Program-made: the position numbers and the translations under genes
The notes under the pieces: generated by a model
Told to the model about the DNA's origin: nothing
Database searches by the model: none
The model's input: the letters and a program-made list of their open reading frames with translations, nothing else
NCBI GenBank assembly: GCA_037442745.1
Contig: JBBIPP010000008.1
Coordinates: 690 to 64,689, forward strand
Length of the DNA stretch: 64,000 nt
From: an archaeon
Lineage (GTDB): Archaea; SpSt-1190; DYHY01
Reading direction: 5' to 3'
Shown here: positions 1 to 64,000 of the stretch, piece after piece
Position numbering within the stretch: the stretch's first letter is position 1
Layout: each line of letters begins with the position of its first letter

Positions 1-54
1 GATCCGGCCAATTCCCTTTGGGGAAATAAGGTCAATAGGAAGAGAAACTAGTTA

Positions 55-1524
<1,470 letters not shown>

Positions 1525-1677
1525 TAATATTCCTTGTCAATTGATTGGAAAAGACGAAGCAGCGTGCAAACATCTACACACTCTTCCTCAAATATAGGCG
1601 TAGGGCAGAAAGTCAATACAAAAATCCTTCCCGTAATAACGTCCAAGAAAGGAAATGAACGGCGGAAAATGTTCCCC

Positions 1678-1749
1678 GGGCTGGTAGTTCAGTGGTAGAA
1701 CGCGCGGTTTGCAACCGCGAGGCCGCGGGTTCAATTCCCGTCCAGTCCA
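1678..1749 (+). tRNA. tRNA-Ala (anticodon TGC) in the 16S-23S spacer
   Basis: Cloverleaf: acceptor GGGCUGG/CCAGUCC with the G3:U70 alanine identity pair, anticodon loop 'uuUGCaa', T-loop GGTTCAATTCC, discriminator A. A spacer tRNA-Ala is typical of archaeal rRNA operons. Confidence 0.9.
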
Positions 1750-4553
1750 CTTCCTTCCTTGGGCATATCACACTCAAAGTCCGGTTGTCCCAGAAAGGGC
1801 CCGCCGGATTTCAAAGAGGCATAAAATGAAGTTCCTTGTCCGTACGGACCGGGACCTGATATCGGCAAGTGGGAATGAGCAGTAAAGAAATGTAACGCGC
1901 AAGATAAGCGCAACTCACCAATTCATTCTCATGATGACACCGTGTTACTAGGAGCAAAGACGCTGTTAGATGGATTGCTTGGCTCAGAAAGTCGAAGAAG
2001 GGCGTGGCAAGCTGCGATAAGCCCGGGGTAGGTGCATGCAACCTTTGAACCCGGGATCCCTCAATGTGACTTCATGGCCAATAGAAATATTGGTCAGTCC
2101 GAAAGGACGGAGAACGCGGAGAATTGAAACATCTTAGTATCCGCAGGAAAAGAAATCAAAACAGAGATTCTGTGATTAGGGGCGACCGAAAACAGAAGAG
2201 GCCAAACCGAATCCGGCGGGGCAACCCGTTGGAAATGTGGTGTTGTGGGGCCTGGAGCACATCCCAAGTGCAGAGATCAAGTCCACTGGAATGTGGCGCG
2301 ACAAAGGGTGAAAGCCCCGTAATCGTATGCATTAGGGATGATTTCCAGAGTCCCCGAGTAGGGTTGGTCGGTATTCCGGCCCGAATCTGGGAGGCATTAA
2401 CTTCCAAGCCTAAATACTACCTGAGACCGATAGCGGAATAGTAGATTAGTCGAAAGCTGAAAAGAACTCTGAAAAAGAGGGTTCAAAGAGCATGAAATCT
2501 AATAGCCAAAGTCAGCGGCTGCATGAAAGAGTCCGGGCCGAACGCAAGCAAGTCCGGATAGTCGATGTAGCCGCGTCAGTTTAGAATAACGGAGCGGAGA
2601 GTTTTGGATAGTGGCGAGGTTAAGGGGTGTTATCCCCGAAGCCGAAGCGAAAGCAACAAGCACGCAGTACAAGCGAGGTGCGCCGTCATCAAGGCGGGCA
2701 GTCACTACCCAAAGACCTGAAGCTAGGCGATCAAGTCCGGGGCAGGACGAAGTCCGATCAAAAGTCGGATGGAGGTCCGTAGAGATACTACAGTCAAAGT
2801 GTTCTTTTGACCTTGGATTAGTGGCGAAAAACCAATCGAGCCTAGCAATAGCTGGTTCCTAACGAAATATCCCGCAGGATAGTCCCGAAGGAGTGTGGCT
2901 ACCGGGGTAGAGATACTGATCGAAAGTTGCGGATCCGAAAGGATCTAGCTTTCTGTCAAACTCCAAACCTGGTTGCAGCGTAGATTTCGGGAAGCAGGGC
3001 GCATGGGGTAAGCTTGGCGTCCAAGAGGGGAACAACCCAGAGTTAGGTTAAGGTCCTAAAGTGTTAGTTAAGTGTGAAAGGAGCAAGATTGTTTGCATTC
3101 TAAAACAGCCGGGAGGTAGGCTCAGAAGCAGCCATCCTCTAAGAAGTGCGTAAAAGCTTACCGGTCTAGGATGCGAGCGTCGCAGATGGACAGGGCTAAA
3201 CTAACCACCGATACCCAACGCCACGGCCTAGGCCGTGTGCGGTAGTTAGGCAGGTTTGTCGCGCAGAAGCAGGGCTTAAAGGTCCTGTGGAGCGGCATAC
3301 TACGAGAATTCCGCGTTTAGTAGCATCAAAGCCAGGTGAGAATCCTGGTCGCCGAAAGGACAAGGGTTCCTCAGCAATGGTCGTCAGCTGAGGGTTAGTC
3401 GGTCCTAACTCGACCTCTAATACAAGTCGAGGAAAGGGAAACCTGTTAATATTCAGTACCAACTGTACAAGGTTTGAAGCGGGTTCCGGACACTTTTGGA
3501 CAGGCAGAGAGTGACTATCGTCATTTTCAATCGCATAAAACGAGGGAGTAACGTAATGTTGAGAACTCGGAGAAAGCGTTATGGGGTGCGTCGCAAGGTG
3601 CGCTTCTGCTGCGTTCTAGAGTCCGTGAAAAGGGAATCCGATACAAGTGCAGATTGACCGTACCAAGAACCGATACTGGTGTCCTGCCAGAGAATGGTAA
3701 GGCGTGTCAGGGCTAACCACGATAAGGGAAATCGGCAAATTAGCACCGTAACTTCGGGATAAGGTGTGCCTAATTCCGTGCATAACTTGTGCGGTCTTAG
3801 GTCGCAGTGACATGAGGAGCTGGACTGTTTAACAAAAACATATCCGATTGCCAAAGCGGTGACGCTTCGTATAATCGGAGAGGCCTTCCCACTGCCGGTT
3901 CGTCAAACTCGGGTCCAACCGAGCTAAGCGCCGGTGAAGGGAGGGGGTAACTGTAACCCTCTTAAGGTAGCGCAATTCCTTGCCGATTAAATGTCGGCGC
4001 GCATGAAGGCTCAACAAGGTTCCTGCTGTCCCTATTGTGGACCTGGTGAACAAGTTCTCCTAGTGCGGAGACTAGGGACTCCTATCGGGTCACCAAGACC
4101 CCATGGAGCTTTACTGCAGTTTAATCTTGCTTTACGAGGTACGTTACATAGCGTATGTAGGAGAGGCTATGTCCGGTTCTTAGGGATCGGACTACTCGAC
4201 AATGTAACACTACATTCCGTGCCTTGCAAGGCTCTACCTTAACTGGAACAGGATTAGATGGGCAGTTTGGCTGGGGCGGCACCCCGACGAAAAAATATCA
4301 TCGGGGCCCAATGGTGTGCTCATCCGGGTCAGAACTCCGGAGTAGAGTGCAAAGGCAAAAGCACGCCTGATGTCATAGTGATCAACAAACTAAGACAAGT
4401 CGAAAGACGGGCTTAGCGAACCTCAATGTCCCTCTTAATGAGGGCTTGAGATAACAGAAAAGCTACCCTGGGGATAACAGAGTTGTGGCGGGCGAGAGTT
4501 CCCATTGACCCCGCCGTTTGCTGCATCGCTGTCGGCTCGTCCCATCCTGGCTG

Positions 4554-5312
4554 TGCAGTATCCACGGAAACATCAAACGTGTTTCTGAAAGATACTTTAT
4601 CAGCTGTGGAATTGGACAATACAACAGTGCAGACAAAGGCAATAATCAACTCGAAATAAAATATGGGAAAAATTTTACCAGCAAAAAACGCTAGGTAAAG
4701 TTCCATTGAGGGTCTATAAAAATCAAAGAAAGGTGGTTCCAAGGTTGGCTAGCGCCAACAAGAGTTCTCCAAATGCATTAGGGTTAGAGAATTTGAAAAA
4801 GAATTAGTAACAAAAGAAAGAATATGTCATAGCCAAAGGCATAGCCAAAGGCATAGCCAAAGGCATAGCCAAAGGCATAGCCAAAGGCTTATGATGCTAC
4901 ACTTCTTTTGCTCCAAGTACAAAATAATGTACTTCTGTAGTTCTAGTGCTAACGAGAATTCTTGTTTAGCGCTACTAACTAAGGCCAGTAATGGCAACAA
5001 AATGGAACCGCAGTTTTTTTGGTGGATATGGACTTTCTATTTTGACAAAATTAATACTTTGTCTTTACAGAATTGTTCAGTTCCGGCTAAAACGCTGAAG
5101 AGTAATGTTTTCAGAGGCACGAGTTTTCCTTACAAAAACAAATGATGTTAAGAGGTCTTGGTTCAATTCAAGGCACCTCTAGACGTGCATCAAGCCCTTC
5201 TTTCTTCAGAAGAAAGAAGCCCTTGACGGGAAGAAAGAAGTCAAAAGCTTCTTTTTGACCTCGAGGGACTTTTTCTTCGCAAGAAAAAGGGGCTCGTTAC
5301 GTCCCGTGGCTG
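4554..5312 (+). other. Intervening sequence / intron within 23S rRNA domain V (between the A2503-region and U2585-region homologues)
   Basis: LSU conservation stops after 'catcctggctg' (~4553) and resumes at 'caagcagccaagggtaagggtgttcacc...gaacgtcgtgagacag' (~5313). The inserted ~750 nt is AT-richer and has no LSU homology. Imperfect direct repeats of rRNA sequence flank it ('ggctcgtcccatcctggctg' / 'ggctcgttacgtcccgtggctg'). It contains several perfect hairpins (e.g. cttctttcttc/gaagaaagaag) and no intact homing-endonuclease ORF. Confidence 0.6.
4828..4888 (+). repeat. 12-bp tandem repeat (catagccaaagg) x5 inside the 23S intervening sequence
   Basis: Five perfect head-to-tail copies of 'catagccaaagg' read directly from the sequence. 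Confidence 0.9.
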
Positions 5313-5356
5313 CAAGCAGCCAAGGGTAAGGGTGTTCACCTATTAAAGGGGCTCGT

Positions 5357-5390
<34 letters not shown>

Positions 5391-6121
5391 TGCTTACTGG
5401 TAGGAGTGCAGGCAGATTGAAAGGAAAGTGACATTAGTACGAGAGGAACACGTCGCTGGCGCCTCTGGTAGACCGGTTGTCTGATAAGGCATCGCCGGGC
5501 AGCTACGCGCTTGGCCCGTAATGGCTGAAAGCATCTAAGCCAGAAAGGGTCCTTGAAAACGAATCTGCCATTCTGGCAACCCCATGAATTTGGGAGTCCA
5601 GACAAGGCCGCCGCTAAAACAGCGGGTTGATAGAGCAGTGGTGTACATGAAAAGGGCAACCGATTCATTCAGCCAGCTGCTACTAATTGGCCGAGGCTCT
5701 AGTAACACGGTGTTATCATGTCTTGTGCAAGCAAGGGTATCCGCAAGGGTTCTTGTGCTCGCACAAGCGGTTCTCTGTGGACGGACTTTTGAAAGAATCT
5801 CCGCCCACGGACCGGCCGGCCCCTTCGGGGGACGGCCACCATTTTTAACCAAAGGGAACTCGTATGACGGAAGAGATTTTCTTCCGGAAGGAAAAGAAAA
5901 TACGGGTTTGCACTAACAAAGTTCTTCCAAGAATTTTTTGGAGGATTGAGTTTTTTTATTTAGATAGCGATAGTTCTATTGAAATTTGGGGATTTTTCAA
6001 TTGCGGGAAAGCAAGAGAGATGAAAAAGTCAAACTTTGTTTGCAATTACTATTCAAAATAAATAATCTTCATACGAATAAACTTTAGATACCCACTTCTA
6101 TTTCAAATTCTCTGAGAAGAT

Positions 6122-6415
6122 GTGCATGCAATTAGGTATCTGTTTTCTCTTTCTAGACCCTCCCTATTTGTCGAAAACCGAATCCCGATTATACGGAAAA
6201 AGGGGGATTTGCACACAGGTTTCGATCACGAAAGATTCGCATCCTCAATTGCCAAATGCCAACACAAATTGCCGATAACATATGACGATTCCTTGGAGGT
6301 CAGACGCCCGTTTTCTTTCGCCAAGTTGAACGAGTGGACGCTTCAATACGGAATGAACAACTACAAGCAAAAAACCGTTGCTAGAGGAAAAAAACTGTCC
6401 ATATACAATTACTGA
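6122..6415 (+). CDS. hypothetical protein (97 aa)
   Basis: ORF downstream of the rRNA operon with no recognisable motif. Confidence 0.25.
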   Translation: MHAIRYLFSLSRPSLFVENRIPIIRKKGDLHTGFDHERFASSIAKCQHKLPITYDDSLEVRRPFSFAKLNEWTLQYGMNNYKQKTVARGKKLSIYNY

Positions 6416-6483
6416 TTTTCCCAAGAAAGAATCCTTAAGAAACCCCTTCCCCCTATAACCCCCAAACTTCCCAAAATACCACA

Positions 6484-6708
6484 ATGTCTGAGACTTGTAC
6501 CGATAAACAGGGAAGAAAGCGATTCAAGGAGACGAACCAGCTCGTCTCTGAATTGCTAAAGGAGCACAAAATCACGAGGGGCTCGAAAAAAGAAGAGCGG
6601 GAGCTAGAGGAAAAAAAGCGCCCGGAACAGTTGAAGAGCTCGAACAGGTTCCCATTCAGGACGAAGAAAGACCTGAAAAAGCATGACGGGGACGTAGAGT
6701 TCGCCTAA
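6484..6708 (+). CDS. hypothetical small highly charged protein (74 aa)
   Basis: ORF rich in K/E/R with no recognisable domain. Confidence 0.25.
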   Translation: MSETCTDKQGRKRFKETNQLVSELLKEHKITRGSKKEERELEEKKRPEQLKSSNRFPFRTKKDLKKHDGDVEFA

Positions 6709-6716
6709 ACCACACG

Positions 6717-7328
6717 TCAACAAAGAAGCTCCCTTTTCGGAGGCGCGGGAAGGCATTTCCGATAAACTGGCATGTTCTCAACATACATCCCGCCTTCTCC
6801 AAGACCTTCCCTGAACAGGTCAAGAAGCTTCATGCCAATCAATCTAGGCTTCTCTTCAATGCACCGCTCCATTTCACAATCGCCAGAGGGTGTCCTTCTG
6901 ACAACCCGGTAGCCCGCGCTCCCGAACATTTCCTTCTCGTGAGGCGCGGCAAGAAGATAGATCTGCTTGATTGGGACATCCTTCCTCTCAAGAACCCTCT
7001 TCTCAAAAGCAGTTATCAAGCCTTTGGCAACATCCCTTCTTTCGGCGAATTCCTAGCACATCCCCGCGGAATAGACATGGCCAATTGCGTCCATGTGGCC
7101 GAAGACATAACCAACAACCTCCCCGCTTTGGGAGACAGCGACAAAGCCTTCTGCAGTAGATTTCCCTTCGGCAGTTGTTCTCATCATTTCCTCCTTAAAG
7201 TCGTGGATGCTCTTCCCACTAGAAAGGCCGTAGTTAATTGCGTCAATCAGTTGGACAGAAAGGATGTCTCCAAACCAGAACTCCCTTATCGAATAGTCAA
7301 GAATATCGACACCGTCAGCTGAATGCAT
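6717..7328 (-). pseudogene. hypothetical gene interrupted by a single in-frame TAG (two same-frame ORFs, 7053..7328 and 6717..7019)
   Basis: Exactly 33 nt (11 sense codons, EFAERRDVAKG) separate the TAG from the next in-frame TTG, so the reading frame is continuous across a single amber codon. Product family not recognised. Confidence 0.35.
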
Positions 7329-7666
7329 CCGATTATTATCCTTGTTATCTTTTTTATTACTTGTTGATGATAAACAAATAAAGGGCCAAAACAGGGAAAA
7401 ATCCCCCTATTTCTCCCAGACAAGTTCCCAAATAACCCCCTCTTCTTGTTCGCGAAAACCGATTTATCCCCCTTGCCTGACGGGACATATACCGCATGCG
7501 GATGCGGATTCTGCGGATGCGCAAAGAATTCTCCGGCAAAGTGCATCACAACGGCCGAACTTACTTGACGGGAGAATTCTCTAGGATACTCTCCTTTCGA
7601 AAAGTCTTTCCTGTAAACTGATCGGCTTCTCTATCGGGGCTGCTTATCGGGTCTGCTAGATTTGCC

Positions 7667-8438
7667 CTAGAAAAGCCAGAGCAAGAACGAGGGCTCCCGT
7701 AAAAATCCGGTACCAGCCAAAGGGCGCAAGGCCCTCCTTTCGACAAAACCAATTAACAAATTTATCGAAATGAGGGAGAAGACAAAACTGGAGACTAGGC
7801 CTGCCAAAATGACCGGAAAATTTCCGGCTAAAAATATTCCTGATGAAATCCCCGAAATCAGTTCATTGCCTGTCGCAACCCCGAGAGTCGGAATTGAGAG
7901 AAGGAAGGAATATTTCACTGCTTCCTTTTTGTCTAGCCCGAGGAGGACTCCACCAGCAATTGTTGCCCCTGATCTTGAGACTCACGGAACGAGGGCAAGG
8001 GCCCGGAAAAGCCCTATTTTCAGAGCTTCGGGAAAGCCAATAGCTTTCCGCCCACGTCTTTTTGGATTTCCGAGAAATAGAAGGACGAGACCCCCAAGAA
8101 TCAGGGAAACGCCGACAACCACTGCCGAGAAAAAAGGCTCTTTATAATGTCCCTAAGGAAAAACCCCAAAATCCCCGCAGGAAGGAAAGACACGAGAAGA
8201 AGGGGTAATTTTCTCCTTTCAAAAGCCCCGCGTCCGTAAAAACGAGAACTGCAAGAACTGCAAGAACTGCACCAAACTGTACTGCAATTGAGAATGAATC
8301 CCGGAAAGCCTTCCCTCCGGAGAGCCCTAGGAATTTCGACGCAACAAGCAAATGGCCAGTTGAGGAAACCGGAAGGAATTCAGTCATTCCTTCGACAAAA
8401 CCGAGAAGGACTGCCTTTACGAGTTCAGCAAGCATCAT
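7667..8438 (-). pseudogene. uppP: undecaprenyl-diphosphatase (UppP/BacA), disrupted by a frameshift and an in-frame TGA
   Basis: The N-terminal ORF carries the UppP signature 'EGMTEFLPVSSTGHL' and ends at TAA after a T6 homopolymer. The middle part continues in another frame ('...ALKIGLFRALALVP'). A TGA then falls at the Gly of the conserved 'PG(V)SRSGATI' motif. It is followed in-frame by 'VSRSGATIAGGVLLGL...KYSFLLSIPTLG', the UppP C-terminus. Confidence 0.6.
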
Positions 8439-8525
8439 AAGCCCGCCCGCATTTCTGCTTTAAACAATTGCCCGAAATAGGTAAAGAAAAGAAACCTCTT
8501 TAAGCGAACACTGCGCCAAAACCGG

Positions 8526-9056
8526 ATGCCCGAGAGAGACATTGTCTCTGAACTCTCAATCATTCATCCCGGACAAATCCTCTTCGTTGTCTCGAAGAAT
8601 TATCCGGAAGAAGCTTTCCTCGGAGCGACAAAATTCCTGACAGAGTCAAAGAATTCCTTTGCAATAATACTCTCAATGAAAAAGGACTGGCCGGAGCTTG
8701 CAAGGGCGCTTTCGGACAACAACATCCAAATAAAGAACTTTGCAATAATTGATGCCACCGGAAGGACGAGAACGCCCCGGGGAAGGGGAAATATTGTGTC
8801 GGTCAGGGGACCGGAGAAGCTCGCAACAATAGCACTTTCGCTCACCGGAGCGGTCAGGTCTTCCTCAAACAAAGAGATAATTGTCGTAATTGACTCGGCA
8901 ACCGAGATTTTCCTCCATTCAGACCCCGACCTTTTCAATGAATTCTCAAAGCATTTCTCCTTCCTCGTTAAATCGAGCGGAGGGAAGGGCCTCGTTTTCT
9001 CGGCCGAGCCCCATAAAGAGTTCCTTGAAATTTCCGAGAGGACGGTATATATCTGA
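8526..9056 (+). CDS. hypothetical protein (176 aa)
   Basis: ORF abutting the next gene (stop 2 nt before its ATG). No Walker motif or other recognisable signature. Confidence 0.4.
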   Translation: MPERDIVSELSIIHPGQILFVVSKNYPEEAFLGATKFLTESKNSFAIILSMKKDWPELARALSDNNIQIKNFAIIDATGRTRTPRGRGNIVSVRGPEKLATIALSLTGAVRSSSNKEIIVVIDSATEIFLHSDPDLFNEFSKHFSFLVKSSGGKGLVFSAEPHKEFLEISERTVYI

Positions 9057-9058
9057 AA

Positions 9059-9493
9059 ATGGCAAAAACAAAGAAAAAGACGCTCGCTTTCGGTGTTTTC
9101 GACGGGATACACGCTGGCCATATCTATTACCTGAAAAAGGCAAAGGCGCTGTCCGGCTTCCTGATTGTCGCAGTTGCTAGGGACGCCCCCCTCTGGAAAA
9201 TTGAAAAGAGCCACAACTTGTCCCAAGAAGAGAGGGTTGATGTTGTAGAGTCTCTCGGAATTGTCGACAAGGTGGTTTTGGGCGGAAAGGATGACTCGCT
9301 CGAACTTGTAACGAAGCTCAAGCCAGATTACATTGCCCTGACGAAATACAGCCCAATAAGGGCTTCTTTCCTCTCAAAATACCTGAAGAAAGCTGGGCTT
9401 GAATGCAGGGTTGTCGAAATCCCGCCCTACAAGCCCAAAATCTATGATTCTTTCTTCCCAAGAGTCCGGGGAAGGGAAGATTCCCAAAAGTAG
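9059..9493 (+). CDS. cytidylyl/adenylyl-transferase-like nucleotidyltransferase (archaeal FAD synthase RibL-like, 144 aa)
   Basis: N-terminal 'GVFDGIHAGHIYYL' is the (H/T)xGH nucleotidyltransferase motif. Size matches RibL or glycerol-3-P cytidylyltransferase-type proteins. Confidence 0.6.
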   Translation: MAKTKKKTLAFGVFDGIHAGHIYYLKKAKALSGFLIVAVARDAPLWKIEKSHNLSQEERVDVVESLGIVDKVVLGGKDDSLELVTKLKPDYIALTKYSPIRASFLSKYLKKAGLECRVVEIPPYKPKIYDSFFPRVRGREDSQK

Positions 9494-11190
9494 AATTCCC
9501 CGACGTTCGGATGCGAATAGTTGAACGGGGAGTGGCCTTTGGATGCGCATTCTGAAATAAAGTTCCGAGCAAGTTCTTCATAAGGCGTTTTCACACTCCC
9601 GAAATAATTCTTTTGCCGGGTAATTACAATTACAGAGTCCGGGGGGCATTGTTCATCCGAAAAATTTCCAGAAAAAACAGCCCCCTTTTCCGGGAAGAGA
9701 TAGGAAGCAATCCCTCCCTCTACGCAGGAAGTGACAAACATCCTCCCCGGACCCGAATCAATTTCCGGCAGGGGATACTGGTTTTTCTTCAGCAATATTA
9801 GCTTGGACGAGATGTTGTTATAGTTAATTAACAGCAGAAGAAAAAGCACTACCGGAAGAATCCGCCCGAACTTTTCCGGAACCAAAGCAACAGGCCCGGC
9901 CAAAAGGACGAGAAATACTGGTGCTATTGCCGAGAGCTGGCGGGGATTGAAATAAGACGAGTAGGATATTGTCGAAAGGGAAACGAAAAGGAAGGAGACC
10001 AGGATAACGAACGCGTGCTTTTTCAGATTGACCTTGCTATGCCTGAAAAGGAAAGGCAGGATTACTGCTAGACTGAAAATAGCCAATTCTTTCTCCCCGA
10101 ACACCCCCCCGAACGGGACGAGCGTATCAACAATCTGCTCCGCCCTTATCCTGACTGCATTCGAGAGAAAGCCCAAATCCAACGCGTTCTTCCAGACGGC
10201 AACGAAAGCAGATCTGCTCGGAAAACCCATAAGAAAATTGTAATAGATGAAAGGGAACGCTCCAAGAAGGAAAAGGGCGAGACGGATTAGCAACCCTTTC
10301 ATTCCGAGCCTTGGCAGGGAGCTTTTCCCGAAAACCGGCAGGGCGAGCGCAACTGCCGAAAGAAAAGTCAGGAAAAAGAGCTTGTTAAAAAAGCCAATTC
10401 CGGAGACTAGCCAGAAGAGGGGGTGGGAGAGAGCACCCCCCGGAGATTTTCTTGACAATATAAGGAAAAGGGCAATTAGGGAGAGGACTGCCTGCATCCC
10501 TGTCTCCTGGTCGGATATTTTCACCAGTGGAAAGTAGTTTGCAAGGAAAAGCGAGCCTGTCGCAAGGAAAAGCGCTGGGCCCTTCCCATAAATTTCCCTA
10601 GAGCAGAGATATATCAGGAAAATCCCGACTGTTGAGAGGACGCCTCCCGAGAGCGCGAGGGAAAAGGCGGAATTCCCGAAAACAACAGAGAAAAGACCGG
10701 CATAAGACGGGAAAAAAGAACCCCCTAGTGCGTAATTCCCCCCAAGATTTTTCACAAAACATCCAAGAGGCTCCCTGAAAAAGAGGCCGATTTTCCAGAA
10801 AAGCTCGGGATCGAACGCTTTCGAGAGAGTGAGAGCAGTTGCAAGCAGGAGGCCGGCAAGAAGGGAGGGTGCGAGCAACAGTTTTCCGGCCAAGTTGCCA
10901 AGCTTTCTGAAAATCTGCCAGAAAAAATCAATTGCCCGGACGGAACTGCGCAGGAACCCCTCCACAAACCAAGACCGAAAAATAAAGAATAATGCCAGAA
11001 TTGCCAAAGCGATGCCAATTTTCCCAAAGAAAGCTCTCTCGAAATAGTTGAGAAAAACGCTCTCCAAAACCGCAAGCGAGACAAGTCCAGAAATTGCGAA
11101 AAAGGCGAATAGCCAGATGAAGTGCCCATTCAGCGAATTTCCGACCATTTTCCCCCTTCTCGCTCCGCAACTGATTTTAACAATTCCCAA
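9442..11190 (-). CDS. polytopic membrane protein, GT-C-type glycosyltransferase-like (ArnT/PMT-like)
   Basis: 582-aa ORF with more than 10 hydrophobic helices and a loop-rich architecture like GT-C glycosyltransferases. Start codon uncertain (TTG in the track; an ATG 14 codons downstream). Confidence 0.45.
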   Translation of the reverse strand: MGIVKISCGARRGKMVGNSLNGHFIWLFAFFAISGLVSLAVLESVFLNYFERAFFGKIGIALAILALFFIFRSWFVEGFLRSSVRAIDFFWQIFRKLGNLAGKLLLAPSLLAGLLLATALTLSKAFDPELFWKIGLFFREPLGCFVKNLGGNYALGGSFFPSYAGLFSVVFGNSAFSLALSGGVLSTVGIFLIYLCSREIYGKGPALFLATGSLFLANYFPLVKISDQETGMQAVLSLIALFLILSRKSPGGALSHPLFWLVSGIGFFNKLFFLTFLSAVALALPVFGKSSLPRLGMKGLLIRLALFLLGAFPFIYYNFLMGFPSRSAFVAVWKNALDLGFLSNAVRIRAEQIVDTLVPFGGVFGEKELAIFSLAVILPFLFRHSKVNLKKHAFVILVSFLFVSLSTISYSSYFNPRQLSAIAPVFLVLLAGPVALVPEKFGRILPVVLFLLLLINYNNISSKLILLKKNQYPLPEIDSGPGRMFVTSCVEGGIASYLFPEKGAVFSGNFSDEQCPPDSVIVITRQKNYFGSVKTPYEELARNFISECASKGHSPFNYSHPNVGEFYFWESSLPRTLGKKES

Positions 11191-11196
11191 AACAAT

Positions 11197-12645
11197 TCAT
11201 TTCCCGGATAGAAGCGCGATTCCAGCCCTGAGAGAATATGCCAGTTCCCCAATGCTCCTTGTCCTGAAAAGCCTCCCGAAAACATAAGACAGCCTGAAAT
11301 AGAATTTCTTGTAGAGGCGGTCTCTCTCTTCAGATATCTCGTCCGCCGAAAGAACGCCGTTAGAATATGCCGACGGGTCGGACAGGTAGAATCCCATTGA
11401 GGAGAAATTAACTTTCCGCCCGTCCCTGAAAGACCCGTTCTTTGAAACAAGTTTCGGATATATCGGGGACCCGGGCATTGGAACGAACGAGGAAATGTGG
11501 GCAAGGTCAGGGTCGCAGTCCAGAAGAAGCCTTTCCGTCTCCTTTATTTCCTCCCTTGTTTCGGTCGGATAGCCGACAATAACATATGCTTGGGTCACAA
11601 TCCCCGCCCTTTTCACTTCCTTGAATGCCCCGACGATTTTTTCTGGAGAAAGCCCCTTTTTCATAAGGCCAAGTATTCTCCTGCTTCCCGACTCGAGGCC
11701 AATACAGATTTTCGAGCATCCGGCTTTCAGGAGAAGGCCGACCGCCCGTTTGTCGAGGAGATCCGCCCGCCTGTTGCAGGCGAAGGAAATCCTCCTAGCA
11801 AGGCCCCTTTTCACCATTCCCCTCGAGAATTCAGTGAGCCACTTTTCCGAGAATCCGAAAATATCGTCCTCAATCTGGACGTGGCTGTATCCGGCAACAG
11901 CACAACTCTCAATCTCATCAAGAGCGCTCTCAACGCTTCTCGCCCGCCATCTGTGCCCGAGAACTCCCGGAGAAGAGCAGAATTCGCAGGAATAAGGACA
12001 CCCCCTTGAAAATATTACATATGCAGTCTTCTCGGGAATCCCTGCCGGGAAGGCCCGGTCGTATTTTCGGAATTCCGGACGGCTTCTGTCGGGAAAGCCA
12101 AAAGAGTCCAAGTCAGTTGAGAGAATTCCCGCCCTGAATTCAGAATATCCCTTGGACAGGATTCCCGGAATTCCGGAAAAATCCCGCCTTCCCTTGGAGC
12201 AAGCCTTGGCCGCTTCAAGGAATGCGAGTTCGCCCTCACCCACAACAACACCCCCGCACCCGAGAGCCTTTAGGCTCTCCTTTGGGAAAGCGGTTGGATG
12301 GGAGCCTCCAACAATTGAGGGTATTTTGAACCTTTCCGCAAGGGAGCAGACTTTCTTTGCCCAATCAACCGATATTGTCGAGCAAGTCACCCCAACAAGA
12401 ACTGGCCCTCTTTTCATTTCCAAGGAAAGCTCCCTTTCCCAGTCGGGGGAAGTTTCGCAGTCGAACACTCTCGCCGAAAAGCCACTCCGTTCGAGAAATT
12501 CCGAGAGATAAAAAAGGTTTACCGGCGGTATCGGGACGCTCACTGACTTGAACTTTTCGAACCATTTGGACGGTGGCCTCACAAGAAGAACGCTCCCTTT
12601 CTTCGACATTCTTTCTGCAAGCCCCGCTACCCGATTATATATCAA
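11197..12645 (-). CDS. B12-binding radical SAM protein (482 aa)
   Basis: CxxxCxxC motif 'CPYSCEFC', an N-terminal B12-binding-like domain, and about 45% identity to the adjacent paralogue. Confidence 0.7.
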   Translation of the reverse strand: MIYNRVAGLAERMSKKGSVLLVRPPSKWFEKFKSVSVPIPPVNLFYLSEFLERSGFSARVFDCETSPDWERELSLEMKRGPVLVGVTCSTISVDWAKKVCSLAERFKIPSIVGGSHPTAFPKESLKALGCGGVVVGEGELAFLEAAKACSKGRRDFSGIPGILSKGYSEFRAGILSTDLDSFGFPDRSRPEFRKYDRAFPAGIPEKTAYVIFSRGCPYSCEFCSSPGVLGHRWRARSVESALDEIESCAVAGYSHVQIEDDIFGFSEKWLTEFSRGMVKRGLARRISFACNRRADLLDKRAVGLLLKAGCSKICIGLESGSRRILGLMKKGLSPEKIVGAFKEVKRAGIVTQAYVIVGYPTETREEIKETERLLLDCDPDLAHISSFVPMPGSPIYPKLVSKNGSFRDGRKVNFSSMGFYLSDPSAYSNGVLSADEISEERDRLYKKFYFRLSYVFGRLFRTRSIGELAYSLRAGIALLSGK

Positions 12646-12677
12646 ACCTTGACAATGGATTTCGTGGAGTCCAAAGC

Positions 12678-14126
12678 TTATCCAAAAGCGGTTGAGAGCC
12701 CGGCAAGAAATATGCGATAAAGCCCCCCAAGCGACCGCGCATTGGAGAGAGTTCTCAGGGCGAACGACGGCCGAAGGGAGTATCTGCGATATAGGGAATT
12801 CCTGAATTCAACGAGTTTTTCCGCCGAGAGGGAGTTCTGGCGCTGGGCCGAGCAGGTGAAGAACCCCGCAGGAATTGCCAAAGGCCCGATTAGGCCCGCC
12901 TGCGCGAACTTTTTGTGCTCTTCCGTTCCGGGAAAAGGCGAGAGGAGGGTTATTACCGGAACGTCCGGGGAAATTTCAAATAGGAGCTTTTCCGTCTCCC
13001 GGAGAGTCTCGAGAGTTTCCCCGAAGAATCCCAATACGAAGAAAGCCTCCGTCAATAGACCTTCCTTCCTTGCTTCGTAAAACGCCCACCGGATTCTCCC
13101 AACGCTCTCGCCCTTCCGGACGCTTTTCAGGATTCTTTCGCTTCCCGATTCGACTCCCATGCACACCTTCCTTGCTCCGGCACTCCTTGCAAGGCGGAAT
13201 TTCCCCCGGCTTGTCAGGTCCGCCCTTGTTGAATAGTCCCAGGTGATTTTCTTCGAATACCCCTTTCCAATCATTCCCTTGCAAAAATCCCTGAACCATT
13301 TTTCCGAGAATCCGAAAACGTCGTCATCGAACTGGATGTGGCAATATCCAGCCCGTATGCAGTTTCCGACCTCGTCAAGAACGCTCTCAACGCTTCTCGC
13401 CCTCCAGGCTTTTCCATGGATTACTGTTGATATGCAGAATGTGCAGCTGTAAGGACAGCCCCTTGACGCTGTTATGAAAGCAGTGCTTTCCCATATTCCT
13501 GCAGACGCACAGGAATCGTATTTCCTGAATTCCGGAAGGGTTCTATCTGGGAATCCAAAGGAATCAAGAGCCTCCGCTCCCGGCAGGTTTCCTTTTGTTC
13601 TTCCGGAAAACACCCTGTTTCCCCTCCTTTCAGAAGCGCTGTCATTTTTCGGCAAGCGACCCGTCCTCAATATTTTTTCAAGGGCGAACTCCCCCTCGTT
13701 TAGGACAAGAAAGTCCGCGCCAAGCTCAAGGAGAAGTGAGCTTCCCCTAATTGTCGCATTGGCCCCGCCAAGAACCGTTTTTGCCCCGTATTTTCCGGCA
13801 AGGCGGACAATTTCCCGGGAATTTTCAATGGAAAAGCTCCCGGCAGACAGGCCAACGAACCTAGGCTTCAGGCGAACAAGTTTTTCAGAGAAAATTTCCC
13901 CGGAATATTCCGAGAATTCATAATCAACAACTTGCGCTGAAAATCCCCTAGATTCCAAGAAAGATTTGAGATAAAAGAGGTTCATTGGAGGCTGTTTCCA
14001 AATTGAAGAGAAAGCCCCTGAGAGCCCATTGTCCGATTCCGGCCTGACAAGGAGGATGTCCAAGCCCATGCTGGTTCGGGATCCGTCCGCGGTTTTATTC
14101 TTTTCCGATTGCCGGAAGAAGTACAT
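12678..14126 (-). CDS. B12-binding radical SAM protein, tandem paralogue (482 aa)
   Basis: CxxxCxxC 'CPYSCTFC'. Same length and conserved blocks (PPxNLFYL, FGFPDR...EFRKYD) as the downstream gene. Confidence 0.7.
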   Translation of the reverse strand: MYFFRQSEKNKTADGSRTSMGLDILLVRPESDNGLSGAFSSIWKQPPMNLFYLKSFLESRGFSAQVVDYEFSEYSGEIFSEKLVRLKPRFVGLSAGSFSIENSREIVRLAGKYGAKTVLGGANATIRGSSLLLELGADFLVLNEGEFALEKILRTGRLPKNDSASERRGNRVFSGRTKGNLPGAEALDSFGFPDRTLPEFRKYDSCASAGIWESTAFITASRGCPYSCTFCISTVIHGKAWRARSVESVLDEVGNCIRAGYCHIQFDDDVFGFSEKWFRDFCKGMIGKGYSKKITWDYSTRADLTSRGKFRLARSAGARKVCMGVESGSERILKSVRKGESVGRIRWAFYEARKEGLLTEAFFVLGFFGETLETLRETEKLLFEISPDVPVITLLSPFPGTEEHKKFAQAGLIGPLAIPAGFFTCSAQRQNSLSAEKLVEFRNSLYRRYSLRPSFALRTLSNARSLGGLYRIFLAGLSTAFG

Positions 14127-14156
14127 TTTTTAAACCTACCAGGAAATCGTTGATGG

Positions 14157-14873
14157 ATGCCTTCATTTTCATCCTCCCCCAAAATGGCGAACTTGAGAGT
14201 TCTCAGAACAAGGAAAGAGAGCCCGACTTGCAAGTCAATTTACTTCAGAAAGCCCGCTGGCTTTTCCTTCCTCCCGGGACAGTTCATCAATATCCATCTG
14301 GAAATTAACGGAAAGACGGAGATTCGCTCATATACAATTTCAAGCGCTCCGGAAGAAAAATACCTGAGAGTAACTTTTCGGGTAAAAGGAGATTTCACAA
14401 AAGCGCTCTTTCGGACAAGGAAGGGGGTGAAGATTCGCGCAATTGGGCCTCTCGGCAGGTTCATTTTCGACAGGAGAAGATTCAAAAAAAAATCAGTTGT
14501 TTTCATTGCAGGGGGAATAGGAATTGCCGGATTTTCCTCCGCTCTTCGGACAATTGAGAAAAAAGGGGGGCTGAACAGCTCACTTCTCCTCTATAGCGAG
14601 AGGGACGGTGAGGATTTTCCCCTTGAAAGGGAGCTTTTATCCCTCAGGAGGACTAGGACTGTCCTAACATTCACGAAAAGCCCGCCCAGAGGATGGAGAG
14701 GGATGGTAGGAAGAATTGACAGGAAAGCTCTCTCCAATTCCCTCGGAAAGAAGGAAATTTCCAAAGCAGTCTTTTTCGTCTGCGGTTCCGATTCCTTCGT
14801 TACCAACATCAGAAAATGCCTCCTTCTGTTGGGAGTGGGAAAAAAGCGGATAGTTTCCGAAGGTTTCGGCTGA
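14157..14873 (+). CDS. FNR/PyrK-like FAD- and NAD(P)-binding oxidoreductase
   Basis: FAD-binding 'RSYTISS' (RxYS-type) and NAD-binding 'VVFIAGGIGIAGF' motifs. Confidence 0.55.
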   Translation: MPSFSSSPKMANLRVLRTRKESPTCKSIYFRKPAGFSFLPGQFINIHLEINGKTEIRSYTISSAPEEKYLRVTFRVKGDFTKALFRTRKGVKIRAIGPLGRFIFDRRRFKKKSVVFIAGGIGIAGFSSALRTIEKKGGLNSSLLLYSERDGEDFPLERELLSLRRTRTVLTFTKSPPRGWRGMVGRIDRKALSNSLGKKEISKAVFFVCGSDSFVTNIRKCLLLLGVGKKRIVSEGFG

Positions 14874-15277
14874 GAAAAAAGAGACCGTGAAAGGTCGCGG
14901 AACTAGTCCCCCTTGGGAAGGATTTCGGCGGATCGGAGCGTTTTCCAATCCCTGTTAATCCGGCCCCCGGCATTCGACTAACGCCCCTCTGTTTCAAGGG
15001 TTGCGCCGGCAGTCCATAAAGGACACGCGCGGCAAAGGGCAGTTTCACTCCCTCGCGGGCTTCGGCGTTCGGTTTCGACTTCATTACTCTGCCCGGATTG
15101 ATTCCTTTTCTGTTCCCTTCGCTCCCCGGTCTCCCGGAGCGGGCTTGTGTCCCGCGCAATTCTTCCGGCGGGGGGAACTTTCTCGCCTCTTTGGCTTTTC
15201 AACCTCAGTAGCGGCAGCCGGGAATCCGCCTCCTTTCACGGCAGAAGAATTCCGGGAAACCAATCTTTTAATTCTTG

Positions 15278-17056
15278 CTATTCAAGGACAGCCTTTATTC
15301 TCCGGACGCCTTTTGATGAAGCTTCTTCCTTTACAATCCTGAAATTTCCGAGTTCCCCAGTGCCGGACGCATGGGGGCCTGAACAGATTTCCCTGCTCAC
15401 CGGATTTGCGGGAGAACCTGCAGTATATACTGAGACAATTTCCCCGTATTTCTCCCCGAAAATCCCGAGGGCGCCAATCGAGAGAGCCTCTTCAGGGGGC
15501 ATCTCGCTCTTTGTCACCGGGAGATTTTCAGAAATCCAGGAATTGACCTGCCCTTCTACAGCCTTCACCTGCCCGGGCGAGAGCTTTTCATTCCAGGAAA
15601 AGTCTAACCGGAGACGCTCCGGGGTAATGTTACTTCCTCTCTGCTCAACCGAGTTCCCGAGGATTTTCCGGAGGGCTGCGAGAAGAAGGTGCGTTGCAGT
15701 GTGGAGCCTGGCAGTGTCAGCAGAATTGTCGGCAAGCCCAGCCTTGAAGATTCCCGCGCTCGTGGTTCTTGAGAGCTCCTGATGCCTCCTTTCCTCCACC
15801 ATGAACCCTGCCTTGTCAACAATTAGCCCCCGCTCGCCCGCAAGTTCCTCCGTCATCTCAACTGGGAAGCCGTAGGACTGGTAGAGGAGGAAAGCCGTCT
15901 TTCCGTTAATAGTCTTGTCAGAGAGCTCCCTTGCAATTTTCTCAAAGTGCCGGATTCCCTGCTCAAGGGCGGATGAGAACCTCTTCTCCTCAGCAGTTAG
16001 CTCGCTCTCAACGAACGCCCTATTGTTGTGTATGTGGGAATAGTCCGGATATGTGTCGAAAACGCTTGCCGATATTTCGGTCAGGAAATTCCCGGAAAGG
16101 CCGAGCAGTCTCCCGAACCTGACAGCCCTTCGGATAAGACGTCTCAGGACATAGCCCCTTTCAACGTTCGAAGGAACGACTTTCTCTGCGAGAATGAAGA
16201 CCGCTGCCTTTACATGGTCCGCGACAATCCGCATTGCCCGCTTGTTCTCGGAATATCTCTTCCCGGAGAGCGCCTCAATTCTCCCAATTATCTTTTCAAA
16301 AGAAGAAGTCTCAAAGATGTCAATTCCGTTCAGCATTGCAAGAGTCCGCTCAACCCCCATCCCGGTGTCAACATTCTTCTGGGCAAGCTCAGTGAAGACG
16401 CCGTCTTCCGACTTGTTGAACTGCATGAAGACATTGTTCCATATTTCCATCCAGCCGGACCGCTCAGTTGCCGAAGCCGTTTTAGGAGGAGCGCCAGCCC
16501 CGACCCAATAGAATATTTCAGTGTCTGGACCACAGGGGCCGGATTTTCCGGCAGGTCCCCACCAATTGTCCTCCTTTGGGAGGAAGACTATTCTTTCTTT
16601 CGGCATTCCCGCAACTTCCCAAATTCCCGCCGCTTCCAAATCCTTTGGAGCATCGGAATCCCCCTCAAAGCAGGTTACTGAAAGGGACTCTGGCGGAATT
16701 CCCAGACGCTCTGTCAGGAAAGAATAGCTCAATTCAATTGCTTCCTTCTTGAAATAGTCGCCGAGGGACCAGTTCCCCAGCATTTCAAAGAATGTCAGGT
16801 GAGTCGCGTCCCCGACATTCTCAATGTCAGTTGTCCTTATGCATTTCTGGACGTTCACAAGGCGAGTTCCGAGAGGGTGCCTTTCCCCAAGGAGAAAGGG
16901 AACAAGTGGATGCATTCCAGCAGTTGTGAAGAGGACTGTCGGGTCGTTTTGGGGGACAAGGGGCACGTTCTGGCATACTTTGTGAGAGTTGCTCTTGAAG
17001 AAATCCAAGTAGAGGTCAATCAATTCCTTCCTGTCCTTTATTGCGAGCATTGCCAT
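15278..17056 (-). CDS. alaS: alanyl-tRNA synthetase, short form (catalytic plus editing domains, no C-Ala domain)
   Basis: N-terminal class II AlaRS motifs ('FTTAGM', 'PSNVERGYVLRR'). Editing-domain HxxxH 'HTATHLL' and CxxxH 'CSGPH' near the C-terminus. Only 592 aa. Confidence 0.85.
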   Translation of the reverse strand: MAMLAIKDRKELIDLYLDFFKSNSHKVCQNVPLVPQNDPTVLFTTAGMHPLVPFLLGERHPLGTRLVNVQKCIRTTDIENVGDATHLTFFEMLGNWSLGDYFKKEAIELSYSFLTERLGIPPESLSVTCFEGDSDAPKDLEAAGIWEVAGMPKERIVFLPKEDNWWGPAGKSGPCGPDTEIFYWVGAGAPPKTASATERSGWMEIWNNVFMQFNKSEDGVFTELAQKNVDTGMGVERTLAMLNGIDIFETSSFEKIIGRIEALSGKRYSENKRAMRIVADHVKAAVFILAEKVVPSNVERGYVLRRLIRRAVRFGRLLGLSGNFLTEISASVFDTYPDYSHIHNNRAFVESELTAEEKRFSSALEQGIRHFEKIARELSDKTINGKTAFLLYQSYGFPVEMTEELAGERGLIVDKAGFMVEERRHQELSRTTSAGIFKAGLADNSADTARLHTATHLLLAALRKILGNSVEQRGSNITPERLRLDFSWNEKLSPGQVKAVEGQVNSWISENLPVTKSEMPPEEALSIGALGIFGEKYGEIVSVYTAGSPANPVSREICSGPHASGTGELGNFRIVKEEASSKGVRRIKAVLE

Positions 17057-17158
17057 TTCGGAGCCCCAAACTCAACCCGGTTCTTTAAAAATTCAGATGC
17101 TGAAAATGCCCGGAAAAATACACTTTAAAACCCCACGGCAAAGGTATTTCCCGCACAG

Positions 17159-18889
17159 ATGAAGAGCCTCCTAATAGTGAACGGCTATTCGGACGAGCCG
17201 ACCTGCTTTAATGTCCCCCCCTATATCGGGAAATATCCTAGATACATTGCAGGAGCCGCCATCTCCGCGAAAAGGGATGCGCTTGTCAAATACCTGACAA
17301 TTGACGATTTTCGGGAAGGCCGCGCGCACCCAAAAGATCTGGACGGAAAATTCGACTGCATTGCATTCATTGTCGGAATGACAGTTCCCGGGAAGTATGT
17401 TGGGGGAAAGATTGCGACTGCAGAGGAGGTCTCATCCCTTTCAAGGAGGTTTGAAAAGGCAAGGGCAAAAGTCCTCTGCGGGCCCGCGGCCAAGTTCGGG
17501 TTCGGGACTGAAGGAGGAAAAACCACCAGGGTTGTCCGGGACCCGTTTGACATTGTCTCAAAAGGGGACGACGAGGCGACAATATACTCAATTTTTTCGA
17601 CTGGAAAAGCCACAGGCCTTGAGAGGATTTCGAGAAAAGACCCCCTTCTCCAAGAATTCGCCGAGAGGGGCGCGTCAATAATTTCCCAGGTTGACACAAC
17701 TTACCTTCTCCTGGAAATAGAGACATACCGGGGATGCTCAAGATTCGTCTCTGGATTCTGCTCGTTCTGCTCCGAAGCCAGCAAGGGCCCCCCAGATTTC
17801 AGGCCAGTAGAGGGAATTGTCAGGGAAATATCCGCCCTTGCGAAAATGGGTGTGCATGCATTCAGGCTAGGCGACCAGCCAGACCTCTTCGCGTATCTTG
17901 GAGAGGGCGCAGGAAAAGAGGAATATCCGAAACCGAATCCCCGGGCAATTGAGGCGCTTTTTTACGGGGCCAGGAAAGCGGCTGGCCCGAACCTGACAGT
18001 CCTCCACATTGACAATGTCAACCCGAAGACAATTGTCCTCCATCCGGAGGAATCAAAAAAAGTAGCGTCAATTATTGCGAAATACAACACACCTGGAGAC
18101 ATTGCGGCCTTTGGCCTCGAGAGCCTCGACCCTGAAGTAATAAGGAAGAACAACCTGAAAGTGGATTCGGAAGATGCTCTGGTTGCAGTCAGAATAATTA
18201 ACGAGGCCGGGGGGTGGAGGGAGGGAAAAAGCCTGCCGAAGCTTCTCCCAGGATTGAATTTCATAGGGGGCCTTGAAGGGGAGACGAAAGAATCGTTTAG
18301 AATAAACTATTCCTTCCTCGAGAGACTGATTGAGGAGAAGCTAGTTGTCCGGAGGATAAACCTCCGGCAGGTGATGCCCCTTCCCTGGACGCGGATTGGG
18401 AAATTCGGCAATAAACTGGTTCAAAAGCATTCGAGGGAATTCGCTTCCTTCAAGTTCAAGGTCAGGGAGAATATAGACCACGAAATGCTATCAAGAGTCG
18501 CTCCAAAGGGAACCGAAATACCCGGGGTGTTTTCAGAATACCGGGACGGGAAAATAACCTTCGCCCGGCCTCTCGGCTCTTACCCTCTCCTTATAGGGAT
18601 TCCGACAACCAACATTCCCCTCGGGAAACTCTTCAATATCAAGGTTGTTGACTGGGGCAAGCGGTCAATAACTGGGGTGCCATCAGACATTGACATAAAT
18701 TCCGCTCCGAGGGAAATCTTGGAATATGTTCCCGGCCTCGGGAGGAAGAACTTGGTCAACCTTCTTGCGAAGAGGCCCGTCGGAAAGGTTTCCGATTTCC
18801 TTTCAGAGAAGGAGTCCGCAAGGAAGCTCTCGGACTTTTTGGGCCTAGAGTCCCCCGATTCCCCATTCGAGAAAACGGGGGCGAGATGA
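17159..18889 (+). CDS. radical SAM-like Fe-S protein with C-terminal helix-hairpin-helix region
   Basis: Cys cluster 'YRGCSRFVSGFCSFCSE' and a C-terminal HhH-like segment 'DINSAPREILEYVPGLGRKNLVNLL'. Confidence 0.5.
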   Translation: MKSLLIVNGYSDEPTCFNVPPYIGKYPRYIAGAAISAKRDALVKYLTIDDFREGRAHPKDLDGKFDCIAFIVGMTVPGKYVGGKIATAEEVSSLSRRFEKARAKVLCGPAAKFGFGTEGGKTTRVVRDPFDIVSKGDDEATIYSIFSTGKATGLERISRKDPLLQEFAERGASIISQVDTTYLLLEIETYRGCSRFVSGFCSFCSEASKGPPDFRPVEGIVREISALAKMGVHAFRLGDQPDLFAYLGEGAGKEEYPKPNPRAIEALFYGARKAAGPNLTVLHIDNVNPKTIVLHPEESKKVASIIAKYNTPGDIAAFGLESLDPEVIRKNNLKVDSEDALVAVRIINEAGGWREGKSLPKLLPGLNFIGGLEGETKESFRINYSFLERLIEEKLVVRRINLRQVMPLPWTRIGKFGNKLVQKHSREFASFKFKVRENIDHEMLSRVAPKGTEIPGVFSEYRDGKITFARPLGSYPLLIGIPTTNIPLGKLFNIKVVDWGKRSITGVPSDIDINSAPREILEYVPGLGRKNLVNLLAKRPVGKVSDFLSEKESARKLSDFLGLESPDSPFEKTGAR

Positions 18890-18892
18890 GTT

Positions 18893-19477
18893 GTGACTTT
18901 TCCGGAATTGCTGACAGTCGCGGCAATAGGGATCGGCCTCTCAATTGACACCTTTTCAGTCTCCGCCGCAGAAGGAACGACTGGAAACAAGTCCCCAAAG
19001 CTCGCAGTCTTCCTTGCACTCCTCTTCGGGGCTTTCCACACAGCAATGCCAATTGCCGGCTATTTCGCGGGGGAAGCTACAAGGAAGATAATAACGAATT
19101 TCGACCATTGGATAGCGTTCCTTCTCCTCGTATATGTTGGGGGAAAAATGGTTCTTGACCAACTCTTCCCTGACGAGGAAAAATCGAAGAAAAGAACCCA
19201 CTTTTCAATCCGCAATGACCTGAGAACCTACCTCTCCTTGGCTGTTGCGACGAGCATTGACGCCCTCGCAATTGGGATAACTTTCGCCTTCCTCGGGCTC
19301 CCAATAATAGAGTCTGCGTTAATTATAGGCGGGACTACTGCCATAGTCTCCTTCGCCGGAGTATATGTCGGGAGGGTCTTTGGGAGCGCCCTCAAGAAGA
19401 AAGCCGGGATAATAGGCGGGCTTGTCCTAATTGCAATAGGACTGAAAATACTAGTCGAGCACCTCTTATTCTCTTAG
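18893..19477 (+). CDS. mntP: manganese efflux pump MntP (DUF204 x2)
   Basis: 194 aa, six TM helices, two internal DUF204-like halves, GTG start 3 nt after the upstream stop. Confidence 0.65.
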   Translation: MTFPELLTVAAIGIGLSIDTFSVSAAEGTTGNKSPKLAVFLALLFGAFHTAMPIAGYFAGEATRKIITNFDHWIAFLLLVYVGGKMVLDQLFPDEEKSKKRTHFSIRNDLRTYLSLAVATSIDALAIGITFAFLGLPIIESALIIGGTTAIVSFAGVYVGRVFGSALKKKAGIIGGLVLIAIGLKILVEHLLFS

Positions 19478-19962
19478 AAGAATTTCAAGAGTTTGTCGTG
19501 CCTTTTGTTCACTTCATCCTGGCTTGCGACAGTTGCCAAGTGCTCTGGCTTTGTCTTTTGAAGGATTGCTTCTCCAAGCTGGATTCCCGCTACAATTTCC
19601 GGGAAAACGAGTAGGTCGACCCCCAGCTTCATGAAAATGTCCAAGTCATCCTGGGAGGATACCCGCGCCGCGACCTTTATTTTCGGGTTCATTTTCCTGG
19701 CAAGTGTCGATATTACCATATTCGTCTTGTCGTCCCCGGTCACAACCGCAATCCATTTCGCCGATTCAATCCCCGCAGCCTTGAGAACAACAGGATTCGC
19801 AGGGTCGCCTTCCAGGAGGGCGAAATTCCCCCCCTTTTCGTGGATTTCCACAATGTAGTGGTCCCGCTCAATCACAGTAACCTTCTCCTTGTTGTTCGCA
19901 AGAAGCGTTGCAAGCCTCTCCCCAACCCTTCCACATCCGCAGACTATTACATGATCAGTCAT
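19474..19962 (-). CDS. TrkA-N (NAD-binding) domain protein
   Basis: Rossmann motif 'VIVCGCGRVG' at the N-terminus. 162 aa. Confidence 0.65.
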   Translation of the reverse strand: MTDHVIVCGCGRVGERLATLLANNKEKVTVIERDHYIVEIHEKGGNFALLEGDPANPVVLKAAGIESAKWIAVVTGDDKTNMVISTLARKMNPKIKVAARVSSQDDLDIFMKLGVDLLVFPEIVAGIQLGEAILQKTKPEHLATVASQDEVNKRHDKLLKFF

Positions 19963-19966
19963 TTTT

Positions 19967-20515
19967 TCACGCCAACTCCACCATGAATTCTATCGACCTC
20001 GTTATCCCGGCAGTCACGAGCCCGACAATCAGGACAATTATCCCGTACTTTAACACGTTTTCGCTCCGGAGCCACCCGATGAGCGCCCCAACACCGAAGA
20101 GAATTACCGCGGAAATTGCGCCCGAGAGGACAATTGCGTTCTTGACTGGCATGAAGAAGAACGGGATTACCGGGAAGAGGGAGCCGAGAAAAATTCCCGC
20201 GCTTGCAATAACCCAATTGGTTTTGGCCTCGTCCTTGAACTCCTTTACGACTTCCAAGGATTCTATCCTTCTCTTGTCCATCCGCATCTTTTCGCCCAAT
20301 GTCTTCGTCCAAGACGCGGCCTCCGCCAACTGTCCGGTGACAGTTGCAAAGGTTGATGCGACAATATTTGCGGATGCGGCCGAGAGTATTGCAATAATGA
20401 CTAATTTCGTGTCAAGGGTTGCGAAGGCTGCGCCAAACGCAACGCCAGTTGCAGTAAGGCACCCGTCAATCACCCCCCCAACCAGAAGGCGGATTCGAAT
20501 CGAAGCCTTTTCCAT
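19967..20515 (-). CDS. VIT1/CCC1-family membrane protein
   Basis: 182 aa with five hydrophobic helices resembling vacuolar-iron-transporter family members. Confidence 0.5.
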   Translation of the reverse strand: MEKASIRIRLLVGGVIDGCLTATGVAFGAAFATLDTKLVIIAILSAASANIVASTFATVTGQLAEAASWTKTLGEKMRMDKRRIESLEVVKEFKDEAKTNWVIASAGIFLGSLFPVIPFFFMPVKNAIVLSGAISAVILFGVGALIGWLRSENVLKYGIIVLIVGLVTAGITRSIEFMVELA

Positions 20516-20730
20516 CCAAACACGAGAAAAAACCTCTTTGTATTAATAGGTTTTCAATGAGGGGAGGTTGCCTGAAAATTCCATGAATTCAATTTGTCGG
20601 AAGAAAGCATTTGTTCCCCAGAAACTTGAGGAAGCCCGATATTTGCCGAGGAATTTTCCGAAAAAACAAGGCAGGCTTACCTTGTTCAAAAAGAGATAAA
20701 CGCCTTTTCATATAACTTGCTGTCAAGCTG

Positions 20731-20748
20731 TGCGGCCACCGGGATTCG
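20731..20748 (-). repeat. duplicate of the tRNA-Gly 3' end (discriminator + acceptor + T-loop, 18-19 nt)
   Basis: 'tgcggccaccgggattcg' is identical to the tRNA-Gly 3' terminus 'tgcggccaccgggattcg' at 20884-20901, about 137 bp downstream in tRNA orientation. No complementary 5' acceptor strand is present, so it is not a full tRNA. Confidence 0.6.
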
Positions 20749-20883
20749 AGACAACGCCCTTTCCCAAGCACAGGCTTGGACAAGCCCTCGAGGGGAGAGG
20801 AAAGAACTTGCGTGTCCCTCATGACACGCCCCTTCTTTACGCCCGTCAACGGATTTTTCTTCGGGAAGAAAAATGGGTTGAGG

Positions 20884-20954
20884 TGCGGCCACCGGGATTC
20901 GGACCCGGGTCCTAAGCTTGGGAAGCTCATATCCTACCACTAGACTATGGCCGC
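20884..20954 (-). tRNA. tRNA-Gly (anticodon CCC)
   Basis: Reverse complement folds as GCGGCCA-ua-GUCU..GGAU-a-UGAGC-UUCCCAA-GCUUA-GGAC-CCGGG-UCCGAAU-CCCGG-UGGCCGC-A, anticodon CCC. Confidence 0.85.
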
Positions 20955-21440
20955 GTTTTCCGAAAGATGGCTTCCCCTGTGGCGTTATAAAATTATTGTT
21001 TTCCCTTTCCCTAAAAGGACCTCCCAAAACCCGCCTTTGCAATTGGCCTGTCGTGTGGCGTCATTTTCCTCGGAAGACTTTTTTTTTGAAAACCAACCCC
21101 CAACAAATGCTCAGTTGTTCTGAGAGTTTCCGGAGATTTTCCGACCTCTACGAAAAAGGTCAAAAAGACTCTGTGGAAACTGGGCTTTTTCATTGCATCA
21201 ATGAAGAAGAGTTGCTTGAATTCTGAAGCAGGAATCCTTATTCAAGTCTCCTCCAAAAATTCCCCTGAAACCCCCTTTTCAGACAGCTCCCAAAAGTCCT
21301 TGCAATACCAGTTAGTCCTTTTCAGGAGAATCCTGCCCCAGGAATCGAAAGATGCTACGCAGACTCTCGGGACAGGATTAACCTCTTTTATCCGTAATTT
21401 CAGGGACCTTTCTTCAGTTCAGCGACAACGTCAATCTCAA

Positions 21441-21490
21441 CCAGCGCCCCGGCCGGAAGGGCGGAGACTTGGACAGCGCTCCTCGCAGGG
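21441..21490 (+). ncRNA. candidate SRP (7S) RNA helix-8-like motif within a ~600-bp ORF-free region (20960-21600)
   Basis: 'cagcgccccggccGGAAgggcggagacttggacag' resembles the conserved SRP RNA apical motif CAGG(U/C)CCGGAAGG(A/G)AGCAGC...GGCAG. No ORF of at least 60 aa covers the region. Not verified structurally. Confidence 0.25.
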
Positions 21491-21604
21491 AAAGTTCAAG
21501 AGGGAATTGTCCTTCCTTTTCGCAAAGAAACATTTTCCCCTGAAATCGACAATTGCCATTTAGGCGAAGAGGACTTTTCATATTTTACTGAGAGCCATTT
21601 TTCC

Positions 21605-22219
21605 CTAGAGCGCCAGAAGGCAATTCCTCAGTTCCTCCGCTGCCTCGTCAAGCTTCCCTTGCCTGTTGACAATTTCCTTCACAATTGCCCCAGAATACAT
21701 CGAGTACGCATATGCAACGCCCCGACCGACGTCCTGCTCCGCAAGAATTGTTTCCAGAGGAATTTCATCTCTTGTCCTCCCTTCAGTCTTTCCAGAAGCA
21801 TTGTCAGCGTTCTTCCTCGCGGCAATCTCTTCAGGCAGGCCTGAAATCAGAACAATCATTGAGAGATTCAATTCATCCAGAACCCATTTGGGAAATCCTG
21901 GCCAGAACCCTCCAGATTTGAACATTACCGAGTGGGACGTTACAATGAATAGACCGCCTTTTTCCTTCCCGGCCATTGAAGCAAGCTTTTTTGCAACCTT
22001 TACCTGCATTTTCCGAGCGTCAGCGAGCGTTGCCTCCCTTCTGAATTTGTCTCGGTCCCCTCCGACAACTTCCTGGGTAATGTGCCCGAAATTGACAACC
22101 TTCACATCCTTTCTTTCCCCAAGAGCGGCATTCATTACCGCAGTTTTCCCGACTCCTGAGGGCCCTAGAACAAGCACAATTTTCGCCCCTTTTTCGGATT
22201 TAGAAACTACCTTTGCCAT
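21605..22219 (-). CDS. adkA: adenylate kinase, archaeal type
   Basis: P-loop 'VLGPSGVGKT' near the N-terminus when started at 'MAKVVSKSEKGAKIV'. Size ~205 aa. Confidence 0.65.
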   Translation of the reverse strand: MAKVVSKSEKGAKIVLVLGPSGVGKTAVMNAALGERKDVKVVNFGHITQEVVGGDRDKFRREATLADARKMQVKVAKKLASMAGKEKGGLFIVTSHSVMFKSGGFWPGFPKWVLDELNLSMIVLISGLPEEIAARKNADNASGKTEGRTRDEIPLETILAEQDVGRGVAYAYSMYSGAIVKEIVNRQGKLDEAAEELRNCLLAL

Positions 22220-22306
22220 GCTGGAGAATCCCGAACTTTGCGCTTTTAACATTATTTTTTCCCCCTGAAAAAAGAATAAAAGCTCCCCTCTGACAATTCC
22301 CGACTC

Positions 22307-23338
22307 ATGGCGCAAAAAGAAGACAAAAATCAGACACTCCAAGAGAGAATACTTTCGTCGAAGAATCCTTTCCTCGAAATCCTCGGCCAGGAGAACGCGA
22401 AGAAATCCGCAATTTCCGCCCTCCTTTCAGGACGCCATTTCGTAATACTTGGATATCCTGGGGTTGGGAAGACGACTCTTGCGAAATCGATTTCCAGGCT
22501 CCTTCCGGAAGTGGAAGTTGTCATTGGATGCGATTTCCATTGCAGTCCCGAGGAGCCGGTCTGCCCTTCCTGCATTGCGAGAAAAGGCAAAGGGGAAAAG
22601 CTACCGAAGGAAAAATCCCCCGGAGAAAAGAGGTTCGTCCGGGTCCAAGGGTCCCCAGATCTCCAGCCGGAAGACCTTGTCGGGGACATTGATCCAATCA
22701 AGGCTCTGGAATTCGGCCCAAAGGACCCTCGGGCATTCACTCCCGGAAAAATCCTCCGGGCGAACAGGGGGATACTCTTCTTCGACGAGATAAACAGGTG
22801 CCCTGAGAGACTTCAGAACGCGCTCCTTCAGGTTCTGGAAGAAGGCAATGTGACAATCGGTGGCTATGAAGTCGATTATCCAACCGATTTCATACTTGTC
22901 GCAACAATGAACCCGAGGGAGACTGCAGGAACCGAGAAATTGTCAGAAGCTCTCCTCGACCGCCTCGATTTCATTGAAATGGGCTTTCCGGAAACAGCCG
23001 AACTAGAGGAGAAAATCGCAGTTGAAAAGGGCGCAAAGCTCGAAGGGACAAAACTTCCCGAGAAAATAATGAAAGGAATTGTATCAGTTGTCAGGGCAAC
23101 CCGGACTGACGAGCGGGTGGAAAAGCCCGCCGGAGTCAGGGCGACAATAGGTATTTATGAGCGGGTCCAGGGGTTCGCTCTCTCCAACGGAAGGAAAGAG
23201 GCGACAACTGAGGACCTGATAACCGCAGTCCACTCTGTTCTTGACCACAGGATACGGCTCGCCCCAAAGTTCAGGCACTCGGCAAAGCCTGAACAGGTAA
23301 TTGAGGAAATTCTCGGGAAACTCGCCCTCCCAAAATAA
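22307..23338 (+). CDS. AAA+ ATPase of the MoxR / Mg-chelatase ChlI family with a Cys4 insertion
   Basis: Walker A 'GYPGVGKTT', Walker B 'ILFFDEIN', sensor 'LVATMNPRE'. Insertion 'CDFHCSPEEPVCPSC' between Walker A and B. Confidence 0.75.
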   Translation: MAQKEDKNQTLQERILSSKNPFLEILGQENAKKSAISALLSGRHFVILGYPGVGKTTLAKSISRLLPEVEVVIGCDFHCSPEEPVCPSCIARKGKGEKLPKEKSPGEKRFVRVQGSPDLQPEDLVGDIDPIKALEFGPKDPRAFTPGKILRANRGILFFDEINRCPERLQNALLQVLEEGNVTIGGYEVDYPTDFILVATMNPRETAGTEKLSEALLDRLDFIEMGFPETAELEEKIAVEKGAKLEGTKLPEKIMKGIVSVVRATRTDERVEKPAGVRATIGIYERVQGFALSNGRKEATTEDLITAVHSVLDHRIRLAPKFRHSAKPEQVIEEILGKLALPK

Positions 23339-23472
23339 TCGCCCCCGAAGGAAAAAGCGGGGGGACTCTGGACGAGGAGGACGGCAATTCTTCCGAGCAG
23401 AAATTCTCCGAAAAAAAGCAGGGGAAAATTCCAAAGGAGGAGAGCAAGAGCTATGGGCCCCTTCTCCGCCAG

Positions 23473-24531
23473 ATGGCGAACCGAGGGCTTGACGGACTGA
23501 ACGCAGCATTCATTGCAAGATCAATTGTCTATGACCTAGGTTCAGCAATAGGAACATATGGGGAAGAGCTCTTGGAAGGATTAACAGGTCTTCCGATATC
23601 CGAACTATCCAGAAGCGAGGGAAAAATCGAGAGAATATCCCAGATTTCCGGGAGAATTGAGGGGAAATTGAAAGGCCTCTTGTCGGAGGGATTCATTGCC
23701 AAAGGAGGGGCTGGCCTGACAAAGAAGGCTCTGAAGGAAATTGCTGAAGAGACCCTGAAGGACGAGCTCCAAATACTCTCAAAATCAGGGTTCGGAAGCC
23801 ACCCGGCCGATTTCAAAGGGAACGAGGAGAAGACTGAGCGGGCATATCCGAGGTCAAAATCAGATTCCTATCGGAGAATATCGACGAGGAAAACCGTGTC
23901 CGTTGCGGCAAAGAGGGGCCACAAAAGAATTCTCCCGGAAGACCTCCGCTCCCTTGAAATGACCAGGAGGACTGGGATTGACTTTATTTTCGTTCTCGAT
24001 TCTTCCGGAAGCATGAAAGGAGACAAGATTGACTCGGCAAAGCGGGCGGCAATAGGGCTCTCCGCAGTATCTATCGGAACTCTTGACAGGGTGGCGGTTG
24101 TTTCCTTCCGAAAGGAGCCGGAAGTAATCTGCGAGTTCTTAGATTCCGAAGATATCGGATATTTCGCGGAGAAAATTGTCTCCCTCTTTCCCGGAGGAAC
24201 GACTTCAATCGGAAAGGCAATAACTCTTGCGTCCGGAATGTTCGAGGGCTTGGAGAATTCCAAATCTGCAAAGCACATCCTCCTGATAACAGACGGCCTG
24301 CCGACGGAAGGGGACAAGCCGGTTGAGGACGCAAAAGATGCTGTGATTTCTGCAAGAGAGAACGGAATAACCGTATCTGTTGCCGGAATCGGACTAAACG
24401 AGGAGGGAGAATGGCTTCTCCGGGAGCTCGCAGGTTTTGGGGACGGGAACTTTTACAACGTTCCGGCAGTTTCCGGAAGCGAACTGACCGGAATTGTCCT
24501 TGACGATAGGGAGAGGGCCGGAACTATCTAG
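23473..24531 (+). CDS. von Willebrand factor A (vWA) domain protein, ChlD-like partner of the upstream ATPase
   Basis: MIDAS motif 'VLDSSGSM' followed by '...GGTTSIGKAI' and 'LITDGLPT'. Confidence 0.7.
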   Translation: MANRGLDGLNAAFIARSIVYDLGSAIGTYGEELLEGLTGLPISELSRSEGKIERISQISGRIEGKLKGLLSEGFIAKGGAGLTKKALKEIAEETLKDELQILSKSGFGSHPADFKGNEEKTERAYPRSKSDSYRRISTRKTVSVAAKRGHKRILPEDLRSLEMTRRTGIDFIFVLDSSGSMKGDKIDSAKRAAIGLSAVSIGTLDRVAVVSFRKEPEVICEFLDSEDIGYFAEKIVSLFPGGTTSIGKAITLASGMFEGLENSKSAKHILLITDGLPTEGDKPVEDAKDAVISARENGITVSVAGIGLNEEGEWLLRELAGFGDGNFYNVPAVSGSELTGIVLDDRERAGTI

Positions 24532-25600
24532 TTATTCTAAAGGACACGACCTCTTCCAAAAGCCCTCTTGCGGAGGAGTCCTTTTCGAAATGAGACCGAA
24601 CAGGAGCAACCAACCTGTCAATATGCTCAGAGACGGCTCCCTTCAAATCAACTGGCGAGAGCTTCCCCGAAAAATAGAGGCTTTCCAACTCAGGATATCC
24701 CCCTATATCAAGGTTCCCCCCGTATTTCTCCGGCCTCTCAATCCTCATTTCCGGGAATTTTTCGAAGACAATATACTTGCAATATTCGAGGATTGGGTTT
24801 TCCAGAACCTGCTTTTCAGGGCAGTAGGCATTTTTTATTTTCCTGAAAATCTCCTCCCTAGAATCGGTCATGAAAATTGAGCTATCGGGCCTGCTCTTTG
24901 ACATTTTCATGTCAATTGCCCGCTCGGTCGCGTCCGCCTCACTGCTCGCCGGTTTCTCAAGACCCATTAGCATGTGGTGGCTCACAACCACAGGCTTCCA
25001 AAATCCGAGCTTCTCGCCTAGCTCACGCGCTAGGACGTTCACTTTTCTCTGGTCAATCCCAAGCTGGCAGATGTCCGCTTTCAGGTAGAAGATGTCCGCC
25101 GCCTGCATGCAGGGGTAGAGAATCTGGGATGCCTGGAGGACTTCAGCCTCCTTTCGCCCCATAATCTGCCCGCACCGGATAATTCTGTTCATTGTCGAGT
25201 TCCTTGCTACCTGCATAACTATTTTCCAGTATTCCGGGTCGGAGACAGCGTCATTAGCCCAGATGAACTCGACGTTATCTAGGTCCATTCCGCACGCTTT
25301 CCAGATCTCTATGAAATATTTCCCGACAGTCTGGATTTTTTCTAGGTCGCCCCCAATTTTGTTGTTCGCCCAGCCGTGCCAGTCGGCAACAAGCATCTTG
25401 AACTTGCCCCCGGCAGAAATCATTTTGTTGACGTTAATTGTCCGCAAAATCCCTTGGGCAATGTGCATTCTTCCAGAGGGCTCGAAGCCGTCATATGCAA
25501 CGAAATTTTTCTTCTCCGAAAGAAGGGTTCTCAATTCCCCCTCAGTCAGTATTTCCTCTCCGACCTGCTTTATCAGACTGAGCCTTGATTCAACGTCCAT
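24524..25600 (-). CDS. tyrS: tyrosyl-tRNA synthetase (archaeal/eukaryotic type)
   Basis: HIGH-like 'PSGRMHIAQG' and 'KMSKS' motifs. 358 aa. Confidence 0.85.
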   Translation of the reverse strand: MDVESRLSLIKQVGEEILTEGELRTLLSEKKNFVAYDGFEPSGRMHIAQGILRTINVNKMISAGGKFKMLVADWHGWANNKIGGDLEKIQTVGKYFIEIWKACGMDLDNVEFIWANDAVSDPEYWKIVMQVARNSTMNRIIRCGQIMGRKEAEVLQASQILYPCMQAADIFYLKADICQLGIDQRKVNVLARELGEKLGFWKPVVVSHHMLMGLEKPASSEADATERAIDMKMSKSRPDSSIFMTDSREEIFRKIKNAYCPEKQVLENPILEYCKYIVFEKFPEMRIERPEKYGGNLDIGGYPELESLYFSGKLSPVDLKGAVSEHIDRLVAPVRSHFEKDSSARGLLEEVVSFRITR

Positions 25601-25620
25601 TTGATTTCTCTCCCTTCTCC

Positions 25621-26052
25621 TCAGATTTCGACGAATTCGCTTTTTAACTCCTTCATTGACACGAGCGTTTTCGTCTTCCCCATCCCCTTTGCAAGCTTGA
25701 CGAACTCGTAATATGCGTCAATGCTCTCCGTCCTGACTTTTATCACAAGCTCCCAGTCTCCGGTTATCACATCGCACGACTCCACCTTGGGAAAGCCCGC
25801 AAACTGCCTTGCGACCTTTTCAGGGTCGGAATATTCTCCGGTGTCAAGGTTTATCAGTATGAAGCAGGAAAAGCCGGAGCCAGCTTTCTTGCGGTCAAGC
25901 ACTGCCTTGTAAGACCGGACAATTTCCCTTTCCTCAAGCTTCCTTATTTTATGGTGTATTGTCGGTGACGGCGAGCGGAGTTCCGATGCCAGCCGGGAAA
26001 TCCGGGGCGTGCAATAGCCTTTGTTCAGGAGGGAAGGCGCCGGCCCCGTCAT
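25621..26052 (-). CDS. Lrp/AsnC-family transcriptional regulator
   Basis: N-terminal HTH region followed by an RAM-domain-like C-terminus. 143 aa. Confidence 0.7.
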   Translation of the reverse strand: MTGPAPSLLNKGYCTPRISRLASELRSPSPTIHHKIRKLEEREIVRSYKAVLDRKKAGSGFSCFILINLDTGEYSDPEKVARQFAGFPKVESCDVITGDWELVIKVRTESIDAYYEFVKLAKGMGKTKTLVSMKELKSEFVEI

Positions 26053-26542
26053 CAGAAAGGCATACTATCTCTACTGACATTAATACCAAAAATGTCCCGC
26101 TCATCAAAATATTCCCTCTTCCTGTCCGGAAAATGCGTATTACCTTGTCCCACAGGAACAGTACAAAAAATAAAACCAATGTACAGAAGCGCGCAGACCG
26201 ATAGATTAAAATACCATTTAGTGGCTAGTATAGCTAGGAAAAAATGGCTAGCGGAAAAGCAATACAGGCAATTTCGTATTGTCAGGCTAGCCAAAGGTCT
26301 AGATGGAACAACCGGATTTTTACAAATTCCTTCATGAGACTTGATTGTCATGCCACAAAGGGCACTATTGGCGGTGTAAAAAAAACGCACGCCATTAAGG
26401 TCCTTGTGGCGTGACAGGAAAACGGGAAATAAGCTCCCCGAAAACCCAAGTCATCTTGGGGATGTAGGGGATGTGAAAAACCGGAAATTTTGGTGTTTGT
26501 TGAAGCGGAGAGTGAATCTGCTAGGGAAACTAAACCCAGCAA

Positions 26543-26803
26543 TTGATTTTTCCATCAACATCGGGAATATATTTTTTCAGGGAATTATCAAAAGGAAACA
26601 GGAGAAGAAAAGCAATGGAACCCAATGGGGAACAAGAAAAGACGGTAAGAATAATTGTCGGAGAACGGGAGTTCTCTCTGAACAGGCGGGAGTTCGATCT
26701 CCTTGCAAGCTCAATTGAGGCAAAGACAGGGATGGACTTGGAAATCCCTCCCGAATTCGCCCTCGAGGAAGACGGCGGAGGGACGCCCGGGGAGGCCGGA
26801 TAG
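26543..26803 (+). CDS. hypothetical small protein
   Basis: ORF in an otherwise intergenic region with no motif. Confidence 0.2.
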   Translation: MIFPSTSGIYFFRELSKGNRRRKAMEPNGEQEKTVRIIVGEREFSLNRREFDLLASSIEAKTGMDLEIPPEFALEEDGGGTPGEAG

Positions 26804-27095
26804 CGCGAAAAATTCCATCCGAATCAAATAATTGTCACAAGACCTGACGAATATTGAGAGGTGGTTATTTGGGGAGACAATAGAGCAGAAGAAAAAAATC
26901 CGGAAAAAAGAAAAGGGCGCGCAAAGGCCCGGAAGAAAATATACGGGAATTTTGCGCATACCCGGGTCGGAGAGCCCCCTCGCAAAGGCGAACTTTTGCA
27001 AAAACCTCTTCGCCAGTCCTGCCCGTCTATTGGGCCGGCGGTTATCTCGTGGGTTTTTCTTCAGGGGCCCTCCGGCCGACACACTCAAATATTTT

Positions 27096-29264
27096 TCAAT
27101 GGGATTTCTTCTCAGGAGATTTCCTCTTCCTAGTCGCTTTCGGAGGGGAGGAAATTTCCCCTAACGGACTTTTTTGGACGAGCCTTTCCTCCGGTTTGTT
27201 TTTCGGTTTTCCCCAATCCTTTTTTGTCTCGCACGAAGGCTCGATACACATTGTGAACGGTCTCTTGCCGGCCCTGACGACCTTTATTATCGGGGTTCCG
27301 CATTTGTCGCATGTCTTGTCTGTAGCCTCAACAAGGCCTCCCGGCAAGGGGAATGACTGCGTGCAGTTTGGATAGTTCGTGCATCCGACGAATTTTTTTC
27401 TAGTCCTAGGATTGAATATTGTCTTCAGGTTTCCCGCCCCGCATTTAGAGCATTTGCCAAGGGTCTCTTTGATGTTCAATGCAATCTTTAGACCCGAGAG
27501 GAGGGTCTGCCCGACCTCTAGCTCGTGCTCCCTGAATTTTGAGAGGGTTTCGACAAGAACCTTTTTCGCCCTTGAGAGGATTTCTTCCCGCCTTTTTCTC
27601 CCTTCCGAGATCAGTTCCATTTCCGCCTCGAACTCGCGCGTCAATTCGGGAGAGATTATTTTCGGAGCGTTATTCTCAAGTGAATCGACAACCGCAAGGC
27701 CGAGCTCAGTCACAACAATTTTCTTTTCCCTAATATATCCCCGGGAATAAAGAGTCTCGACAATTTCCGCCCTCGTCGCTTTTGTCCCTAGATTCTCCTT
27801 TTCAAGCGCCTTGATTAAGGAGGCTTCGTTATATCTCGGGGGGGGCTCAGTTTCCTTTGACAGGAGATCAATTGACAGAATTTCAAGATAATCTCCCTTG
27901 ACCATACTCGGAAGGGAACTCTCCTCAAGCTTTGCATACTGCCCGTAGAATTCCGCCCAGCCCAGTTCCAAAGTTGAGCGTCCGGAAGCGTTGAAAATCT
28001 CCCCCCTTACATCCAATCTTACCGAGACAGTCTCCCTGACGCAAGGCTCCCCGAAAACCGCAAGGAACCTTCTCACAATAAGATCATAGAGCTTTGATTG
28101 CTCTTCTGTGAGAGACGTTGGCCTCTCCCCGGTCGGGTGTATTGCCGGGTGAGCCGGGTCGTCCTTTTCTCCGTTGGCAGGGACAAGAGAATTCTTTTTT
28201 GCGAGAGCGCCCGCATGTTCAGAATATTTCTTTTGTTTTGAGAGGGAAAGAAGAATTCCGCGGAGATCGAGCTTGTCTGGAAGTTTCTGCGAACTGGTCC
28301 TAGGGTAGCTGATGAGCGCCTTTTCATAGAGCGATTGGGCAATGCTTTGAGTTCTCTTAGGCGAAAATCCGAAATGCCGATAGCCTTCTGTCTGAAGCTT
28401 TGTCAAGTCGAAAGGGGTTGGCGGAAGCTCGCGATATTCCCTTTTGTCAAGAGACGCTACTTGCGCCCGTTTCTCTCCGGAAATCTTTCCGAAAATTTTC
28501 TCCGCCTCGTTTTTATCCCAGAACTTGTCCGCCTCGTGGAGGGCCTTCACTTCAATCCTGTCTTTTTCCGAGAGAAGGGATATTTGCCAGAAAGGAACCG
28601 GAACGAAATCTTTGATTTCCTTCTCCCTCTTTGCTAGGAAAGCAAGAGCAGGGCCCTGGACCCTGCCTGTTGAAAGAACGTGCCAACGCCCCGCCTTTTT
28701 TATCGCAAGAGTGAGCGCTCGGGAGAGATTTATTCCATAGAGCCAATCGAGCTCATGCCTTGCGAGACCTGCTTCAATCTGAGGAAAGTCAAGATGCTCT
28801 GACGCTTTCTCAAAAGAGTCCACAAGTTCCTTTGCAGTTAGGGTGGAAAAATGCAGCCTCTTTGCGTCTTCCCGCGAGCAAGCGAACCGAAGTATGTTAT
28901 ATCCAATCACCGCCCCTTCAGTGTCATAGTCTGTTGCGTTGTAAATTTCTCCCGCGCCTTCAGAAAAATTCTCAATTACTGAGAGGTACGGCCTTGCGAA
29001 TTCCGCGCCTTTGCCTCCCTCCCAGACAGGAACCCATTTCGTTTCAAGGACGGGATATGTCCATTTGCCTTTGTCTTTTTCCACAAGGGAATAGAGATGG
29101 CCGACTGCCGAGACAAGAATTATCCGCTGCCCCTTCCTAGAAATTTCAAGGGCGCTTGCTTTCCCGAATTTCTTCTCGGAAACAGTCCCCTCAGCCAAAG
29201 CCTGGGCAATCTTTCTTGCTGCGTTTGGCTTTTCGCAAATAATCAGGGAATAAGGGGAGGACAT
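27096..29264 (-). CDS. topA: DNA topoisomerase I (type IA) with C-terminal zinc ribbons
   Basis: Toprim 'IICEKPNAARKIA', 'EGAVIGYN' and the topo IA core. C-terminal 'CSKCGAGN...CTNYPNC' and 'CDKCGTP...C' Zn-ribbons. Confidence 0.85.
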   Translation of the reverse strand: MSSPYSLIICEKPNAARKIAQALAEGTVSEKKFGKASALEISRKGQRIILVSAVGHLYSLVEKDKGKWTYPVLETKWVPVWEGGKGAEFARPYLSVIENFSEGAGEIYNATDYDTEGAVIGYNILRFACSREDAKRLHFSTLTAKELVDSFEKASEHLDFPQIEAGLARHELDWLYGINLSRALTLAIKKAGRWHVLSTGRVQGPALAFLAKREKEIKDFVPVPFWQISLLSEKDRIEVKALHEADKFWDKNEAEKIFGKISGEKRAQVASLDKREYRELPPTPFDLTKLQTEGYRHFGFSPKRTQSIAQSLYEKALISYPRTSSQKLPDKLDLRGILLSLSKQKKYSEHAGALAKKNSLVPANGEKDDPAHPAIHPTGERPTSLTEEQSKLYDLIVRRFLAVFGEPCVRETVSVRLDVRGEIFNASGRSTLELGWAEFYGQYAKLEESSLPSMVKGDYLEILSIDLLSKETEPPPRYNEASLIKALEKENLGTKATRAEIVETLYSRGYIREKKIVVTELGLAVVDSLENNAPKIISPELTREFEAEMELISEGRKRREEILSRAKKVLVETLSKFREHELEVGQTLLSGLKIALNIKETLGKCSKCGAGNLKTIFNPRTRKKFVGCTNYPNCTQSFPLPGGLVEATDKTCDKCGTPIIKVVRAGKRPFTMCIEPSCETKKDWGKPKNKPEERLVQKSPLGEISSPPKATRKRKSPEKKSH

Positions 29265-29289
29265 TTGTAAGGGGAGTGCTTGTGCGTAT

Positions 29290-29487
29290 TTATTCGTTTG
29301 GCGTTCCAGAAGACCCGCTTTCCGACCAATTTTCCTCGACGAATTGTTTTATTTCATCGAGATTGTCTAGTATCATCTTCGCTTTCTTCACCCCGAATGT
29401 GAACGGGAACTTGTCGTCCCTTTCGTTTCCAGTTTTCAAGACCAAGACCTTTCTTCCTTTGAACTCGGATATTTCTGCCGGAGCCAT
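29290..29487 (-). CDS. hypothetical small protein (65 aa)
   Basis: Clean ORF upstream of the RM gene. No recognisable motif. Confidence 0.3.
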   Translation of the reverse strand: MAPAEISEFKGRKVLVLKTGNERDDKFPFTFGVKKAKMILDNLDEIKQFVEENWSESGSSGTPNE

Positions 29488-29600
29488 TCCTCTGCCTAGA
29501 ACGCTCCGGTTTTTAAGGGAAAAGAGGAGAATTCCTGTATTCTGCTGGATACTTTGCCAGGAAAAAGAGTTTAAAACTCAAAGCGCTACCCCTAATCAAA

Positions 29601-32319
29601 ATGTCTCTCTCTCTCACAAAATCAGGAGAAGGAAGCCTCCAAACAGCAAATAGTCGAGCTAATTTCTGACTACCGGAAAGAATTTCCGAATGGGCCCCCT
29701 CGGACGCTAAACGAGGAGAGAACGAAGGACTGGATTGACGAGCTTTTCCGCTATCTTGGATGGAACATCAGAAAAGAAGGCAACAAGGAGGAAAAGTCCG
29801 GAAACCAAAAAAGGGTTGATTATGCTTTCAAAATAAACGGCGTAACCCAATTCTTATTGGAAGCAAAAAAGCCGAGCGAAGCCCTAGATGTCCACGCTAA
29901 ACAGGCCTTGGAATACGGATACCAAAACAGCGTTCCCTGGGTCGTTCTTACGAATTTTGAGGAAATCCGGGTTTACAACTCCCAGTATTTCGACAAGGCC
30001 GAAGAAGTCAGACGGCTTTTCAAGCCAATACTCCTCTCCGAAATTCCCGATAGGTTTGAGGACTTGTGGCTTTTTTCAAAACCAGCTTTCCTAGAACGAC
30101 AAATAGACAAGGTTGCCGAGAAATACGGGAAAGTAAAGCCAAAGGAGCCGATAACGAACCTTCTGGCAAAGGATTTAGGGAATTGGCGGACCCTTTTGAC
30201 GAAAAGCATTAGTGAGAGGAAAAAGGAGAACAATCTCCCCGAGAAGCAAGAAGATGCCGAGCTTTTCATTGACGAATGCGTCCAGAGGATTCTTGACAGG
30301 CTCCTTTTCCTGCGAGTTGCGGAAGACCGAGGGTTCGAGGAGGCAATACTCGGCCAGACCCTTCGGAAGTGGGAAGATGAGGGGAAAAAGAGGCTTTTTG
30401 AATATCTCTCGGAAGCTTTTAGGAGAGCTGACGATACCTATAACAGCGGGCTTTTCCAGCCCCACGAATCCGAGAAACTGGAGATAGCCGACAGCGCGCT
30501 TGAAAAAGTCATACGGGAGAGCTACAACAGCCCGAACGGCCTGAAATACAATTTTTCCGCAATAAATGCCGACATTCTTGGAAGCGTTTATGAGCAATAT
30601 CTCTCAATTCTTCTAAAAAAGACCGCCAAAGGAGTAAAGCTAAAGGAGAACCAAGCGCACAGAAAGGAACAGGGGATTTACTATACCCCGACATATATTG
30701 TCGATTATATTGTCAGAAACACTCTCGGAGAGACCCTCAAGGGACGAAGCGTCCAAGAAGCCGATGAGATAAAAGTCCTGGACATGGCCTGCGGAAGTGG
30801 ATCATTTCTTCTGAAAGCATTCGACGTGCTCGAGGAATATCACTCGGAAAAGGACGCAAGCGGGGAAAAACAGGCAAGGCTCGATTTCTCCGAAGCGGAC
30901 GCGAAAACAACGGCAAAGAGGAGGATACTCGAAAACAACATTTATGGCGTTGACCTAGACGAAAAAGCGGTTGAGATTGCCCAGTTGAATCTTCTTCTCA
31001 GGATGGCGGAGAAAAAGGGAAAATTGCCCATTCTCAGAAACAACGTCCAGCACGGGAACTCCCTCATTGACGACAAGGAAGTTTCCAAAGAGGCGTTCGA
31101 ATGGGAGGCGAGATTTCCTAGAATAATAAGGTTCGATTCCGAGAGGAAACTTGCCGATGGCGCAGGGTTCGATGTGATAATAGGAAATCCTCCTTATGGG
31201 GTTGAATTTAGCGAGACTGATAGCTCTTTTCTGAAATCAACATATTCGACTTGCTATGGGAAAGTAAATTCATACCGACTTTTTGTGGAGAATGCTATTC
31301 GTTTGCTCAAACGAGACGGGTTTCTCGGATACATAATACCTAACACCTGGTTGTCAGATAATGACTCCAGCAAATTAAGGCGTCTGCTGTTAGAAACTGT
31401 CAGAATAGACAAAATAGTTATTCTCCCAGAGAGTTTAGATGTTTTCGAAGGAGTTACGCAAGCCACAACAATATTGATTATCAAAAAACAGTCAGGAAAA
31501 GAAAGTAATATATCCTTTTTTTATGAAAAAGAGAAGCGATCTGCGGGGAAACATTTTTTAGGAAAGATATCGCAGAAGGCATTCGCTAAAACACAAGACA
31601 ACAAAATAATTTCAAACCCTTTGATTCTTAAAATACTAGAAAAGATTGAACACGTAGGCACTTCTAGATTAGATAACTTTTTTAGAATAAATCAAGGGGA
31701 AGTAAATCTCACGGTTTTTAAAAAAGCCTTAGGAACAGAGCCGGGAAACGGAATAAATCTTCTTCTGAGAGGAACGGATATTTTCAGATATGGTTACACG
31801 AAGAATTTCTCAAAGGAGGGATATGTAGAAGTAGCCAAGATAAGACGTAACGATTCCGATAAAGAGCGAATTGTTGTGCAGGAGGTTTCAAACATGCAGC
31901 AAACTAGGAGACTGAAAGGTTGCTTAATCGGCACAAGGATAAATTGTGCGCATACTTGCAATTATCTGTATTTGAAGAAAAAAGACGAACCGCAAGAGTT
32001 CTTCCTAGCTTTGATAAATTCCAAACTTCTCGATTTTTATTTTAAATCATATAGCAGTACGAATCACATAAGTGGGGTGGAACTTAGAGCCCTTCCGATA
32101 AAAATTGCCTCTCCAGAAGTACAATCTACAATTATCAAACTAGTAAGCAAAATCCTTGCTCTAAACAAAAAACTGCCCGGCCTAAAGCAGACGAACGAAC
32201 GACAGAAAATAGAGGACGAGATAACGAGAGTCGATGCCGAGATAGACTGCCTCGTATATTCCCTTTACGGCCTGACTGACGAAGAAATCCGCCTTGTCGA
32301 GGAATCCTTCTCGAAATAG
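29601..32319 (+). CDS. Type IIG (MmeI-like) fused restriction endonuclease / N6-adenine methyltransferase, with an out-of-frame 5' end
   Basis: An open frame extends from 29596 with no ATG/GTG/TTG before the TTG at 29857. It encodes an N-terminal PD-(D/E)xK module ('VDYAFKINGVTQFLLEAKK'), followed by a gamma-class MTase ('DMACGSGSFLL', 'IIGNPPYG') and a C-terminal TRD. The ATG at 29601 is in a different frame. One extra TC unit would join ATG 'MSLSLSQNQEKEAS...' to this frame, giving ~906 aa. Confidence 0.7.
29604..29615 (+). repeat. (TC)6 dinucleotide simple-sequence repeat immediately after the ATG of the Type IIG RM gene
   Basis: 'atg tctctctctctc acaaaatcagg' read directly from the sequence. 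Confidence 0.95.
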
Positions 32320-32372
32320 CGGAAAGGCGAACCATCCGAATGGTTAAGCCTGAAACGTTCTCTAGGAAATAA

Positions 32373-32789
32373 ATGCCCCTTGAAAAGACTAAACCTTCTT
32401 TCGAGACTCTCCTGACTGACCTCATTTTGGCGCTCCACCATGTTGCAGTAGACGAGCCCCTGGGAATCCGGGACCAAGGAACATTGGATTTTATTGTAAA
32501 ATCTGCATGCGAAACGGAAGGCTCAAACCTAGACCTTGCGGCCAATCTGCTTTTCAACATAGCCACAAGACATCCGTTTTTTGACGGGAACAAAAGGACC
32601 GCAACACTATCTGCCCTTACAATCCTGCTCTCAGGGAATCTTTCAGAACCGACACAAGATGCGCTTGCGGAATTCTTAAAGCTAAAGGCCGAAAACGAGT
32701 ATGAAAAGTTCATTCTGGATGTTGCAAAATACAGCAAGACAGAAAGCCAAGTAAGAGACTATTTGAAAAGGAGGTTTAATAAGGAATGA
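32373..32789 (+). CDS. Doc/Fic-family toxin-like protein
   Basis: Fic/Doc active-site motif 'HPFFDGNKRTA'. 138 aa. Begins 53 bp after the RM gene. Confidence 0.75.
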   Translation: MPLEKTKPSFETLLTDLILALHHVAVDEPLGIRDQGTLDFIVKSACETEGSNLDLAANLLFNIATRHPFFDGNKRTATLSALTILLSGNLSEPTQDALAEFLKLKAENEYEKFILDVAKYSKTESQVRDYLKRRFNKE

Positions 32790-32962
32790 CTTCCCAAGAA
32801 ATACGTGCCATGCCAAAGAAGACAGGCAAAGATTCCTTCCGCAGAATGCTCGAAGTTCGTCTTGAAAAGGAAAGCCCATCTCAAATAACTAAAAGCATTT
32901 CTGAACAGGCCGAACGGATAAAGAAAGCCAACAAGCGCCTCTTCGACCGTCTGGCAAAGCTC
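32786..32962 (+). CDS. small ORF (58 aa) translationally coupled to Doc via ATGA overlap
   Basis: 'ggaATGAcu': its ATG overlaps the Doc TGA. Basic/helical peptide 'MTSQEIRAMPKKTGKDSFRRMLEVRLEKESPSQITKSISEQAERIKKANKRLFDRLAKL'. Below the 60-aa cutoff of the ORF track. Confidence 0.35.
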
Positions 32963-32977
32963 TGAGTCTGCCCTGAA

Positions 32978-34270
32978 CTATTTTTCCGCCGGTTTGAGTT
33001 CAGTCTTCCCGCCCATATATGGCCAGAGCGCCTTGGGAAGCTTAACCGTGCCCTCCTGAGTCTGGAAATTCTCGACAATTGCAACAATAACCCTTGTTGT
33101 TGCAATTGCGGTGGAGTTCAATGTGTGTATATATTCCGCCGGGAGGCCGTGCGCTTTCCTCGACTTTATGCTCAGGCGGACTGCTTGGTAGCTAGTGCAG
33201 TTGGAACCTGAGACCATTTCCCGGTATTTTCCCTGAACAGGCATCCACGCCTCCAAATCGTATTTCTTCGAGGCGACAATCCCAATGTCCCCTGTGCAGA
33301 TATTCACAATCCTGTAGGGAATTTCCAGCTTTTGGAAAATTTCCTCAGCGTTCGCGATTATTTCCTCGTGGAAAGCCCATGAATCCTCCGGCTTGCAGAA
33401 AACGAACTGCTCAATTTTGTTGAACTGGTGCACCCGGAAAATCCCTTTCGTGTCCTTGCCATGACTTCCGGCCTCCCTCCTAAAGCAGGGCGAAATTCCG
33501 GCGATTTTCAGTGGAAGGTCCTCGTCAAGCAAAGTCTCGTTCATCAGCATCCCCCCAATCGGGTGCTCGCTAGTTGCAATAAGGTAGGAGTCCTCTCCAT
33601 CAATTTTGTAGAGAGTGTCCTCGAAATCCCCAAGCGACGTTACCCCCATATAAGCCTCCTTTCCCATAATGTAGGGTGGGTTCACAATAGTGAACCCCTT
33701 CTTCACGAGAATGTCCACAGCAAACCTCTGGAGAGCCATGTCAAGGAGAACGAGGTCCCCTTTCAAAAAGTAAAAGCGGGAGCCGGAGACTTTCGCCGCC
33801 CTTTCAAGGTCAAGGAGGCCGAGGGAAAGCAGCAACTCTTCGTGCCCCTTCGGCTCGAACGGAAGGGGCTTTGCTTCCCCCCATGTCCTGACAGTGATGT
33901 TTTCAGAGTCGTCCTTTCCATATGGCACTGACTCGTGGAGAATGTTCGGGAGCCTTAGGAGCGCCTGCCCAATCTCATCCTTTAGGGAAGATAGCTCATC
34001 CTCAATTTCCTTCAGTTCGGACGGGATTTCCTTGCTTCGGGAAACGGTTTCCGGAGAAGGGTATTTTCCCGTCTTTTTCGCTCCGGAAATCTCGGCAGTT
34101 ATCCTGTTCCTCTCTGCCCGGAGGCTTTCCACCTTGGAATTCAGTTCCCTAAAGAGCTTTTCATTCCCAATTGTCTTCTCGAGAAGGGAGAGCATCTTGT
34201 GGTCGGAGCCCCTCTTCTCCAAATCTCTCCTGACTACGTCCGGATTCTCCCTCAAGAACCTGATATCGAG
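32978..34270 (-). CDS. serS: seryl-tRNA synthetase
   Basis: N-terminal coiled coil 'MLDIRFLRENPDVVR...' and class II motifs ('FRREAGSHGKDTKGIFRVHQF'). Confidence 0.85.
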   Translation of the reverse strand, partial: LDIRFLRENPDVVRRDLEKRGSDHKMLSLLEKTIGNEKLFRELNSKVESLRAERNRITAEISGAKKTGKYPSPETVSRSKEIPSELKEIEDELSSLKDEIGQALLRLPNILHESVPYGKDDSENITVRTWGEAKPLPFEPKGHEELLLSLGLLDLERAAKVSGSRFYFLKGDLVLLDMALQRFAVDILVKKGFTIVNPPYIMGKEAYMGVTSLGDFEDTLYKIDGEDSYLIATSEHPIGGMLMNETLLDEDLPLKIAGISPCFRREAGSHGKDTKGIFRVHQFNKIEQFVFCKPEDSWAFHEEIIANAEEIFQKLEIPYRIVNICTGDIGIVASKKYDLEAWMPVQGKYREMVSGSNCTSYQAVRLSIKSRKAHGLPAEYIHTLNSTAIATTRVIVAIVENFQTQEGTVKLPKALWPYMGGKTELKPAEK

Positions 34271-34327
34271 CATATTCGCCGGAAAATCCGACAGACTAAT
34301 AAATGTTACCAAAAGCGTCCCCTTCGA

Positions 34328-34732
34328 ATGGACTCGCTCTTCCCAAGAAGGCTCTTATCACATTTCCTCGATCTCTTTGTCCTCTCGTTCCTAGTGTCAT
34401 TCCCGATAGCGTTCTTCCTCAAGGTTCCAGAGCAAGGGGTTTTCTCACTTGCGGTCACGGCCTACACATCCCTTGCAGGAGTCCTCTACTGGACGCTGTC
34501 GGACTTTTTCATTGGCGCAAGCATTGGAAAGGCAATTTTTCGGCTGAGAACAATTTCAACAATCCGGAACTGTTCCCCAAACATTGTTCAGGCGGCAATC
34601 CGAAACATTGCGAAACTAGCCATTCCCCTCCTCATCTTAGACACCCTCCCACTAATTTTCGGAAAGGGCAAAGGAGGCCTTAGATATTCGGAGAGATTGG
34701 CAAAGACAAAAGTGACTGACTGGAAGGAATGA
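34328..34732 (+). CDS. RDD-family membrane protein
   Basis: Three TM helices, with internal start 'MDSLFPRRLLSHFLDLFVL'. Confidence 0.4.
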   Translation: MDSLFPRRLLSHFLDLFVLSFLVSFPIAFFLKVPEQGVFSLAVTAYTSLAGVLYWTLSDFFIGASIGKAIFRLRTISTIRNCSPNIVQAAIRNIAKLAIPLLILDTLPLIFGKGKGGLRYSERLAKTKVTDWKE

Positions 34733-34735
34733 AAA

Positions 34736-35644
34736 ATGGCAATAATACTGAAGAGAAAACTGCTGAAACTTTCCCTGCTCGCCCTGTTTACTTTCTCCGT
34801 AACCCTGCTTTTCGCGCTTTTGGCAAAGAACATAGACACAATATCGAGCCCGAGGGAAATAGTGCTTGTCCGGCTTGAAGGGACAATAGGAAATGCCGGC
34901 TGGCCTTCAAGCGACGTGGCAATTGACAAAAACAAGGTGCTTGCTCTCGCAAAGGAGTTAGGAGACGATCCTCTGGTTGCCGGCGCGGTAATTGAGATAT
35001 CCTCGCCAGGAGGGGACGCGGCATCAACGCAGGAAGTGGCGGAGAGCCTGAAATCCCTTTCCGGAAAAAAGCCGATAGTTACTTTCACAACAGATATTGC
35101 TACGTCAGGGGGATACTGGCTCTATGCCACAGGCAACAAGACAGTTGCCGCGCCCCTCTCAATTGTCGGGTCAATCGGCGTCTTGTCCCAGTCAATTGAC
35201 GCATCAGGGCTCCTTGAGAAAATAGGTGTCAATTTCACCACAATCAAAGCCGGAAAATACAAGGATGCTGGGAGCTTTTCAAGGCAGATGACTGAGGAAG
35301 AGGCGTCCCAGTTCCAGGAGCTAGTTGACAAGGTTCACGAAGAGTTCGTCTCAGACATCTCAGAGCTTCGGGGAATTCCAAAAGAGGCTCTCTACAACCT
35401 GTCAGAAGGCCAGATTTTCCTCGGGAAAGACGCGGTCACGTTCGGCCTGGCAGACGAGGTTGGGTTCGAGGACAACGCAGTTGAATTGGCAAAGGAGATT
35501 GCCTCCTGCGAATCCTGCATTGTTACAGAAGTTTCCCTTTCCACCGGATGGGAGCGGATGATAAGCGGAATTTTCTCAGGGATTGGTAGATCATTTGGAA
35601 CAGGGCTTGTCTCGGGGATTTTCGAGGAAAGGAAGCAGGTATAA
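34736..35644 (+). CDS. sppA: signal peptide peptidase SppA (S49 family)
   Basis: N-terminal TM segment and 'IEISSPGGDAASTQEV' / 'TSGGYWLYATGN' blocks typical of the ClpP/crotonase-fold S49 family. Confidence 0.7.
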   Translation: MAIILKRKLLKLSLLALFTFSVTLLFALLAKNIDTISSPREIVLVRLEGTIGNAGWPSSDVAIDKNKVLALAKELGDDPLVAGAVIEISSPGGDAASTQEVAESLKSLSGKKPIVTFTTDIATSGGYWLYATGNKTVAAPLSIVGSIGVLSQSIDASGLLEKIGVNFTTIKAGKYKDAGSFSRQMTEEEASQFQELVDKVHEEFVSDISELRGIPKEALYNLSEGQIFLGKDAVTFGLADEVGFEDNAVELAKEIASCESCIVTEVSLSTGWERMISGIFSGIGRSFGTGLVSGIFEERKQV

Positions 35645-35687
35645 AAAGAGTACCAAGTTTTTTAAACTTACACGCCGTTCTCCTCAA

Positions 35688-36293
35688 ATGGAAGAGAAAA
35701 AACAGAATCATTCGGTAAAGCCACTCGGATTCGGGACTCTCAAGGGGATATCGGAGAAAACCAACCAAATACACCACGGGAAACTCTATACCGGCTATGT
35801 AAACAAGAGGAACGAGATTGAATTGGCTCTTTCGGTTGCCGACAAGTCGAAAGCGAACGCGACCCACTCGGAATTCGGAGAGCTGAAACGCCAGGAGACA
35901 TTCGCCGCGAACGGCCAGATTCTTCACGAGATTTTCTTCGGGATTCTAGGGGGGGACGGCGTGCCCAACAGCAATGTCCTCAAAATGATTGAGCGGGATT
36001 TCGGGTCTTTTGAGAATTGGAAGGCCGAGTTCATTGCATGCGGCATGTCCGCTCGGGGCTGGGCAATACTTGCGTTCGACCCGTCAGACGGAAGGCTCCA
36101 TAACTATACCGGGGACGCTCACAACCAGGGAGGGGTCTGGGGGGCAATACCCCTGATAGCCTTGGATGTCTATGAACACGCCTATTTCATTGATTTCGGG
36201 AGCGACCGGAAAGCCTATATTGAGAGCTATTTTTCAAACCTCGATTGGGGAAAAATAAACGCAATTGCCAGGAGAGCCAAGCTGACTGAATAG
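35688..36293 (+). CDS. sod: Fe/Mn superoxide dismutase
   Basis: 'HHGKLYTGYVNK', '...WGAIPLIALDVYEHAYFIDF', '...DWGKIN'. Confidence 0.85.
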   Translation: MEEKKQNHSVKPLGFGTLKGISEKTNQIHHGKLYTGYVNKRNEIELALSVADKSKANATHSEFGELKRQETFAANGQILHEIFFGILGGDGVPNSNVLKMIERDFGSFENWKAEFIACGMSARGWAILAFDPSDGRLHNYTGDAHNQGGVWGAIPLIALDVYEHAYFIDFGSDRKAYIESYFSNLDWGKINAIARRAKLTE

Positions 36294-36302
36294 GAAATTC
36301 CA

Positions 36303-36836
36303 CTATTTCTTCACAGAAATCCCGCCGAGAAGCCAGAGGACCGAATATCCCACGAAAACCTGTATAAGGAGGCCCGGCCAGCCAATTGCAAAGTCAGAGA
36401 GCGCCTTTAGGAAGTTTCCGTATAATGCCGTCTCAAACAATATCCCGACAGTCTGGCTCATGAACACCACAAGAACAAGATTCGCAATTGAGAGCTTCCT
36501 TGTGCCGTAGGAGATCAGGTATGCGAAAATTGCCAAGACGATGCCCTTGACAAGAATTATCGGGAGAATCTGGGCGGGAGGCATTCCTGTGAGGAAAGTG
36601 TTCGCAAGGGGGGAAATTGTCGCAGTCATCAGTCCTGCTTTCAGGCCGAACTTGTACGAAGCAATCAGGACGAAGAGATAAATCGGGAGGAACTTCGGGC
36701 CCCCTTGGGGAATTGTGTGGACGAGCCAGGGGAAAATTATGTTCCCCAAAACCATCAGGGAAGTGAAAACGTAAAGGGAGGTGTCTGAAAACCCGAGTTC
36801 AAGAGGAAAATGGAAATGCTTTTTGTTCTCAACCAT
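36303..36836 (-). CDS. small polytopic membrane protein (ECF-transporter S-component-like)
   Basis: 177 aa with five to six TM helices. Family assignment is tentative. Confidence 0.35.
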   Translation of the reverse strand: MVENKKHFHFPLELGFSDTSLYVFTSLMVLGNIIFPWLVHTIPQGGPKFLPIYLFVLIASYKFGLKAGLMTATISPLANTFLTGMPPAQILPIILVKGIVLAIFAYLISYGTRKLSIANLVLVVFMSQTVGILFETALYGNFLKALSDFAIGWPGLLIQVFVGYSVLWLLGGISVKK

Positions 36837-36865
36837 TTTTCTAATATCCCAGAAAAGCCAGCCCT

Positions 36866-37156
36866 TCAGACATCAGTTCCTTTTTCAATTTTTACGTCCC
36901 CGTTCACCTTGCACTGGCAGGCAAGCCTCTGGTTTTCCTTTGCCCCGAACATTATCAGGGAATCCTTCTCCCCTTCCTCGGGATGGGAGAGGTTCTCCGC
37001 CCCGGAAAGGACGTTTATTATGCAAGTTCCGCACACTCCGGCCTCGCACCCGAAAACAATTTTCGAATCGCTCTTCTTGCACACATTTATCAGGGGTTCG
37101 CCGGCCTCGGCTTCAACAGTTTTTCCCGAATTGTCCACGAATTCCACTTTTGGCAT
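36866..37156 (-). CDS. 2Fe-2S ferredoxin
   Basis: Cys ligand pattern 'CEAGVCGTC...C' in 96 aa. Confidence 0.7.
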   Translation of the reverse strand: MPKVEFVDNSGKTVEAEAGEPLINVCKKSDSKIVFGCEAGVCGTCIINVLSGAENLSHPEEGEKDSLIMFGAKENQRLACQCKVNGDVKIEKGTDV

Positions 37157-37934
37157 TTTTCGGGAATTCCCGGTTTTCCCTATTTAATCCTTGCCCAAGC
37201 CCCTCCTCAATTGAGAGAATGTCCTCCAGCCTTGCCCCGGTTGCCGGGTGTTTCGGCCCGAGAACACAGCAGGCCTCAGGGCCCCTCGAGAGTTCAAGCG
37301 TCCCGAATTTCCTTGCAAGGGAAATTGTCTCCTCCTTGTCCATCGAAATCAGGGGCCGAATTACCGGAAGGTCTGTTGCTGAATCGACGACCGAGAGGTT
37401 TGTCAAAGTCTGGCTCGACACCTGGCCAACCGAATCCCCGGTAATAAGAGCGGGAATTCCGCGAATTCTTGCGAATTTTCCGGCTCTCCTCAGGAAAAGG
37501 CGCTTTTGGAGAACGAAATAGAGGGCGTATTTCCCGGAATTGGCAAGGCGCTCAAGATCCTTTGAAATGTTCTCAGTGTGCAAAGGCATTCCAATGAATT
37601 CCGCCAACTTTTCGCACCTGACTCGGGTGTCCGGGCCAACGAGGGGCTCTGATGAGAAATGGATTGCGGAAACTTCGAGGCCAGCTCTCTTTGCAAGAAT
37701 TCCCGCGACCGGGGAATCTATTCCACCAGATAGGAGGAGAAGCGCCCGCCTAGCCATTCTTCCCACTCCCCAAGATTCTTTCGCAGAGCGAGGCGACATC
37801 CCCAGCAGTTTGCGCGAAATTCTTTGCGCCAGCGCAAGAGAACGCCTCCTTGTAACGATATCCCCAAAGGACCGCAATTGAATGAACCTCTGCGCTTTTC
37901 GCGTCAAGAATGTCGCCCGAGGTGTCTCCGACAT
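37113..37934 (-). CDS. PP-loop ATPase, ThiI-like tRNA sulfurtransferase C-terminal domain
   Basis: 'LLLSGGIDSPVAG' PP-loop. Start uncertain; the track ORF overlaps the upstream HAD gene by ~185 nt. Confidence 0.5.
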   Translation of the reverse strand: MSETPRATFLTRKAQRFIQLRSFGDIVTRRRSLALAQRISRKLLGMSPRSAKESWGVGRMARRALLLLSGGIDSPVAGILAKRAGLEVSAIHFSSEPLVGPDTRVRCEKLAEFIGMPLHTENISKDLERLANSGKYALYFVLQKRLFLRRAGKFARIRGIPALITGDSVGQVSSQTLTNLSVVDSATDLPVIRPLISMDKEETISLARKFGTLELSRGPEACCVLGPKHPATGARLEDILSIEEGLGQGLNRENREFPKNAKSGIRGQFGKNC

Positions 37935-38403
37935 ATAAACAATCCTCGGGCGAGAACCCCCCGCAGGAGAAGACTTTTCTTATTTTCTCAAGCTTCGATT
38001 TCCCTTTTTCAACCACAAATATTCCTAAGCAGTCGAGCACGCCCGCATCCAAGAGAGTCCTTCTGATGAATTCCCAGTTCGCCGCGCTCACAATGTAGAG
38101 GGAAAACCCCTTTTCAGATAATCCCCCAAGAAGCTCCACAATTCCCGGAAAAATGTAAGGGAGTTGAGTCATTTTCGCTTTGCCGAAATTCACCGAGAAC
38201 TCTGAGAGCTTTCTTTTGTCCCGAAGAGAAGGGAACCTTTTCTGAAGGTTCTCATTGAAGGGGCCTGAGAAAATGGAGAGGAATTCCTCGTTTTCGGCAA
38301 GTCCGGAGCTTGCAAGAGAGGAGGAGAGGGCTGAGAGGACAACCCATTCCGTATTGGCAAGAGTCCCCCCGAAATCGAACAGAACCGCCCACTTTCCTTC
38401 CAT
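37750..38403 (-). CDS. HAD-superfamily hydrolase
   Basis: Motif I 'LFDFGGTL'. 217 aa. Confidence 0.6.
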   Translation of the reverse strand: MEGKWAVLFDFGGTLANTEWVVLSALSSSLASSGLAENEEFLSIFSGPFNENLQKRFPSLRDKRKLSEFSVNFGKAKMTQLPYIFPGIVELLGGLSEKGFSLYIVSAANWEFIRRTLLDAGVLDCLGIFVVEKGKSKLEKIRKVFSCGGFSPEDCLYVGDTSGDILDAKSAEVHSIAVLWGYRYKEAFSCAGAKNFAQTAGDVASLCERILGSGKNG

Positions 38404-38457
38404 TGCCGATTTTCCTCTTCCGACCTCTTTTAAAAACCGGGGTTTCTTCCCAAAAGG

Positions 38458-39105
38458 ATGAAAATCCGGGGGGCAATATTCGACCTCGACGGAACCGTTT
38501 TCAATTCAGTCGGGACAACATCCTCCCTGCTTTCAAGGGTTCTCTCCGACTTTTTGGAGAGGCAAGTCCCACCAATCGAGGCCGTCCAGATTCTCGGGAA
38601 ATCCCCTGAGGAGATTGGGGAGCATTTCGGACTCTCCGGAGAAAAAAAGGCGCTCTTCAAGAAGACTCTTCCGGAGAGGTTCCTCGCCGAAATCAGGGGT
38701 TTCCCGCTTTTTCCGGGAACAGCTGAGACATTGGGTTTCCTCTCAGGCAAGGGGATTGCAATAGGCGCAGTCTCCGGAGCGCCCGAACGGAACATGAGGA
38801 TTTTTCTCGAGCGCGCAGGGATAATTGGAAATTTCCTCTCAATAAAATCGGCCGAGGATTTTCCCGGAGGGAAGATGTCGGGCGCACCCTTCAAATCGAC
38901 CTGCGAGGAGCTTGGCGCTCTTCCGGCGGAGACAATTTGCCTCGGGGACGCCCCGATTGACGCAATTGGAGCAAGAAAAGCCGGGTGCGTTCCATTGGGC
39001 GTTCTTTCCGGGAGCGGGAAAAGGGCGGAACTCGAGGAAATTGCCGAGACAATTGATTCAATATCGGAACTTCCCAGCTATCTCCAAAGAAAAGGGCTTA
39101 TTTAG
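38458..39105 (+). CDS. HAD-superfamily hydrolase (beta-phosphoglucomutase-like)
   Basis: Motif I 'IFDLDGTV', motif IV 'LGDAPIDAIGARKAG'. Confidence 0.65.
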   Translation: MKIRGAIFDLDGTVFNSVGTTSSLLSRVLSDFLERQVPPIEAVQILGKSPEEIGEHFGLSGEKKALFKKTLPERFLAEIRGFPLFPGTAETLGFLSGKGIAIGAVSGAPERNMRIFLERAGIIGNFLSIKSAEDFPGGKMSGAPFKSTCEELGALPAETICLGDAPIDAIGARKAGCVPLGVLSGSGKRAELEEIAETIDSISELPSYLQRKGLI

Positions 39106-39130
39106 TGGATACTGCTGTTCCTCTCCCCCA

Positions 39131-39943
39131 ATGGCTGAACAAAAAGTTGTTCTGATAACCGGCGCATCTTCAGGAATCGGAAAATCCGCAGCCGAGATTT
39201 TCTCAAAGAGGGGATGGAAAGTGTATGCTGGATTCCGGAAAACAAAGGCCAAAATCCCCGGATGCAGGATGGTTTACCTCGATGTCAGAAGCCCTTACTC
39301 AATAAGGAAAGCTATTTCCCTGATAGGAAAAAAAGAGGGGCGCCTAGACGCCCTTGTGAACAACGCAGGATACGGACTTTTCGGGGCAATTGAGGATATA
39401 AGCCAAAAGGATTTCAGGGAGCAGTTCGAGACAAACGTCTTCGGCCTTGTCGAAACAACGCGGGAAGCGCTTCCGCTTATACGGGCGAGCAGTGGAAGAA
39501 TAGTGAACGTCAGCTCAGTTGTCGGGAAAATTTCATTCCCTTTCGCCGGCGCCTATTCCTCGAGCAAGTTCGCAGTCGAGGCAATATCAGACGCTCTCCG
39601 GCTGGAGATGAGGCCTTTTGGAGTGAAGGTCTCCCTAGTTGAGCCGGGACCAGTCAGGACGAATTTTTCGAAGAACGCCCTCCTGACATCCGACAAAATA
39701 ATGACAAACAAAAATTCCCAATATGCCGAGTATTACCGGAGGCGGTCTGAGCTTAACAAAAAATCCGCAGATAGAGGTCTTCTGCCAGCTTCTGTCGGAA
39801 AGGCGATTTTCGAGGCCTGCGTTTCAAAGAATCCCAAGCCAAGATATCTCGTTGCGGGGCCTGTGGGAATTGCAGTTTTCCTGAAATGGGTTCTTCCGGA
39901 CAAGCTGTTCGATTCAATAATTGCGAAAATATTCCGGATGTAG
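39131..39943 (+). CDS. short-chain dehydrogenase/reductase (SDR)
   Basis: 'ITGASSGIGK' and 'NNAG' motifs, catalytic 'YSSSK'. Start taken at 'MAEQKVVLITG'. Confidence 0.75.
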   Translation: MAEQKVVLITGASSGIGKSAAEIFSKRGWKVYAGFRKTKAKIPGCRMVYLDVRSPYSIRKAISLIGKKEGRLDALVNNAGYGLFGAIEDISQKDFREQFETNVFGLVETTREALPLIRASSGRIVNVSSVVGKISFPFAGAYSSSKFAVEAISDALRLEMRPFGVKVSLVEPGPVRTNFSKNALLTSDKIMTNKNSQYAEYYRRRSELNKKSADRGLLPASVGKAIFEACVSKNPKPRYLVAGPVGIAVFLKWVLPDKLFDSIIAKIFRM

Positions 39944-40150
39944 GGAAATTGATACGGCGGAATTCCCGGCTTGCGAAAACGGCAATTGCCGGGTCGTCCC
40001 AAAAGTTGCCGAATCCGCAATAAAAATCGGGGCAAAAGCAGTCCGGCTTCAGAGGAGATAACTTCCCCCCTCCCCCGAGACTGCAGGAAAGGCTGCCCCC
40101 TCAACAGTTGAGGACAGGTGCATTATGAAGGAAATGAAAAATCTCCTTGC

Positions 40151-40750
40151 CTAGCTGTTCGGCACAACTTCACAAGACCCTTCAACGCACTCGCACCTTC
40201 CAGCCCCGCAATCAAGTGGCCCGATGCACGCAGCTGTGCATAAAACGTTGTTGTCTTTCCTGACATACATTGCGTTGACGCACTCGGCCGGATGGCACCC
40301 TCCGGCAGGAACGCAGTCCGCTGAAAATGAGCACAGCTTTACTCCCTCGAGATTAGGCTTTTCAGTCCCATCCGCCCCGGGAAATCCGGAGCACTCACCC
40401 CTATAAAGAGTCCATTCCTCGCACACAATTCCCTCGGGAAGGGAGCACATCCCGACTTGCCCTCCGCCGTTTGGCCCCGGCTCCTCCTCGATAATTTCAA
40501 GAGTTCCGCCCAGTTTTTCGCAATAGACTGACGCAGGGTTAGGGACGCCGGGTCTTGCTCCGGGGCAATGGGCGAACTCGCACTTTGGCGGAACCCTTCC
40601 AACCGTGCTTCCGTCAGGACAGAGCTTTGCCTCTTCAGTGCACCCTACGGGCTGAGCCAAAAAGGAGAGCTGTCTGAAAAGAAGAACCCCTGCAATAACT
40701 AGAACGAACGCAGCAACTATCAAGGAGAGTATCCTCGCTTTCTTGTCCAT
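40151..40750 (-). CDS. secreted Cys-rich protein with DUF333-like motif
   Basis: N-terminal signal-anchor. 'NPASVYCEKLGG' matches the DUF333/YoaF-type motif. More than 20 Cys residues. Confidence 0.5.
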   Translation of the reverse strand: MDKKARILSLIVAAFVLVIAGVLLFRQLSFLAQPVGCTEEAKLCPDGSTVGRVPPKCEFAHCPGARPGVPNPASVYCEKLGGTLEIIEEEPGPNGGGQVGMCSLPEGIVCEEWTLYRGECSGFPGADGTEKPNLEGVKLCSFSADCVPAGGCHPAECVNAMYVRKDNNVLCTAACIGPLDCGAGRCECVEGSCEVVPNS

Positions 40751-40817
40751 TCGGGAGCAAAGGAGGCACTAGATATTAAACCAATTGCCCGAGACAGTCC
40801 CTTTTCAGGATCACTAA

Positions 40818-41348
40818 CTAGCCCCCGATAACAGTTTCCTTTTGGTTGACATATTCCCTGATCTGCTTTATTATCGTGCTGTTATCGAAGAACGCGAGCT
40901 TTCCGGAACATTCGTTGCAGACGAAATTGTTCTCGAACGCTTTCTCAAAAACGACCCTGACACAGCCATTCTGGCATTTGTAGAATTGATTGTTCCTCTC
41001 ATGCTCCAACTGTTCCCTGAGGTTCCCTAGGGATTTTTCCTTCCTATCGCCCATGAGCTTTCCTATCCGCCCGTGCTCGAGGCGCCAAAAATAAACATGC
41101 CACCCCCTTGTCTCATCCTTCATTTTCCGGAAGGAGACGAGCTTATTCTCATACAACCTGTAGAGAATTCTTCTGACTGCTTTCACATCCATTTTCAGGC
41201 GATCCGCGAGCCTGAACTCGTCGACTTCCTTGTGGCGCTTCAAAAGAGTCACAATGTCAATGCTTTTCGCACCACCTAGTTCCGCAAGAAGCTCCTGCGC
41301 ATAAGGGTTCTCAAATTCTTTGCCTGGTGTGTTTGTCGAGCGAACCAT
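40818..41348 (-). CDS. tfe: transcription factor E (TFE, TFIIE-alpha homologue)
   Basis: Winged-helix N-terminus and Zn-ribbon 'CQNGC...CNEC'. 176 aa. Confidence 0.7.
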   Translation of the reverse strand: MVRSTNTPGKEFENPYAQELLAELGGAKSIDIVTLLKRHKEVDEFRLADRLKMDVKAVRRILYRLYENKLVSFRKMKDETRGWHVYFWRLEHGRIGKLMGDRKEKSLGNLREQLEHERNNQFYKCQNGCVRVVFEKAFENNFVCNECSGKLAFFDNSTIIKQIREYVNQKETVIGG

Positions 41349-41386
41349 CCGTCTATTTCTCCTTTAATTCTCCCATTTTTATCCGG

Positions 41387-41425
41387 ACACACAATGGACA
41401 AAACTGTGCGTTCCGCATTGTGTGT
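41387..41425. promoter_or_regulatory. perfect 10-bp inverted repeat (acacacaatg-N19-cattgtgtgt) in the TFE upstream region
   Basis: Read directly from the sequence. It sits 40-80 bp upstream of the TFE start, next to A/T-rich TATA-like tracts. Confidence 0.4.
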
Positions 41426-41491
41426 AAAGCTATATATTGGTTCAACTCCTTTATATATATGACTGTTTCTCTAAAAGTGGTGACATTCACA

Positions 41492-42634
41492 TCAACTGAA
41501 AAATACTGCTTTTACTATTGGAATAAGTATGTTGAGTGCCAATAAGGGCCCGAACACCCAAAAAGCCCATTTGCTGACTGCTTTTCCTCTTTTCTCCCCA
41601 AAAAGGCGTTCCATTACTCCCGCAAAAATTCTCCCGCCATCCATTATTGGGAATGGGAACAGGTTGATTATTCCGACCCCAATATTGAGGTTAAAAACCC
41701 AGTTGAAAAGGCCGAGGAGCCAAACAAGGATTTTTCCGAACATAGTTATTGAGACTTTTGCCTTTGTTGTGACACCTATCCTTCCACTTTCAGGAGAATC
41801 ATCCCTTGGGCCAGCGACAATTTCGACAACAGTTCCGTCCGACTTTTCAATTGAGAGAGTTTCCCCCGGTTTCAGCTCCTTTGCAAGGGAAATGAACTCC
41901 TCGAGAGCTAGGACACTTTTTCCGTTAACTGAGACAAGCACATCTCCGGGGAATAGCCTTCCGAAAGCAGGGGAGTTCTCGTCAACTGAGACAATCTCAG
42001 TTCCCGCAGGAGAAATGTTTCCCCTAGCTGGAATTGAGAGTAGAAAAGCCAGGCCAATTATCAAAATTGCTGTGAGGAAATTGGCAAAGCTTCCGGCAGC
42101 GAAAATCCGAAGGCGCGTCCGAAGAGGAGTTTTCGAGAGCTTCTTTTCGTCAATTTCAACTCCAGCCGCAGGTATGAAGAGGAGAAGTGCCAAGGCAATT
42201 GATTTCGGCCTTACCCCGTGGCTTGATGCGACAATTGCGTGCGCGAGCTCGTGGACAATTGCGAGTATTGCAATTGAAATTATTCCGTAGACAAGCGGGA
42301 GGAAGACCGGGCTACCGGGAACCCTCACTCCCGGAATTATTATTGAGACTGCCGAAGTTCCGGAAGGGGTGAGAACGTTTATCAGGCTTTTTACAAGGAA
42401 ATAGACAACGAAGACCATTCCGGCGAAACCGATTACAACTCCAACGTCCGAGACCGGCCCGACAAATTTCTGCCAGTCCTTCGATTTCTTATAGACCCAG
42501 TCCCCGAGCCTCTTGCTCTTCAGGAGGAAGAGCGGGAACTGGATTTCCACATTCTTCCTGAAAACAAAGATAACCAATGCAAGTGAGATAATCCAGCCGA
42601 GGAAAACCGGGTCAATTCCAAAGGGAAGCCGCAT
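41492..42634 (-). CDS. site-2 protease (M50 family, RseP/S2P-like) with PDZ domain
   Basis: 'HELAHA' HExxH in a TM helix. PDZ-like middle region. 380 aa. Confidence 0.75.
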   Translation of the reverse strand: MRLPFGIDPVFLGWIISLALVIFVFRKNVEIQFPLFLLKSKRLGDWVYKKSKDWQKFVGPVSDVGVVIGFAGMVFVVYFLVKSLINVLTPSGTSAVSIIIPGVRVPGSPVFLPLVYGIISIAILAIVHELAHAIVASSHGVRPKSIALALLLFIPAAGVEIDEKKLSKTPLRTRLRIFAAGSFANFLTAILIIGLAFLLSIPARGNISPAGTEIVSVDENSPAFGRLFPGDVLVSVNGKSVLALEEFISLAKELKPGETLSIEKSDGTVVEIVAGPRDDSPESGRIGVTTKAKVSITMFGKILVWLLGLFNWVFNLNIGVGIINLFPFPIMDGGRIFAGVMERLFGEKRGKAVSKWAFWVFGPLLALNILIPIVKAVFFS

Positions 42635-43304
42635 TCTTTCCCTTTCTGAGAAATCCCTTTATAATTCCTCTGAGCGAATCGGTTCGGATTGGAAAAACGC
42701 CAGAATTAGCAGTATCTGCGCTTGCCGAGGACGGGGACGGGAAAATTCTTCTCAAAAATATTGAACAAATACCCAAGGAAAATGATTGAAGAGCTAAAAA
42801 ATGCACCGAGAAACTTCTGCCGACATTCACGGGGTGACAAAAAAAGCAGGCAATTCCCCATTCCAAAAATTCCCCGGAGCAATACGCTTTCCACACGGGC
42901 GATTTTGAATTGAGCCCTGTCAGGGCGGCGACCGAAGGGCTGATAACTCTGCGGGCGCCAAGGAGAAACACAGCCCTTCTCTTGAGCGGGAACGCAAACG
43001 TTGCCGATATTTTCTCAGCCCCTTGGGCAGTCTCTCCGAACGCTCCGAAAGCAAGGGCAATTCCAAATTTCTCATATTCTCCAATTGGGCCTGACTCTTC
43101 CGGAAAATAATGGAAACTCCAAACAAAATAAGGAAGAATTCTTCCCTATTCCGAGAAAACCCTTCTTAAGCAATAATTCTTCCAACCGAAAAATAATGAA
43201 CAGAATTGTTCCTTTAACCTTTTTTTAGTGGCAAATCTTATAAATTCGGAGCAATTTCCCCAATCCAAAAAAGGAAAAAACTACGCGGGGATGAACAAAA
43301 AGAA

Positions 43305-44576
43305 ATGAAAGCGAAAAAACTGATTGTGCCGGCCGTACTTATTCTCGGAGCTGCATTGAGCGCCTGCGGAGCGGGGGGCGCCGACGCCCCTTCAGTTGAC
43401 CCAAGAACTTTCCCTGCCGGAGACCCGGCAGCAGTAGCTCCCCAAGGTCCTGTCTCTCATGTATTCGATTGCAGTCCGCTCCAGGAGAGCTATTCCTCAA
43501 TGCTCGGACAGCAGGCGGTTGCGCAGGAAACCGCATTTTTCGGGGCAACCCTCCAAGATAACATCCTCCAAATAAAGGGAATGCTTCCAAATGTGGATAA
43601 TTGCGCAATCCCCGGGGACTTTTCCTCATATACTGATCTCAAGGGACCCGTAAGAGACCCTTCCTGCGTTGCTGAAAAGCTCGGGGAAATTGAGCCAATA
43701 TTCTCCCAGGCGTTAAAAGGGACAAGAACCTCTTTAGCAATCCCGTATTCGGCAGAAACAACAAACCTAACAAACGACATCAACTACTTCATGCAAGTTG
43801 CGGAAGACGCAAGAGGAATAGACATGTCGAAAGTTACCGAGACAATTACAGCATACAAAAACTGGCTTGCCCAAGTCAATTTGACGCAGGCGAACCTCGA
43901 TTCAACGAACGCCCAGATTGCGAGCGCGCCATCCGCAATACAGCCGAAATACGACAGGGCTTTCCAGCTCTTCAACACATATTCGGGCATAAGAACCGCT
44001 TTTTCATGCGGGATACGCGAAAACGAGTTGTGCATCAACGGAACGCAATCCGTTTTCCAATATGCCAAGGAAATAAAAGCTGAGCTAGATCCCCTTTTGA
44101 TTGAGCTGTACGGAACAACTCTCCCCGACATAGGCCAAGGGCCTTTCGACTGGGGCGGAACTCCTTGGGATGGAAGGGGGCCAGACACTGGAAATGTTGC
44201 AAAATATTTCGAGAACTTCACGCCCCAGATGACCGGGGCCGAGAACAACGGAGTCTGCCTTTTTGGATGCGCTCCAGAGCTGGGACAAGGCTCCCTTTTC
44301 CAGCAGTACGACGCGCTTCTCGATTCAGTTCCGGGACTGAAAAAACAGCTTGCGGAGCAGATGAATGAATACATTGGAGCTAGGAACAAGCTTGTCGAGG
44401 AGCTCGGACTTATGGCTTTTGCGCCCCTGAGAATGACAGTCGACCCAGTCCAGATAGAAATTATTTCCAAGGCATATTCGACGACTGCTCAGGGATATAA
44501 CGATATGCTTGCGCCAATCCGGCAGAAGCTTGTCGCAAACGGGTGTGAGGTTCCAGCCATTGAGTCCGCGCCTTAG
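43305..44576 (+). CDS. secreted lipoprotein (423 aa)
   Basis: Signal peptide with a lipobox-like 'LSAC'. No further motif. Confidence 0.5.
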   Translation: MKAKKLIVPAVLILGAALSACGAGGADAPSVDPRTFPAGDPAAVAPQGPVSHVFDCSPLQESYSSMLGQQAVAQETAFFGATLQDNILQIKGMLPNVDNCAIPGDFSSYTDLKGPVRDPSCVAEKLGEIEPIFSQALKGTRTSLAIPYSAETTNLTNDINYFMQVAEDARGIDMSKVTETITAYKNWLAQVNLTQANLDSTNAQIASAPSAIQPKYDRAFQLFNTYSGIRTAFSCGIRENELCINGTQSVFQYAKEIKAELDPLLIELYGTTLPDIGQGPFDWGGTPWDGRGPDTGNVAKYFENFTPQMTGAENNGVCLFGCAPELGQGSLFQQYDALLDSVPGLKKQLAEQMNEYIGARNKLVEELGLMAFAPLRMTVDPVQIEIISKAYSTTAQGYNDMLAPIRQKLVANGCEVPAIESAP

Positions 44577-44639
44577 GGCGGAAAAAGCCAACGGAGGCTG
44601 TCTTGGGAATTTCCGCCTAGCGGAAGCAATAGCAACCTA

Positions 44640-45784
44640 AAAACCCACGCCCTAACACATCCTTAAAAAATAGAAATCCCCCGGGAATCCGCATAGAGAC
44701 AATAATTAGCGAAGACGGAAAGAAACATCTGCATATTTCTCAGGAAAATTTTTCAAATGAATCCCGGCTTCAAGAGCACATATTGAAAAACCCAGAGGCA
44801 TACAAATATATGAAATAGACGAAAACAGGAATGTCGCGATAATATGTAGGGAGTTTCCAACGGCTAGCTGACCGACAAATTCCCCCGGAATTGACGGAGA
44901 CGGAAACCTATACATAATAGAGGCCAAACTACGGAAAAATTCCGACAGAAGGCAAGTAGTTGCGCAAATACCCGATTATGGTGCTTCCTTGACAGAACAG
45001 TCTTTTGAAGAGTTTCCCAAACTAGCCGACTCCGGAGCAAAAAAAGCTATCAGGAAAAAAGCCACCGAGTTCATATCGGGTTTTTTCTCATTCTAAGAAG
45101 AAGAGACGAAAATTCTCCCGCAAAAAGTCTCGCTAAACCTGTCTGAATGGAGCTTAAATTTCATTGTTCTGATGGACAACATAGACGCCCGGATGAAGCG
45201 CCTCGTCTCCTACATAAACAGAAAGAGCAGAACTAGCACATTCGCAGTCGAACCGGAGAACTATGGGCACGAGAAGTTTGAGATAACGATGCCAAAAATA
45301 TACGGAAAAGAGTCAAAGAAAGAAGATCCGCGACTGCCTCCCGACAAAAAGTGACTCTTTGGACGAAAGAACTTTTGCCGGAAAAACTGAAAACTGCGTA
45401 TGGAGAACGCGCGTATGCCGGAACAAGCGCATTAATCAAATTGCTCAAAGAGAACGAAGTCTGGTTGTATTGGATGCGAAACCAGAGAGGCTCTTTCATA
45501 CCCGTTTTTTACGGAAAAGACAGACGAGAATTCCTTCCTTTTTCAGTAATGGGCGATTGCCCGATTGTGTGGAATGCTTGGCATCAAGAAATCGAAAAAT
45601 TGCCTTTCCATTTAACAATTCAGAGAGCCAAATTGCACTGCTGAAAAAGCTAAAAGAAATACCCGAAGAATCAACAAGGCTCGACGGCAAACGAGAATCT
45701 TTCAAGACGTTTCTCGAGGAGTTATCAAAAGAGCAAGTATTCAAAAAATTCGCAGAGGCGTTAGAATTCGTCAAAAAGAGATAA
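44640..45784 (+). pseudogene. decayed gene: PD-(D/E)xK-nuclease-like fragments in three frames
   Basis: Consecutive protein-like fragments are separated by stops and frameshifts ('...LQEHILKNPEAYKYMK*', 'EIDENRNVAIICREFPTAS*', 'GIDGDGNLYIIEAKLRKNSD...', then three further shifted ORFs to 45784). Confidence 0.4.
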
Positions 45785-45874
45785 AATAAAAAACAAAGGA
45801 ACGCACGATTTTTTGTTTCTTGACATGTCAAGCCCAGATTGAGCTTCTTCTAAAGGAAAAGGCAATATGTTCTG

Positions 45875-45887
45875 AGCCACCAGTGGC
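45875..45887 (-). repeat. 13-nt duplicate of the tRNA-Thr 3' end
   Basis: 'gagccaccagtgg' at 45875-45887 equals the tRNA-Thr 3' terminus at 45962-45974. Confidence 0.5.
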
Positions 45888-45962
45888 CGAGTCAATAATT
45901 ATTTTTGAACAGACGAGGTCCGGTGGCTCTTGCCAAAACTCACTTGCCTATAGACAATCAAG

Positions 45963-46035
45963 AGCCACCAGTGGGATTTGAACCCACGGCCTGCGGTTTA
46001 CGAAACCGCCGCTCTACCGGCTGAGCTATGGTGGC
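45963..46035 (-). tRNA. tRNA-Thr (anticodon CGT)
   Basis: Reverse complement: GCCACCA-ua-GCUC-AGCCGGU-AGAGC-g-GCGGU-UUCGUAA-ACCGC-AGGCC-GUGGG-UUCAAAU-CCCAC-UGGUGGC-U. Confidence 0.85.
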
Positions 46036-46080
46036 GTCTTTTCCTCAAAGCAAAGCCGGCATATTTATCCGCTCCCGACC

Positions 46081-46420
46081 GAAAGGGAGGTCCGTGCCCA
46101 CAGGCACGGATACCGGCTGAGTCCGGGGCTGCTACCAGGATTTCGCCAATTCCTGATTGCACGGACTCGACTATTGTTGCGCGAAAAGCATTTCCTTTCA
46201 GATACACCCTTTTCGTGCAATTGTTCCGTGTTTCCCACGGATTCAGGCGTTTCTTCCAACTTTCCCCAGAGGGAAATTGACCTGAGTAGGAAGGCCATGC
46301 CTTTAAAAAAATGCCTAGCCTGTGAGCTTTACCCCGATAGGGAAGATGCCCCCTTAATATGCATAATATTGCCGGATACCTCAGTCGAGATTTGCCGGAA
46401 GGACGGCGTACCCGATTAAA
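46081..46420 (+). ncRNA. candidate structured ncRNA with RNase P CR-I-like motif, in a ~700-bp ORF-poor region
   Basis: Perfect hairpin 'tccgtgcc-caca-ggcacgga' (46091-46110) followed by 'gagtccggggctgctaccagg', which resembles the RNase P RNA CR-I block (A)AGUCCGGGCUCCAUAGGG. No ORF support. Not verified. Confidence 0.25.
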
Positions 46421-46773
46421 TTGCCTAGCGAGGGACTCCCAATAGCACTTCCCTCAGAAGCGCTTACCTTTCCGACAGAATATAACATGTTGCTGGCCAC
46501 GTCTTCCTCCGCGTTCAGTTAGAGATTACACACATAAACAGCCCTAAACCAAATCAGCATTTTTTCACCTTTCGGGCAACCCCTTTCCTTTCCTTTCCTG
46601 AAAAAACGCTTCTGCCTTCGAATAGGGACAACAACTAGCTTGAACCCGGCTCCCGCCTTAAATTTTGACTTGACAAAATTTCAATAGAGAATTCTTACAA
46701 CAATATAACGGTTGCCGAGATTAACCGGAAATAAGTACAATTTTTAAACCACTTTGCGCGAATATTCACGAAA

Positions 46774-47307
46774 ATGGACCTGCACAGCGCAACTGTTTTC
46801 ACCCTTTCCCTCCTAACAGTTCTCTCAAACATCGGGCTTTTTGTCGGAGTTTCCCTCTATTTTCTCCGGAAAAAGCCAAAACCCCTAAAACCGGCTTTCG
46901 GATTTGCAAGGAAATACGCAGTATTTCTCGCATTGACAGTGTCAATTTTCGCAACAACCGCCTCGTTTGTGCTATCCGAACTACTTGGGTTCGCTCCCTG
47001 CTCGCTTTGCATTGTCCAGAGGGCGCTAATGTATCCGATTCCAATTGTCCTCGGCCTTGCTCTGTTTTTCAGGGCAAAGCAACCAATGAACTATTCCTTG
47101 CCCTTCGCTCTTGGAGGGGCAATTGTCTCCTTATACCACATATTCCTCCAAATCCGGGGAAGCGAGACCCCTTTCTGCGGTGCGCTATCATCCAATTGCG
47201 AGATAATCGAGTTCATTAATTTCGGATATGTGACAATTCCGGTAATGGCTCTCTCCGGATTTTTGGCAATTGCTTTTCTCTGGCTAATCTCAATTGCGAA
47301 AGAGTGA
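46774..47307 (+). CDS. DsbB/BdbC-like disulfide bond formation membrane protein
   Basis: Four TM helices, CxxC 'CSLC' in the first periplasmic loop and a second Cys pair 'CGALSSNC'. Confidence 0.55.
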   Translation: MDLHSATVFTLSLLTVLSNIGLFVGVSLYFLRKKPKPLKPAFGFARKYAVFLALTVSIFATTASFVLSELLGFAPCSLCIVQRALMYPIPIVLGLALFFRAKQPMNYSLPFALGGAIVSLYHIFLQIRGSETPFCGALSSNCEIIEFINFGYVTIPVMALSGFLAIAFLWLISIAKE

Positions 47308-47378
47308 ACCTTCTCTCATCTCCAATTTCCCCTCTCGCCAAAGCAAGTGTTTTATAGCCAGATTTCCGTTGTTACGAA

Positions 47379-47852
47379 ATGTCCGAATCCAAGAAGGAAA
47401 TTGATGCAAGAATAATCCTAGAAGCCCAAGGGACTCCCAAGGAAAAGGTCGAAGAGGCCCTGAAGAAGCTTCTCGTTGCCCTGGAAGAGCAGAAAGGGGT
47501 CGGCGTTTATGAGAAAAAGTTCATTGAAACAGAGGAAAAGGACGAGTTCTTCTCCTCCCTTTGCGATGCAGGCGCGAAATTCGACAATTTCGAGACTCTT
47601 ATGTCAATTGTCCTCAATTTCGGGCCGACCGCAATTGTTCTCAATTCCCCTGACAAAATAGAGGTTTCTGCAGGAGAGGTGCAGAATATTGTCGGCGATA
47701 TGACTGCTCTTCTTCACACATTGGCCCAAGAGAACGCTGTCCTGAAAATGCAGAACAGGGCAATGCTCTCCCGAATAAAGGAGGCTGGGCTATTGGATCA
47801 GGATCTTTCGCCCGAAAGCGGGAAAGGGTTTCAGCCTGTGAAGGAAAACTGA
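47379..47852 (+). CDS. hypothetical protein (157 aa)
   Basis: ORF with no recognisable motif. Confidence 0.35.
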   Translation: MSESKKEIDARIILEAQGTPKEKVEEALKKLLVALEEQKGVGVYEKKFIETEEKDEFFSSLCDAGAKFDNFETLMSIVLNFGPTAIVLNSPDKIEVSAGEVQNIVGDMTALLHTLAQENAVLKMQNRAMLSRIKEAGLLDQDLSPESGKGFQPVKEN

Positions 47853-47888
47853 AAAACCATTATAAAGTAGTTAATCCCAAAGACTGAC

Positions 47889-48746
47889 GTGACCTACCTA
47901 TTCAATTCAACTGGCAGTACGCAGGCATTGGAAAACCTAACAGGCAGATATCCAGTTTTCCTCAGGCAGTGGGAAGAGCAAGAGATGTTCTATTCCGACA
48001 AGGTTCCGGACACGCTTATTGACAGAAGAAGGCCTGCCCTTGTTGTTTTTTCCCGCGAATTTCCGGGAATTGCCATAGCATCCGAATTTGGCGTCACCGA
48101 ACAATATTCCCTTGAAGCTGAAAAATATGCGAAACGGCTTGTCGGAACTTGCTATTCACCCAAATTCTCCGCAGTTTTCTGGAAAGCCTCAAAAGCCTTT
48201 TCAGAAAGTCCTCTTCCCGAGCCTACAGAGCTTCTTTTGGCAGCATATTCCGAGGAAAGCGCACACTCACTGCTTGCCCAATTGGACAGCGCCCTAGGGG
48301 ATGCCCGGGAAATTGACCTTCTTTCAAATGAACCCGGGACTTTTGGGGAAGTTTATTCCTTCCTCAGGCTTGCCAATCTCAGGAGGGAGTCAACACCCGG
48401 GAGATTTCGGTCCTGCGAACCGAGGGCTTCTTTCGGGGTAATTTCCTCAGGGAGGGGACCAATAATCTATAGGCTTGAGGAGAACTTGGGAGTATATGAA
48501 CGAATCCTTTCCGGCAGAGCTACCCGGGAAGATTTGGGTAGGCTAGACCCGAATTTTGCAGAGAGCGACCTAATTGAGCACATTGGCCAAGACGCCCTTC
48601 TCGCCAGATATCAGAGGACTGGGGAACTTCCAATCCACCTTCTGACAGCCCCCTCATCCGAACTTTCAATTGCCTGCCTTTCGGAGAATTTGCCCGAGGG
48701 AATTGGAACTGCCCTTGAAAAAGCAAGAACTGCTTATCGGGACTAG
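47889..48746 (+). CDS. hypothetical protein (285 aa)
   Basis: ORF with no recognisable motif. Confidence 0.4.
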   Translation: MTYLFNSTGSTQALENLTGRYPVFLRQWEEQEMFYSDKVPDTLIDRRRPALVVFSREFPGIAIASEFGVTEQYSLEAEKYAKRLVGTCYSPKFSAVFWKASKAFSESPLPEPTELLLAAYSEESAHSLLAQLDSALGDAREIDLLSNEPGTFGEVYSFLRLANLRRESTPGRFRSCEPRASFGVISSGRGPIIYRLEENLGVYERILSGRATREDLGRLDPNFAESDLIEHIGQDALLARYQRTGELPIHLLTAPSSELSIACLSENLPEGIGTALEKARTAYRD

Positions 48747-48959
48747 TTTCAGCAAATTAATTGCTTGAAAAATTTGAAACCATTAATAAATAGTTAATTA
48801 AATATCGCGTAAGGTCTAATTGAAATTAGGCAAGAAACGTCTTTTTTGGGAATAGGCATAAATAACGCAGCCGGTTGTCTATCTTTGTCTCGTTTCGGAT
48901 GTCTATTCCGAAGGCAACTCCTTCGGAAAAGCCGTTGATTAGGCATCTTTCTCAAAATG

Positions 48960-49015
48960 CCCTGCCTGTCCAAAGGAATCCAGATTTTCTGGAAGATGGA
49001 CAAACCTAGGCAGGG
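48960..49015. other. nested-hairpin structured element upstream of the S-layer-like gene
   Basis: 'ccctgcctgtcc...ccagattttctgg...ggacaaacctaggcaggg' has an outer 8-bp stem enclosing an inner hairpin. A separate perfect hairpin 'ttccgaagg-caact-ccttcggaa' lies at 48906-48928. Confidence 0.35.
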
Positions 49016-49222
49016 TCAATTTGGGAAGGAAAAATGGCCTGAACCAGAGCCCGGAAAGATTGCGGGCGAAGAAAGGACCTGACAAGTAATACAAAATATG
49101 ACGTTAAAATCGGCAATCACAATTGCCAACATTCGTCAATAGACGTATTATTTGCCAAAAACCTAATAAAGAGAATAACAAGACACCGAAATACGACATA
49201 AAATAGTCGGAGGAAACAAAAA

Positions 49223-51430
49223 ATGAATGGCGTAAGGACAGCCGCAAAGGTTGTAGCAGCAACAGTAGCATCGGCAGCAATGCTCGGTGCAACAGTTGCG
49301 GGCGCAGCATTTGCAGCGGACTTTGGAAGTTTCCCGGCACCCTTCGTACAGAATGGTGTAATGAACGGGAAAGTAGTTGTTGGTGCGAACGCAATGACAG
49401 CTGACGTTGTAGGGGCGATTGGAATCGCTGCCGCACTCGGGCAGTCTGCATTCACGTCCGGATCAGCATCTGGAACAGGCAAGGCAACAGTATCCGTTTC
49501 GAGCGCAGACGGGCTAAAAGGAGAAGTATTGTTCGGACAGCAGCTAAAGGGTGCCGGCGACTTTGACACAAAGCTCCCCCTGAAGAACAACAGGTTCTCT
49601 GCACTCCGAAAGTGGACTGGAAGCGACCTCAAATACAAGGACACGACAACCGAAATCTCAGCACACCAAGAGATTGAAATCGACTCGTCCGGAATACAGG
49701 TTGCACACGGAGACAGCGATGCTGCGGCAGGAAAATGGTATCTCAAAGTACCCTCTTCCGAGCTCAAGGTCAAGATGGTCTTCGACACAGCCTTCAACGA
49801 ATCGAATGGCGATGTTGTCTTCGACATGTTCGGAAAGGAGATAACGCTTGAAGCAGTAGGAGCCGGAAGCATAACAGTATCCTCCGGAAGCAAATACTCG
49901 GTATCTCTCGACAACCCGACGTTCACAGACTCTGCAAGTGGCGCAACAGTCACTTTCAAGGGAGCTGACACGACCGGGAACAAGGCATATGTCACTGTCA
50001 CAAACGGCGGAACAACTGACAGCGCAGTCCTTGACTCTGGAGTAGAAAAGACAGTTGCGGGCGTTGCACTCAAGGCGACAGACATCTTCAGGATGTCAGA
50101 CACCGCGATGTTCTCAACACTGACAGTCGGAACAAAGCTCTCGGACGAAGTAACCGAAGGCGAAAAGTTCCTCGGTGAGACTGACTGGGAAATGCTAGAT
50201 GTTGTTGACGGAGATTCCGCTACAACCCTGACATCGTTCAGCGTTGCGTACACGCCGAGCTCGACAAAGTTCCTCTCCCCCGGAGAGAAGCTTTCCGGAC
50301 TGTTCGGAGGATTCGACCTCAAGGTTGACAGCCAGCTTATTGCAGACTCTGCACTCGAAACAGGCTTTGCTATAACCAAAGAGTCAAGCCCGAACATTTA
50401 CAGAGACAACTCGACGACAAAGGACACATCAGCACCGGGACTCAAGTTTGTGTTCCCGCAGGCAGATGTTGCCCAGCTCGCGAACGGAACCGATCTCAAG
50501 AACGACGGAACAACCGGAGTCTATATGGACACTGCTTTTTCCGGAACAACCTTGACATCAACCCTGACCTACTACCCGGACACAAAGGACGCAACAGCTG
50601 GATACTATGCAGTATCCAACAGCTCTAACCTGTTTAACCTGACATACGGGGACACGAAGCTGAGAGTGAACGTCATACCAGTGTCGTCAACACTCCTCAA
50701 CATCGAGGTCAACGCGACAAAGAACGACGGAACATCGAGCGAAGCGTTCAAGTTCAACGTAACAACTTCGTCCGGAAACGTCCTTCAGATTGCGCAGGGA
50801 ACGAACGATCCGCACTCGAACGACTTTGTATACACAGGGCCCTTCACTTCGGCTACGTCCAAGGGAGACTTTGAGTATACATATGTCACCGACTATGGAA
50901 TCAAGATAGAGCCCCTCAAATCCGACCTCAAGGCTGAGAAAGTGAGGTTCTCTGTTCCAAGCGAGCCCAACAAGTACATTGTAGTTGTTGGAAAGGACAC
51001 AACAGTACAGGAAATGATTGCGGCGGGAGAGACTGGAGCAAAATCCAAGGTCAAGATTGACGCAATCACAGTCGCAGGCGCGACCACAATGACAAAGGTC
51101 CCAATCTCTGCACCGGTTGCAGTCTTGGACACTGAAGTCAGCGACAAGGACATGAACATGATTCTTGTCGGCGGGCCTTCTGTTAACAGCCTCGTAAAGA
51201 TGCTTGGCGGAATGTACGCGGATGCTCAGACATACGCGAACGCCGGTAAGCTCTACTGGGTTGAGAGCGGACTTGCGCCCGGAAAGACTGTTGTTGTAGT
51301 TGCCGGATGGGACGCTGCAAACACAAGAGCGGCATCCCATGTCCTCGCAAACTATGGCAAATACGCCCTTGCCGGTAAGACTGAAGTTACAGTCCAAGGC
51401 ACTGACGTAAACAGCCTTACTGTTGCGTAA
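49223..51430 (+). CDS. S-layer-like secreted surface protein (735 aa)
   Basis: Signal peptide, T/S/G/A/V-rich low-complexity composition, and many N-x-S/T sequons. Preceded by an A/T-rich promoter-like region and 'ggagga' 9 nt before the ATG. Confidence 0.55.
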   Translation: MNGVRTAAKVVAATVASAAMLGATVAGAAFAADFGSFPAPFVQNGVMNGKVVVGANAMTADVVGAIGIAAALGQSAFTSGSASGTGKATVSVSSADGLKGEVLFGQQLKGAGDFDTKLPLKNNRFSALRKWTGSDLKYKDTTTEISAHQEIEIDSSGIQVAHGDSDAAAGKWYLKVPSSELKVKMVFDTAFNESNGDVVFDMFGKEITLEAVGAGSITVSSGSKYSVSLDNPTFTDSASGATVTFKGADTTGNKAYVTVTNGGTTDSAVLDSGVEKTVAGVALKATDIFRMSDTAMFSTLTVGTKLSDEVTEGEKFLGETDWEMLDVVDGDSATTLTSFSVAYTPSSTKFLSPGEKLSGLFGGFDLKVDSQLIADSALETGFAITKESSPNIYRDNSTTKDTSAPGLKFVFPQADVAQLANGTDLKNDGTTGVYMDTAFSGTTLTSTLTYYPDTKDATAGYYAVSNSSNLFNLTYGDTKLRVNVIPVSSTLLNIEVNATKNDGTSSEAFKFNVTTSSGNVLQIAQGTNDPHSNDFVYTGPFTSATSKGDFEYTYVTDYGIKIEPLKSDLKAEKVRFSVPSEPNKYIVVVGKDTTVQEMIAAGETGAKSKVKIDAITVAGATTMTKVPISAPVAVLDTEVSDKDMNMILVGGPSVNSLVKMLGGMYADAQTYANAGKLYWVESGLAPGKTVVVVAGWDAANTRAASHVLANYGKYALAGKTEVTVQGTDVNSLTVA

Positions 51431-52599
51431 GAACGAAACCAGAGACACCACAAAGGCGACTGATCCGGGCCTCCTGGAGGAGGCCCGGACAGCATTTTTA
51501 TTTTTCCAGAACAAAATGGAAAACCCAAGTTTATTCGGACAAAATTCCTTTTCCAATGGAAGCGCTCCTCCAGCATTTCGCTTCCCGAACAACCCTCCAA
51601 ACAAACCCGGCAAAACAGATTTAGACACCACTGTCCAAAATGAACAATTTAAAAATTGTTTCAGATGGACGGAAATATTCCCTTGTTTTGGATGTTGATT
51701 ATACGATAATGCTCTCCCTCCCTCCCCTGAGAAATACAATTTTTCCGGGAACTCTATTCTGAGGAAATAGATAGTTTCCAACAAGGGGCTTTTCCGGAGC
51801 GAATGCGGTCAAATTGTCCCAGGAAATTGATTTGGCCGAGTCATCCACCAGAAAGGGCAATCCGGAGACGAAGAACGCAACTCTTAGAAAGGATCGCTTT
51901 CCATTTGGTCTTCCAAGGGAATACCGGGCTCTTTCCGGAAGACTGGTTCCGGATGAAGATGTGGAGAGAATTCGGACTGCCAGAGACGTTGAATTCGGGG
52001 GATTTGTCAATTCCCTTGCAATTGAGACTGAAACGGACAGAATTCTCCATTGTCTTGCTGGAACTTCCTCCGAACCCGGATGGAAACTCAGAAGAGGAGC
52101 TCGGAAAATTGTGAAATCCCTGCAAGAAGCTTGATTATTCAACTTTTACGTCGCAACAATAGGTAATTGAGTTGTCCAGGAAAGGAAATACTAACAAGTT
52201 CTCTCCTTCTTCAGAGGAGTGAAAATTGTCTTGGTCCCCCTTCCTCCCGGAAAAACGACCCACTGGCGGGAGAAGACCTTGGGAGCAACTGAAGAGGGAT
52301 ATTCTGTTGCAAAAGGCAAACTCTCCCACAGGTTGAGGCGGAAATCCACTCCCTTTTAGGGATTTGATCCGCTTGTCCCTAGTGATGAACAGCCCAAAGA
52401 ATTTAAGCAAGTTTTGAGGTAATATTATTGGGAGGGGAAGAGACCGCAAACGATAGAACTAATTGGAAAAATTCTGGGAATACTTGGAATCGGAATTGCG
52501 AACTATTTCCTATCAAAAAGCATGTTTTTCCCTGCCGAATAGCCAATTTTGTGCTAACGGGGAAATTTTATATATCTGAGAAGGCCAGAACTAGGCACA

Positions 52600-53076
52600 A
52601 TGGTCACCGCCCCTTCGGGGAAAAGACAGGCTCAGGGCGCTCTCGAATATCTAATTACATATGGCTGGGCAATACTGATTATTGTCATTATTGGCGGGGC
52701 GCTGTTCGCTCTCGGGGTGTTTAATCCGTCGAGCTGGACTACTAATAAGAGGGCGACAGGGTTTACTACAATGCAAATAAAAGATTGGGTTCTTCAAGGC
52801 GGAACTGGAAACAACACCCTCATTGCAGTTCTTCAGAATAAAGCAGGTTATCCTGTATATGTCTGGAGGATAAAAACAACCGACGAATGGGGAAATTGTG
52901 ATACTGTGTTTTCTAATGTTCAAGTACAAGAAGACGACACCATACGATTTATTGTCGCTTGTTTAACCGGAAACGTTCAAGTTGGGAAGCAATACACGCT
53001 CAATCTGCAAATACAATACGAGTCAAATGGACTAAACCATACTGACTTTGGAACGCTTTCAGGTAAGGCAGAATAA
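52600..53076 (+). CDS. archaeal type IV pilin-like protein with class III signal peptide
   Basis: 'KRQAQGALEYLITYGWAILIIVIIGGALFALG' is a class III (prepilin-peptidase) signal, i.e. a basic residue, QG, then a hydrophobic stretch. TATA-like 'ttttatatat' lies ~25 bp upstream. Confidence 0.6.
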   Translation: MVTAPSGKRQAQGALEYLITYGWAILIIVIIGGALFALGVFNPSSWTTNKRATGFTTMQIKDWVLQGGTGNNTLIAVLQNKAGYPVYVWRIKTTDEWGNCDTVFSNVQVQEDDTIRFIVACLTGNVQVGKQYTLNLQIQYESNGLNHTDFGTLSGKAE

Positions 53077-53112
53077 AGATATTCTTTTAAATAATTTCGC
53101 TAACCCAAATGA

Positions 53113-55485
53113 ATGCGACATAAAGTGGTTGCTATTTTCCTAGTATTTTTAGTAATAAATTTAGGGTATGCGTACAAAGAAAAAGTATATACACAAAACT
53201 TTTCTGTGCTCGGACAATGTCCTACTTATTTCAATCCTCCCATTAAGTATTGTGCTATTTCTTCAGGATCTAGTTTTACCCCGTCTAATACAACGGCAAG
53301 CGTTTACATACCTGAGATAATATTCTCTAAACTAAATTCAACTAATGTAAGTTTCTCTAACGTGGTTTACAGAAGTCCTGCTTACTGGAATTATACTTTA
53401 GCAACTATATCGAACGGAACCCTTACAAATTTAAGAATGTGTTCTTCGCATCCTTTTTGCTTAGAAAATATAATTAGAAAATTAGATGGGACTTTTCATA
53501 ATCTGCTAATATTTCCAAATAGTACTATTCCCGGATATTTCATGTGGTCCCACAATATTTCAATAGAGTTGGAATATTATCTCATCAATATCTCAATCCC
53601 TTCCATTTCCAAGGAGGGAAACTTCCTAACATGCTCTTCGAACATAACAACCGATTTCTCGGGAGCCGACCTCTCGACTAATTTCACTTTCATGCGGAAC
53701 GGAGAAACAGTTTCCAACATGACTGGTTCGAAAACCTGCCTCAACTCAACCGAATGCCAATATTCAGTAGATGTCCAGAACCTTTCGGGGAATTGGACGT
53801 GCGAAGTTTTCTCAGGAGACTGGTCGGTCCGGTCCGAGATCCTTGCAGTAGACAGCCAGATTGAAATAACCGAAGACCCCTTCCAGACCGACAACTCGAC
53901 AAGCGAACATTCCTTCATTGCAAGAGCTAGGGCAAAAGATTTGGACGGAATTTCTGACATTTCGTCCTGTTTTGTCTCTTCCGAATTATGCGGGCCAACA
54001 TATCTTGAGCCGACAGGAAACGAGAACGAAATTGAATGCCGGGCAACCTGCTCCTCTCAGAACGAAAGCGAAATTTCCCTTTCATTCGTCTTTTCAGACA
54101 CACAAGGGCGGAACATCTCAACCAGCGAGACCGCCTTTGCGACTCCGAATTCCCCTCCAAGCATTTCCGGATCAAACATAACTCTAGTGTCCCCCAATTC
54201 AACGAGGAAATATGCCGAATTCTCCTGCGTCTCAGAGACAACCGACCCCGACGGCGATTCCTTCACCGAGCTCTACCTTTTCTATTCAACTGGGTTTGGA
54301 ACCCTAAGAGATTACTCTGATAACAGCACCTTCCATTGCCGTGAGAGCGAGTTCTGTCTCAAAGGAGAGGAGATAAAATGCAAAACAAACGCGGTCGACG
54401 AACTAGGGCGTTCGACAGACAGGCTCTCTGATGGGCTTGTTGCAATAGCAAATGCGCCTCCCGAAAAAGTCAATTTTCAAACCCAGAACGGAAGCGTTTT
54501 CAATTCCAGCTCAATTCAGATACTTTTTTCAGCCTCGCTGGACGAAGATGAGGACGAAGTTTCTTATGTCTTTTGGCTTTCTGAAGGATCCAGCTATTCG
54601 AGCGAAGGGGCTCCATTGAACCTCTCGAACCTTTCGGACGGCAACTATATTTTGAAAGGGCGCTCAACTGACGGAGAGTTGGAAAGCCAGGAAGAAGAGC
54701 TGTATTTTTCAGTGTCTTCTGTCAGGACAACCACAACAACCACCGCCATTACAACGACTACAATATCTTCCGGAGGAGGCTTTCCCCCAGTTTCTACAAG
54801 CATAGTATCAACAACAACGACAATATTGCCAACAAGTTTCCCGATAATAGGGACTCCAACAGAGTCTGGGAACAGGTCTGTATTGGTAACAATAGAAAAC
54901 CCCAGAAATTCGAGCGTTTTCCTGGAATATGATAAATCTGTCATCTCCTGCTATCCAGATGAAATACCGGCCGAAAAGAGCGCAATCATTTCTTGCCAGT
55001 TTTCCGAGAAATTTAGGGACCGCCCAGTTTCAATAGAAATTACAAACGGCACCACTGCAATAAGTCAATTCGAACTTTGGACTGATACGGGAAAAACCTC
55101 CGAACGCGCAAGAGCGCAGATCGAACGCTTGTTCAGAATCTGGACAAACTGCTTTGATTCAAGGGCAAAGGAGCTTGTCGATTCCCTGCAAGAAGCTCTT
55201 GACCGCGAAAAGATTCTCGGAGGGAATCGGACGGAACTCGATTCACTCGTTGCGTCCGCCGAAAGCTATGAAATCCATAGCAATTGTCAATGGACAGCTT
55301 CAAACGGCTCGTTCGGCAGCGCGGGCAATTCCTCATCAACCGGACGTCTCCCAACACCCCTATTCGTCGCAGAGCCAAAAGCCCCTTCCGAAAACGAAAA
55401 CTTTTTCACAAAACTCCTCAACACAATAATCGCCTTCTTTTCAGGAATCTTCCTAAAAATAAAATCTTTCTTGGGTTTCACTTAA
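53113..55485 (+). CDS. large secreted Thr-linker glycoprotein (790 aa), putative adhesin or pilus-associated
   Basis: Signal peptide and very many N-x-S/T sequons. A poly-Thr tract 'SSVRTTTTTTAITTTTISSGGG...STTTTILPTS' and a C-terminal hydrophobic tail. Confidence 0.5.
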   Translation: MRHKVVAIFLVFLVINLGYAYKEKVYTQNFSVLGQCPTYFNPPIKYCAISSGSSFTPSNTTASVYIPEIIFSKLNSTNVSFSNVVYRSPAYWNYTLATISNGTLTNLRMCSSHPFCLENIIRKLDGTFHNLLIFPNSTIPGYFMWSHNISIELEYYLINISIPSISKEGNFLTCSSNITTDFSGADLSTNFTFMRNGETVSNMTGSKTCLNSTECQYSVDVQNLSGNWTCEVFSGDWSVRSEILAVDSQIEITEDPFQTDNSTSEHSFIARARAKDLDGISDISSCFVSSELCGPTYLEPTGNENEIECRATCSSQNESEISLSFVFSDTQGRNISTSETAFATPNSPPSISGSNITLVSPNSTRKYAEFSCVSETTDPDGDSFTELYLFYSTGFGTLRDYSDNSTFHCRESEFCLKGEEIKCKTNAVDELGRSTDRLSDGLVAIANAPPEKVNFQTQNGSVFNSSSIQILFSASLDEDEDEVSYVFWLSEGSSYSSEGAPLNLSNLSDGNYILKGRSTDGELESQEEELYFSVSSVRTTTTTTAITTTTISSGGGFPPVSTSIVSTTTTILPTSFPIIGTPTESGNRSVLVTIENPRNSSVFLEYDKSVISCYPDEIPAEKSAIISCQFSEKFRDRPVSIEITNGTTAISQFELWTDTGKTSERARAQIERLFRIWTNCFDSRAKELVDSLQEALDREKILGGNRTELDSLVASAESYEIHSNCQWTASNGSFGSAGNSSSTGRLPTPLFVAEPKAPSENENFFTKLLNTIIAFFSGIFLKIKSFLGFT

Positions 55486-55787
55486 CCCCCATAGCTCGGG
55501 GGGTCCCCTCTCATTTCATCTTTTGAATCGTCCTCGTTGATTGACTGCCCAAAAGTCCCAGTCAAGGCAAGTATTGTCAGAATTGCGCAGAGAACGCAGA
55601 GGATTATAACAAGAATGCTTGCTCCAAAAAGGCTCTCCGACACCCCCAAATAGGGCTTTTGAAGGATTTAATATTATCCATCGTTGGACAGATTTTTCAC
55701 CCAAGAAATGCAAAATATACCAAAAACAAGTCAAATTTTCCCGAAACAACACAATTTAAAAACCCCGAAAAAGTTCTCGTTCCCACT

Positions 55788-56336
55788 ATGGGACTTCGAC
55801 CAGCAAGAGCAGTCAGACGCTTCAACAATCCTCCGTACACACGGGTTGCTCAGAGGGTAATGAAGAAGGCATTCATCAGAGGGGTGCCGGGGTCAAAAAT
55901 GCACACTTTCCAGACAGGAAAGCGCGCGACATATGAACACAAGCTTATTTTAGTTGCAAGGGAAAAGCTCTTCCTTCGGCACAACCAGCTGGAAGCCGCA
56001 AGGGTTGCCGCAAACGGATACTGCTCGTCGAAGCTCGGAATGGAAGGCTATTTCATGAAAGTATATGTCTATCCTCACCAGGTAATAAGAGAAAACGCGC
56101 TTGCAACAGGCGCAGGGGCGGACAGGTTCCAATCTGGAATGTCAAGGGCATTCGGAAAGCCTGTCTCTACCGCTGCAATGGTGAAGAACAACACAAAACT
56201 AATGGCAATCTGGGTTCCGGCAGGAAAGCTCTTGGAAGCGAAGGAAGCTTTCCGAAGGGCGGCAATCCGCCTGTCCGCAAAGACTAGCGTCCTCATTGAG
56301 ACTGGAAAGTTTGACACGAAAAAAGTCGAAAAGTAA
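55788..56336 (+). CDS. rpl10e: ribosomal protein L10e (uL16)
   Basis: 'MGLRPARAVRRFNNPPYTRV...' is a characteristic L10e N-terminus. Confidence 0.8.
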   Translation: MGLRPARAVRRFNNPPYTRVAQRVMKKAFIRGVPGSKMHTFQTGKRATYEHKLILVAREKLFLRHNQLEAARVAANGYCSSKLGMEGYFMKVYVYPHQVIRENALATGAGADRFQSGMSRAFGKPVSTAAMVKNNTKLMAIWVPAGKLLEAKEAFRRAAIRLSAKTSVLIETGKFDTKKVEK

Positions 56337-56340
56337 TTCG

Positions 56341-57018
56341 TCAGCTTTTTCCGTCCCACTCGGAGAAGAATTCCTTGATGAACCTCTCCATCCTCTTCTT
56401 CCTTTCCCGGGCTAGTTTTTCCCCGGTTTTCGTATAAATCAGGGAATCGAGTCTGAGGAGTTTCTCGTAGAAATGGTTTATTGTGTGGGTCGCCCCCCGT
56501 TTCCGATATTCTTCCCTGCTCATCAGGAGCTTTGGCTTGACCGTCGGCTCATACATCGGACGCCCCTTCTTTCCGCCATAGGCAAACGTCCTCCCAATTC
56601 CAATCGCCCCCATTGCGTCGAGGAAATCCGCGTCCCTAACAATTTCGCCCTCAATTGAGGACATCCTTTTTGGCTTGCCTTTTGTTCCCGGGAAATTCAT
56701 TTCTGAAATTATTTTCGAGACGGCTTTCCGAGTCCCTTCAGGAACCGAGAATTCCCGCAGCAAGTCGTCAGCCCTCTTCGGCCCGAGCGTTTCGTCTCCC
56801 TCGTTGAACTTGTAATCGGCAATGTCGTGGAGGAGGGCGGCCAATTCGATAACATAGAAATCCGGAGCCGCTTTTTTCTCTGAGCGGGCGATTCTTCTCG
56901 CAAGCCCCCAGACGCGATATGTGTGCCACCAGTCGTGGCCGGAGGATTCCCCGGAGTGGAGGGATTGCATGCGTTTAGCTATTGAGACGATCGTTCGCTT
57001 GCTGTATTCAGATGGCAT
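56341..57018 (-). CDS. HD-domain phosphohydrolase
   Basis: 'HDWWH' ... 'LHDIAD' metal-binding HD motifs. Confidence 0.65.
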   Translation of the reverse strand: MPSEYSKRTIVSIAKRMQSLHSGESSGHDWWHTYRVWGLARRIARSEKKAAPDFYVIELAALLHDIADYKFNEGDETLGPKRADDLLREFSVPEGTRKAVSKIISEMNFPGTKGKPKRMSSIEGEIVRDADFLDAMGAIGIGRTFAYGGKKGRPMYEPTVKPKLLMSREEYRKRGATHTINHFYEKLLRLDSLIYTKTGEKLARERKKRMERFIKEFFSEWDGKS

Positions 57019-57084
57019 TTTATTTTCAAAAGTTCAAGGCCAGTTAAAGAATTTCCGAAATTAACATTGTCCCTCGGAAACTGG

Positions 57085-57156
57085 TGGACTGGACGGGAGT
57101 CGAACCCGTGACCTCAGCAATGCCAATGCCGCATTCTACCACTGAACTACCAGCCC
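57085..57156 (-). tRNA. tRNA-Ala (anticodon GGC)
   Basis: Reverse complement GGGCUGG-ua-GUUC..., anticodon loop 'uuGGCau', G3:U70, same acceptor stem as the spacer tRNA-Ala. Confidence 0.85.
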
Positions 57157-57260
57157 AGAAACTTTACGAAAGTTTCATCAAATAGTCCGTTCGCAGGCGA
57201 ACGGACAAGCCCAGTTCAGTGGGTTTATATTAGCATTCCTGAGCCTTGGGCAAAGTCCGT

Positions 57261-57279
57261 GCTCGCACGGATACCACTG
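57261..57279 (-). repeat. 17-nt duplicate of the tRNA-Ala(GGC) 5' acceptor/D-arm segment inside a hairpin-forming pseudo-tRNA fragment
   Basis: 'ccactgaactaccagcc' recurs ~105 bp from the intact gene. Context 'cttggCUGGUAGUUCAGUGGuauccgugcgagcacggacuuugcccaagg' can fold as a minihelix but lacks a T-arm. Confidence 0.4.
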
Positions 57280-57689
57280 AACTACCAGCCAAGGTAATTA
57301 GCAAGGGGGATTTTTTCCATTCTTTTAAGTCTTTTGAACACTGACCTTTTCAGTCAAAAGAGCGCCGTTAATGAAAACATATGCAAGATGAGTCGCAATT
57401 ATCAGGAGAAATAACGCCCCAAAGCCAAGGAAATCCGCCACAATTCCAGCAAGGAAGAGCCGGAGGAACGCAAAAGAGACAGGAGTCAAGGCGAGAATGA
57501 AGACTATTACGGAAATGGATATTCCTATTGAGACGAGATAGAGCGGGACAATCAAAATAAGGCTCATTGAAACTGTCGAGTAAAAAGTGTAGAGATAGGC
57601 GCTCCGGGAGATTGTGAGCTTTCTCATACGGAAACTGTCTGCAGAAAGAGAGAGGTTTAAAATCCTCAGACCGCATTCCTGTAAAGTTT

Positions 57690-57805
57690 GTGGTGGGCCG
57701 GGTGGTTGAGCATCGGAAATCGGCGAAATCCGAGGCCCAATAAAACTGGTGGTGGGCCGGGTGGTTGAGCATCGGAAATCGGCGAAATCCGAGGCCCAAT
57801 AAAAC
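57690..57805 (-). repeat. 2 x 58-bp tandem repeat, each unit carrying a copy of the tRNA-Lys 3' end (CCACCCGGCCCACCA)
   Basis: Units at 57690-57747 and 57748-57805 are identical. Each begins (forward) with 'tggtgggccgggtgg', the same 15 nt that end tRNA-Lys including its encoded CCA. The third copy is the tRNA itself. Confidence 0.85.
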
Positions 57806-57808
57806 TGG

Positions 57809-57886
57809 TGGTGGGCCGGGTGGGATTTGAACCCACGACCCAAAGATTAAGAGTCTTTTGCTCTAACCATGCTGAGCTACCGGCCC
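57809..57886 (-). tRNA. tRNA-Lys (anticodon CTT) with genomically encoded CCA
   Basis: Reverse complement GGGCCGG-ua-GCUC-AGCAUGGUU-AGAGC-a-AAAGA-CUCUUAA-UCUUU-GGGUC-GUGGG-UUCAAAU-CCCAC-CCGGCCC-A-CCA. Confidence 0.85.
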
Positions 57887-57960
57887 GTTTTTCGGGAGCC
57901 CCCCGCTCTAGCATTTTGGAGGGGAGCCCCTCAATCAAGGGATTGACGCTCGCGCAGTAT

Positions 57961-58146
57961 TTACCGCGTTTCCCTTGACTTTATCTTCTTCTTCTGCCAG
58001 GAATAGTTCCTAATTGTGGCAGTCTTTCCGAATCCGCAGGATGAGCATACCTTCTTTTTCTTGTGGTATGTCGCCCGCCCGCATCTTCTGCATCTCAGGT
58101 GAAGGGTTTTCTGCCTTCGCCCCATGCTTGGTGTTCCTTTTCCCAT
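57961..58146 (-). CDS. rpl37e: ribosomal protein L37e
   Basis: '[23 protein letters not shown]...CSSCG' C4 zinc-ribbon r-protein. Confidence 0.8.
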
Positions 58147-58152
58147 TCAGTC

Positions 58153-58410
58153 TCATTCCTCCGGTGAAATTATTGTAATGTTGTCTCCCCTGATAACTAC
58201 CCGGCCTAGCTTTCTTTTAAGCTCGCCGTTCCTAATCTCGGACGCCTCGTCTAGGACCGTGTTTATGTGGATGTCAAACGTCCGGAGTATTCCGACAAAG
58301 GAATTCCCGTCCTTTAGTTCCACAAATACCCGTTTCCCCCTTGCTTCGCTCAGTGCGTCCAAGGGCCTCTCAAGAGAGGAAGAATGCGAATTTCCCTGTC
58401 CTAGCGCCAT
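58153..58410 (-). CDS. Sm-like archaeal protein (SmAP/LSm)
   Basis: Sm1/Sm2 motifs ('VFVELKDGNSFVGILRTFDIHINTVL', 'RGDNITII'). Classic archaeal Sm-L37e gene pair. Confidence 0.8.
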   Translation of the reverse strand: MALGQGNSHSSSLERPLDALSEARGKRVFVELKDGNSFVGILRTFDIHINTVLDEASEIRNGELKRKLGRVVIRGDNITIISPEE

Positions 58411-58508
58411 TTTTTATCGGAACGGCTCCCAAACATCCGTTTTATAAGCGTTTCCGAAAGAAGAGCCAACCCCTAACTTTAAAAACCTCATTTCCGGGCT
58501 TGTCTCCG

Positions 58509-58886
58509 ATGGCGCAGTATCACGCAAAGAGCATGGTCAAAAAAACTACCGGGATGAGAAGGCCCGGGCACAAGAAGAAAAAGTACGAAATTGGCGGGAA
58601 CTGGATTGAGACGAAACTCGGGAAAAACCGGGCTGTGACAATAAGGACACGGGGAGGAAAAATGAAGAAGAACCTGCTCGGGGCAGAATTCGCAAACGTC
58701 CGGGACAAGGGCGGAAAAATAATCAGGACAAAGATAACAGGCGTCCTCGAACACGCGGACAACCCGCACTATGTGAGACGAATAATTGTCACCAGGGGTT
58801 GCGTAATATCGACCGAGCTAGGAAAAGCCAAAGTTACTAGCAGGCCCGGCCAAGACGGCGTTGTCAACGGTATACTTGTGGAATAG
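58509..58886 (+). CDS. rps8e: ribosomal protein S8e
   Basis: '...AVTIRTRGGKMKKNLL...' conserved S8e block. ~125 aa from 'MAQYHAKS'. Confidence 0.75.
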   Translation: MAQYHAKSMVKKTTGMRRPGHKKKKYEIGGNWIETKLGKNRAVTIRTRGGKMKKNLLGAEFANVRDKGGKIIRTKITGVLEHADNPHYVRRIIVTRGCVISTELGKAKVTSRPGQDGVVNGILVE

Positions 58887-58901
58887 TTGTTTTTTTGAGA
58901 A

Positions 58902-59168
58902 ATGCCTTCCCGGAAGAAGGAAGCTTCTTCAAACCTCACTGAAAAAAAGGCGGAAAAGCTCTTTTCAGATGGGAAGGTGAAAAGCCTCGGGGCGGGCGGG
59001 CGCAGGATTTACTTTTCGGTTGAAGGCGAAACAGGAACGCGCCAAGTGTCATTCGAGCTAGGAAAGCAGAAATGGAACTGCGACTGCAAGTACATTTCTC
59101 TTTATCCGGACAAGGAGTGCAGCCACATTCTGGCGTGCAAGATTTTCCAGAAAGCTTCTAAGGCTTGA
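58902..59168 (+). CDS. small SWIM-type zinc-finger protein
   Basis: 'CDCKYISLYPDKECSHILAC' CxCxnCxH pattern. Confidence 0.4.
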   Translation: MPSRKKEASSNLTEKKAEKLFSDGKVKSLGAGGRRIYFSVEGETGTRQVSFELGKQKWNCDCKYISLYPDKECSHILACKIFQKASKA

Positions 59169-59838
59169 GCTTGAAGGAGAGCTTTTTCGAATCAAACCCC
59201 TTCCCGAGATATTTCTCAATATAATCGACTGCGCCCCTTTTAGGGACAACTCCGGCATCCAGGAAAAGGGCAATTTCTCCGGCAACTGCAGAGGGGGTTT
59301 TCCCGGTAGTATCAACCTCGACAACTTTTCCCTTTCCGAACTTTTCTTCGGATTCTATCAGGCATGAATCGAGGATTTCGGCAACAATGTTTTCCGCTCT
59401 CTTCTTTTCGCTATATTCCCTTTTCATCAGGCGCCTGTCCAATTCTTTTGGCTCGCACCTGAGAACAAAGACCCAATCAGGTCTGTCCGCCAATTCGTGG
59501 GAATAGTGGCTCTCTACAATATGGCCTTTTGAAAGCAGGCCTTTCTTTTTCAGATACTCCCGGGTTTTCTTGATGTCTGTTATTGCGGAATTCCTCTCCT
59601 TGTCGAATCCGGAGGAGAGCGTTTTCTTGTTCCGAACTACTATTTTTCCGACTTCAACCGGTTTATGGGAAATCAATTTTGCAAGCGCTTTGGAGACCGA
59701 GGACTTGCCCGTTCCGACAGAACCGGTTATCAGGATTAGGGCTTTCTTCCCCCTATTTTTTCCTAGGGGTTTTCCACGATTTTTCCCCATAGGAGGCCTT
59801 TTCTTTCCCATCTGTTCTGGCGGAAACCCCCTTTGCAA
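59158..59838 (-). CDS. P-loop nucleotide kinase, Fap7/adenylate-kinase-like
   Basis: Walker A 'ILITGSVGTGKSS'. Probable start at 'MGKNRGK'. Confidence 0.55.
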   Translation of the reverse strand: MQRGFPPEQMGKKRPPMGKNRGKPLGKNRGKKALILITGSVGTGKSSVSKALAKLISHKPVEVGKIVVRNKKTLSSGFDKERNSAITDIKKTREYLKKKGLLSKGHIVESHYSHELADRPDWVFVLRCEPKELDRRLMKREYSEKKRAENIVAEILDSCLIESEEKFGKGKVVEVDTTGKTPSAVAGEIALFLDAGVVPKRGAVDYIEKYLGKGFDSKKLSFKLKP

Positions 59839-61615
59839 CTATTAAAGCATATAGGGAAAATCCGGCGGAAAGTAGTGAGAGGAGGAGGCTCGCTACCAAG
59901 ACGAGATTGGTTGCATTGGCATTTCCGTCTTCCCCAGAAGAGAAGATTGGCGCAGGAAGGACAAACGATGGGGATTTTTCTTCCGCTTTTTTAGGGAATG
60001 AATTGAATGCAGTCTCTGTTTCAAAAGCCCTTATTGCTAGGAAAAGGGAGGAGCGGGCGTCCGTCTTCGAGTTCAGGATACTCGCCTTGTGGGAGAGGTA
60101 TTTCGAATGCTTCCAATAGTTGAGCGCCCAGGGGTTTTTCCAGGAGAGCCCGGACGAATTGTCCGGAAAAATCTCCTTTGCCTTGCCAATTGTTTCGGCA
60201 AGGGTCCCAGAGAAGCTTTCCGACTGGGAATATGCGGAAGAATCCGCAGAATCGAGGATTGAGGCAAGATAGAGCCCTCTCTTGAAGGCTCCAGTTGCCA
60301 AAATGAGGGACCTCTCCGCAAGATAGGCGTCCGCTCCGAGGCTTTTCGCCGATGCCAGGTCTAAATATGCGGCCTCAATCGCTTTCTCTGCCTTGTTCTT
60401 CAGGGAGCTGTTCGGTATTTCAATTCCCCCAGTTTCATTCGGAACAACCGAGAGCATTTCCCTCGAGGCATCGAGCCACTCGATTCCTGAGGAGAGGACG
60501 TAAGGGTCGTCCGGATTCTCCTCGAAATAGCTTAGCGCCCAGGAATATCTCTGGAATGCCGAGCCCAAAAGTGGCATTTTTTCCACAGGGATTTTTCCGC
60601 TCGAATTCGCAGAGACAACCAAAGGCTCGACCTCGGAACGCTTCCTGAAGAACTCTTCCTTCAGGCTCTCAATTGGCCAGGAAAGCTTTGAATTGACTGA
60701 TACCAGGAACGCCTCGTTTGCAGCAGTGTAGAAATAGTTAATTCCGTGGAACTCTTCCGCCCGAGCCAACCCCTCCACAGCAGTCGAATTCCCAGAAAGA
60801 AGGCGGGCCCGCAAAATCCCCCTACTCGAAATATCCCGAAGCGCTCCTTCCAATGAAGGAAAATACTTCTCCGGAAGGAGGGGTATTTCCTCAATCTGGC
60901 TTCCGCCAATCCTTCCGGAGAAACCCGGGAGGACGAACGGGATTGCCTCGTTAATATTCGATATTTCAATTACCAAGAGGCCTAGGTCGGAAGCCCCGTA
61001 AGAGACAACATCAGTTCGTATTGTCCTCTCCTCTTCAATAACAACCCCCCCTTTCTCAGGGAGTTTCCTTGTCTCAAAATAAGTCTGGTATCTCGTGCCT
61101 TTCGGGATTAAGAAGACTTTTGCTCCCGCGGACTTTGCCGCCCGGGCCTTTTCAAGAATCCCCCCAACAGGGCCAATTGCTCCGTCCGACTCTAGCGTCC
61201 CAGTAATTGCTACTGACGAGTTGATTTCAATTCCGGAGACTGCGGAGACAATCGCAAGCGCAAATGCTGCGCCGGCGGAGGGGCCGTCAACAGTCCCGGA
61301 ATCGGACTTTACTGTCAGGACAATGTCTGTTCCCGAGAGGTCGAAAGATAGGAGCTTTTCTGCAACCTCCCGCGATATTCTCTCGGAATTCTGGGTGTCA
61401 ATCCCTATGAATGGTTCAGTTGATATCAAGGTCCTTCCGGTCCCAGGGAAGCTCTCGACAATGACTGCAGTAATTACTCCGGAGCCGTTCGATGATACTG
61501 CGGGCACAGCGATTTCTGAAGAATTCCCGCCGGAAAAGGAGAACGCCTGCAAGGGAAGGAGAATGACTAACAAAAAGAGGCAGACTGCGGCAGACCGCTT
61601 TTCCAAGAGACCCAT
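59753..61615 (-). CDS. secreted Lon-like S16 serine peptidase domain protein (no AAA+ module)
   Basis: Signal peptide and 'TVDGPSAGAAFALAIVSA' (Lon catalytic Ser) plus a '...KARAAKSAGAK' Lys dyad region. Confidence 0.6.
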   Translation of the reverse strand: MGLLEKRSAAVCLFLLVILLPLQAFSFSGGNSSEIAVPAVSSNGSGVITAVIVESFPGTGRTLISTEPFIGIDTQNSERISREVAEKLLSFDLSGTDIVLTVKSDSGTVDGPSAGAAFALAIVSAVSGIEINSSVAITGTLESDGAIGPVGGILEKARAAKSAGAKVFLIPKGTRYQTYFETRKLPEKGGVVIEEERTIRTDVVSYGASDLGLLVIEISNINEAIPFVLPGFSGRIGGSQIEEIPLLPEKYFPSLEGALRDISSRGILRARLLSGNSTAVEGLARAEEFHGINYFYTAANEAFLVSVNSKLSWPIESLKEEFFRKRSEVEPLVVSANSSGKIPVEKMPLLGSAFQRYSWALSYFEENPDDPYVLSSGIEWLDASREMLSVVPNETGGIEIPNSSLKNKAEKAIEAAYLDLASAKSLGADAYLAERSLILATGAFKRGLYLASILDSADSSAYSQSESFSGTLAETIGKAKEIFPDNSSGLSWKNPWALNYWKHSKYLSHKASILNSKTDARSSLFLAIRAFETETAFNSFPKKAEEKSPSFVLPAPIFSSGEDGNANATNLVLVASLLLSLLSAGFSLYALIVAKGVSARTDGKEKASYGEKSWKTPRKK

Positions 61616-61690
61616 TTACATTGAGATTCCCCAAGAAGCTGTATTAAAACCCTTTTTATTGAGACAAATTTTATAAGCAACTTTTTCCAG

Positions 61691-62212
61691 TTGCATTCAA
61701 TGGAAACAACACTTGTAGGATTTTTGGTCGGACTGGCAATTGCCCTCGGACAGTTCGTTTTCGGGCTTGTTTTGTCCCTGGCATCAGTTTACATCGGAAT
61801 AAAGGCTTTCGACAAAATGACTGTCGGAATTGACGAGATGAAGGAAATCAAGAAAGGTAACCTCGCCGTAGGAATTCTTATTACCGCGGTAATTTTTTCA
61901 ATTGCGACAGTTGTGCAATCAGGAGTTGCGGGAGTCTCCTCCGCAATTGTTGGGAAGACCTTGGCCCAGATACCCCTCGCCCTCCTGATGGGGCTAGTCC
62001 AGCTTGCAATCGGCCTCGTATCTGCAGTTCTCTCAGTATACCTCTGCATAAGGGTTCTTGACGCAATAACAACCGACATTGACGAAATGAAGGAGCTCAA
62101 AAAGGGGAACGTGGCAGTTGCAATTCTCATGGGCGGAGTCCTTATATCGGTCGCGTTCGTTGTGCAGGCGGGAATCTCCGGAATCTCGATTGCGCTCTCG
62201 GCCCTTATCTAA
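61691..62212 (+). CDS. DUF350-type membrane protein with internal duplication
   Basis: Two homologous halves ('...GIDEMKEIKKGNLAVGIL...' / '...DIDEMKELKKGNVAVAIL...'). Confidence 0.5.
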   Translation: MHSMETTLVGFLVGLAIALGQFVFGLVLSLASVYIGIKAFDKMTVGIDEMKEIKKGNLAVGILITAVIFSIATVVQSGVAGVSSAIVGKTLAQIPLALLMGLVQLAIGLVSAVLSVYLCIRVLDAITTDIDEMKELKKGNVAVAILMGGVLISVAFVVQAGISGISIALSALI

Positions 62213-62363
62213 GGCTGGCTGGCCCAATAGAACAAAAAGGGATTTCTTTGCCCCTGCCTTGAAGGGCGGAAGCCGTTCTTCCCCCGAGGCAGGGATTAAT
62301 CCCGAAAACATTATGACAATCTAGGCTGGCTTTACATTCCCCTAGAATCTTATTTTTCCAATT

Positions 62364-63005
62364 TCATGGAGCTTTCGCCAGTGAATCGATTACCCCGTCC
62401 TCAAGAATTGTCTTTATCTTGTCCTTTGTAGTCGGTCCTCCGTGGCCCGGGAAAATGTGGTCGAACCTCTTTATTGAGAGTAGTTGAAGAGACTTTTTCA
62501 GGGCTTCTTTATCCCCTGTCGGAAAGTCGTATCTCCCGACCGAATCTGCGAATACAGTGTCCCCTGAAAAGAGTATTCCGGTCGATGAGAGGATGCAGAC
62601 AGAGCCGGCAGTATGTCCGGGAGTGTGTATTATTGCGAGCTTTCCGTTCCTCGTCTCAATAGTTTCGCCGTCCTTTAGCTTGTGGTCGATTTTCGGAAGA
62701 ATCTCCTTTTTTGCCATCCTCGCAAGAGTGACTCCGTCGTTCATTTCCTCGACATGGACAGCGTCTTTCCCGTGCATACAGACCCTGGCTTCAGTGAAGA
62801 GCTCGTTTGAGACAATGTGGTCATAGTGGCAGTGGGTGTTTATTATCAGGCGGATTGTTTCCGGGGCAATTCCCAGCCTTCTGAGAACCCCGAGTATCCT
62901 CTCATCACATCCGGGGTCTATCAGTATCCTAATTGGCTCGTCCAAAACGAGATACGAGTTGCAGGAGATTCCCGTGCTCGGGAGCGGGATTACCTCGAAA
63001 GCCAT
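62364..63005 (-). CDS. MBL-fold metallo-hydrolase
   Basis: 'INTHCHYDH' HxHxDH motif, downstream His/Asp ligands. Confidence 0.7.
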   Translation of the reverse strand: MAFEVIPLPSTGISCNSYLVLDEPIRILIDPGCDERILGVLRRLGIAPETIRLIINTHCHYDHIVSNELFTEARVCMHGKDAVHVEEMNDGVTLARMAKKEILPKIDHKLKDGETIETRNGKLAIIHTPGHTAGSVCILSSTGILFSGDTVFADSVGRYDFPTGDKEALKKSLQLLSIKRFDHIFPGHGGPTTKDKIKTILEDGVIDSLAKAP

Positions 63006-63008
63006 TCC

Positions 63009-63302
63009 CTATTCCTCCTCTTCCTTTGCAATCTGCCTTTTTGCCCAGTCAATTATCTTTTCAGGAGGAATTGAAGTGTCCTGCGACATTTCCATACACT
63101 CCAACTGTATTGAGTTAACTATTCCTAGAATGTTCCTGTTCCTTAGCGTGAAATTTATGTTGAAGAGGGAATTCCCCTCTCCGGCCTTTTCCCGTAGCCT
63201 TTTTCTTTCGGATTCGAAGAACTCTGATATTTTCTTCCTGCTTTCACCCAATTTTTTTAGATGATCTGAACCAGTTTCATCAGCCATTGCCCAGCAATCC
63301 AC
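63009..63302 (-). CDS. hypothetical protein (97 aa)
   Basis: ORF abutting the MBL hydrolase gene. Confidence 0.3.
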   Translation of the reverse strand: MDCWAMADETGSDHLKKLGESRKKISEFFESERKRLREKAGEGNSLFNINFTLRNRNILGIVNSIQLECMEMSQDTSIPPEKIIDWAKRQIAKEEEE

Positions 63303-63325
63303 CTTTCTTGATATAAATCAATTGT

Positions 63326-63916
63326 TCAAAAAACAAGCCTGTAGATTGCCGGGACAATTACAAACGCGGCGAAAACCCTCTTTCCAATGCCGAGCCATCC
63401 TGCGAGGACAGAAATAGCAGTTGCAAGAACGAATAATGCGAGCCCGGACGGGCCAGAGAGAAATCCGACAAGGCCGAAGAGAATCAAAAGGGAAATTTCC
63501 TCAAATGCCCGAAGGCTCAGTTTTCCGCAGGAAAACAATTCCATGAGCGGTTTTGACAGCAGGACAAGCGCGAGGAAGGAGAGGGCGACAGTAAGGAGGG
63601 AGGCTACAACAGTTCCCGGACCGATTTCCCTTGAAAAGCCTGCCTCAAGGAGTGTCGAGATTGACCCGCTACGCTCAAGTCCGAGAAGGGAGAATGAGGA
63701 GAGGGAAAAGAGGAATGTCGAGATTCCGCCGGAGACTGCAAGGGAGAGGAAGCTCTCCGAATCGTTCTCCCGGAAAAGCCCGGAGAAGACTGATGCCACA
63801 ACCGAGACTGTCAACGCCGGAAAGGTTCCGACGAAAAATCCGGCAATTGACCCGAGAAAGCAAGGGAAAATAAGGGAGCCGATTTCCGGGGATTTTCCGG
63901 AGCGCCCGGATTTCAA
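63326..63916 (-). CDS. polytopic membrane protein
   Basis: Hydrophobic ORF of 196 aa. A further minus-strand membrane ORF continues to the window end. Confidence 0.3.
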   Translation of the reverse strand: MKSGRSGKSPEIGSLIFPCFLGSIAGFFVGTFPALTVSVVASVFSGLFRENDSESFLSLAVSGGISTFLFSLSSFSLLGLERSGSISTLLEAGFSREIGPGTVVASLLTVALSFLALVLLSKPLMELFSCGKLSLRAFEEISLLILFGLVGFLSGPSGLALFVLATAISVLAGWLGIGKRVFAAFVIVPAIYRLVF

Positions 63917-64000
63917 TTTCTTGACGGATTTGCCCGAGAAAAGGATTGCCGCGACAATCGGAGCTCCCCCGAAGAAGCCGGAGAATGCCGGGAAAAGGGA

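Follow-up and report, generated by a model that had tools for sequence, protein, structure and literature searches.

The 23S rRNA gene and its insert

The window, by which we mean the whole 64-kb stretch of archaeal DNA that was analysed, carries an rRNA operon in the order 16S (60-1523), tRNA-Ala (1678-1750) and 23S. The Rfam archaeal LSU model matches positions 1946-5705 from end to end, and against this model cmscan reports one large insertion, with 757 nt standing where the consensus has 2 positions. It falls into the terminal loop of helix 91 (H91) of domain V, the hairpin GGccguGCAG..gcggCC. The gene and the insert are delimited as follows.

1946..5705, forward strand: host 23S rRNA gene (Rfam RF02540, 2410.8 bits, model positions 1-2987), with exon 1 at 1946-4560 and exon 2 at 5316-5705
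4561..5315, forward strand: inferred intron, 755 nt, GC 0.39, ORF-less, with splice sites derived from bulge-helix-bulge (BHB) geometry

An intervening sequence of about 750 bp in 23S domain V had been proposed in a sequence-only reading of this DNA, and the 757-nt Rfam insertion in the H91 loop bears this out. The insert itself stands, although the borders given for it (4554-5312) were a few bases off, and its site, put at about E. coli 2527-2530, has to be moved to the H91 loop between E. coli 2534 and 2535, in a numbering worked out in this analysis. Excision of 4561-5315 leaves GGCUGU, the loop GCAGUA and GCAGCC, which agrees in length and pattern with the Rfam consensus GGccguGCAG, two nucleotides and gcggCC; the exon join, CCUGGCUGUGCAGUA to GCAGCCAAGG, likewise has the consensus length, and the restored loop reads GUGCAGUA followed by GCAGCC. 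The insert was also correctly described as richer in AT than its surroundings: its GC content is 0.39, against 0.51-0.53 in the exons and 0.49 in the remainder of the window.

A contig from a sister species, L044, provides the closest comparison. The host 23S gene would appear to be functional, because its two exons are 99.0% and 99.5% identical to those of L044 while the flanking spacers are only 83-87% identical. The sequence-only reading had allowed for a chimeric assembly artefact; a chimera seems an unlikely source of the insert because the same site and insert recur in L044, which comes from an independent JGI metagenome.

The existing annotation calls a spurious 97-aa gene on the intron. 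The longest ORF within the insert is one of 84 aa, as had been noted before, and it is disrupted by indels in L044. A Pfam search of the 7 internal ORFs and of the six-frame translations returned nothing relevant (best E 0.12, to an unrelated family), in keeping with the earlier statement that the insert holds no homing-endonuclease ORF. Protein coding and a decayed homing endonuclease were both rejected, there being no trace of LAGLIDADG, His-Cys, GIY-YIG or HNH in any frame. Neither strand of 4350-5500 gave an Rfam match to a group I or group II intron at E<=1, only sub-threshold microRNA-like and snoRNA-like hairpins; a group II intron was rejected on this ground together with the lack of a Pfam match in ORFs or six frames. 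The same Rfam scan, which the sequence-only reading had recommended, and the lack of an endonuclease remnant tell against its suggestion of a degenerate group I intron. Group I introns do occur nearby in the 23S genes of DPANN archaea, for example at 2500 and 2593 (PMC6125680), and a self-splicing intron of either group could have lost its endonuclease or maturase ORF. However, the fold is a simple rod without a P3-P8 core, inserts of 24-50 nt found at the H91 site in other archaea are too short for ribozymes, and neither an intron match nor a LAGLIDADG or other protein remnant is present, so that we regard a self-splicing ancestry as extremely improbable.

Junction structure and inserts at the same site

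In the minimum free energy (MFE) fold of 4530-5345, a helix h of 6 bp, a 2-nt bulge, a helix H of 4 bp, a 3-nt bulge and a helix h' follow one another across both junctions. The parts of this BHB-like motif are listed below.

4549..4554, forward strand: outer helix h, 5' strand GGCUGU, H91 stem; pairs with 5316-5321 in the MFE fold
4555..4558, forward strand: central helix H, 5' strand GCAG, nucleotides 1-4 of the mature H91 hexaloop; pairs with 5310-5313
4559..4561, forward strand: 5' bulge UAU; inferred cut after A4560, with U and A staying exonic as hexaloop nucleotides 5-6
4562..4567, forward strand: inner helix h', 5' strand CCACGG; pairs with 5304-5309 and closes the entire intron
5304..5309, forward strand: inner helix h', 3' strand CCGUGG, from the MFE fold
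5310..5313, forward strand: central helix H, 3' strand CUGC, within the intron, from the MFE fold
5314..5316, forward strand: 3' bulge, AA (2 nt) if U4554.G5316 pairs, otherwise AAG opposite U4554
5316..5321, forward strand: outer helix h, 3' strand GCAGCC, H91 stem

The 3' cut is placed after A5315, making G5316 the first nucleotide of exon 2. Measured against the hBHBh' criterion, the 5' bulge has 3 nt, H has 4 bp and both h and h' are present, while the 3' bulge of 2 nt (or AAG) gives the relaxed form of the motif. Alternative registers with a strict 3-4-3 motif at H91 were worked through by hand and rejected, as none restores the consensus loop length.

Searching for the pattern of the 3' junction yielded 42 loci from genomes and 3 from metagenomes. 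An insert of 24-605 nt lies at exactly the H91 site in at least 44 other archaeal loci, all with both exon anchors; one further locus (L008) was left out of this count for want of the 5' anchor. The hosts are DPANN, Altiarchaeota and other metagenome-assembled genomes (MAGs), and the inserts, whose lengths span 24-755 nt with that of the window included, show no sequence conservation among themselves. These data show what appears, from the genes, to be a recurrent archaeal intron site in the H91 loop, adjoining the peptidyl-transferase and factor-binding centres, and the site is thus not the odd one for archaea that it had been taken for.

Alignment of the loci reveals how far the junction structure is maintained. 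All cells (100%) of helix h are paired over 42 loci, one position showing a C-G/U-A swap, and the GCAG of helix H is invariant (42/42), although the pairing of H and the 2-nt spacing in other loci are imposed by the search pattern and do not count as independent evidence. Two features are free of this restriction. With a 5' bulge of 3 nt the helix that follows pairs in register, at 69-83% against 17-45% off register in 36 loci, and helix h' shows changes on both sides in 8/8 pairs over the 42 loci, where 72% of its cells are paired as against 30-45% when it is slid. The two 5' nucleotides that would be retained in the loop are constant within lineages (4 kinds: AA, CA, TA and TC); the two intron nucleotides before the G are variable (9 kinds in 45 loci). 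Conservation of the exon part gives the relaxed geometry to all 44 other loci in which both exon anchors are present. A BHB motif spanning both junctions had been suggested as something to look for, and the BHB option is supported by the BHB-like motif in the MFE fold, by the restored consensus loop and by a junction helix that covaries across 42 loci.

The sister species (16S identity 99.3%) has an insert of 605 nt in place of 755 nt, without four of the five 12-mers and without a 106-nt three-hairpin module that are present in the window, and the substitution rate between the two inserts is 4.8%, against 0.5-1% in the exons. In these respects the insert behaves like a sequence that is spliced out, as far as the comparison of two genes can tell.

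A lineage-specific H91 extension that is kept in the mature 23S rRNA would also be expected at one site in many lineages, and a basal helix that covaries is equally what such a structural extension would produce, which counts against reading the covariation as a signature of splicing. However, lengths of 24 to 755 nt without sequence conservation, a difference of 150 nt between sister species, GCAG and two loop nucleotides that are invariant or lineage-constant though buried in a helix, and bulges with the geometry of the splicing motif all argue for removal. H91 is directed towards the GTPase centre and touches both H89 and the sarcin-ricin helix (PMC2952862), and a retained extension of 755 nt is unlikely there because of this position, with the tip of H91 facing the factor-binding region. 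Taking these points together, we consider retention very improbable.

Removal could in principle stop at excision, the third option of the sequence-only reading, with the endonuclease or another RNase taking out the insert and the 23S rRNA remaining as two pieces held together in the ribosome. The junction structure would act equally well as a cleavage signal, and the outcome would resemble the bacterial intervening sequences or the H98 excision of Thermococcales. We nevertheless judge this distinctly improbable: standard cuts in the bulges leave ends that restore the conserved hexaloop exactly, the conservation per lineage of the two nucleotides retained there is best understood if the loop re-forms, H91 lies within the functional core, and the products of the tRNA-splicing endonuclease EndA are normal substrates of the RNA ligase RtcB.

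We conclude that the insert is very probably an ORF-less archaeal rRNA intron with a relaxed BHB motif in the H91 loop, removed by the tRNA-splicing endonuclease, and we infer its splicing on the following route. The 16S-tRNAAla-23S precursor would be transcribed, the intron would fold on itself into a very stable rod, the closing helix CCACGG/CCGUGG would bring the two junctions together over 755 nt, and the GCAG of the hexaloop would pair with the CUGC of the intron leaving UAU as the 5' bulge and AA(G) as the 3' bulge; folding, closing helix and bulges are supported in silico and by comparison. By analogy with known archaeal BHB introns, EndA would then cut after A4560 and A5315, and RtcB would join the exons and probably circularise the intron. 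The ligated exons would read ...CUGGCUGUGCAGUA joined to GCAGCCAAGGGU..., and the circularised intron would join ...CCCGUGGCUGCAA to UCCACGGAAAC.... We stress that the motif is not a strict 3-4-3 BHB, and that endonucleases of strict specificity might refuse it; the alpha4 and alpha'2 enzymes are of this strict type, the (alpha-beta)2 and epsilon2 enzymes of broad specificity.

Rod, tandem repeat and module B

The intron is composite, consisting of a rod of about 580 nt with a recent expansion of a 12-mer at its tip and of a 106-nt three-hairpin module, termed module B. Its internal features are as follows.

4569..5149, forward strand: rod domain, a single long hairpin, imperfectly paired and bearing small side hairpins; outermost helix 4569-4575/5143-5149
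4828..4888, forward strand: tandem repeat (CATAGCCAAAGG) x5.1 at the rod apex; TRF score 122, matches 100%
5151..5180, forward strand: small hairpin between rod and module B, from the fold, with one double compensatory change relative to L044 (5159/5170)
5182..5187, forward strand: helix strand GACGUG, pairing with UACGUC at 5298-5303 and enclosing module B
5191..5296, forward strand: module B, a 106-nt three-hairpin unit rich in CUUUCUU/AAGAAAG, missing from L044

The MFE of the intron is -287.5, compared with -179 +/- 6 for shuffled sequences (z -17.8), and the L044 intron gives z -13.4. The minus strand reaches only -232.6, so that the sense fold is more stable by 55 kcal/mol, and in the rod G.U pairs outnumber A/C oppositions by 33 to 7. 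This excess, like the lower stability of the antisense fold, speaks in these predicted structures for selection on a sense RNA as opposed to a decaying DNA palindrome. Rod identity to L044 is 95.2%, and where substitutions fall at paired positions the pair is kept in 10/16.

The 12-bp repeat in five copies and the nested, perfect palindromes described in the sequence-only reading are both present, the former as the x5.1 array at the rod apex and the latter, for example, at 5197-5207/5230-5240 and as a cluster at 5190-5298. At the rod apex L044 has a single CATAGCCAAGGCTATG apical hairpin, and the 12-mer array would on this comparison be a strain-specific expansion of that hairpin by repeat slippage. 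The helix GACGUG/UACGUC closes a small GCAUUUUGC loop in L044. Between the sister species we thus see, at the level of the two genes, a rod whose tip appears to expand and that stays paired, and a whole module apparently gained or lost.

Imperfect direct repeats of exon sequence, reported before as about 22 nt long, do exist at the ends (GGCTCGTCCCATCC--TGGCTG versus GGCTCGTTACGTCCCGTGGCTG); the repeat is only moderately above chance in the window (z 4.5, 0/300 shuffles) and weaker in L044 (z 1.9). A target-site duplication was rejected, as the exon-like repeat partly coincides with the end of module B and is weak in L044. The 12-mer array and these direct repeats, whose likeness to the exon is weak and composite, are side features, neither of which explains the insert.

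The long inverted repeat of the rod with its hypervariable tip, the second module nested in the insert and the weak exon-like repeats at the ends would all be familiar in a palindromic, MITE-like DNA element, one that inserted into the rRNA gene, or into a small intron already present, and was tolerated only through removal by the splicing motif. Such an origin concerns where the rod came from, not how the insert is removed. We find no second copy in the 64-kb window, in the 45 related loci save the orthologous insert of L044, or in viral contigs, the direct repeat is weak, particularly in L044 (z 1.9), and the G.U excess and weaker antisense fold indicate selection on the sense RNA; an element of this kind is therefore rejected as our explanation and is, as an origin of the rod, improbable.

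Other candidates were considered for the interior and surroundings of the intron. A separate BHB around module B, which would make it an intron within an intron, was rejected since its flanks form a 6-bp helix, a CAU bulge and a single pair. A C/D-box sRNA was rejected as well: two AUGAUG(C/U) motifs, inspected by eye, have no D box at the right distance, and there is no Rfam match. Cofolding of the 23S processing stem gave a perfect 20-bp stem with no clear BHB motif in the range tried.

Relatives of module B and comparison with known introns

Module B is homologous to the complete H91 intron of a distant archaeon, L015 (alignment A1; local alignment score 60, null 22 +/- 3.7). Its relatives comprise this whole L015 intron and the inserts in both the H91 and the H89 loops of another archaeon, L002, the H89-loop insert being found also by model R1 (47 bits, E 6e-7), besides the unit inside the rod intron of the window. 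On these alignments module B appears to belong to a family of mini-introns with members in the loops of H91 and H89 in other archaea. The difference between the window and L044 would reflect either a gain in the window or a loss in L044; an ancestral module B into which the rod was inserted later was rejected, as L044 has the rod without module B. Gene-less BHB introns could possibly move by a reversed endonuclease/ligase reaction on RNA followed by copying into DNA, or alternatively by insertion at the DNA level. That module B (5191-5296) represents a mini-intron family moving horizontally across phyla and loops, and that the excised 755-nt rod survives as a stable circular RNA, viroid-like in shape, and has its own function, is a bolder proposal that we regard as improbable. 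If module B is mobile, it offers a sequence-defined system for how archaeal introns without endonuclease genes spread, and the possible mobility of this nested family is the most interesting lead from the locus.

The insert is unusual mainly in its length, its very stable rod fold and its nested intron-like module. The 23S introns of Desulfurococcales and Thermoproteales (Desulfurococcus mobilis, Pyrobaculum, Staphylothermus), studied by the Garrett laboratory, have a BHB motif at which the tRNA-splicing endonuclease cuts them out, followed by ligation of the exons and circularisation of the intron. These classical introns reportedly occupy other positions of domains IV and V, and LAGLIDADG endonucleases are encoded in the long ones, whereas the intron of the window is ORF-less and lies at 2534/2535. 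The ORF-less ('remnant') and small hairpin BHB introns of Thermoproteales 16S genes (PMC4496867, Jay & Inskeep 2015) likewise lie in an rRNA gene, have a BHB core at the junctions of exon and intron, lack a homing-endonuclease ORF and adopt a thermodynamically favourable hairpin-like fold, with lengths from <50 nt to several hundred nt. The intron of the window differs from them in its location in the H91 loop of 23S, in its relaxed 3' bulge and in a far longer and more stable rod, and the hosts of H91 introns are an Altiarchaeota-related lineage and DPANN as opposed to Crenarchaeota.

Nawrocki et al. 2018 (PMC6125680) state that the LSU genes of Woesearchaeota, Pacearchaeota and Micrarchaeota contain BHB introns alongside group I introns, in agreement with our case as to gene and host groups. 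The text of that paper lists positions for the group I introns only (1923, 1931, 2500 and 2593) and does not describe the sites in the H91 and H89 loops, the family of mini-introns or the long rod. A literature search, covering sources other than subscription journals, for an intron at LSU 2534, in H91 or in DPANN/Altiarchaeota rRNA returned no description of the 2534/2535 site. Pyrococcus and Thermococcus excise an internal 23S helix without restoring continuity and resemble our case in the post-transcriptional removal of an internal 23S hairpin (PMC7758197; bioRxiv 10.64898/2026.03.23.713588). However, the H98 removal concerns a native helix and yields a permuted, discontinuous rRNA from a circularised 23S, whereas here a foreign insert lies in an essential loop and its removal would leave ends that restore the loop on ligation.

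In DPANN, Altiarchaeota and other archaeal MAGs the H91 inserts vary in size between 24-nt hairpins and a 755-nt rod, and 23S annotation, alignments and phylogenies of these lineages will be wrong if inserts in the loops of H91 and H89 are taken for rRNA. The tRNA introns of Thermoproteales, which are short, ORF-less and of the BHB type, are reportedly recognisable by sequence similarity at different positions of different RNA genes, and this is said to have been read as mobility. The family to which module B appears to belong differs from them in placing related units in two 23S loops of different phyla, one of these units lying inside another intron.

Host operon and insert

An archaeal rRNA operon opens the window, and we compared it with L044, a metagenome contig from a sister species.

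Features of the rRNA operon and its insert (window positions), with identity to L044
60-1523: 16S rRNA (Rfam), 99.3%
1678-1750: tRNA-Ala(UGC), between 16S and 23S
1946-5705: 23S rRNA, end-to-end match to the Rfam archaeal LSU model; exons 99.0% and 99.5%
4561-5315: insert, 755 nt
4569-5149: rod (long hairpin of the insert), 95.2%, 28 substitutions in 577 aligned bases
5191-5296: module B (three-hairpin unit of the insert)
ITS part 1 spacer: 95.4%
ITS part 2 spacer: 86.5%
Spacer downstream of 23S: 83.3%

In a focused run against the Rfam archaeal LSU model, the sole large 23S insertion has 757 nt against 2 consensus nt and lies in the loop of hairpin GGccguGCAG..gcggCC, which is helix H91, upstream of the A-loop hairpin. 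The ORF-less 23S insert that a sequence-only reading had placed at 4554-5312 is borne out, its limits moved slightly to 4561-5315, and so are its AT-richness (GC 0.39; exons 0.51-0.53, remaining window 0.49), its perfect palindromes, its largest internal ORF of 84 aa and its 12-bp tandem repeat, which is exact (CATAGCCAAAGG x5.1 at 4828-4888). That reading correctly put the site in domain V, but its position of ~2527-2530 in E. coli does not hold: aligned to the E. coli sequence with A2503/U2506 and U2552/G2553 as landmarks, it falls at 2534/2535, which is where the hexaloop of H91 has its final position.

The same rRNA operon is present on an independent JGI contig, L044 (Ga0116204_1001223), where an orthologous insert occupies the identical site. 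The insert of the window is therefore not an assembly chimera, a possibility that the sequence-only reading had raised. Its suggestion of a degenerate group I intron, to be checked with group I and II models, found no backing, as no Rfam group I or group II family matches at E<=1. The absence of a homing-endonuclease gene was confirmed: neither the ORFs nor full-frame translations of the insert contain a relevant Pfam family, and indels disrupt the 84-aa ORF in L044. The exon-like direct repeats reported at the flanks are a similarity between 5' exon end and intron end that scores z 4.5 here (0/300 shuffles), 3.8 in the Altiarchaeota MAG L022 and only 1.9 in L044, and that derives in part from the end of module B; we do not interpret it as a target-site duplication. 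No second copy of the insert was found in the window.

Several further features of the locus were observed. The 23S flanks 1930-1950 and 5700-5720 pair as a perfect 20-bp helix (CAUGAUGACACCGUGUUACUA / UAGUAACACGGUGUUAUCAUG), presumably the base of the 23S processing stem, and no clear BHB (bulge-helix-bulge) was seen in the stretch of this stem that was folded. Rfam gathering scans found no 5S rRNA gene in the 64-kb window. About 1 kb 3' of the 23S gene (5706-6700) is without a called gene, and synteny with L044 breaks up there, from 83% near the 23S end to scattered blocks of 79-84%. A minus-strand 'protein' of 97 aa in the public gene call (4413-4706; L001 5184-5477), spanning 23S exon and intron start and without Pfam match, is almost certainly spurious. 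Elsewhere, two adjacent paralogous minus-strand genes (11197-12645 and 12678-14126; about 470 aa each) both carry Pfam-labelled B12-binding and radical-SAM domains.

Junction structure and predicted splicing

The 5' exon ends in GGCUGU GCAG UA, followed by U CCACGG, and the insert ends in CCGUGG CUGC AA, followed by GCAGCC. Folding 4530-5345 places the H91 stem GGCUGU/GCAGCC outermost. Inside it, the 3' strand bulges by 2 nt (AA) before the 4-bp helix GCAG/CUGC; beyond this helix the 5' strand bulges by 3 nt (UAU), and the next helix, CCACGG/CCGUGG, closes the entire insert. The BHB search across both junctions that had been proposed earlier thus recovers the layout with a relaxed 3' bulge, and the modelled structure appears to be the archaeal splicing motif with this bulge as its one departure: as long as U4554.G5316 pairs the bulge stays at 2 nt, and this wobble must be unpaired for it to have the full 3 nt (AAG).

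In standard BHB cleavage, each bulge is cut 3' of its second nucleotide, which defines an intron of 755 nt at 4561-5315, removal of which joins CCUGGCUGUGCAGUA to GCAGCCAAGG, with loop length as in the consensus. The motif would point to the tRNA-splicing endonuclease as the predicted cleaving enzyme, which would cut at these positions and free the intron; ligation of the exons and circularisation of the intron would presumably follow. H91 is stacked on H90, extends in the direction of the GTPase-associated centre, and touches both H89 and the sarcin-ricin helix (PMC2952862). Given this location, the strong constraint on the host gene evident from exon identity to L044, and insert lengths ranging from 24 to 755 nt at the site, removal is a more economical reading than retention. 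Fragmentation, in which the insert is cut out and the 23S left unligated, is a possible alternative to splicing.

Inserts at the same site in other archaea

Scanning one representative genome per species for the 3' strand of the central helix H followed, after any two bases, by the conserved 3' exon, we obtained 42 loci, every one an archaeal 23S gene. The insert lies at exactly the H91 site in 41/41 loci with both exon anchors placed (L008, whose 5' anchor was not placed, is left out), with lengths of 24-196 nt. The hosts are labelled Woesearchaeota, Nanoarchaeota, Aenigmatarchaeota, Iainarchaeum, Altiarchaeota, Methanocellales and, for several MAGs, Methanosarcinales; the same pattern had no match in 2.9 million viral contigs. 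A narrower pattern applied to metagenome contigs returned L044 (605 nt), L045 (304 nt) and L046 (300 nt). Among the loci compared, the nearest rRNAs besides L044 are those of L022 (16S 82%, 23S about 79%) and L045/L046 (16S 83%), and all three related lineages have H91-site inserts: 173 nt in L022, 300-304 nt in L045/L046 and 605-755 nt in the window and L044. In the 23S domain V comparison, the H91 intron is the sole insert of the window and of the three relatives closest to it. Longer H91-site inserts of other lineages are also hairpin-like.

Since helix H and the 2-nt spacing are dictated by the search pattern, they are not independent evidence. In 36 loci, the register with a 3-nt 5' bulge and then an immediate helix is 69-83% paired at each position; pairing in other registers is 17-45%. 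In a gap-free junction alignment of the 42 loci, GCAG is invariant, 8/8 pairs of the inner helix have changed on both sides, and 72% of inner-helix cells are paired, against 30-45% with the partner slid. The two bases assigned to the exon are lineage-constant (AA 32, CA 8, TA 4, TC 1), and the two assigned to the intron take nine forms. Register, covariation and constant bases fit a loop re-formed after splicing better than one permanently buried in an extended helix.

We also observed that the H91 introns of L006, L010 and L021 (163-186 nt) have common ends, AAUGUCG.AGG.CAA ... UUGUCCUUCGAACUGUAG, and form a second recognisable family at this site. L006 (CAYMGH010000088.1) is an archaeal 23S on a contig binned as 'uncultured Gammaproteobacteria bacterium', with intron ends near-identical to those of the Woesearchaeota loci L010 and L021, and several 'Methanosarcinales' MAGs have 23S junctions of Woesearchaeota/Nanoarchaeota type; the bins of L006 and of L004, L005, L028, L034, L037, L038, L041 and L042 are probably contaminated or mislabelled. 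Among the compared loci L002-L046, 12 are longer by 23-161 nt in the stretch from CUACCCYGGGGAUAAC to H91, and 10 by 41-1047 nt in that from H91 to the sarcin-ricin loop, where the long inserts are presumably endonuclease-bearing or group I introns. The 16S-23S spacer tRNA of L002 (5449-5576, minus strand) spans 128 nt in its Rfam match and probably contains an intron.

Insert structure and a candidate mini-intron family

The minimum free energy of the 755-nt RNA is -287.5 kcal/mol, whereas dinucleotide shuffles reach -179 +/- 6 (z -17.8). Its fold is one long imperfect hairpin with the 12-mer repeat at the tip, followed 3' by a small hairpin and a three-hairpin domain, all closed by the junction helix. 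The antisense strand folds worse by 55 kcal/mol, and G.U pairs outnumber A/C oppositions by 33 to 7 in the fold, which indicates selection on the sense transcript and not a decaying DNA palindrome. The L044 intron likewise folds as a rod (z -13.4); counted up to 5190, as rows 5191-5204 are artefacts of alignment across the module B indel, 12 rod substitutions are at unpaired positions, 10 keep a pair (including one double compensatory change) and 6 break one.

The L044 insert is the shorter one because of two indels. At the rod tip, L044 forms one hairpin, CAUAGCC-AA-GGCUAUG, in place of the five 12-mers, so that the repeat is a recent slippage expansion of this tip. L044 also lacks the 106 nt of module B; the GACGUG/UACGUC helix that encloses module B in the window is present there too, around a small loop, GCAUUUUGC. 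Module B was either gained in the window lineage or lost in L044.

Over its full length, module B can be aligned with the entire H91 intron of L015 (104 nt; local score 60, shuffles 22 +/- 3.7); L015 is an uncultured archaeon with exons similar to those of Aenigmatarchaeota. The alignment with the L002 H91 intron (88 nt) is weaker. The covariance model built from all three found a second L002 23S insert (2535-2617, minus strand, about 88 nt; 47 bits, E 6e-7), placed by Rfam in the H89 terminal loop, which has the third-hairpin loop CUUCGCAAG in common with module B (window 5270-5278) and can be drawn by hand as a 3-4-3 BHB with one mismatch. L040 (Altiarchaeales) has inserts at both the H89 loop (161 nt, about 5690-5850, minus strand) and the H91 loop. 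From these similarities, we propose a gene-less family of three-hairpin mini-introns, present at two domain V loops in distant lineages and inside the window intron. Intron divergence is about 5-10x exon divergence in one close pair (window and L044), so that similarity still detectable in distant hosts suggests horizontal spread, although structural constraint could slow divergence.

A separate observation concerns tRNA-Gly(CCC) at 20882-20954 (minus strand), the last 20 nt of which, GTGCGGCCACCGGGATTCG, occur at 20883-20902 and again, 152 bp away, at 20731-20750. The 132-bp filler beside it is hairpin-rich, includes GAUUUUUCUUCGGGAAGAAAAAUGGG and weakly matches the mini-intron model (25 bits); two readings are possible, an integration scar left by an element at the tRNA 3' end or a module B relative.

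In the searchable literature, which leaves out many relevant papers, we found no description of the H91 (2534/2535) and H89-loop intron sites, the 755-nt rod or the three-hairpin family. ORF-less and hairpin-only BHB introns are known from the 16S rRNA of Thermoproteales (PMC4496867), and the LSU genes of DPANN archaea are reported to hold BHB introns as well as group I introns (PMC6125680). Beside these systems, the interest lies mainly in a recurrent intron site adjoining functional centres of the ribosome and in the hint of mobile, gene-less mini-introns.

Follow-up and report, generated by a model that had tools for sequence, protein, structure and literature searches.

A (TC)n tract directly after the start codon of an archaeal Type IIG restriction–modification gene: a candidate phase-variation switch

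The gene described here lies in a 64,000-nucleotide stretch of DNA, analysed at its full length and referred to below as 'the window'. Around it lie serS, topA, doc and an ORF of 65 aa, and the archaeon that carries it is uncultivated. The nearest named matches of the encoded TopA are from DPANN phyla, at ~50% identity, and an archaeal host for the gene, as the first-pass annotation supposed, is supported. The features at the start of the gene, and the frame that follows them, are these:

29562–29576, forward strand: archaeal promoter, made up of a purine-rich BRE-like element, AAAAAGAG (29562–29569), and a TATA box, TTTAAAA (29570–29576)
29601–29603, forward strand: start codon, ATG, assigned from promoter spacing, homologue N-termini and conservation in a sister lineage
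29604–29615, forward strand: (TC)6 simple sequence repeat, TCTCTCTCTCTC; spans codons 2–5 (Ser-Leu repeats), sets the frame, OFF at present
29601–29669, forward strand: product of the present allele, 22 codons, MSLSLTKSGEGSLQTANSRANF, with stop codon TGA at 29667–29669
29617–32319, forward strand: Type IIG gene body, intact, 900 codons in the +1 frame plus stop codon TAG at 32317–32319
29857–29859, forward strand: TTG, the first ATG, GTG or TTG of the long frame and the start of the 820-aa ORF in public annotation (P0001)

The present allele reads as the first-pass annotation had it. From ATG 29601, translation passes through (TC)6 into a frame that ends after 23 codons (22 amino acids and the TGA). 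The sister lineage does not conserve the resulting peptide; its sequence there is MSLSLSLSLKTRRRNLLKRK. The long +1 frame, for its part, has no stop from 29596 through the TAG at 32317–32319, and its first possible start, TTG 29857, splits the nuclease motif discussed below. Whether the ATG is joined to this frame depends on the number of TC units. In an in silico series of 0–15 units, fused ('ON') proteins of 902–910 aa arise at (TC)1, 4, 7, 10 and 13, in keeping with the earlier expectation that (TC)7, (TC)4 or (TC)10 would yield an enzyme of ~906 aa; (TC)7 gives a protein of exactly 906 aa beginning MSLSLSQNQEKEAS. All non-fusing unit counts ('OFF') give peptides of 14–28 aa. From (TC)6, the change from OFF to ON requires the gain of one unit or the loss of two.

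The long frame encodes three recognizable domains:

29713–29982, forward strand: N-terminal PD-(D/E)XK nuclease core, from Pfam HSDR_N (29797–29982) and the predicted fold
30781–31446, forward strand: gamma-class N6-adenine methyltransferase core, with motif I, DMACGSGSF, at 30781–30807 and motif IV, NPPY, at 31186–31197
31762–32100, forward strand: TaqI_C-like target recognition domain (Pfam TaqI_C, 29.9 bits; cut-off 26.5)

The frame-corrected product is thus predicted, from sequence and model, to be a fused Type IIG enzyme, a single chain of nuclease, gamma-class N6-adenine methylase and TaqI-like specificity domain. Pfam, PADLOC and Foldseek all bear out the original assignment to a fused Type IIG gene with an N-terminal nuclease. 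The nuclease scores 34.1 bits with HSDR_N (cut-off 25.1), and an AlphaFold2 model (mean pLDDT 82.9) gives its core the order helix-strand-strand-strand-helix-strand. Its catalytic residues (E at 29713–29715, D at 29818–29820, E at 29860–29862 and K at 29866–29868) form the pattern E39...D74-x13-E88-x-K90, invariant or nearly so among 33 family members; the D-x13-E-A-K motif itself is VDYAFKINGVTQFLLEAKK. This domain connects to the start codon only after frame correction. The methylase core is matched best among Pfam models by Eco57I (134 bits, covering 30934–31446) and also by N6_Mtase (104.7 bits), and the fold of the recognition domain resembles those of CamA, M.TaqI and M.BseCI. Residues 7–654 match the PADLOC model REase_MTase_IIG PDLC03604 with 359 bits (E 1e-107). 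The protein keeps every one of the 78 columns found invariant in the 33 family members, including nuclease residues E39, D74, E88 and K90. Because these columns are retained and the Type IIG models score strongly, the frameshift at the TC tract is, as judged from the sequence, the sole lesion of the gene.

Closer classification brings in three enzymes of known structure, BpuSI (3S1S), MmeI (5HR4) and PglX/BrxX (8C45), which share with the predicted protein the domain order nuclease, helical connector, gamma-class methylase and C-terminal specificity domain. In Foldseek they match with E-values of 3.6e-18, 1.4e-17 and 9e-22, respectively, at sequence identities of just 12–15%. The PD-ExK nuclease is N-terminal in BpuSI, in MmeI and here, whereas in PglX it is absent or inactive. 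The label 'MmeI-like', given at first, holds for architecture and less well for sequence: with 26.8 bits the MmeI_N model narrowly misses its cut-off of 27, and MmeI_Mtase, at 35.2 bits (cut-off 27), is far under the 134 bits of Eco57I. Likeness to the MmeI fold is moderate (TM 0.44–0.51), and a phmmer search of PDB sequences retrieved neither MmeI nor BpuSI. Identity with BREX PglX, which had been proposed as a check, was rejected: NF033452 gives 129 bits where 500 are required, and the surroundings contain no BREX genes.

Where translation begins is central to what follows. The TTTAAAA box occupies positions −31 to −25 relative to ATG 29601, and in the window 17 of the 30 long ORFs have a TATA-like hexamer that begins at −38 to −26, where chance would give 2.4% (binomial P 3e-20). 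Such spacing suggests that the mRNA is leaderless, or nearly so, at this ATG. The promoter core, AAAAGAGTTTAAAAC, is also present in the sister lineage, and in an alignment the N-termini of 119 homologues match ATG 29601 to within a few residues. Taking the box position and the homologue N-termini together, ATG 29601 is the true start of the gene. The same promoter probably serves two further genes:

32373–32965, forward strand: doc/Fic toxin gene (32373–32789), assigned by Pfam Fic and TIGR01550 DOC_P1, and a 59-aa ORF (32786–32965) that overlaps it by ATGA

No TATA-like box was found ahead of doc, and doc and the 59-aa ORF are probably co-transcribed from the RM promoter. Both are still present behind the remnant of the RM gene in the sister lineage.

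The TTG at 29857 has neither a TATA-like box at the genome's usual spacing nor a Shine-Dalgarno-like sequence upstream. Lacking both signals, it was rejected as a real start and is probably not genuine; the annotated 820-aa ORF merely begins at the first possible start codon of its frame. This bears on whether a (TC)6 cell nonetheless makes the enzyme or a portion of it. One route would be a nuclease-less methylase begun at TTG 29857, the product that the first-pass annotation thought the cell could express; the other would be realignment of transcript or ribosome by one UC on the (UC)6 at mRNA positions +4 to +15. The 820-aa ORF does exist, and is called by annotation pipelines, but its TTG has no signals, is the second L of FLLEAKK, and as a start would forfeit the catalytic D (D74/75) of the nuclease motif; the region upstream of it, moreover, is protein-coding by dN/dS (see below). 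As to realignment, a dinucleotide run permits perfect re-pairing after a 2-nt shift, and reiterative transcription in the initially transcribed region, where (UC)6 lies, is known from bacteria. Against this, no stimulatory element for recoding was found near (UC)6, and we know of none for (UC)n. Expression by either route seems to us improbable.

The tract itself is exceptional in its surroundings. No other dinucleotide repeat reaches five units in ~150 kb of this clade's DNA (the 64-kb window plus ~86 kb from the loci of five relatives); shorter runs in the window include (TC)4 at 11321 and (GA)4 at 8532. A first-order Markov model predicts 0.06 occurrences per 64 kb for any (XY)6 and 0.009 for TC. 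In 604 kb from 80 unrelated homologue loci there are no (XY) repeats of six or more units. None of the 119 homologous proteins has an N-terminal repeat, and none of the 80 homologue genome loci has one at the gene start; nor do the two closest homologues, which begin ATG TTG TCC GAG and TTG TCT GAA, contain a proto-repeat. Since the 119 homologues lack it, the Ser-Leu tract would be a lineage-specific addition ahead of helix 1.

Repeats are error-prone, and the real count might be (TC)7 and the gene intact. A Logan assembly of run SRR11582162 has (TC)6 again and is 100% identical to the window across 8,463 nt; it probably represents the same reads put through another assembler, so that the two assemblies of this population may not be independent. 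Nevertheless, two assemblers arrived at (TC)6, and a 12-nt dinucleotide tract is comfortably inside short-read accuracy. Genes nearby are of full length, and at 14484–14492 a run of A9 sits within an uninterrupted 238-aa ORF, so the assembly is not visibly indel-prone. The sister tract, furthermore, was assembled identically from two different samples. We regard an assembly or sequencing artefact as the most improbable of the explanations considered.

The sister lineage, whose TopA is 85% identical in amino acids and 77% in nucleotides to that of the window, has the same promoter and ATG at the same site followed by a perfect (TC)10, and does so in two independent assemblies, ERZ27245471 and JGI 3300010293. 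The flanks of the tract are about 74–85% identical between the two lineages. With (TC)10 there and (TC)6 here at the same site, the tract must be older than the split of the lineages and have changed by at least four units; 6 versus 10 units is a difference between lineages and not between strains of one species. On these sequences the tract is real, ancestral and of varying length. In the sister lineage the body of the gene has been lost through a 2.55-kb deletion, the ends of which correspond to two copies of a hexamer in the window:

29722–29727, forward strand: ACGAAG, 5' microhomology of the sister's 2.55-kb deletion
32279–32284, forward strand: ACGAAG, the 3' partner in that microhomology

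The 37 codons from the tract to the point where the deletion begins can still be compared. They have a dN/dS of 0.13 and a dS of 0.79 (P about 1e-3 or less versus neutrality). These codons can be reached only from ATG 29601 via an in-frame tract, which implies that ON alleles existed during most of the lineages' history.

All alleles seen so far are OFF. This holds for 6 of 6 assemblies, all out of frame, namely four contigs of the present population, the number reported both for P0001 and for the upstream 65-aa ORF, and both sister contigs; the four encode the 820-aa OFF call, and three of them are known just to be non-fusing. An exact look-up of the 906-aa (TC)7 protein among ~15 billion public proteins gave no match, and a homology search with it returned, apart from P0001, whose cluster has one member, nothing more than 57% identical. 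A scan of JGI metagenomes for the exact flanks separated by N{0,30} gave no matches; with flanks common to both lineages it gave the sister contig only and no further alleles. The viral-contig scan yielded a single unrelated chance match, to (TC)4, and no further alleles.

The main rival to a switch is early gene loss. Here, one effectively irreversible slippage would have inactivated the gene, in a clade that is losing it, and the tract would be a relic with no switching role. The uniformly OFF alleles and public data devoid of an ON allele fit this well, as does the loss of the sister's gene body by microhomology-mediated deletion. So does the distribution of the gene: the gap between serS and topA is a variable site with other cargo in each lineage, an RM gene is missing there from a third lineage and from more distant relatives, and no intact orthologue adjoins topA among the relatives examined. 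Several observations speak against early loss. The 900 codons have no second lesion, and all invariant residues are present. The tract is perfect in both lineages although its flanks have diverged by ~19–26%, and the chance of 12 unchanged positions is ~0.08. The dN/dS of 0.13, finally, pertains to codons upstream of any other start, and implies long use of the ATG via an in-frame tract while the length of the tract was changing. We consider early loss possible but doubtful, and it differs from phase variation only in rate and reversibility.

Among the ways in which host-adapted bacteria hedge their bets, repeat-slippage phase variation is central, with RM genes as its classic targets; to our knowledge it has hardly been documented for archaea. 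We favor a phase-variable Type IIG enzyme, driven by slippage, as the best explanation of the locus, with a probability of roughly one in two. The (TC)n tract would be hypermutable, and the Type IIG mRNA leaderless, with the tract immediately following the AUG at its 5' end. Slipped-strand mispairing during replication would add or drop TC units, and the AUG would be joined to the 900-codon body only at every third length (1, 4, 7, 10... units here). Ribosomes starting at the AUG of a (TC)6 allele would make the 22-aa peptide and stop, leaving the cell with neither activity; one unit more, or two fewer, would restore the enzyme. With nuclease and methylase in one polypeptide, the two activities would be switched together and self-restriction avoided. 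Slippage is presumed in this scheme to be frequent and reversible enough within the population to count as phase variation. The switch may be kept by selection, for example through a trade-off between virus defence and DNA uptake, or through autoimmunity.

How does the locus compare with what is usually asked of such genes? A gene with an in-ORF dinucleotide repeat of at least five units is treated operationally as potentially phase-variable (PMC5909438, PMC7383803). Both (TC)6 and the sister's (TC)10 reach this length, a change of unit number toggles between full-length and truncated products in an otherwise intact gene, and repeat number differs between relatives (6 versus 10 units). Of ON and OFF alleles, only OFF alleles were found (4 + 2 contigs). 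The initial proposal of a candidate phase-variation switch is thus upheld in tract length, gene integrity and length change in the sister, and not in the alleles themselves. Three further points count against switching. Among tracts with known switching, (TC)6 belongs to the shortest; very rare slippage could suffice for a length change between lineages ~20% diverged; and the destruction of the sister's gene by deletion shows that the enzyme is not under strong selection in this clade.

The closest known parallel in enzyme type is Cj0031 of Campylobacter jejuni NCTC11168, a Type IIG enzyme proven phase-variable in vitro and in vivo (PMC4889913). Like the gene described here, it encodes a single-chain Type IIG enzyme and carries an intragenic simple repeat, in which indels switch methylation and restriction together. 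Its repeat, however, is a G9 homopolymer in mid-gene (nt 2573 of 3732), whereas ours is a dinucleotide at codon 2; the proteins share no close sequence similarity; and switching has been shown in the bacterium, while in the archaeon, with OFF alleles only, we infer it. In position and kind of repeat, there are parallels in outer-membrane protein genes of Helicobacter pylori such as oipA/hopH, hopZ and sabA. These have a CT/TC tract at the very beginning of the coding sequence, encoding Ser-Leu-type residues, and ~6–10 units set the frame. Those tracts belong to surface-protein genes of a pathogen and lie in the signal peptide, and the mRNAs, unlike the one predicted here, are not leaderless.

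Type I hsd and Type III mod genes ('phasevarions') likewise carry simple sequence repeats (SSRs), for instance GA[n] in mod genes of Mycoplasma (PMC5909438, PMC7383803). These too are RM genes with in-ORF repeats that pass the same length criterion (at least five dinucleotide units), and in surveys of them variation in repeat number between relatives is taken as support. They represent other RM types, whose mod/res or hsd subunits are separate, in contrast to the single chain here. Archaea did not come up in text searches of the two large REBASE surveys, and both surveys took in only full-length (ON) annotated genes (PMC5909438, PMC7383803). A 2025 review counts it among the tasks ahead to trace phase-variable loci into the archaea (PMC11868660).

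A broader claim can be put forward tentatively, and we rate it somewhat short of an even chance: that this would be the first documented SSR contingency locus in Archaea. It would consist of a long-kept (TC)n after a leaderless AUG that switches a Type IIG enzyme stochastically, and possibly also the doc module and the m6A methylome, in a small-genome DPANN-like archaeon hedging virus defence against foreign DNA. The locus is in any event a concrete and testable archaeal case, in which the tract and the ON length are defined, the enzyme is intact and a sister lineage retains a remnant. It also illustrates how OFF alleles come to be annotated as shorter 'methylase' ORFs (here of 820 aa, from an arbitrary TTG), which surveys limited to full-length genes overlook. 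The sister's neutral (TC)10 remnant, for its part, could act as an internal gauge of the rate of slippage.

The restriction-modification (RM) gene at 29601-32319 is headed by a dinucleotide repeat:

29601-29603, + strand: start codon ATG, head of the RM gene
29604-29615, + strand: TC tract, exactly TCTCTCTCTCTC, directly 3' of the ATG

The frame of ATG 29601 encodes MSLSLTKSGEGSLQTANSRANF and ends at TGA 29667-29669. The +1 frame has no stop from 29596 to TAG 32317-32319, and its earliest ATG, GTG or TTG is TTG 29857, which lies within the nuclease motif VDYAFKINGVTQFLLEAKK (form D-x13-E-x-K). When the gene was rebuilt in silico with 0-15 TC units, proteins of 902-910 aa resulted at 1, 4, 7, 10 and 13 units (ON), and peptides of 14-28 aa at every other number (OFF). 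The first-pass annotation had described this correctly: the ATG, (TC)6 and early stop, the stop-free long frame whose first start falls inside the nuclease motif, and the fusion of ATG to long enzyme by (TC)7, (TC)4 or (TC)10, which the rebuild reproduced.

Chance origin of the tract is unlikely: no other dinucleotide repeat in the 64-kb window reaches five units, a first-order Markov model predicts 0.06 (XY)6 tracts of any XY there, and no dinucleotide repeat of at least six units occurs in 604 kb of unrelated prokaryotic loci. That its length is an assembly artefact is very improbable: the independent Logan assembly of SRR11582162 also has (TC)6. Being identical to the window across 8,463 nt, it confirms the assembly rather than sampling a second population. 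Elsewhere, ORF 8526-9056 begins ATG CCC GAG AGA GAC, with (GA)4 at codons 3-5 (8526-8542), too short to signify much alone.

The frame-corrected protein is predicted to have the full Type IIG layout: a nuclease domain (Pfam HSDR_N, 34 bits), which with the D-x13-E-x-K motif bears out the N-terminal nuclease module proposed earlier; a methylase domain (Pfam Eco57I, 134 bits; N6_Mtase, 105 bits) with motifs I (DMACGSGSF) and IV (NPPY); and a specificity domain (TaqI_C, 30 bits). Of the two profile families suggested for comparison, Type IIG supplied the top PADLOC model (REase_MTase_IIG, 359 bits); BREX PglX, like other named families, scored far under its cut-off. A structure predicted with AlphaFold2 from 33 sequences (mean pLDDT 82.9) matches CamA, M.TaqI and M.BseCI over its methylase and specificity part, and PglX/BrxX, BpuSI (3S1S) and MmeI (5HR4) over its full length. 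Since sequence search alone retrieved neither MmeI nor BpuSI, and MmeI_N scored slightly below its threshold, the predicted class, Type IIG, is secure, and the earlier label 'MmeI-like' holds for architecture only, not by sequence. Homologues of ~900 aa number thousands in bacteria and archaea; the nearest share 45-57% identity and, where they are named, come from DPANN-type MAGs. The window's protein keeps 78 of 78 invariant columns of a 33-member alignment, including nuclease residues E39, D74, E88 and K90, and the frameshift is the gene's sole defect. Two bacterial homologues may be independent repeat-associated RM genes: one in a Lutibacter MAG contains an A16 run (L078 4028-4043), and one in a Paludibacter MAG has the heptamer AATCACT x4 ~180 nt upstream (L038 2794-2821).

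The 16S and 23S rRNA genes in the window are archaeal, and its topA is of archaeal type. TopA proteins from Aenigmatarchaeota, Woesearchaeota and Nanoarchaeota MAGs share ~50% identity with the window's, and the closer relatives (65-85%) are archaeal MAGs. A TATA-like hexamer begins 38-26 nt ahead of the start codon in 17 of 30 long ORFs (expected share at this spacing, 2.4%; P 3e-20), which implies leaderless or near-leaderless transcripts for most genes here. ATG 29601 has TTTAAAA at -31, with a purine-rich, BRE-like stretch just before the box. The N-termini of 119 homologues line up with this ATG (typical form M-x(2-6)-KE-x-AK); none of the 119 has an N-terminal repeat, and the Ser-Leu tract adds ~4 residues ahead of the first helix by comparison. 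Expression despite the frameshift, through recoding or as the N-truncated methylase that the first-pass annotation supposed, is improbable; TTG 29857 has neither a TATA-like box at -38..-26 nor a Shine-Dalgarno-like sequence.

Two contigs from different samples (ENA ERZ27245471 k141_98917 and JGI 3300010293 Ga0116204_1002539) represent a sister lineage with the same gene order, whose TopA shares 85% identity with that of the window. Both lack the RM gene between the small ORF beside topA and doc, and both retain its promoter core (AAAAGAGTTTAAAAC) and ATG, followed by a perfect (TC)10 and then ACTC. The remnant keeps 112 nt from the 5' end of the coding sequence (81% identity to the window), which run straight into the final ~36 nt of the gene; the junction falls between two ACGAAG microhomologies (window 29722-29727 and 32279-32284). 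A deletion has therefore removed ~2.55 kb of gene body in the sister lineage. Since the remnant has diverged no more and no less than its neighbours (nucleotide identity: topA 77%, serS 85%), it was inherited vertically; with its promoter, ATG and (TC)10, it shows that the common ancestor of the two lineages already had ATG-(TC)n heading the gene.

The tract is perfect in both lineages although its flanks differ at ~1 site in 5 (probability of 12 positions unchanged at that divergence, ~0.08), and its lengths differ by four units. Over the 37 codons between tract and junction, dN/dS is 0.13 (dS 0.79; P ~1e-3 or less). Because no other start codon reaches them, these codons must, we infer, have been translated from ATG 29601, through a tract that was then in frame, for most of the time since the lineages began to diverge. 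Across the window and ~86 kb of five relatives' loci, dinucleotide repeats of at least five units occur only at this site.

The best-supported reading, to which we give a probability of about 0.5, is a candidate switch: a contingency tract that, by slipped-strand change, would decide the reading frame of a Type IIG gene with a leaderless mRNA, the present (TC)6 allele being OFF and presumably null for both activities. The published operational criteria for phase variability are a dinucleotide tract of at least five units inside an ORF (PMC5909438, PMC7383803), a toggle of the frame in a gene with no other defect, and a unit number that varies among relatives; the RM tract shows all three, with (TC)6 here versus (TC)10 in the sister lineage. 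The defining property is coexisting, interconverting ON and OFF cells, and the four contigs of the window's population and two of the sister lineage hold only OFF alleles: the OFF product is encoded by all four of the former, and the tract is out of frame in both of the latter. Public protein collections contain no ON protein, and targeted scans of JGI metagenomes and viral contigs gave no further alleles. The main rival is an early pseudogene: the tract of a gene that the clade is shedding would have slipped recently and, in effect, irreversibly. This rival is a serious contender at rather longer odds, and the sister lineage's deletion favors it. Three observations count against a long-dead gene, namely that no second lesion is present, that the tract has persisted and that dN/dS is low; none of them, nor the deletion, measures switching rate.

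Bacteria offer well-known cases of phase-variable RM genes, and 5' CT repeats set the frame of H. pylori outer-membrane protein genes, as TC units would here. The phase-variable Type IIG enzyme Cj0031 of C. jejuni, with proven switching, has its G9 tract in mid-gene (PMC4889913), whereas (TC)n lies here at codon 2. The proposed mechanism itself is therefore not new. New, if true, would be the host domain and context: a DPANN-like uncultivated archaeon, in which a leaderless mRNA carries the tract at its second codon. Archaea are still uncharted territory for phase variation according to a recent review (PMC11868660); text search found no mention of them in REBASE surveys of SSR-bearing RM genes, which leave out OFF alleles by design (PMC5909438, PMC7383803).

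The gap between serS and topA (window 29265-32977) is a variable cargo site of the clade. A third lineage (TopA 84%) lacks both the RM gene and doc, and more distant relatives have other cargo.

Cargo of the serS-topA gap in the window and in relatives' loci (L083-L089)
Window: RM gene and doc
L083/L084 (sister lineage): RM remnant and doc
L085, L088: nothing
L087: 2-hydroxyacid dehydrogenase
L089: NUDIX and HTH genes

Immediately 3' of the RM gene comes the doc/Fic toxin gene, which has no phd-like antitoxin upstream and lacks a TATA box. Its stop codon is overlapped (ATGA) by a 59-aa ORF, and this pair (32373-32965) is kept behind the sister remnant. It could be a reversed-order toxin-antitoxin module under the RM promoter, in which case early termination in the OFF allele might alter its expression. 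A 65-aa ORF (29290-29487, - strand), immediately upstream of topA, has a TATA box to itself and matches no Pfam or PADLOC family; the two nearest relative lineages conserve it at 61-65 aa (L083/L084, L085; 83% nucleotide identity to L083).

Two longer repeats occur in the window. At 3,760 nt, the 23S rRNA match (1946-5705) exceeds its 2,987-nt model by ~770 nt, a surplus that may represent an rRNA intron or an expansion segment. The match contains a perfect 12-nt tandem repeat, CATAGCCAAAGG x5.1 (4828-4888), and no convincing ORF (e.g. homing endonuclease) was seen in 4300-5400. A perfect 59-nt tandem repeat (x2.3, 57690-57886) adjoins tRNA-Lys(CTT); each unit opens with 16 nt of the tRNA 3' end (GTGGTGGGCCGGGTGG), and the units resemble stacked att-site scars of integration events.

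Follow-up and report, generated by a model that had tools for sequence, protein, structure and literature searches.

The window, by which we mean the whole analysed stretch of 64,000 nucleotides, belongs to an archaeal contig as judged from the presence of a 16S-tRNA-Ala(UGC)-23S operon. On the minus strand of the region considered here, an L37e gene is followed by tRNA-Lys(CUU), two 59-bp units, a 100-aa open reading frame, a copy of the 5' end of tRNA-Ala, a 115-nt insert, tRNA-Ala(GGC) and an HD-domain gene. The features of this region are:

57809..57886, minus strand: tRNA-Lys(CUU) with encoded CCA and a second CCA after it, called by both ARAGORN and Rfam (RF00005, 73.6 bits)
57749..57807, minus strand: Lys unit 1 (Tandem Repeats Finder, repeat search), consisting of spacer V (57765-57807) and a 16-nt copy of the tRNA 3' end (57749-57764)
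57690..57748, minus strand: Lys unit 2, identical to unit 1, with spacer 57706-57748 and core 57690-57705
57681..57689, minus strand: ancestral downstream flank (C)AAACTTTAC, with the same junction at the array end in the relatives L010 and L018
57325..57627, minus strand: ORF100, an internally deleted MFS transporter gene between the Lys and Ala tRNA loci
57272..57293, minus strand: distal copy of tRNA-Ala nt 1-20, with G1 changed to T
57157..57271, minus strand: 5' insert of tRNA-Ala, 115 nt, with three hairpins, a TATA-like element and an inverted D-arm copy
57256-57271, minus strand: first hairpin of this insert, TCCGTG-CGAG-CACGGA
about 57224-57232, minus strand: TATA-like element TAATATAAA
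57213-57222, minus strand: inverted 10-nt copy of the D-arm
57185-57206 and 57158-57176, minus strand: second and third hairpin
57082..57156, minus strand: tRNA-Ala(GGC) with encoded CCA and intact G3:U70 pair (ARAGORN and Rfam)

Tandem Repeats Finder delimits the Lys repeat to 57690-57823 with a period of 59 bp, 2.3 copies and 100% identity. Read on the tRNA strand, the 43-nt spacer CAGTTTTATTGGGCCTCGGATTTCGCCGATTTCCGATGCTCAA comes first in each unit and the 16-nt core CCACCCGGCCCACCAC second; the core is made up of the 15 terminal nt of the tRNA with its CCA and the base that follows. A sequence-only reading of this DNA had described two identical 58-bp units with a 43-nt spacer that re-copy the 15-nt tRNA end with CCA; identity, spacer length and the 15 nt derived from the tRNA stand, while the period has to be corrected to 59 bp and the repeated core to 16 nt. 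The T-tract TTTTATT lies just 3' of the tRNA-Lys CCA. Most transcription should halt there ahead of the units, and the Lys array probably has no separate function. Spacer V shows significant similarity to a stretch of a ybaK-like gene.

Relatives of the locus were retrieved via the neighbouring proteins. In the sister species L010, whose neighbouring proteins are about 79-85% identical to those of the window, tRNA-Lys is 100% identical. Behind it come two 55-bp units, then a segment of 125 nt with a 20-nt copy of the tRNA 3' end as its terminus, and finally a third unit. The 125-nt segment, termed X, contains a longer, decayed copy of the 3' half of tRNA-Lys. The independent JGI contig L018 has the same arrangement; it was the sole true relative in a metagenome scan, the three other matches being chance matches in proline-rich or otherwise coding sequence. 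A scan of genome contigs with the neighbouring Lon-like protein yielded no relative. The Lys spacers of L010 (U) and the window (V) are 73% identical, whereas the tRNA and all core copies are 100% identical, and in both species the flank CAAACTTTAC adjoins the last Lys copy. The sequence-only reading had stated that its interpretation would be refuted if orthologous loci had the same array as a conserved structural or terminator element. This applies by half, as an array is indeed present at the same position in the sister species, but its unit has diverged. In L013, with a Lon-like protein 45% identical to that of the window, no copy of the Lys core of at least 10 nt was detected.

The number of Lys units differs between assemblies of the organism of the window. 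GCA_964492285.1 (contig CAZBJK010000007.1) and the Logan assembly of SRR11582162 represent the same organism and contain one Lys unit only, while the rest of the locus is identical to the window. Both contigs would agree with the assumption that the true locus has one unit and that the second 59-bp unit of the window arose during assembly. However, perfect tandem copies are more often collapsed than invented by short-read assemblers, and two adjacent units were found in the sister species in two separate assemblies. In addition, the contig of the related organism L012 ends exactly 14 nt into spacer V, and the sum 1 + 16 + 14 = 31 would match the stop of a k=31 unitig at the entrance of a tandem loop, the expected point of breakage. 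At least two Lys units are thus likely in the L012 organism, as far as the contig end indicates. An assembly artefact is therefore a very improbable explanation of the second unit, and the duplication of the core would stay even with a single unit. Overall, the first Lys unit of the window is solid, and the second is either a polymorphism or an assembly effect.

The displaced 5' copy of tRNA-Ala, previously given as 17 nt, is present but longer: it comprises 19 nt exactly (57272-57290) or 22 nt with one mismatch (57272-57293) and sits 135 nt upstream of the gene. The orthologous upstream flank runs into this distal copy and not into the gene. GCA_043803745.1 (L024) carries the same insert with a perfect 20-nt distal copy, and 54 of 71 aligned positions are identical to the window, including a 33-nt run at 100%. 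In L010, on the other hand, the insert is absent and the MFS stop codon directly abuts tRNA-Ala. A hairpin of the Lys flank is also found inside the Ala insert. At both loci with an uninterrupted or orthologous comparison (Ala and Lys), the ancestral flank adjoins the distal copy, which is the polarity expected of an insertion, as at attL/attR. ORF100 between the two tRNAs consists of the N-terminal ~65 aa of an MFS transporter fused to its C-terminal ~42 aa. In BLASTP against the 406-aa protein of L010, residues 1-68 are 74% and residues 361-402 are 83% identical, and the MFS gene in the window has undergone a direct-repeat-mediated internal deletion. The GH57 gene of L010 is missing from the window as well. 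ORF100 is a neighbour that dates local rearrangements and not a part of the repeat.

End copies are not confined to tRNA-Lys and tRNA-Ala(GGC). Copies of at least 13 nt occur at four of the five window tRNAs, compared to 11 of 600 random 75-nt window segments for which matches of at least 13 nt were sought in the 300-nt flanks on either side, some of these 11 falling on the very same tRNA repeats. The sole window tRNA without an end copy is the tRNA-Ala in the rRNA operon. The further features are:

46036..46121, minus strand: 5' insert of tRNA-Thr with a decayed distal copy, two hairpins and a TATA box
46111-46121, minus strand: decayed distal copy of tRNA-Thr, ending in CTCAGCCGGTA
46091-46110, minus strand: hairpin TCCGTGCC-TGTG-GGCACGGA, the second hairpin also lying in the insert
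about -33 to -26 of tRNA-Thr: TATA box ATAAATAT
45874..45961, minus strand: 3' insert of tRNA-Thr(CGU) (gene 45962-46035), a 75-nt spacer and a 13-nt copy of the 3' end (45874-45886)
20730..20881, minus strand: 3' insert and copy of tRNA-Gly(CCC) (gene 20882-20954), the 134-nt insert opening with the trailer module E-left
20730-20748, minus strand: 19-nt copy of the tRNA-Gly 3' end from the T-loop onward, 134 nt downstream of the gene

The decayed copy of tRNA-Thr preserves 11 nt of the D-arm 86 nt upstream of the gene. In L022, the distal copy of tRNA-Thr is intact (21 nt) and directly adjoins the same hairpin as in the window, and a homologous 5' insert is present in L024. Sites without inserts were observed too: L010 has neither the Ala nor the Thr 5' insert, L020 is also devoid of the 5' inserts, and L013 has no Lys copy. 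Units orthologous to the 3' unit of the window tRNA-Thr occur once in L020 and three times in L024. Downstream of tRNA-Thr and outside the interval bounded by the repeats lies a 1.3-kb low-GC pseudogenised stretch without a Pfam match, which by eye resembles a frameshifted gene of the PD-(D/E)XK type.

In relatives with only about 50% protein identity, end copies were also found at tRNA-Thr, Ala, Val and Leu. L024, whose DsbB is 50% identical to that of the window, has three units of ~92 nt after tRNA-Thr, each with CCACTGGTGGCC, and both 5' and 3' copies at tRNA-Val and tRNA-Leu. At least three 63-bp units lie 3' of tRNA-Ala in L009. Across loci and genomes, copy numbers are 1, 2, probably at least 2, 2+1 and 3. 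To account for the Lys array, the sequence-only reading had proposed repeated integration and excision, or else an unusual processing or terminator element. A history of the former kind is not needed, since identical units, one versus two copies between assemblies and arrays of at least three units at other tRNAs all agree with slippage or unequal crossing-over between the copies.

The inserts between gene and end copy measure 40-135 bp and are composed of modules that are common across tRNAs and genomes. On the 5' side, the element GGTA|TCCGTG..CACGGAC is found at both Ala and Thr, and both copies end at the D-loop with ...GGTA. All five TCCGT...ACGGA hairpins of the window adjoin tRNAs, against an expectation of 0.64. 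The 5' inserts continue from the hairpin to a TATA box at promoter distance, and through the conserved 33-nt block AATATAAA comes to lie at -32 to -25 of tRNA-Ala in L024. On the 3' side, the module C(C)GGAYYTCG...GCTCRR directly precedes the copied T-stem and acceptor 3' strand. The corresponding regular expression gave nine matches compared to 0.37 expected, five of which are 3' units at tRNA ends. CGGACCTCGTCTG and TGACTCGG|CCAC occur both in the spacer of the window Thr unit and in the sister-species Lys unit, and the arm of the L010 Lys unit U is also present in the window Thr trailer. E-left, a T-rich hairpin trailer of 50 nt, takes the place of C(C)GGAYYTCG...GCTCRR in other 3' inserts. 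It emerged from an unbiased 9-mer census of tRNA flanks that was otherwise dominated by orthologous genes, and it occurs after the ends of Gly, Ala, Leu, Val and Thr tRNAs in three genomes; it follows Gly in the window, Ala, Leu and Val in L024, and the distal Thr and Val copies. The trailers of the window tRNA-Gly and the L024 tRNA-Ala are 85% identical in E-left. From their sequences, the inserts appear to supply the present promoter or trailer of the tRNA gene, which would explain their persistence and conservation.

A further explanation would be purely local mutation: at tRNA genes, which are highly structured and strongly transcribed, replication slippage or a switch of template would have duplicated the ends and closed the gaps with short templated patches, without any mobile element. 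Identical units in variable number agree with this explanation, as do inserts containing short copies of nearby sequence such as the D-arm copy at 57213-57222 and the Lys-flank hairpin within the Ala insert. Captured filler DNA would resemble a gene stretch as spacer V does, and the MFS gene of the same genome demonstrates a direct-repeat-mediated deletion. However, the sequences upstream of distal and proximal copies are unrelated and thus speak for insertions rather than tandem duplications. Moreover, independent accidents would not give the same modules at different tRNAs and in genomes that are ~50% diverged; this recurrence indicates a common, spreading or selected source. We therefore regard local mutation by itself as quite unlikely.

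In several 3' units, the 5' acceptor strand is re-copied as well, e.g. GAGCCACC...GGTGGCTC. This raises the question of whether each unit is co-transcribed and folds into a functional tRNA-like minihelix, in which the copied acceptor strands would pair and be recognised by RNase P and tRNase Z. Such a minihelix might be a released small RNA, a processing or termination signal, or a decoy for the enzymes that act on tRNA 3' ends. In favour of this possibility, both acceptor strands are present in the units and track tRNA identity, the pairs being GGGCC(tc)GG/CCGGCCC for Lys, GAGCCACC/GGTGGCTC for Thr and GGGCtCGG/CCGGGCCC for Val. The outer stem appears in most predicted folds, with z-scores of -4.45 for the window Thr unit and -2.5 for V. 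Core copies are perfect despite the divergence of the spacers, the module is kept across distant genomes, and at two Thr loci and the Val locus the units lie between the tRNA and its apparent native trailer E-left. Nevertheless, there is no consistent internal structure, the z-scores of the seven unit folds, all predicted from single sequences, are mostly weak, and four of these folds were no better than shuffled ones. The complementarity of the strands may be inherited from the tRNA instead of being selected. No Rfam family matched the units even at E<=5, the oligo-T tract lies directly 3' of the tRNA-Lys CCA, copy number ranges from 1 to 3, and the missing Lys unit in L013 marks the unit as dispensable. 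Taken together, a minihelix with any of these roles seems unlikely to us.

Several known types of elements were considered and rejected. A CRISPR array does not apply because the spacers within the Lys array are identical and not unique. Split, permuted or intron-containing tRNAs do not apply either, since the tRNAs are uninterrupted and full-length with 66-74 bits against RF00005 and the fragments have no anticodon arms. For a tRNA-linked C/D-box sRNA, C (RUGAUGA) and D (CUGA) boxes at the correct spacing would be expected. CUGAUGA occurs in U only and is not followed by a D' box 12 nt on, whereas V and the Thr units have no boxes. Besides the tRNAs, no convincing Rfam match was obtained at the gathering threshold or at E<=5; the lone C/D-box match (E=1.3, 19 bits versus a gathering score of 48 bits) overlaps the tRNA-Ala gene and not the units. 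Casposons generate target-site duplications of ~14-15 bp at tRNA 3' ends and form tandem arrays sharing one duplication. They were rejected as inspection of the V, U, T3 and Val spacers revealed no inverted repeats at their ends and the duplications span 11-22 nt. Neither Cas1 nor a polymerase was found in the ORFs beside the tested loci.

The sequence-only reading had interpreted the repeated tRNA termini as footprints of tRNA-targeting integrases. Direct repeats of tRNA termini, their attL/attR polarity and the recurring modules agree with this idea, but repeat length, the integrase and attP do not. The direct repeats measure 11-22 nt (Lys 15-16, Thr 13, Gly 19, Ala 19-22), one copy lying inside the intact gene, whereas known archaeal att sites extend over 44-51 bp (PMC9897764, PMC7253208). 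A block of 40-50 bp identity reaching from the anticodon or T-arm past the 3' end is absent, the exact repeats being 11-22 nt long. Only segment X of L010 and a pseudo-copy of tRNA-Ala in L024 reach ~27-40 nt, and both are interrupted and decayed. That no integrase gene is present was borne out by Pfam searches, in which the ORFs beside the tested loci of the window, L026 and L033 gave no integrase domains. The suggested match to viral att sites was not obtained: no sequence in IMG/VR carries the units. Pattern scans of this database with the Lys array, the U arm, E-left and the 33-nt promoter block gave no match, the D-loop-hairpin scan gave a single match in phage coding sequence, and a looser module pattern gave 120 chance matches on contigs averaging 64% GC, none of them followed by a tRNA end.

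In its classical form, the integrase explanation would regard the end copies as att-core duplications and the array as the record of full-size elements, now lost, that integrated and were excised repeatedly. It is consistent with the direct repeats of tRNA termini in attL/attR polarity, and integrases of the SSV/pT26-2 type are known to use the 3' or 5' ends of many tRNAs (PMC7253208). The longer decayed 3'-half tRNA copy in segment X of L010 and the low-GC pseudogenised stretch downstream of tRNA-Thr are likewise in its favour. However, excision restores a single site and thereby removes the duplication instead of stacking it, a 59-bp circle is an implausible recombination substrate, and no case of suicidal integrases inserting elements in tandem has been observed (PMC7253208). 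Units within the array are identical and are therefore copies of one another rather than separate events. Since, in addition, all inserts are at most 135 bp long and neither an integrase near the tested loci nor an attP match in IMG/VR was found, we consider full-size elements a very doubtful source of the array.

Instead, we tentatively favour, at slightly less than even confidence, that the end copies are att-like scars or miniature cassettes originating from recombination into tRNA ends, that the Lys unit was amplified by slippage, and that the tRNA-Lys repeat belongs to a family of miniature tRNA-end inserts present throughout the lineage; this single judgement applies to all of these statements jointly. 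As the topology suggests, DNA consisting of a tRNA end and a foreign flank would first have recombined into the tRNA gene, with junctions at or near the T-arm for 3' inserts and in the D-loop for 5' inserts. The gene would remain intact, the original end would be pushed outward and a direct repeat would be left, a topology equal to that of attL/attR. What lies between gene and copy today, as the sequences show, amounts to only 40-135 bp built from the common module set. Subsequently, whole units may be gained or lost by slipped-strand or unequal recombination between the direct repeats, as is in part apparent from the identical 59-bp units and their variable copy number, which can be attributed to slippage or unequal exchange between the flanking repeats.

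Some observations speak against the scar reading. Every insert is tiny, whereas random decay of kilobase elements should leave a spread of sizes. The position of the junction is not strictly fixed: for Gly and Leu it falls within the T-loop, for Lys, Thr and Val where the T-stem 3' strand begins, and for Ala inside the acceptor strand. Furthermore, the copies of the 5' acceptor strand in several 3' units are not predicted by a plain att scar. Modules and cores are kept between genomes at about 50% protein identity, a degree of conservation not expected of neutral scars, so that selection, gene conversion or recent spread has to be invoked. A more specific proposal would be a class of miniature elements specific to tRNA ends that has so far escaped description, with promoter cassettes on the 5' side and trailer or minihelix cassettes on the 3' side. 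They would insert at the D-loop and T-arm of many different tRNA genes, thereby duplicating the tRNA end, and would be kept by selection, possibly owing to the processing of the 3' units into tRNA-like minihelix RNAs. We regard this as somewhat unlikely.

Known archaeal elements that integrate into tRNA genes span 9-23 kb, have an integrase that is either split or intact, and are not inserted in tandem (PMC7253208; PMC9897764), and for the suicidal SSV/pT26-2-type integrases the T stem-loop is the presumed core (PMC7253208). The loci described here resemble SSV/pT26-2 elements and the PYG1 island of Pyrococcus yayanosii in that an intact tRNA is accompanied by a direct partial copy of its end with the original flank beyond, in the use of both 3' and 5' ends of many tRNAs and in junctions around the T-arm. 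They differ by repeats of 11-22 nt, inserts of 40-135 bp, the absence of an integrase, tandem arrays and recurring mini-modules. The closest known architecture is tyrTV-rttR of E. coli, although sequence homology is not expected. There, tandem near-identical units re-copy ~19-21 nt of the tRNA 3' end including CCA. We checked the sequence of strain K-12 and found three copies at 178-bp spacing, each with the tRNA-Tyr 3' end. The open reading frames that run across the archaeal Lys array are program calls only. The bacterial locus is annotated as the source of the sRNA RttR and the small protein Tpr, and its unit is 178 bp long and restricted to a single locus, whereas the archaeal units are 59 bp long and part of a genome-wide habit. 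CIMEs of Streptococcus are non-autonomous att-flanked elements that undergo tandem accretion. Like the archaeal inserts, they are short stretches of DNA that have no recombinase of their own and lie between att-like repeats at a tRNA or another target site. CIMEs, however, extend over kilobases and a known ICE integrase moves them, whereas the 59-bp units are too small to circularise and no partner integrase is known.

Partial copies of tRNA genes are usually taken to mark the sites of large integrated viruses or plasmids. Here, end copies are present at most examined tRNA genes of several related uncultured archaea, and the inserts are tiny and conserved. In practical terms, such tRNA-end repeats interrupt assemblies of short reads at tRNA loci and may pass for att sites in the annotation of proviruses. 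From their sequence, the 5' inserts appear to carry the working promoter of the gene. If the modules are mobile, they would represent a new type of miniature tRNA-targeting element that rewires tRNA expression; if the units are processed RNAs, they would constitute a new family of tRNA-like minihelices.

Partial copies of four different tRNAs in relatives of this archaeon are interrupted by a single family of inserts. These copies are pseudo T-arms that are split after GGTTC by 13-40 nt, and the inserts start with (C/T)T(G/A)AGC and stop ahead of AA(A/G)TCC:

L010 (sister species) 13925-14076, split pseudo T-arm
L020 (contig of a relative) about 8900-9000, split pseudo T-arm
L024 (contig of a relative) about 20010-20090, split pseudo T-arm
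L026 (contig of a distant relative) about 4950-5000, split pseudo T-arm

In reverse complement, the insert family resembles the spacers of the 3' units, in which a spacer is joined to a copied tRNA 3' end. The 43-nt spacer of the units that follow tRNA-Lys, taken on its opposite strand (window 57706-57764, + strand), aligns to coding sequence at the 5' end of a gene for a YbaK/ProX-like deacylase in the distant relative GCA_043803745.1, with a local score of 39 versus 14.6 +/- 2.4 for shuffled sequence:

L026 7838-7885, segment of the YbaK/ProX-like deacylase gene matching the spacer

This spacer may be captured filler DNA.

The tRNA-Ala(GGC) trailer hairpin (GTTTCCGGGAACAGTATTAATTCGGAAA) of the sister species is part of a 63-bp tandem repeat, whose copy number ranges from 2 to at least 3.5 across assemblies:

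L008 (sister species) 1-155, 63-bp trailer tandem
L009 (sister species) 1-222, 63-bp trailer tandem
L010 16810-16901, 63-bp trailer tandem
L018 (independent JGI contig) 6529-6646, 63-bp trailer tandem

Contig starts or ends of the sister-species assemblies fall within this repeat, and the interior of tRNA-Ala(GGC) (window 57089-57148) is the break point of several independent short-read contigs (ends of L002, L004 and L007). The first 20 and last 14 nt of this tRNA are identical to those of tRNA-Ala(UGC) of the rRNA operon. The adjoining HD-domain gene (window 56341-57018) appears to have been acquired horizontally, as suggested by its protein's best matches, which, leaving aside three close relatives, are bacterial (candidate phyla radiation and Bacteroidota, about 50% identity).

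Immediately past the distal tRNA-Thr copy, a 1.3-kb stretch (window 44600-45870) has a GC content of 0.41-0.44 versus about 0.49 and disrupted reading frames, and may be a foreign gene in decay. It gave no Pfam match. Its + strand resembles a frameshifted PD-(D/E)XK-type gene (..IDGDGNLYIIEAKL..).

In the rRNA operon, the 23S rRNA match (window 1946-5705) spans 3760 nt against 2987 nt in the model, and the surplus of about 770 nt may represent introns or expansion segments. No ORF of at least 110 aa lies wholly inside the match; the sole one touching it (5584-5916) overlaps only its final ~120 nt. The match contains a perfect tandem:

4828-4888, 12 nt x 5.1, CATAGCCAAAGG

The spacer between tRNA-Ala(UGC) and 23S rRNA carries a palindrome, TCCGTACGGA (1839-1848), of the hairpin family common to those adjoining tRNA-Ala and tRNA-Thr.

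The 100-aa ORF at window 57325-57627 is an MFS transporter with an in-frame deletion of residues ~66-360 relative to the full-length gene (L010 15480-16700), and a short repeated motif (LAxIAD / LAGIVAE) marks the deletion point. The window also lacks the GH57 gene that separates the Lys array from the MFS gene in the sister species. Deletion between direct repeats is a route of DNA loss in this lineage.
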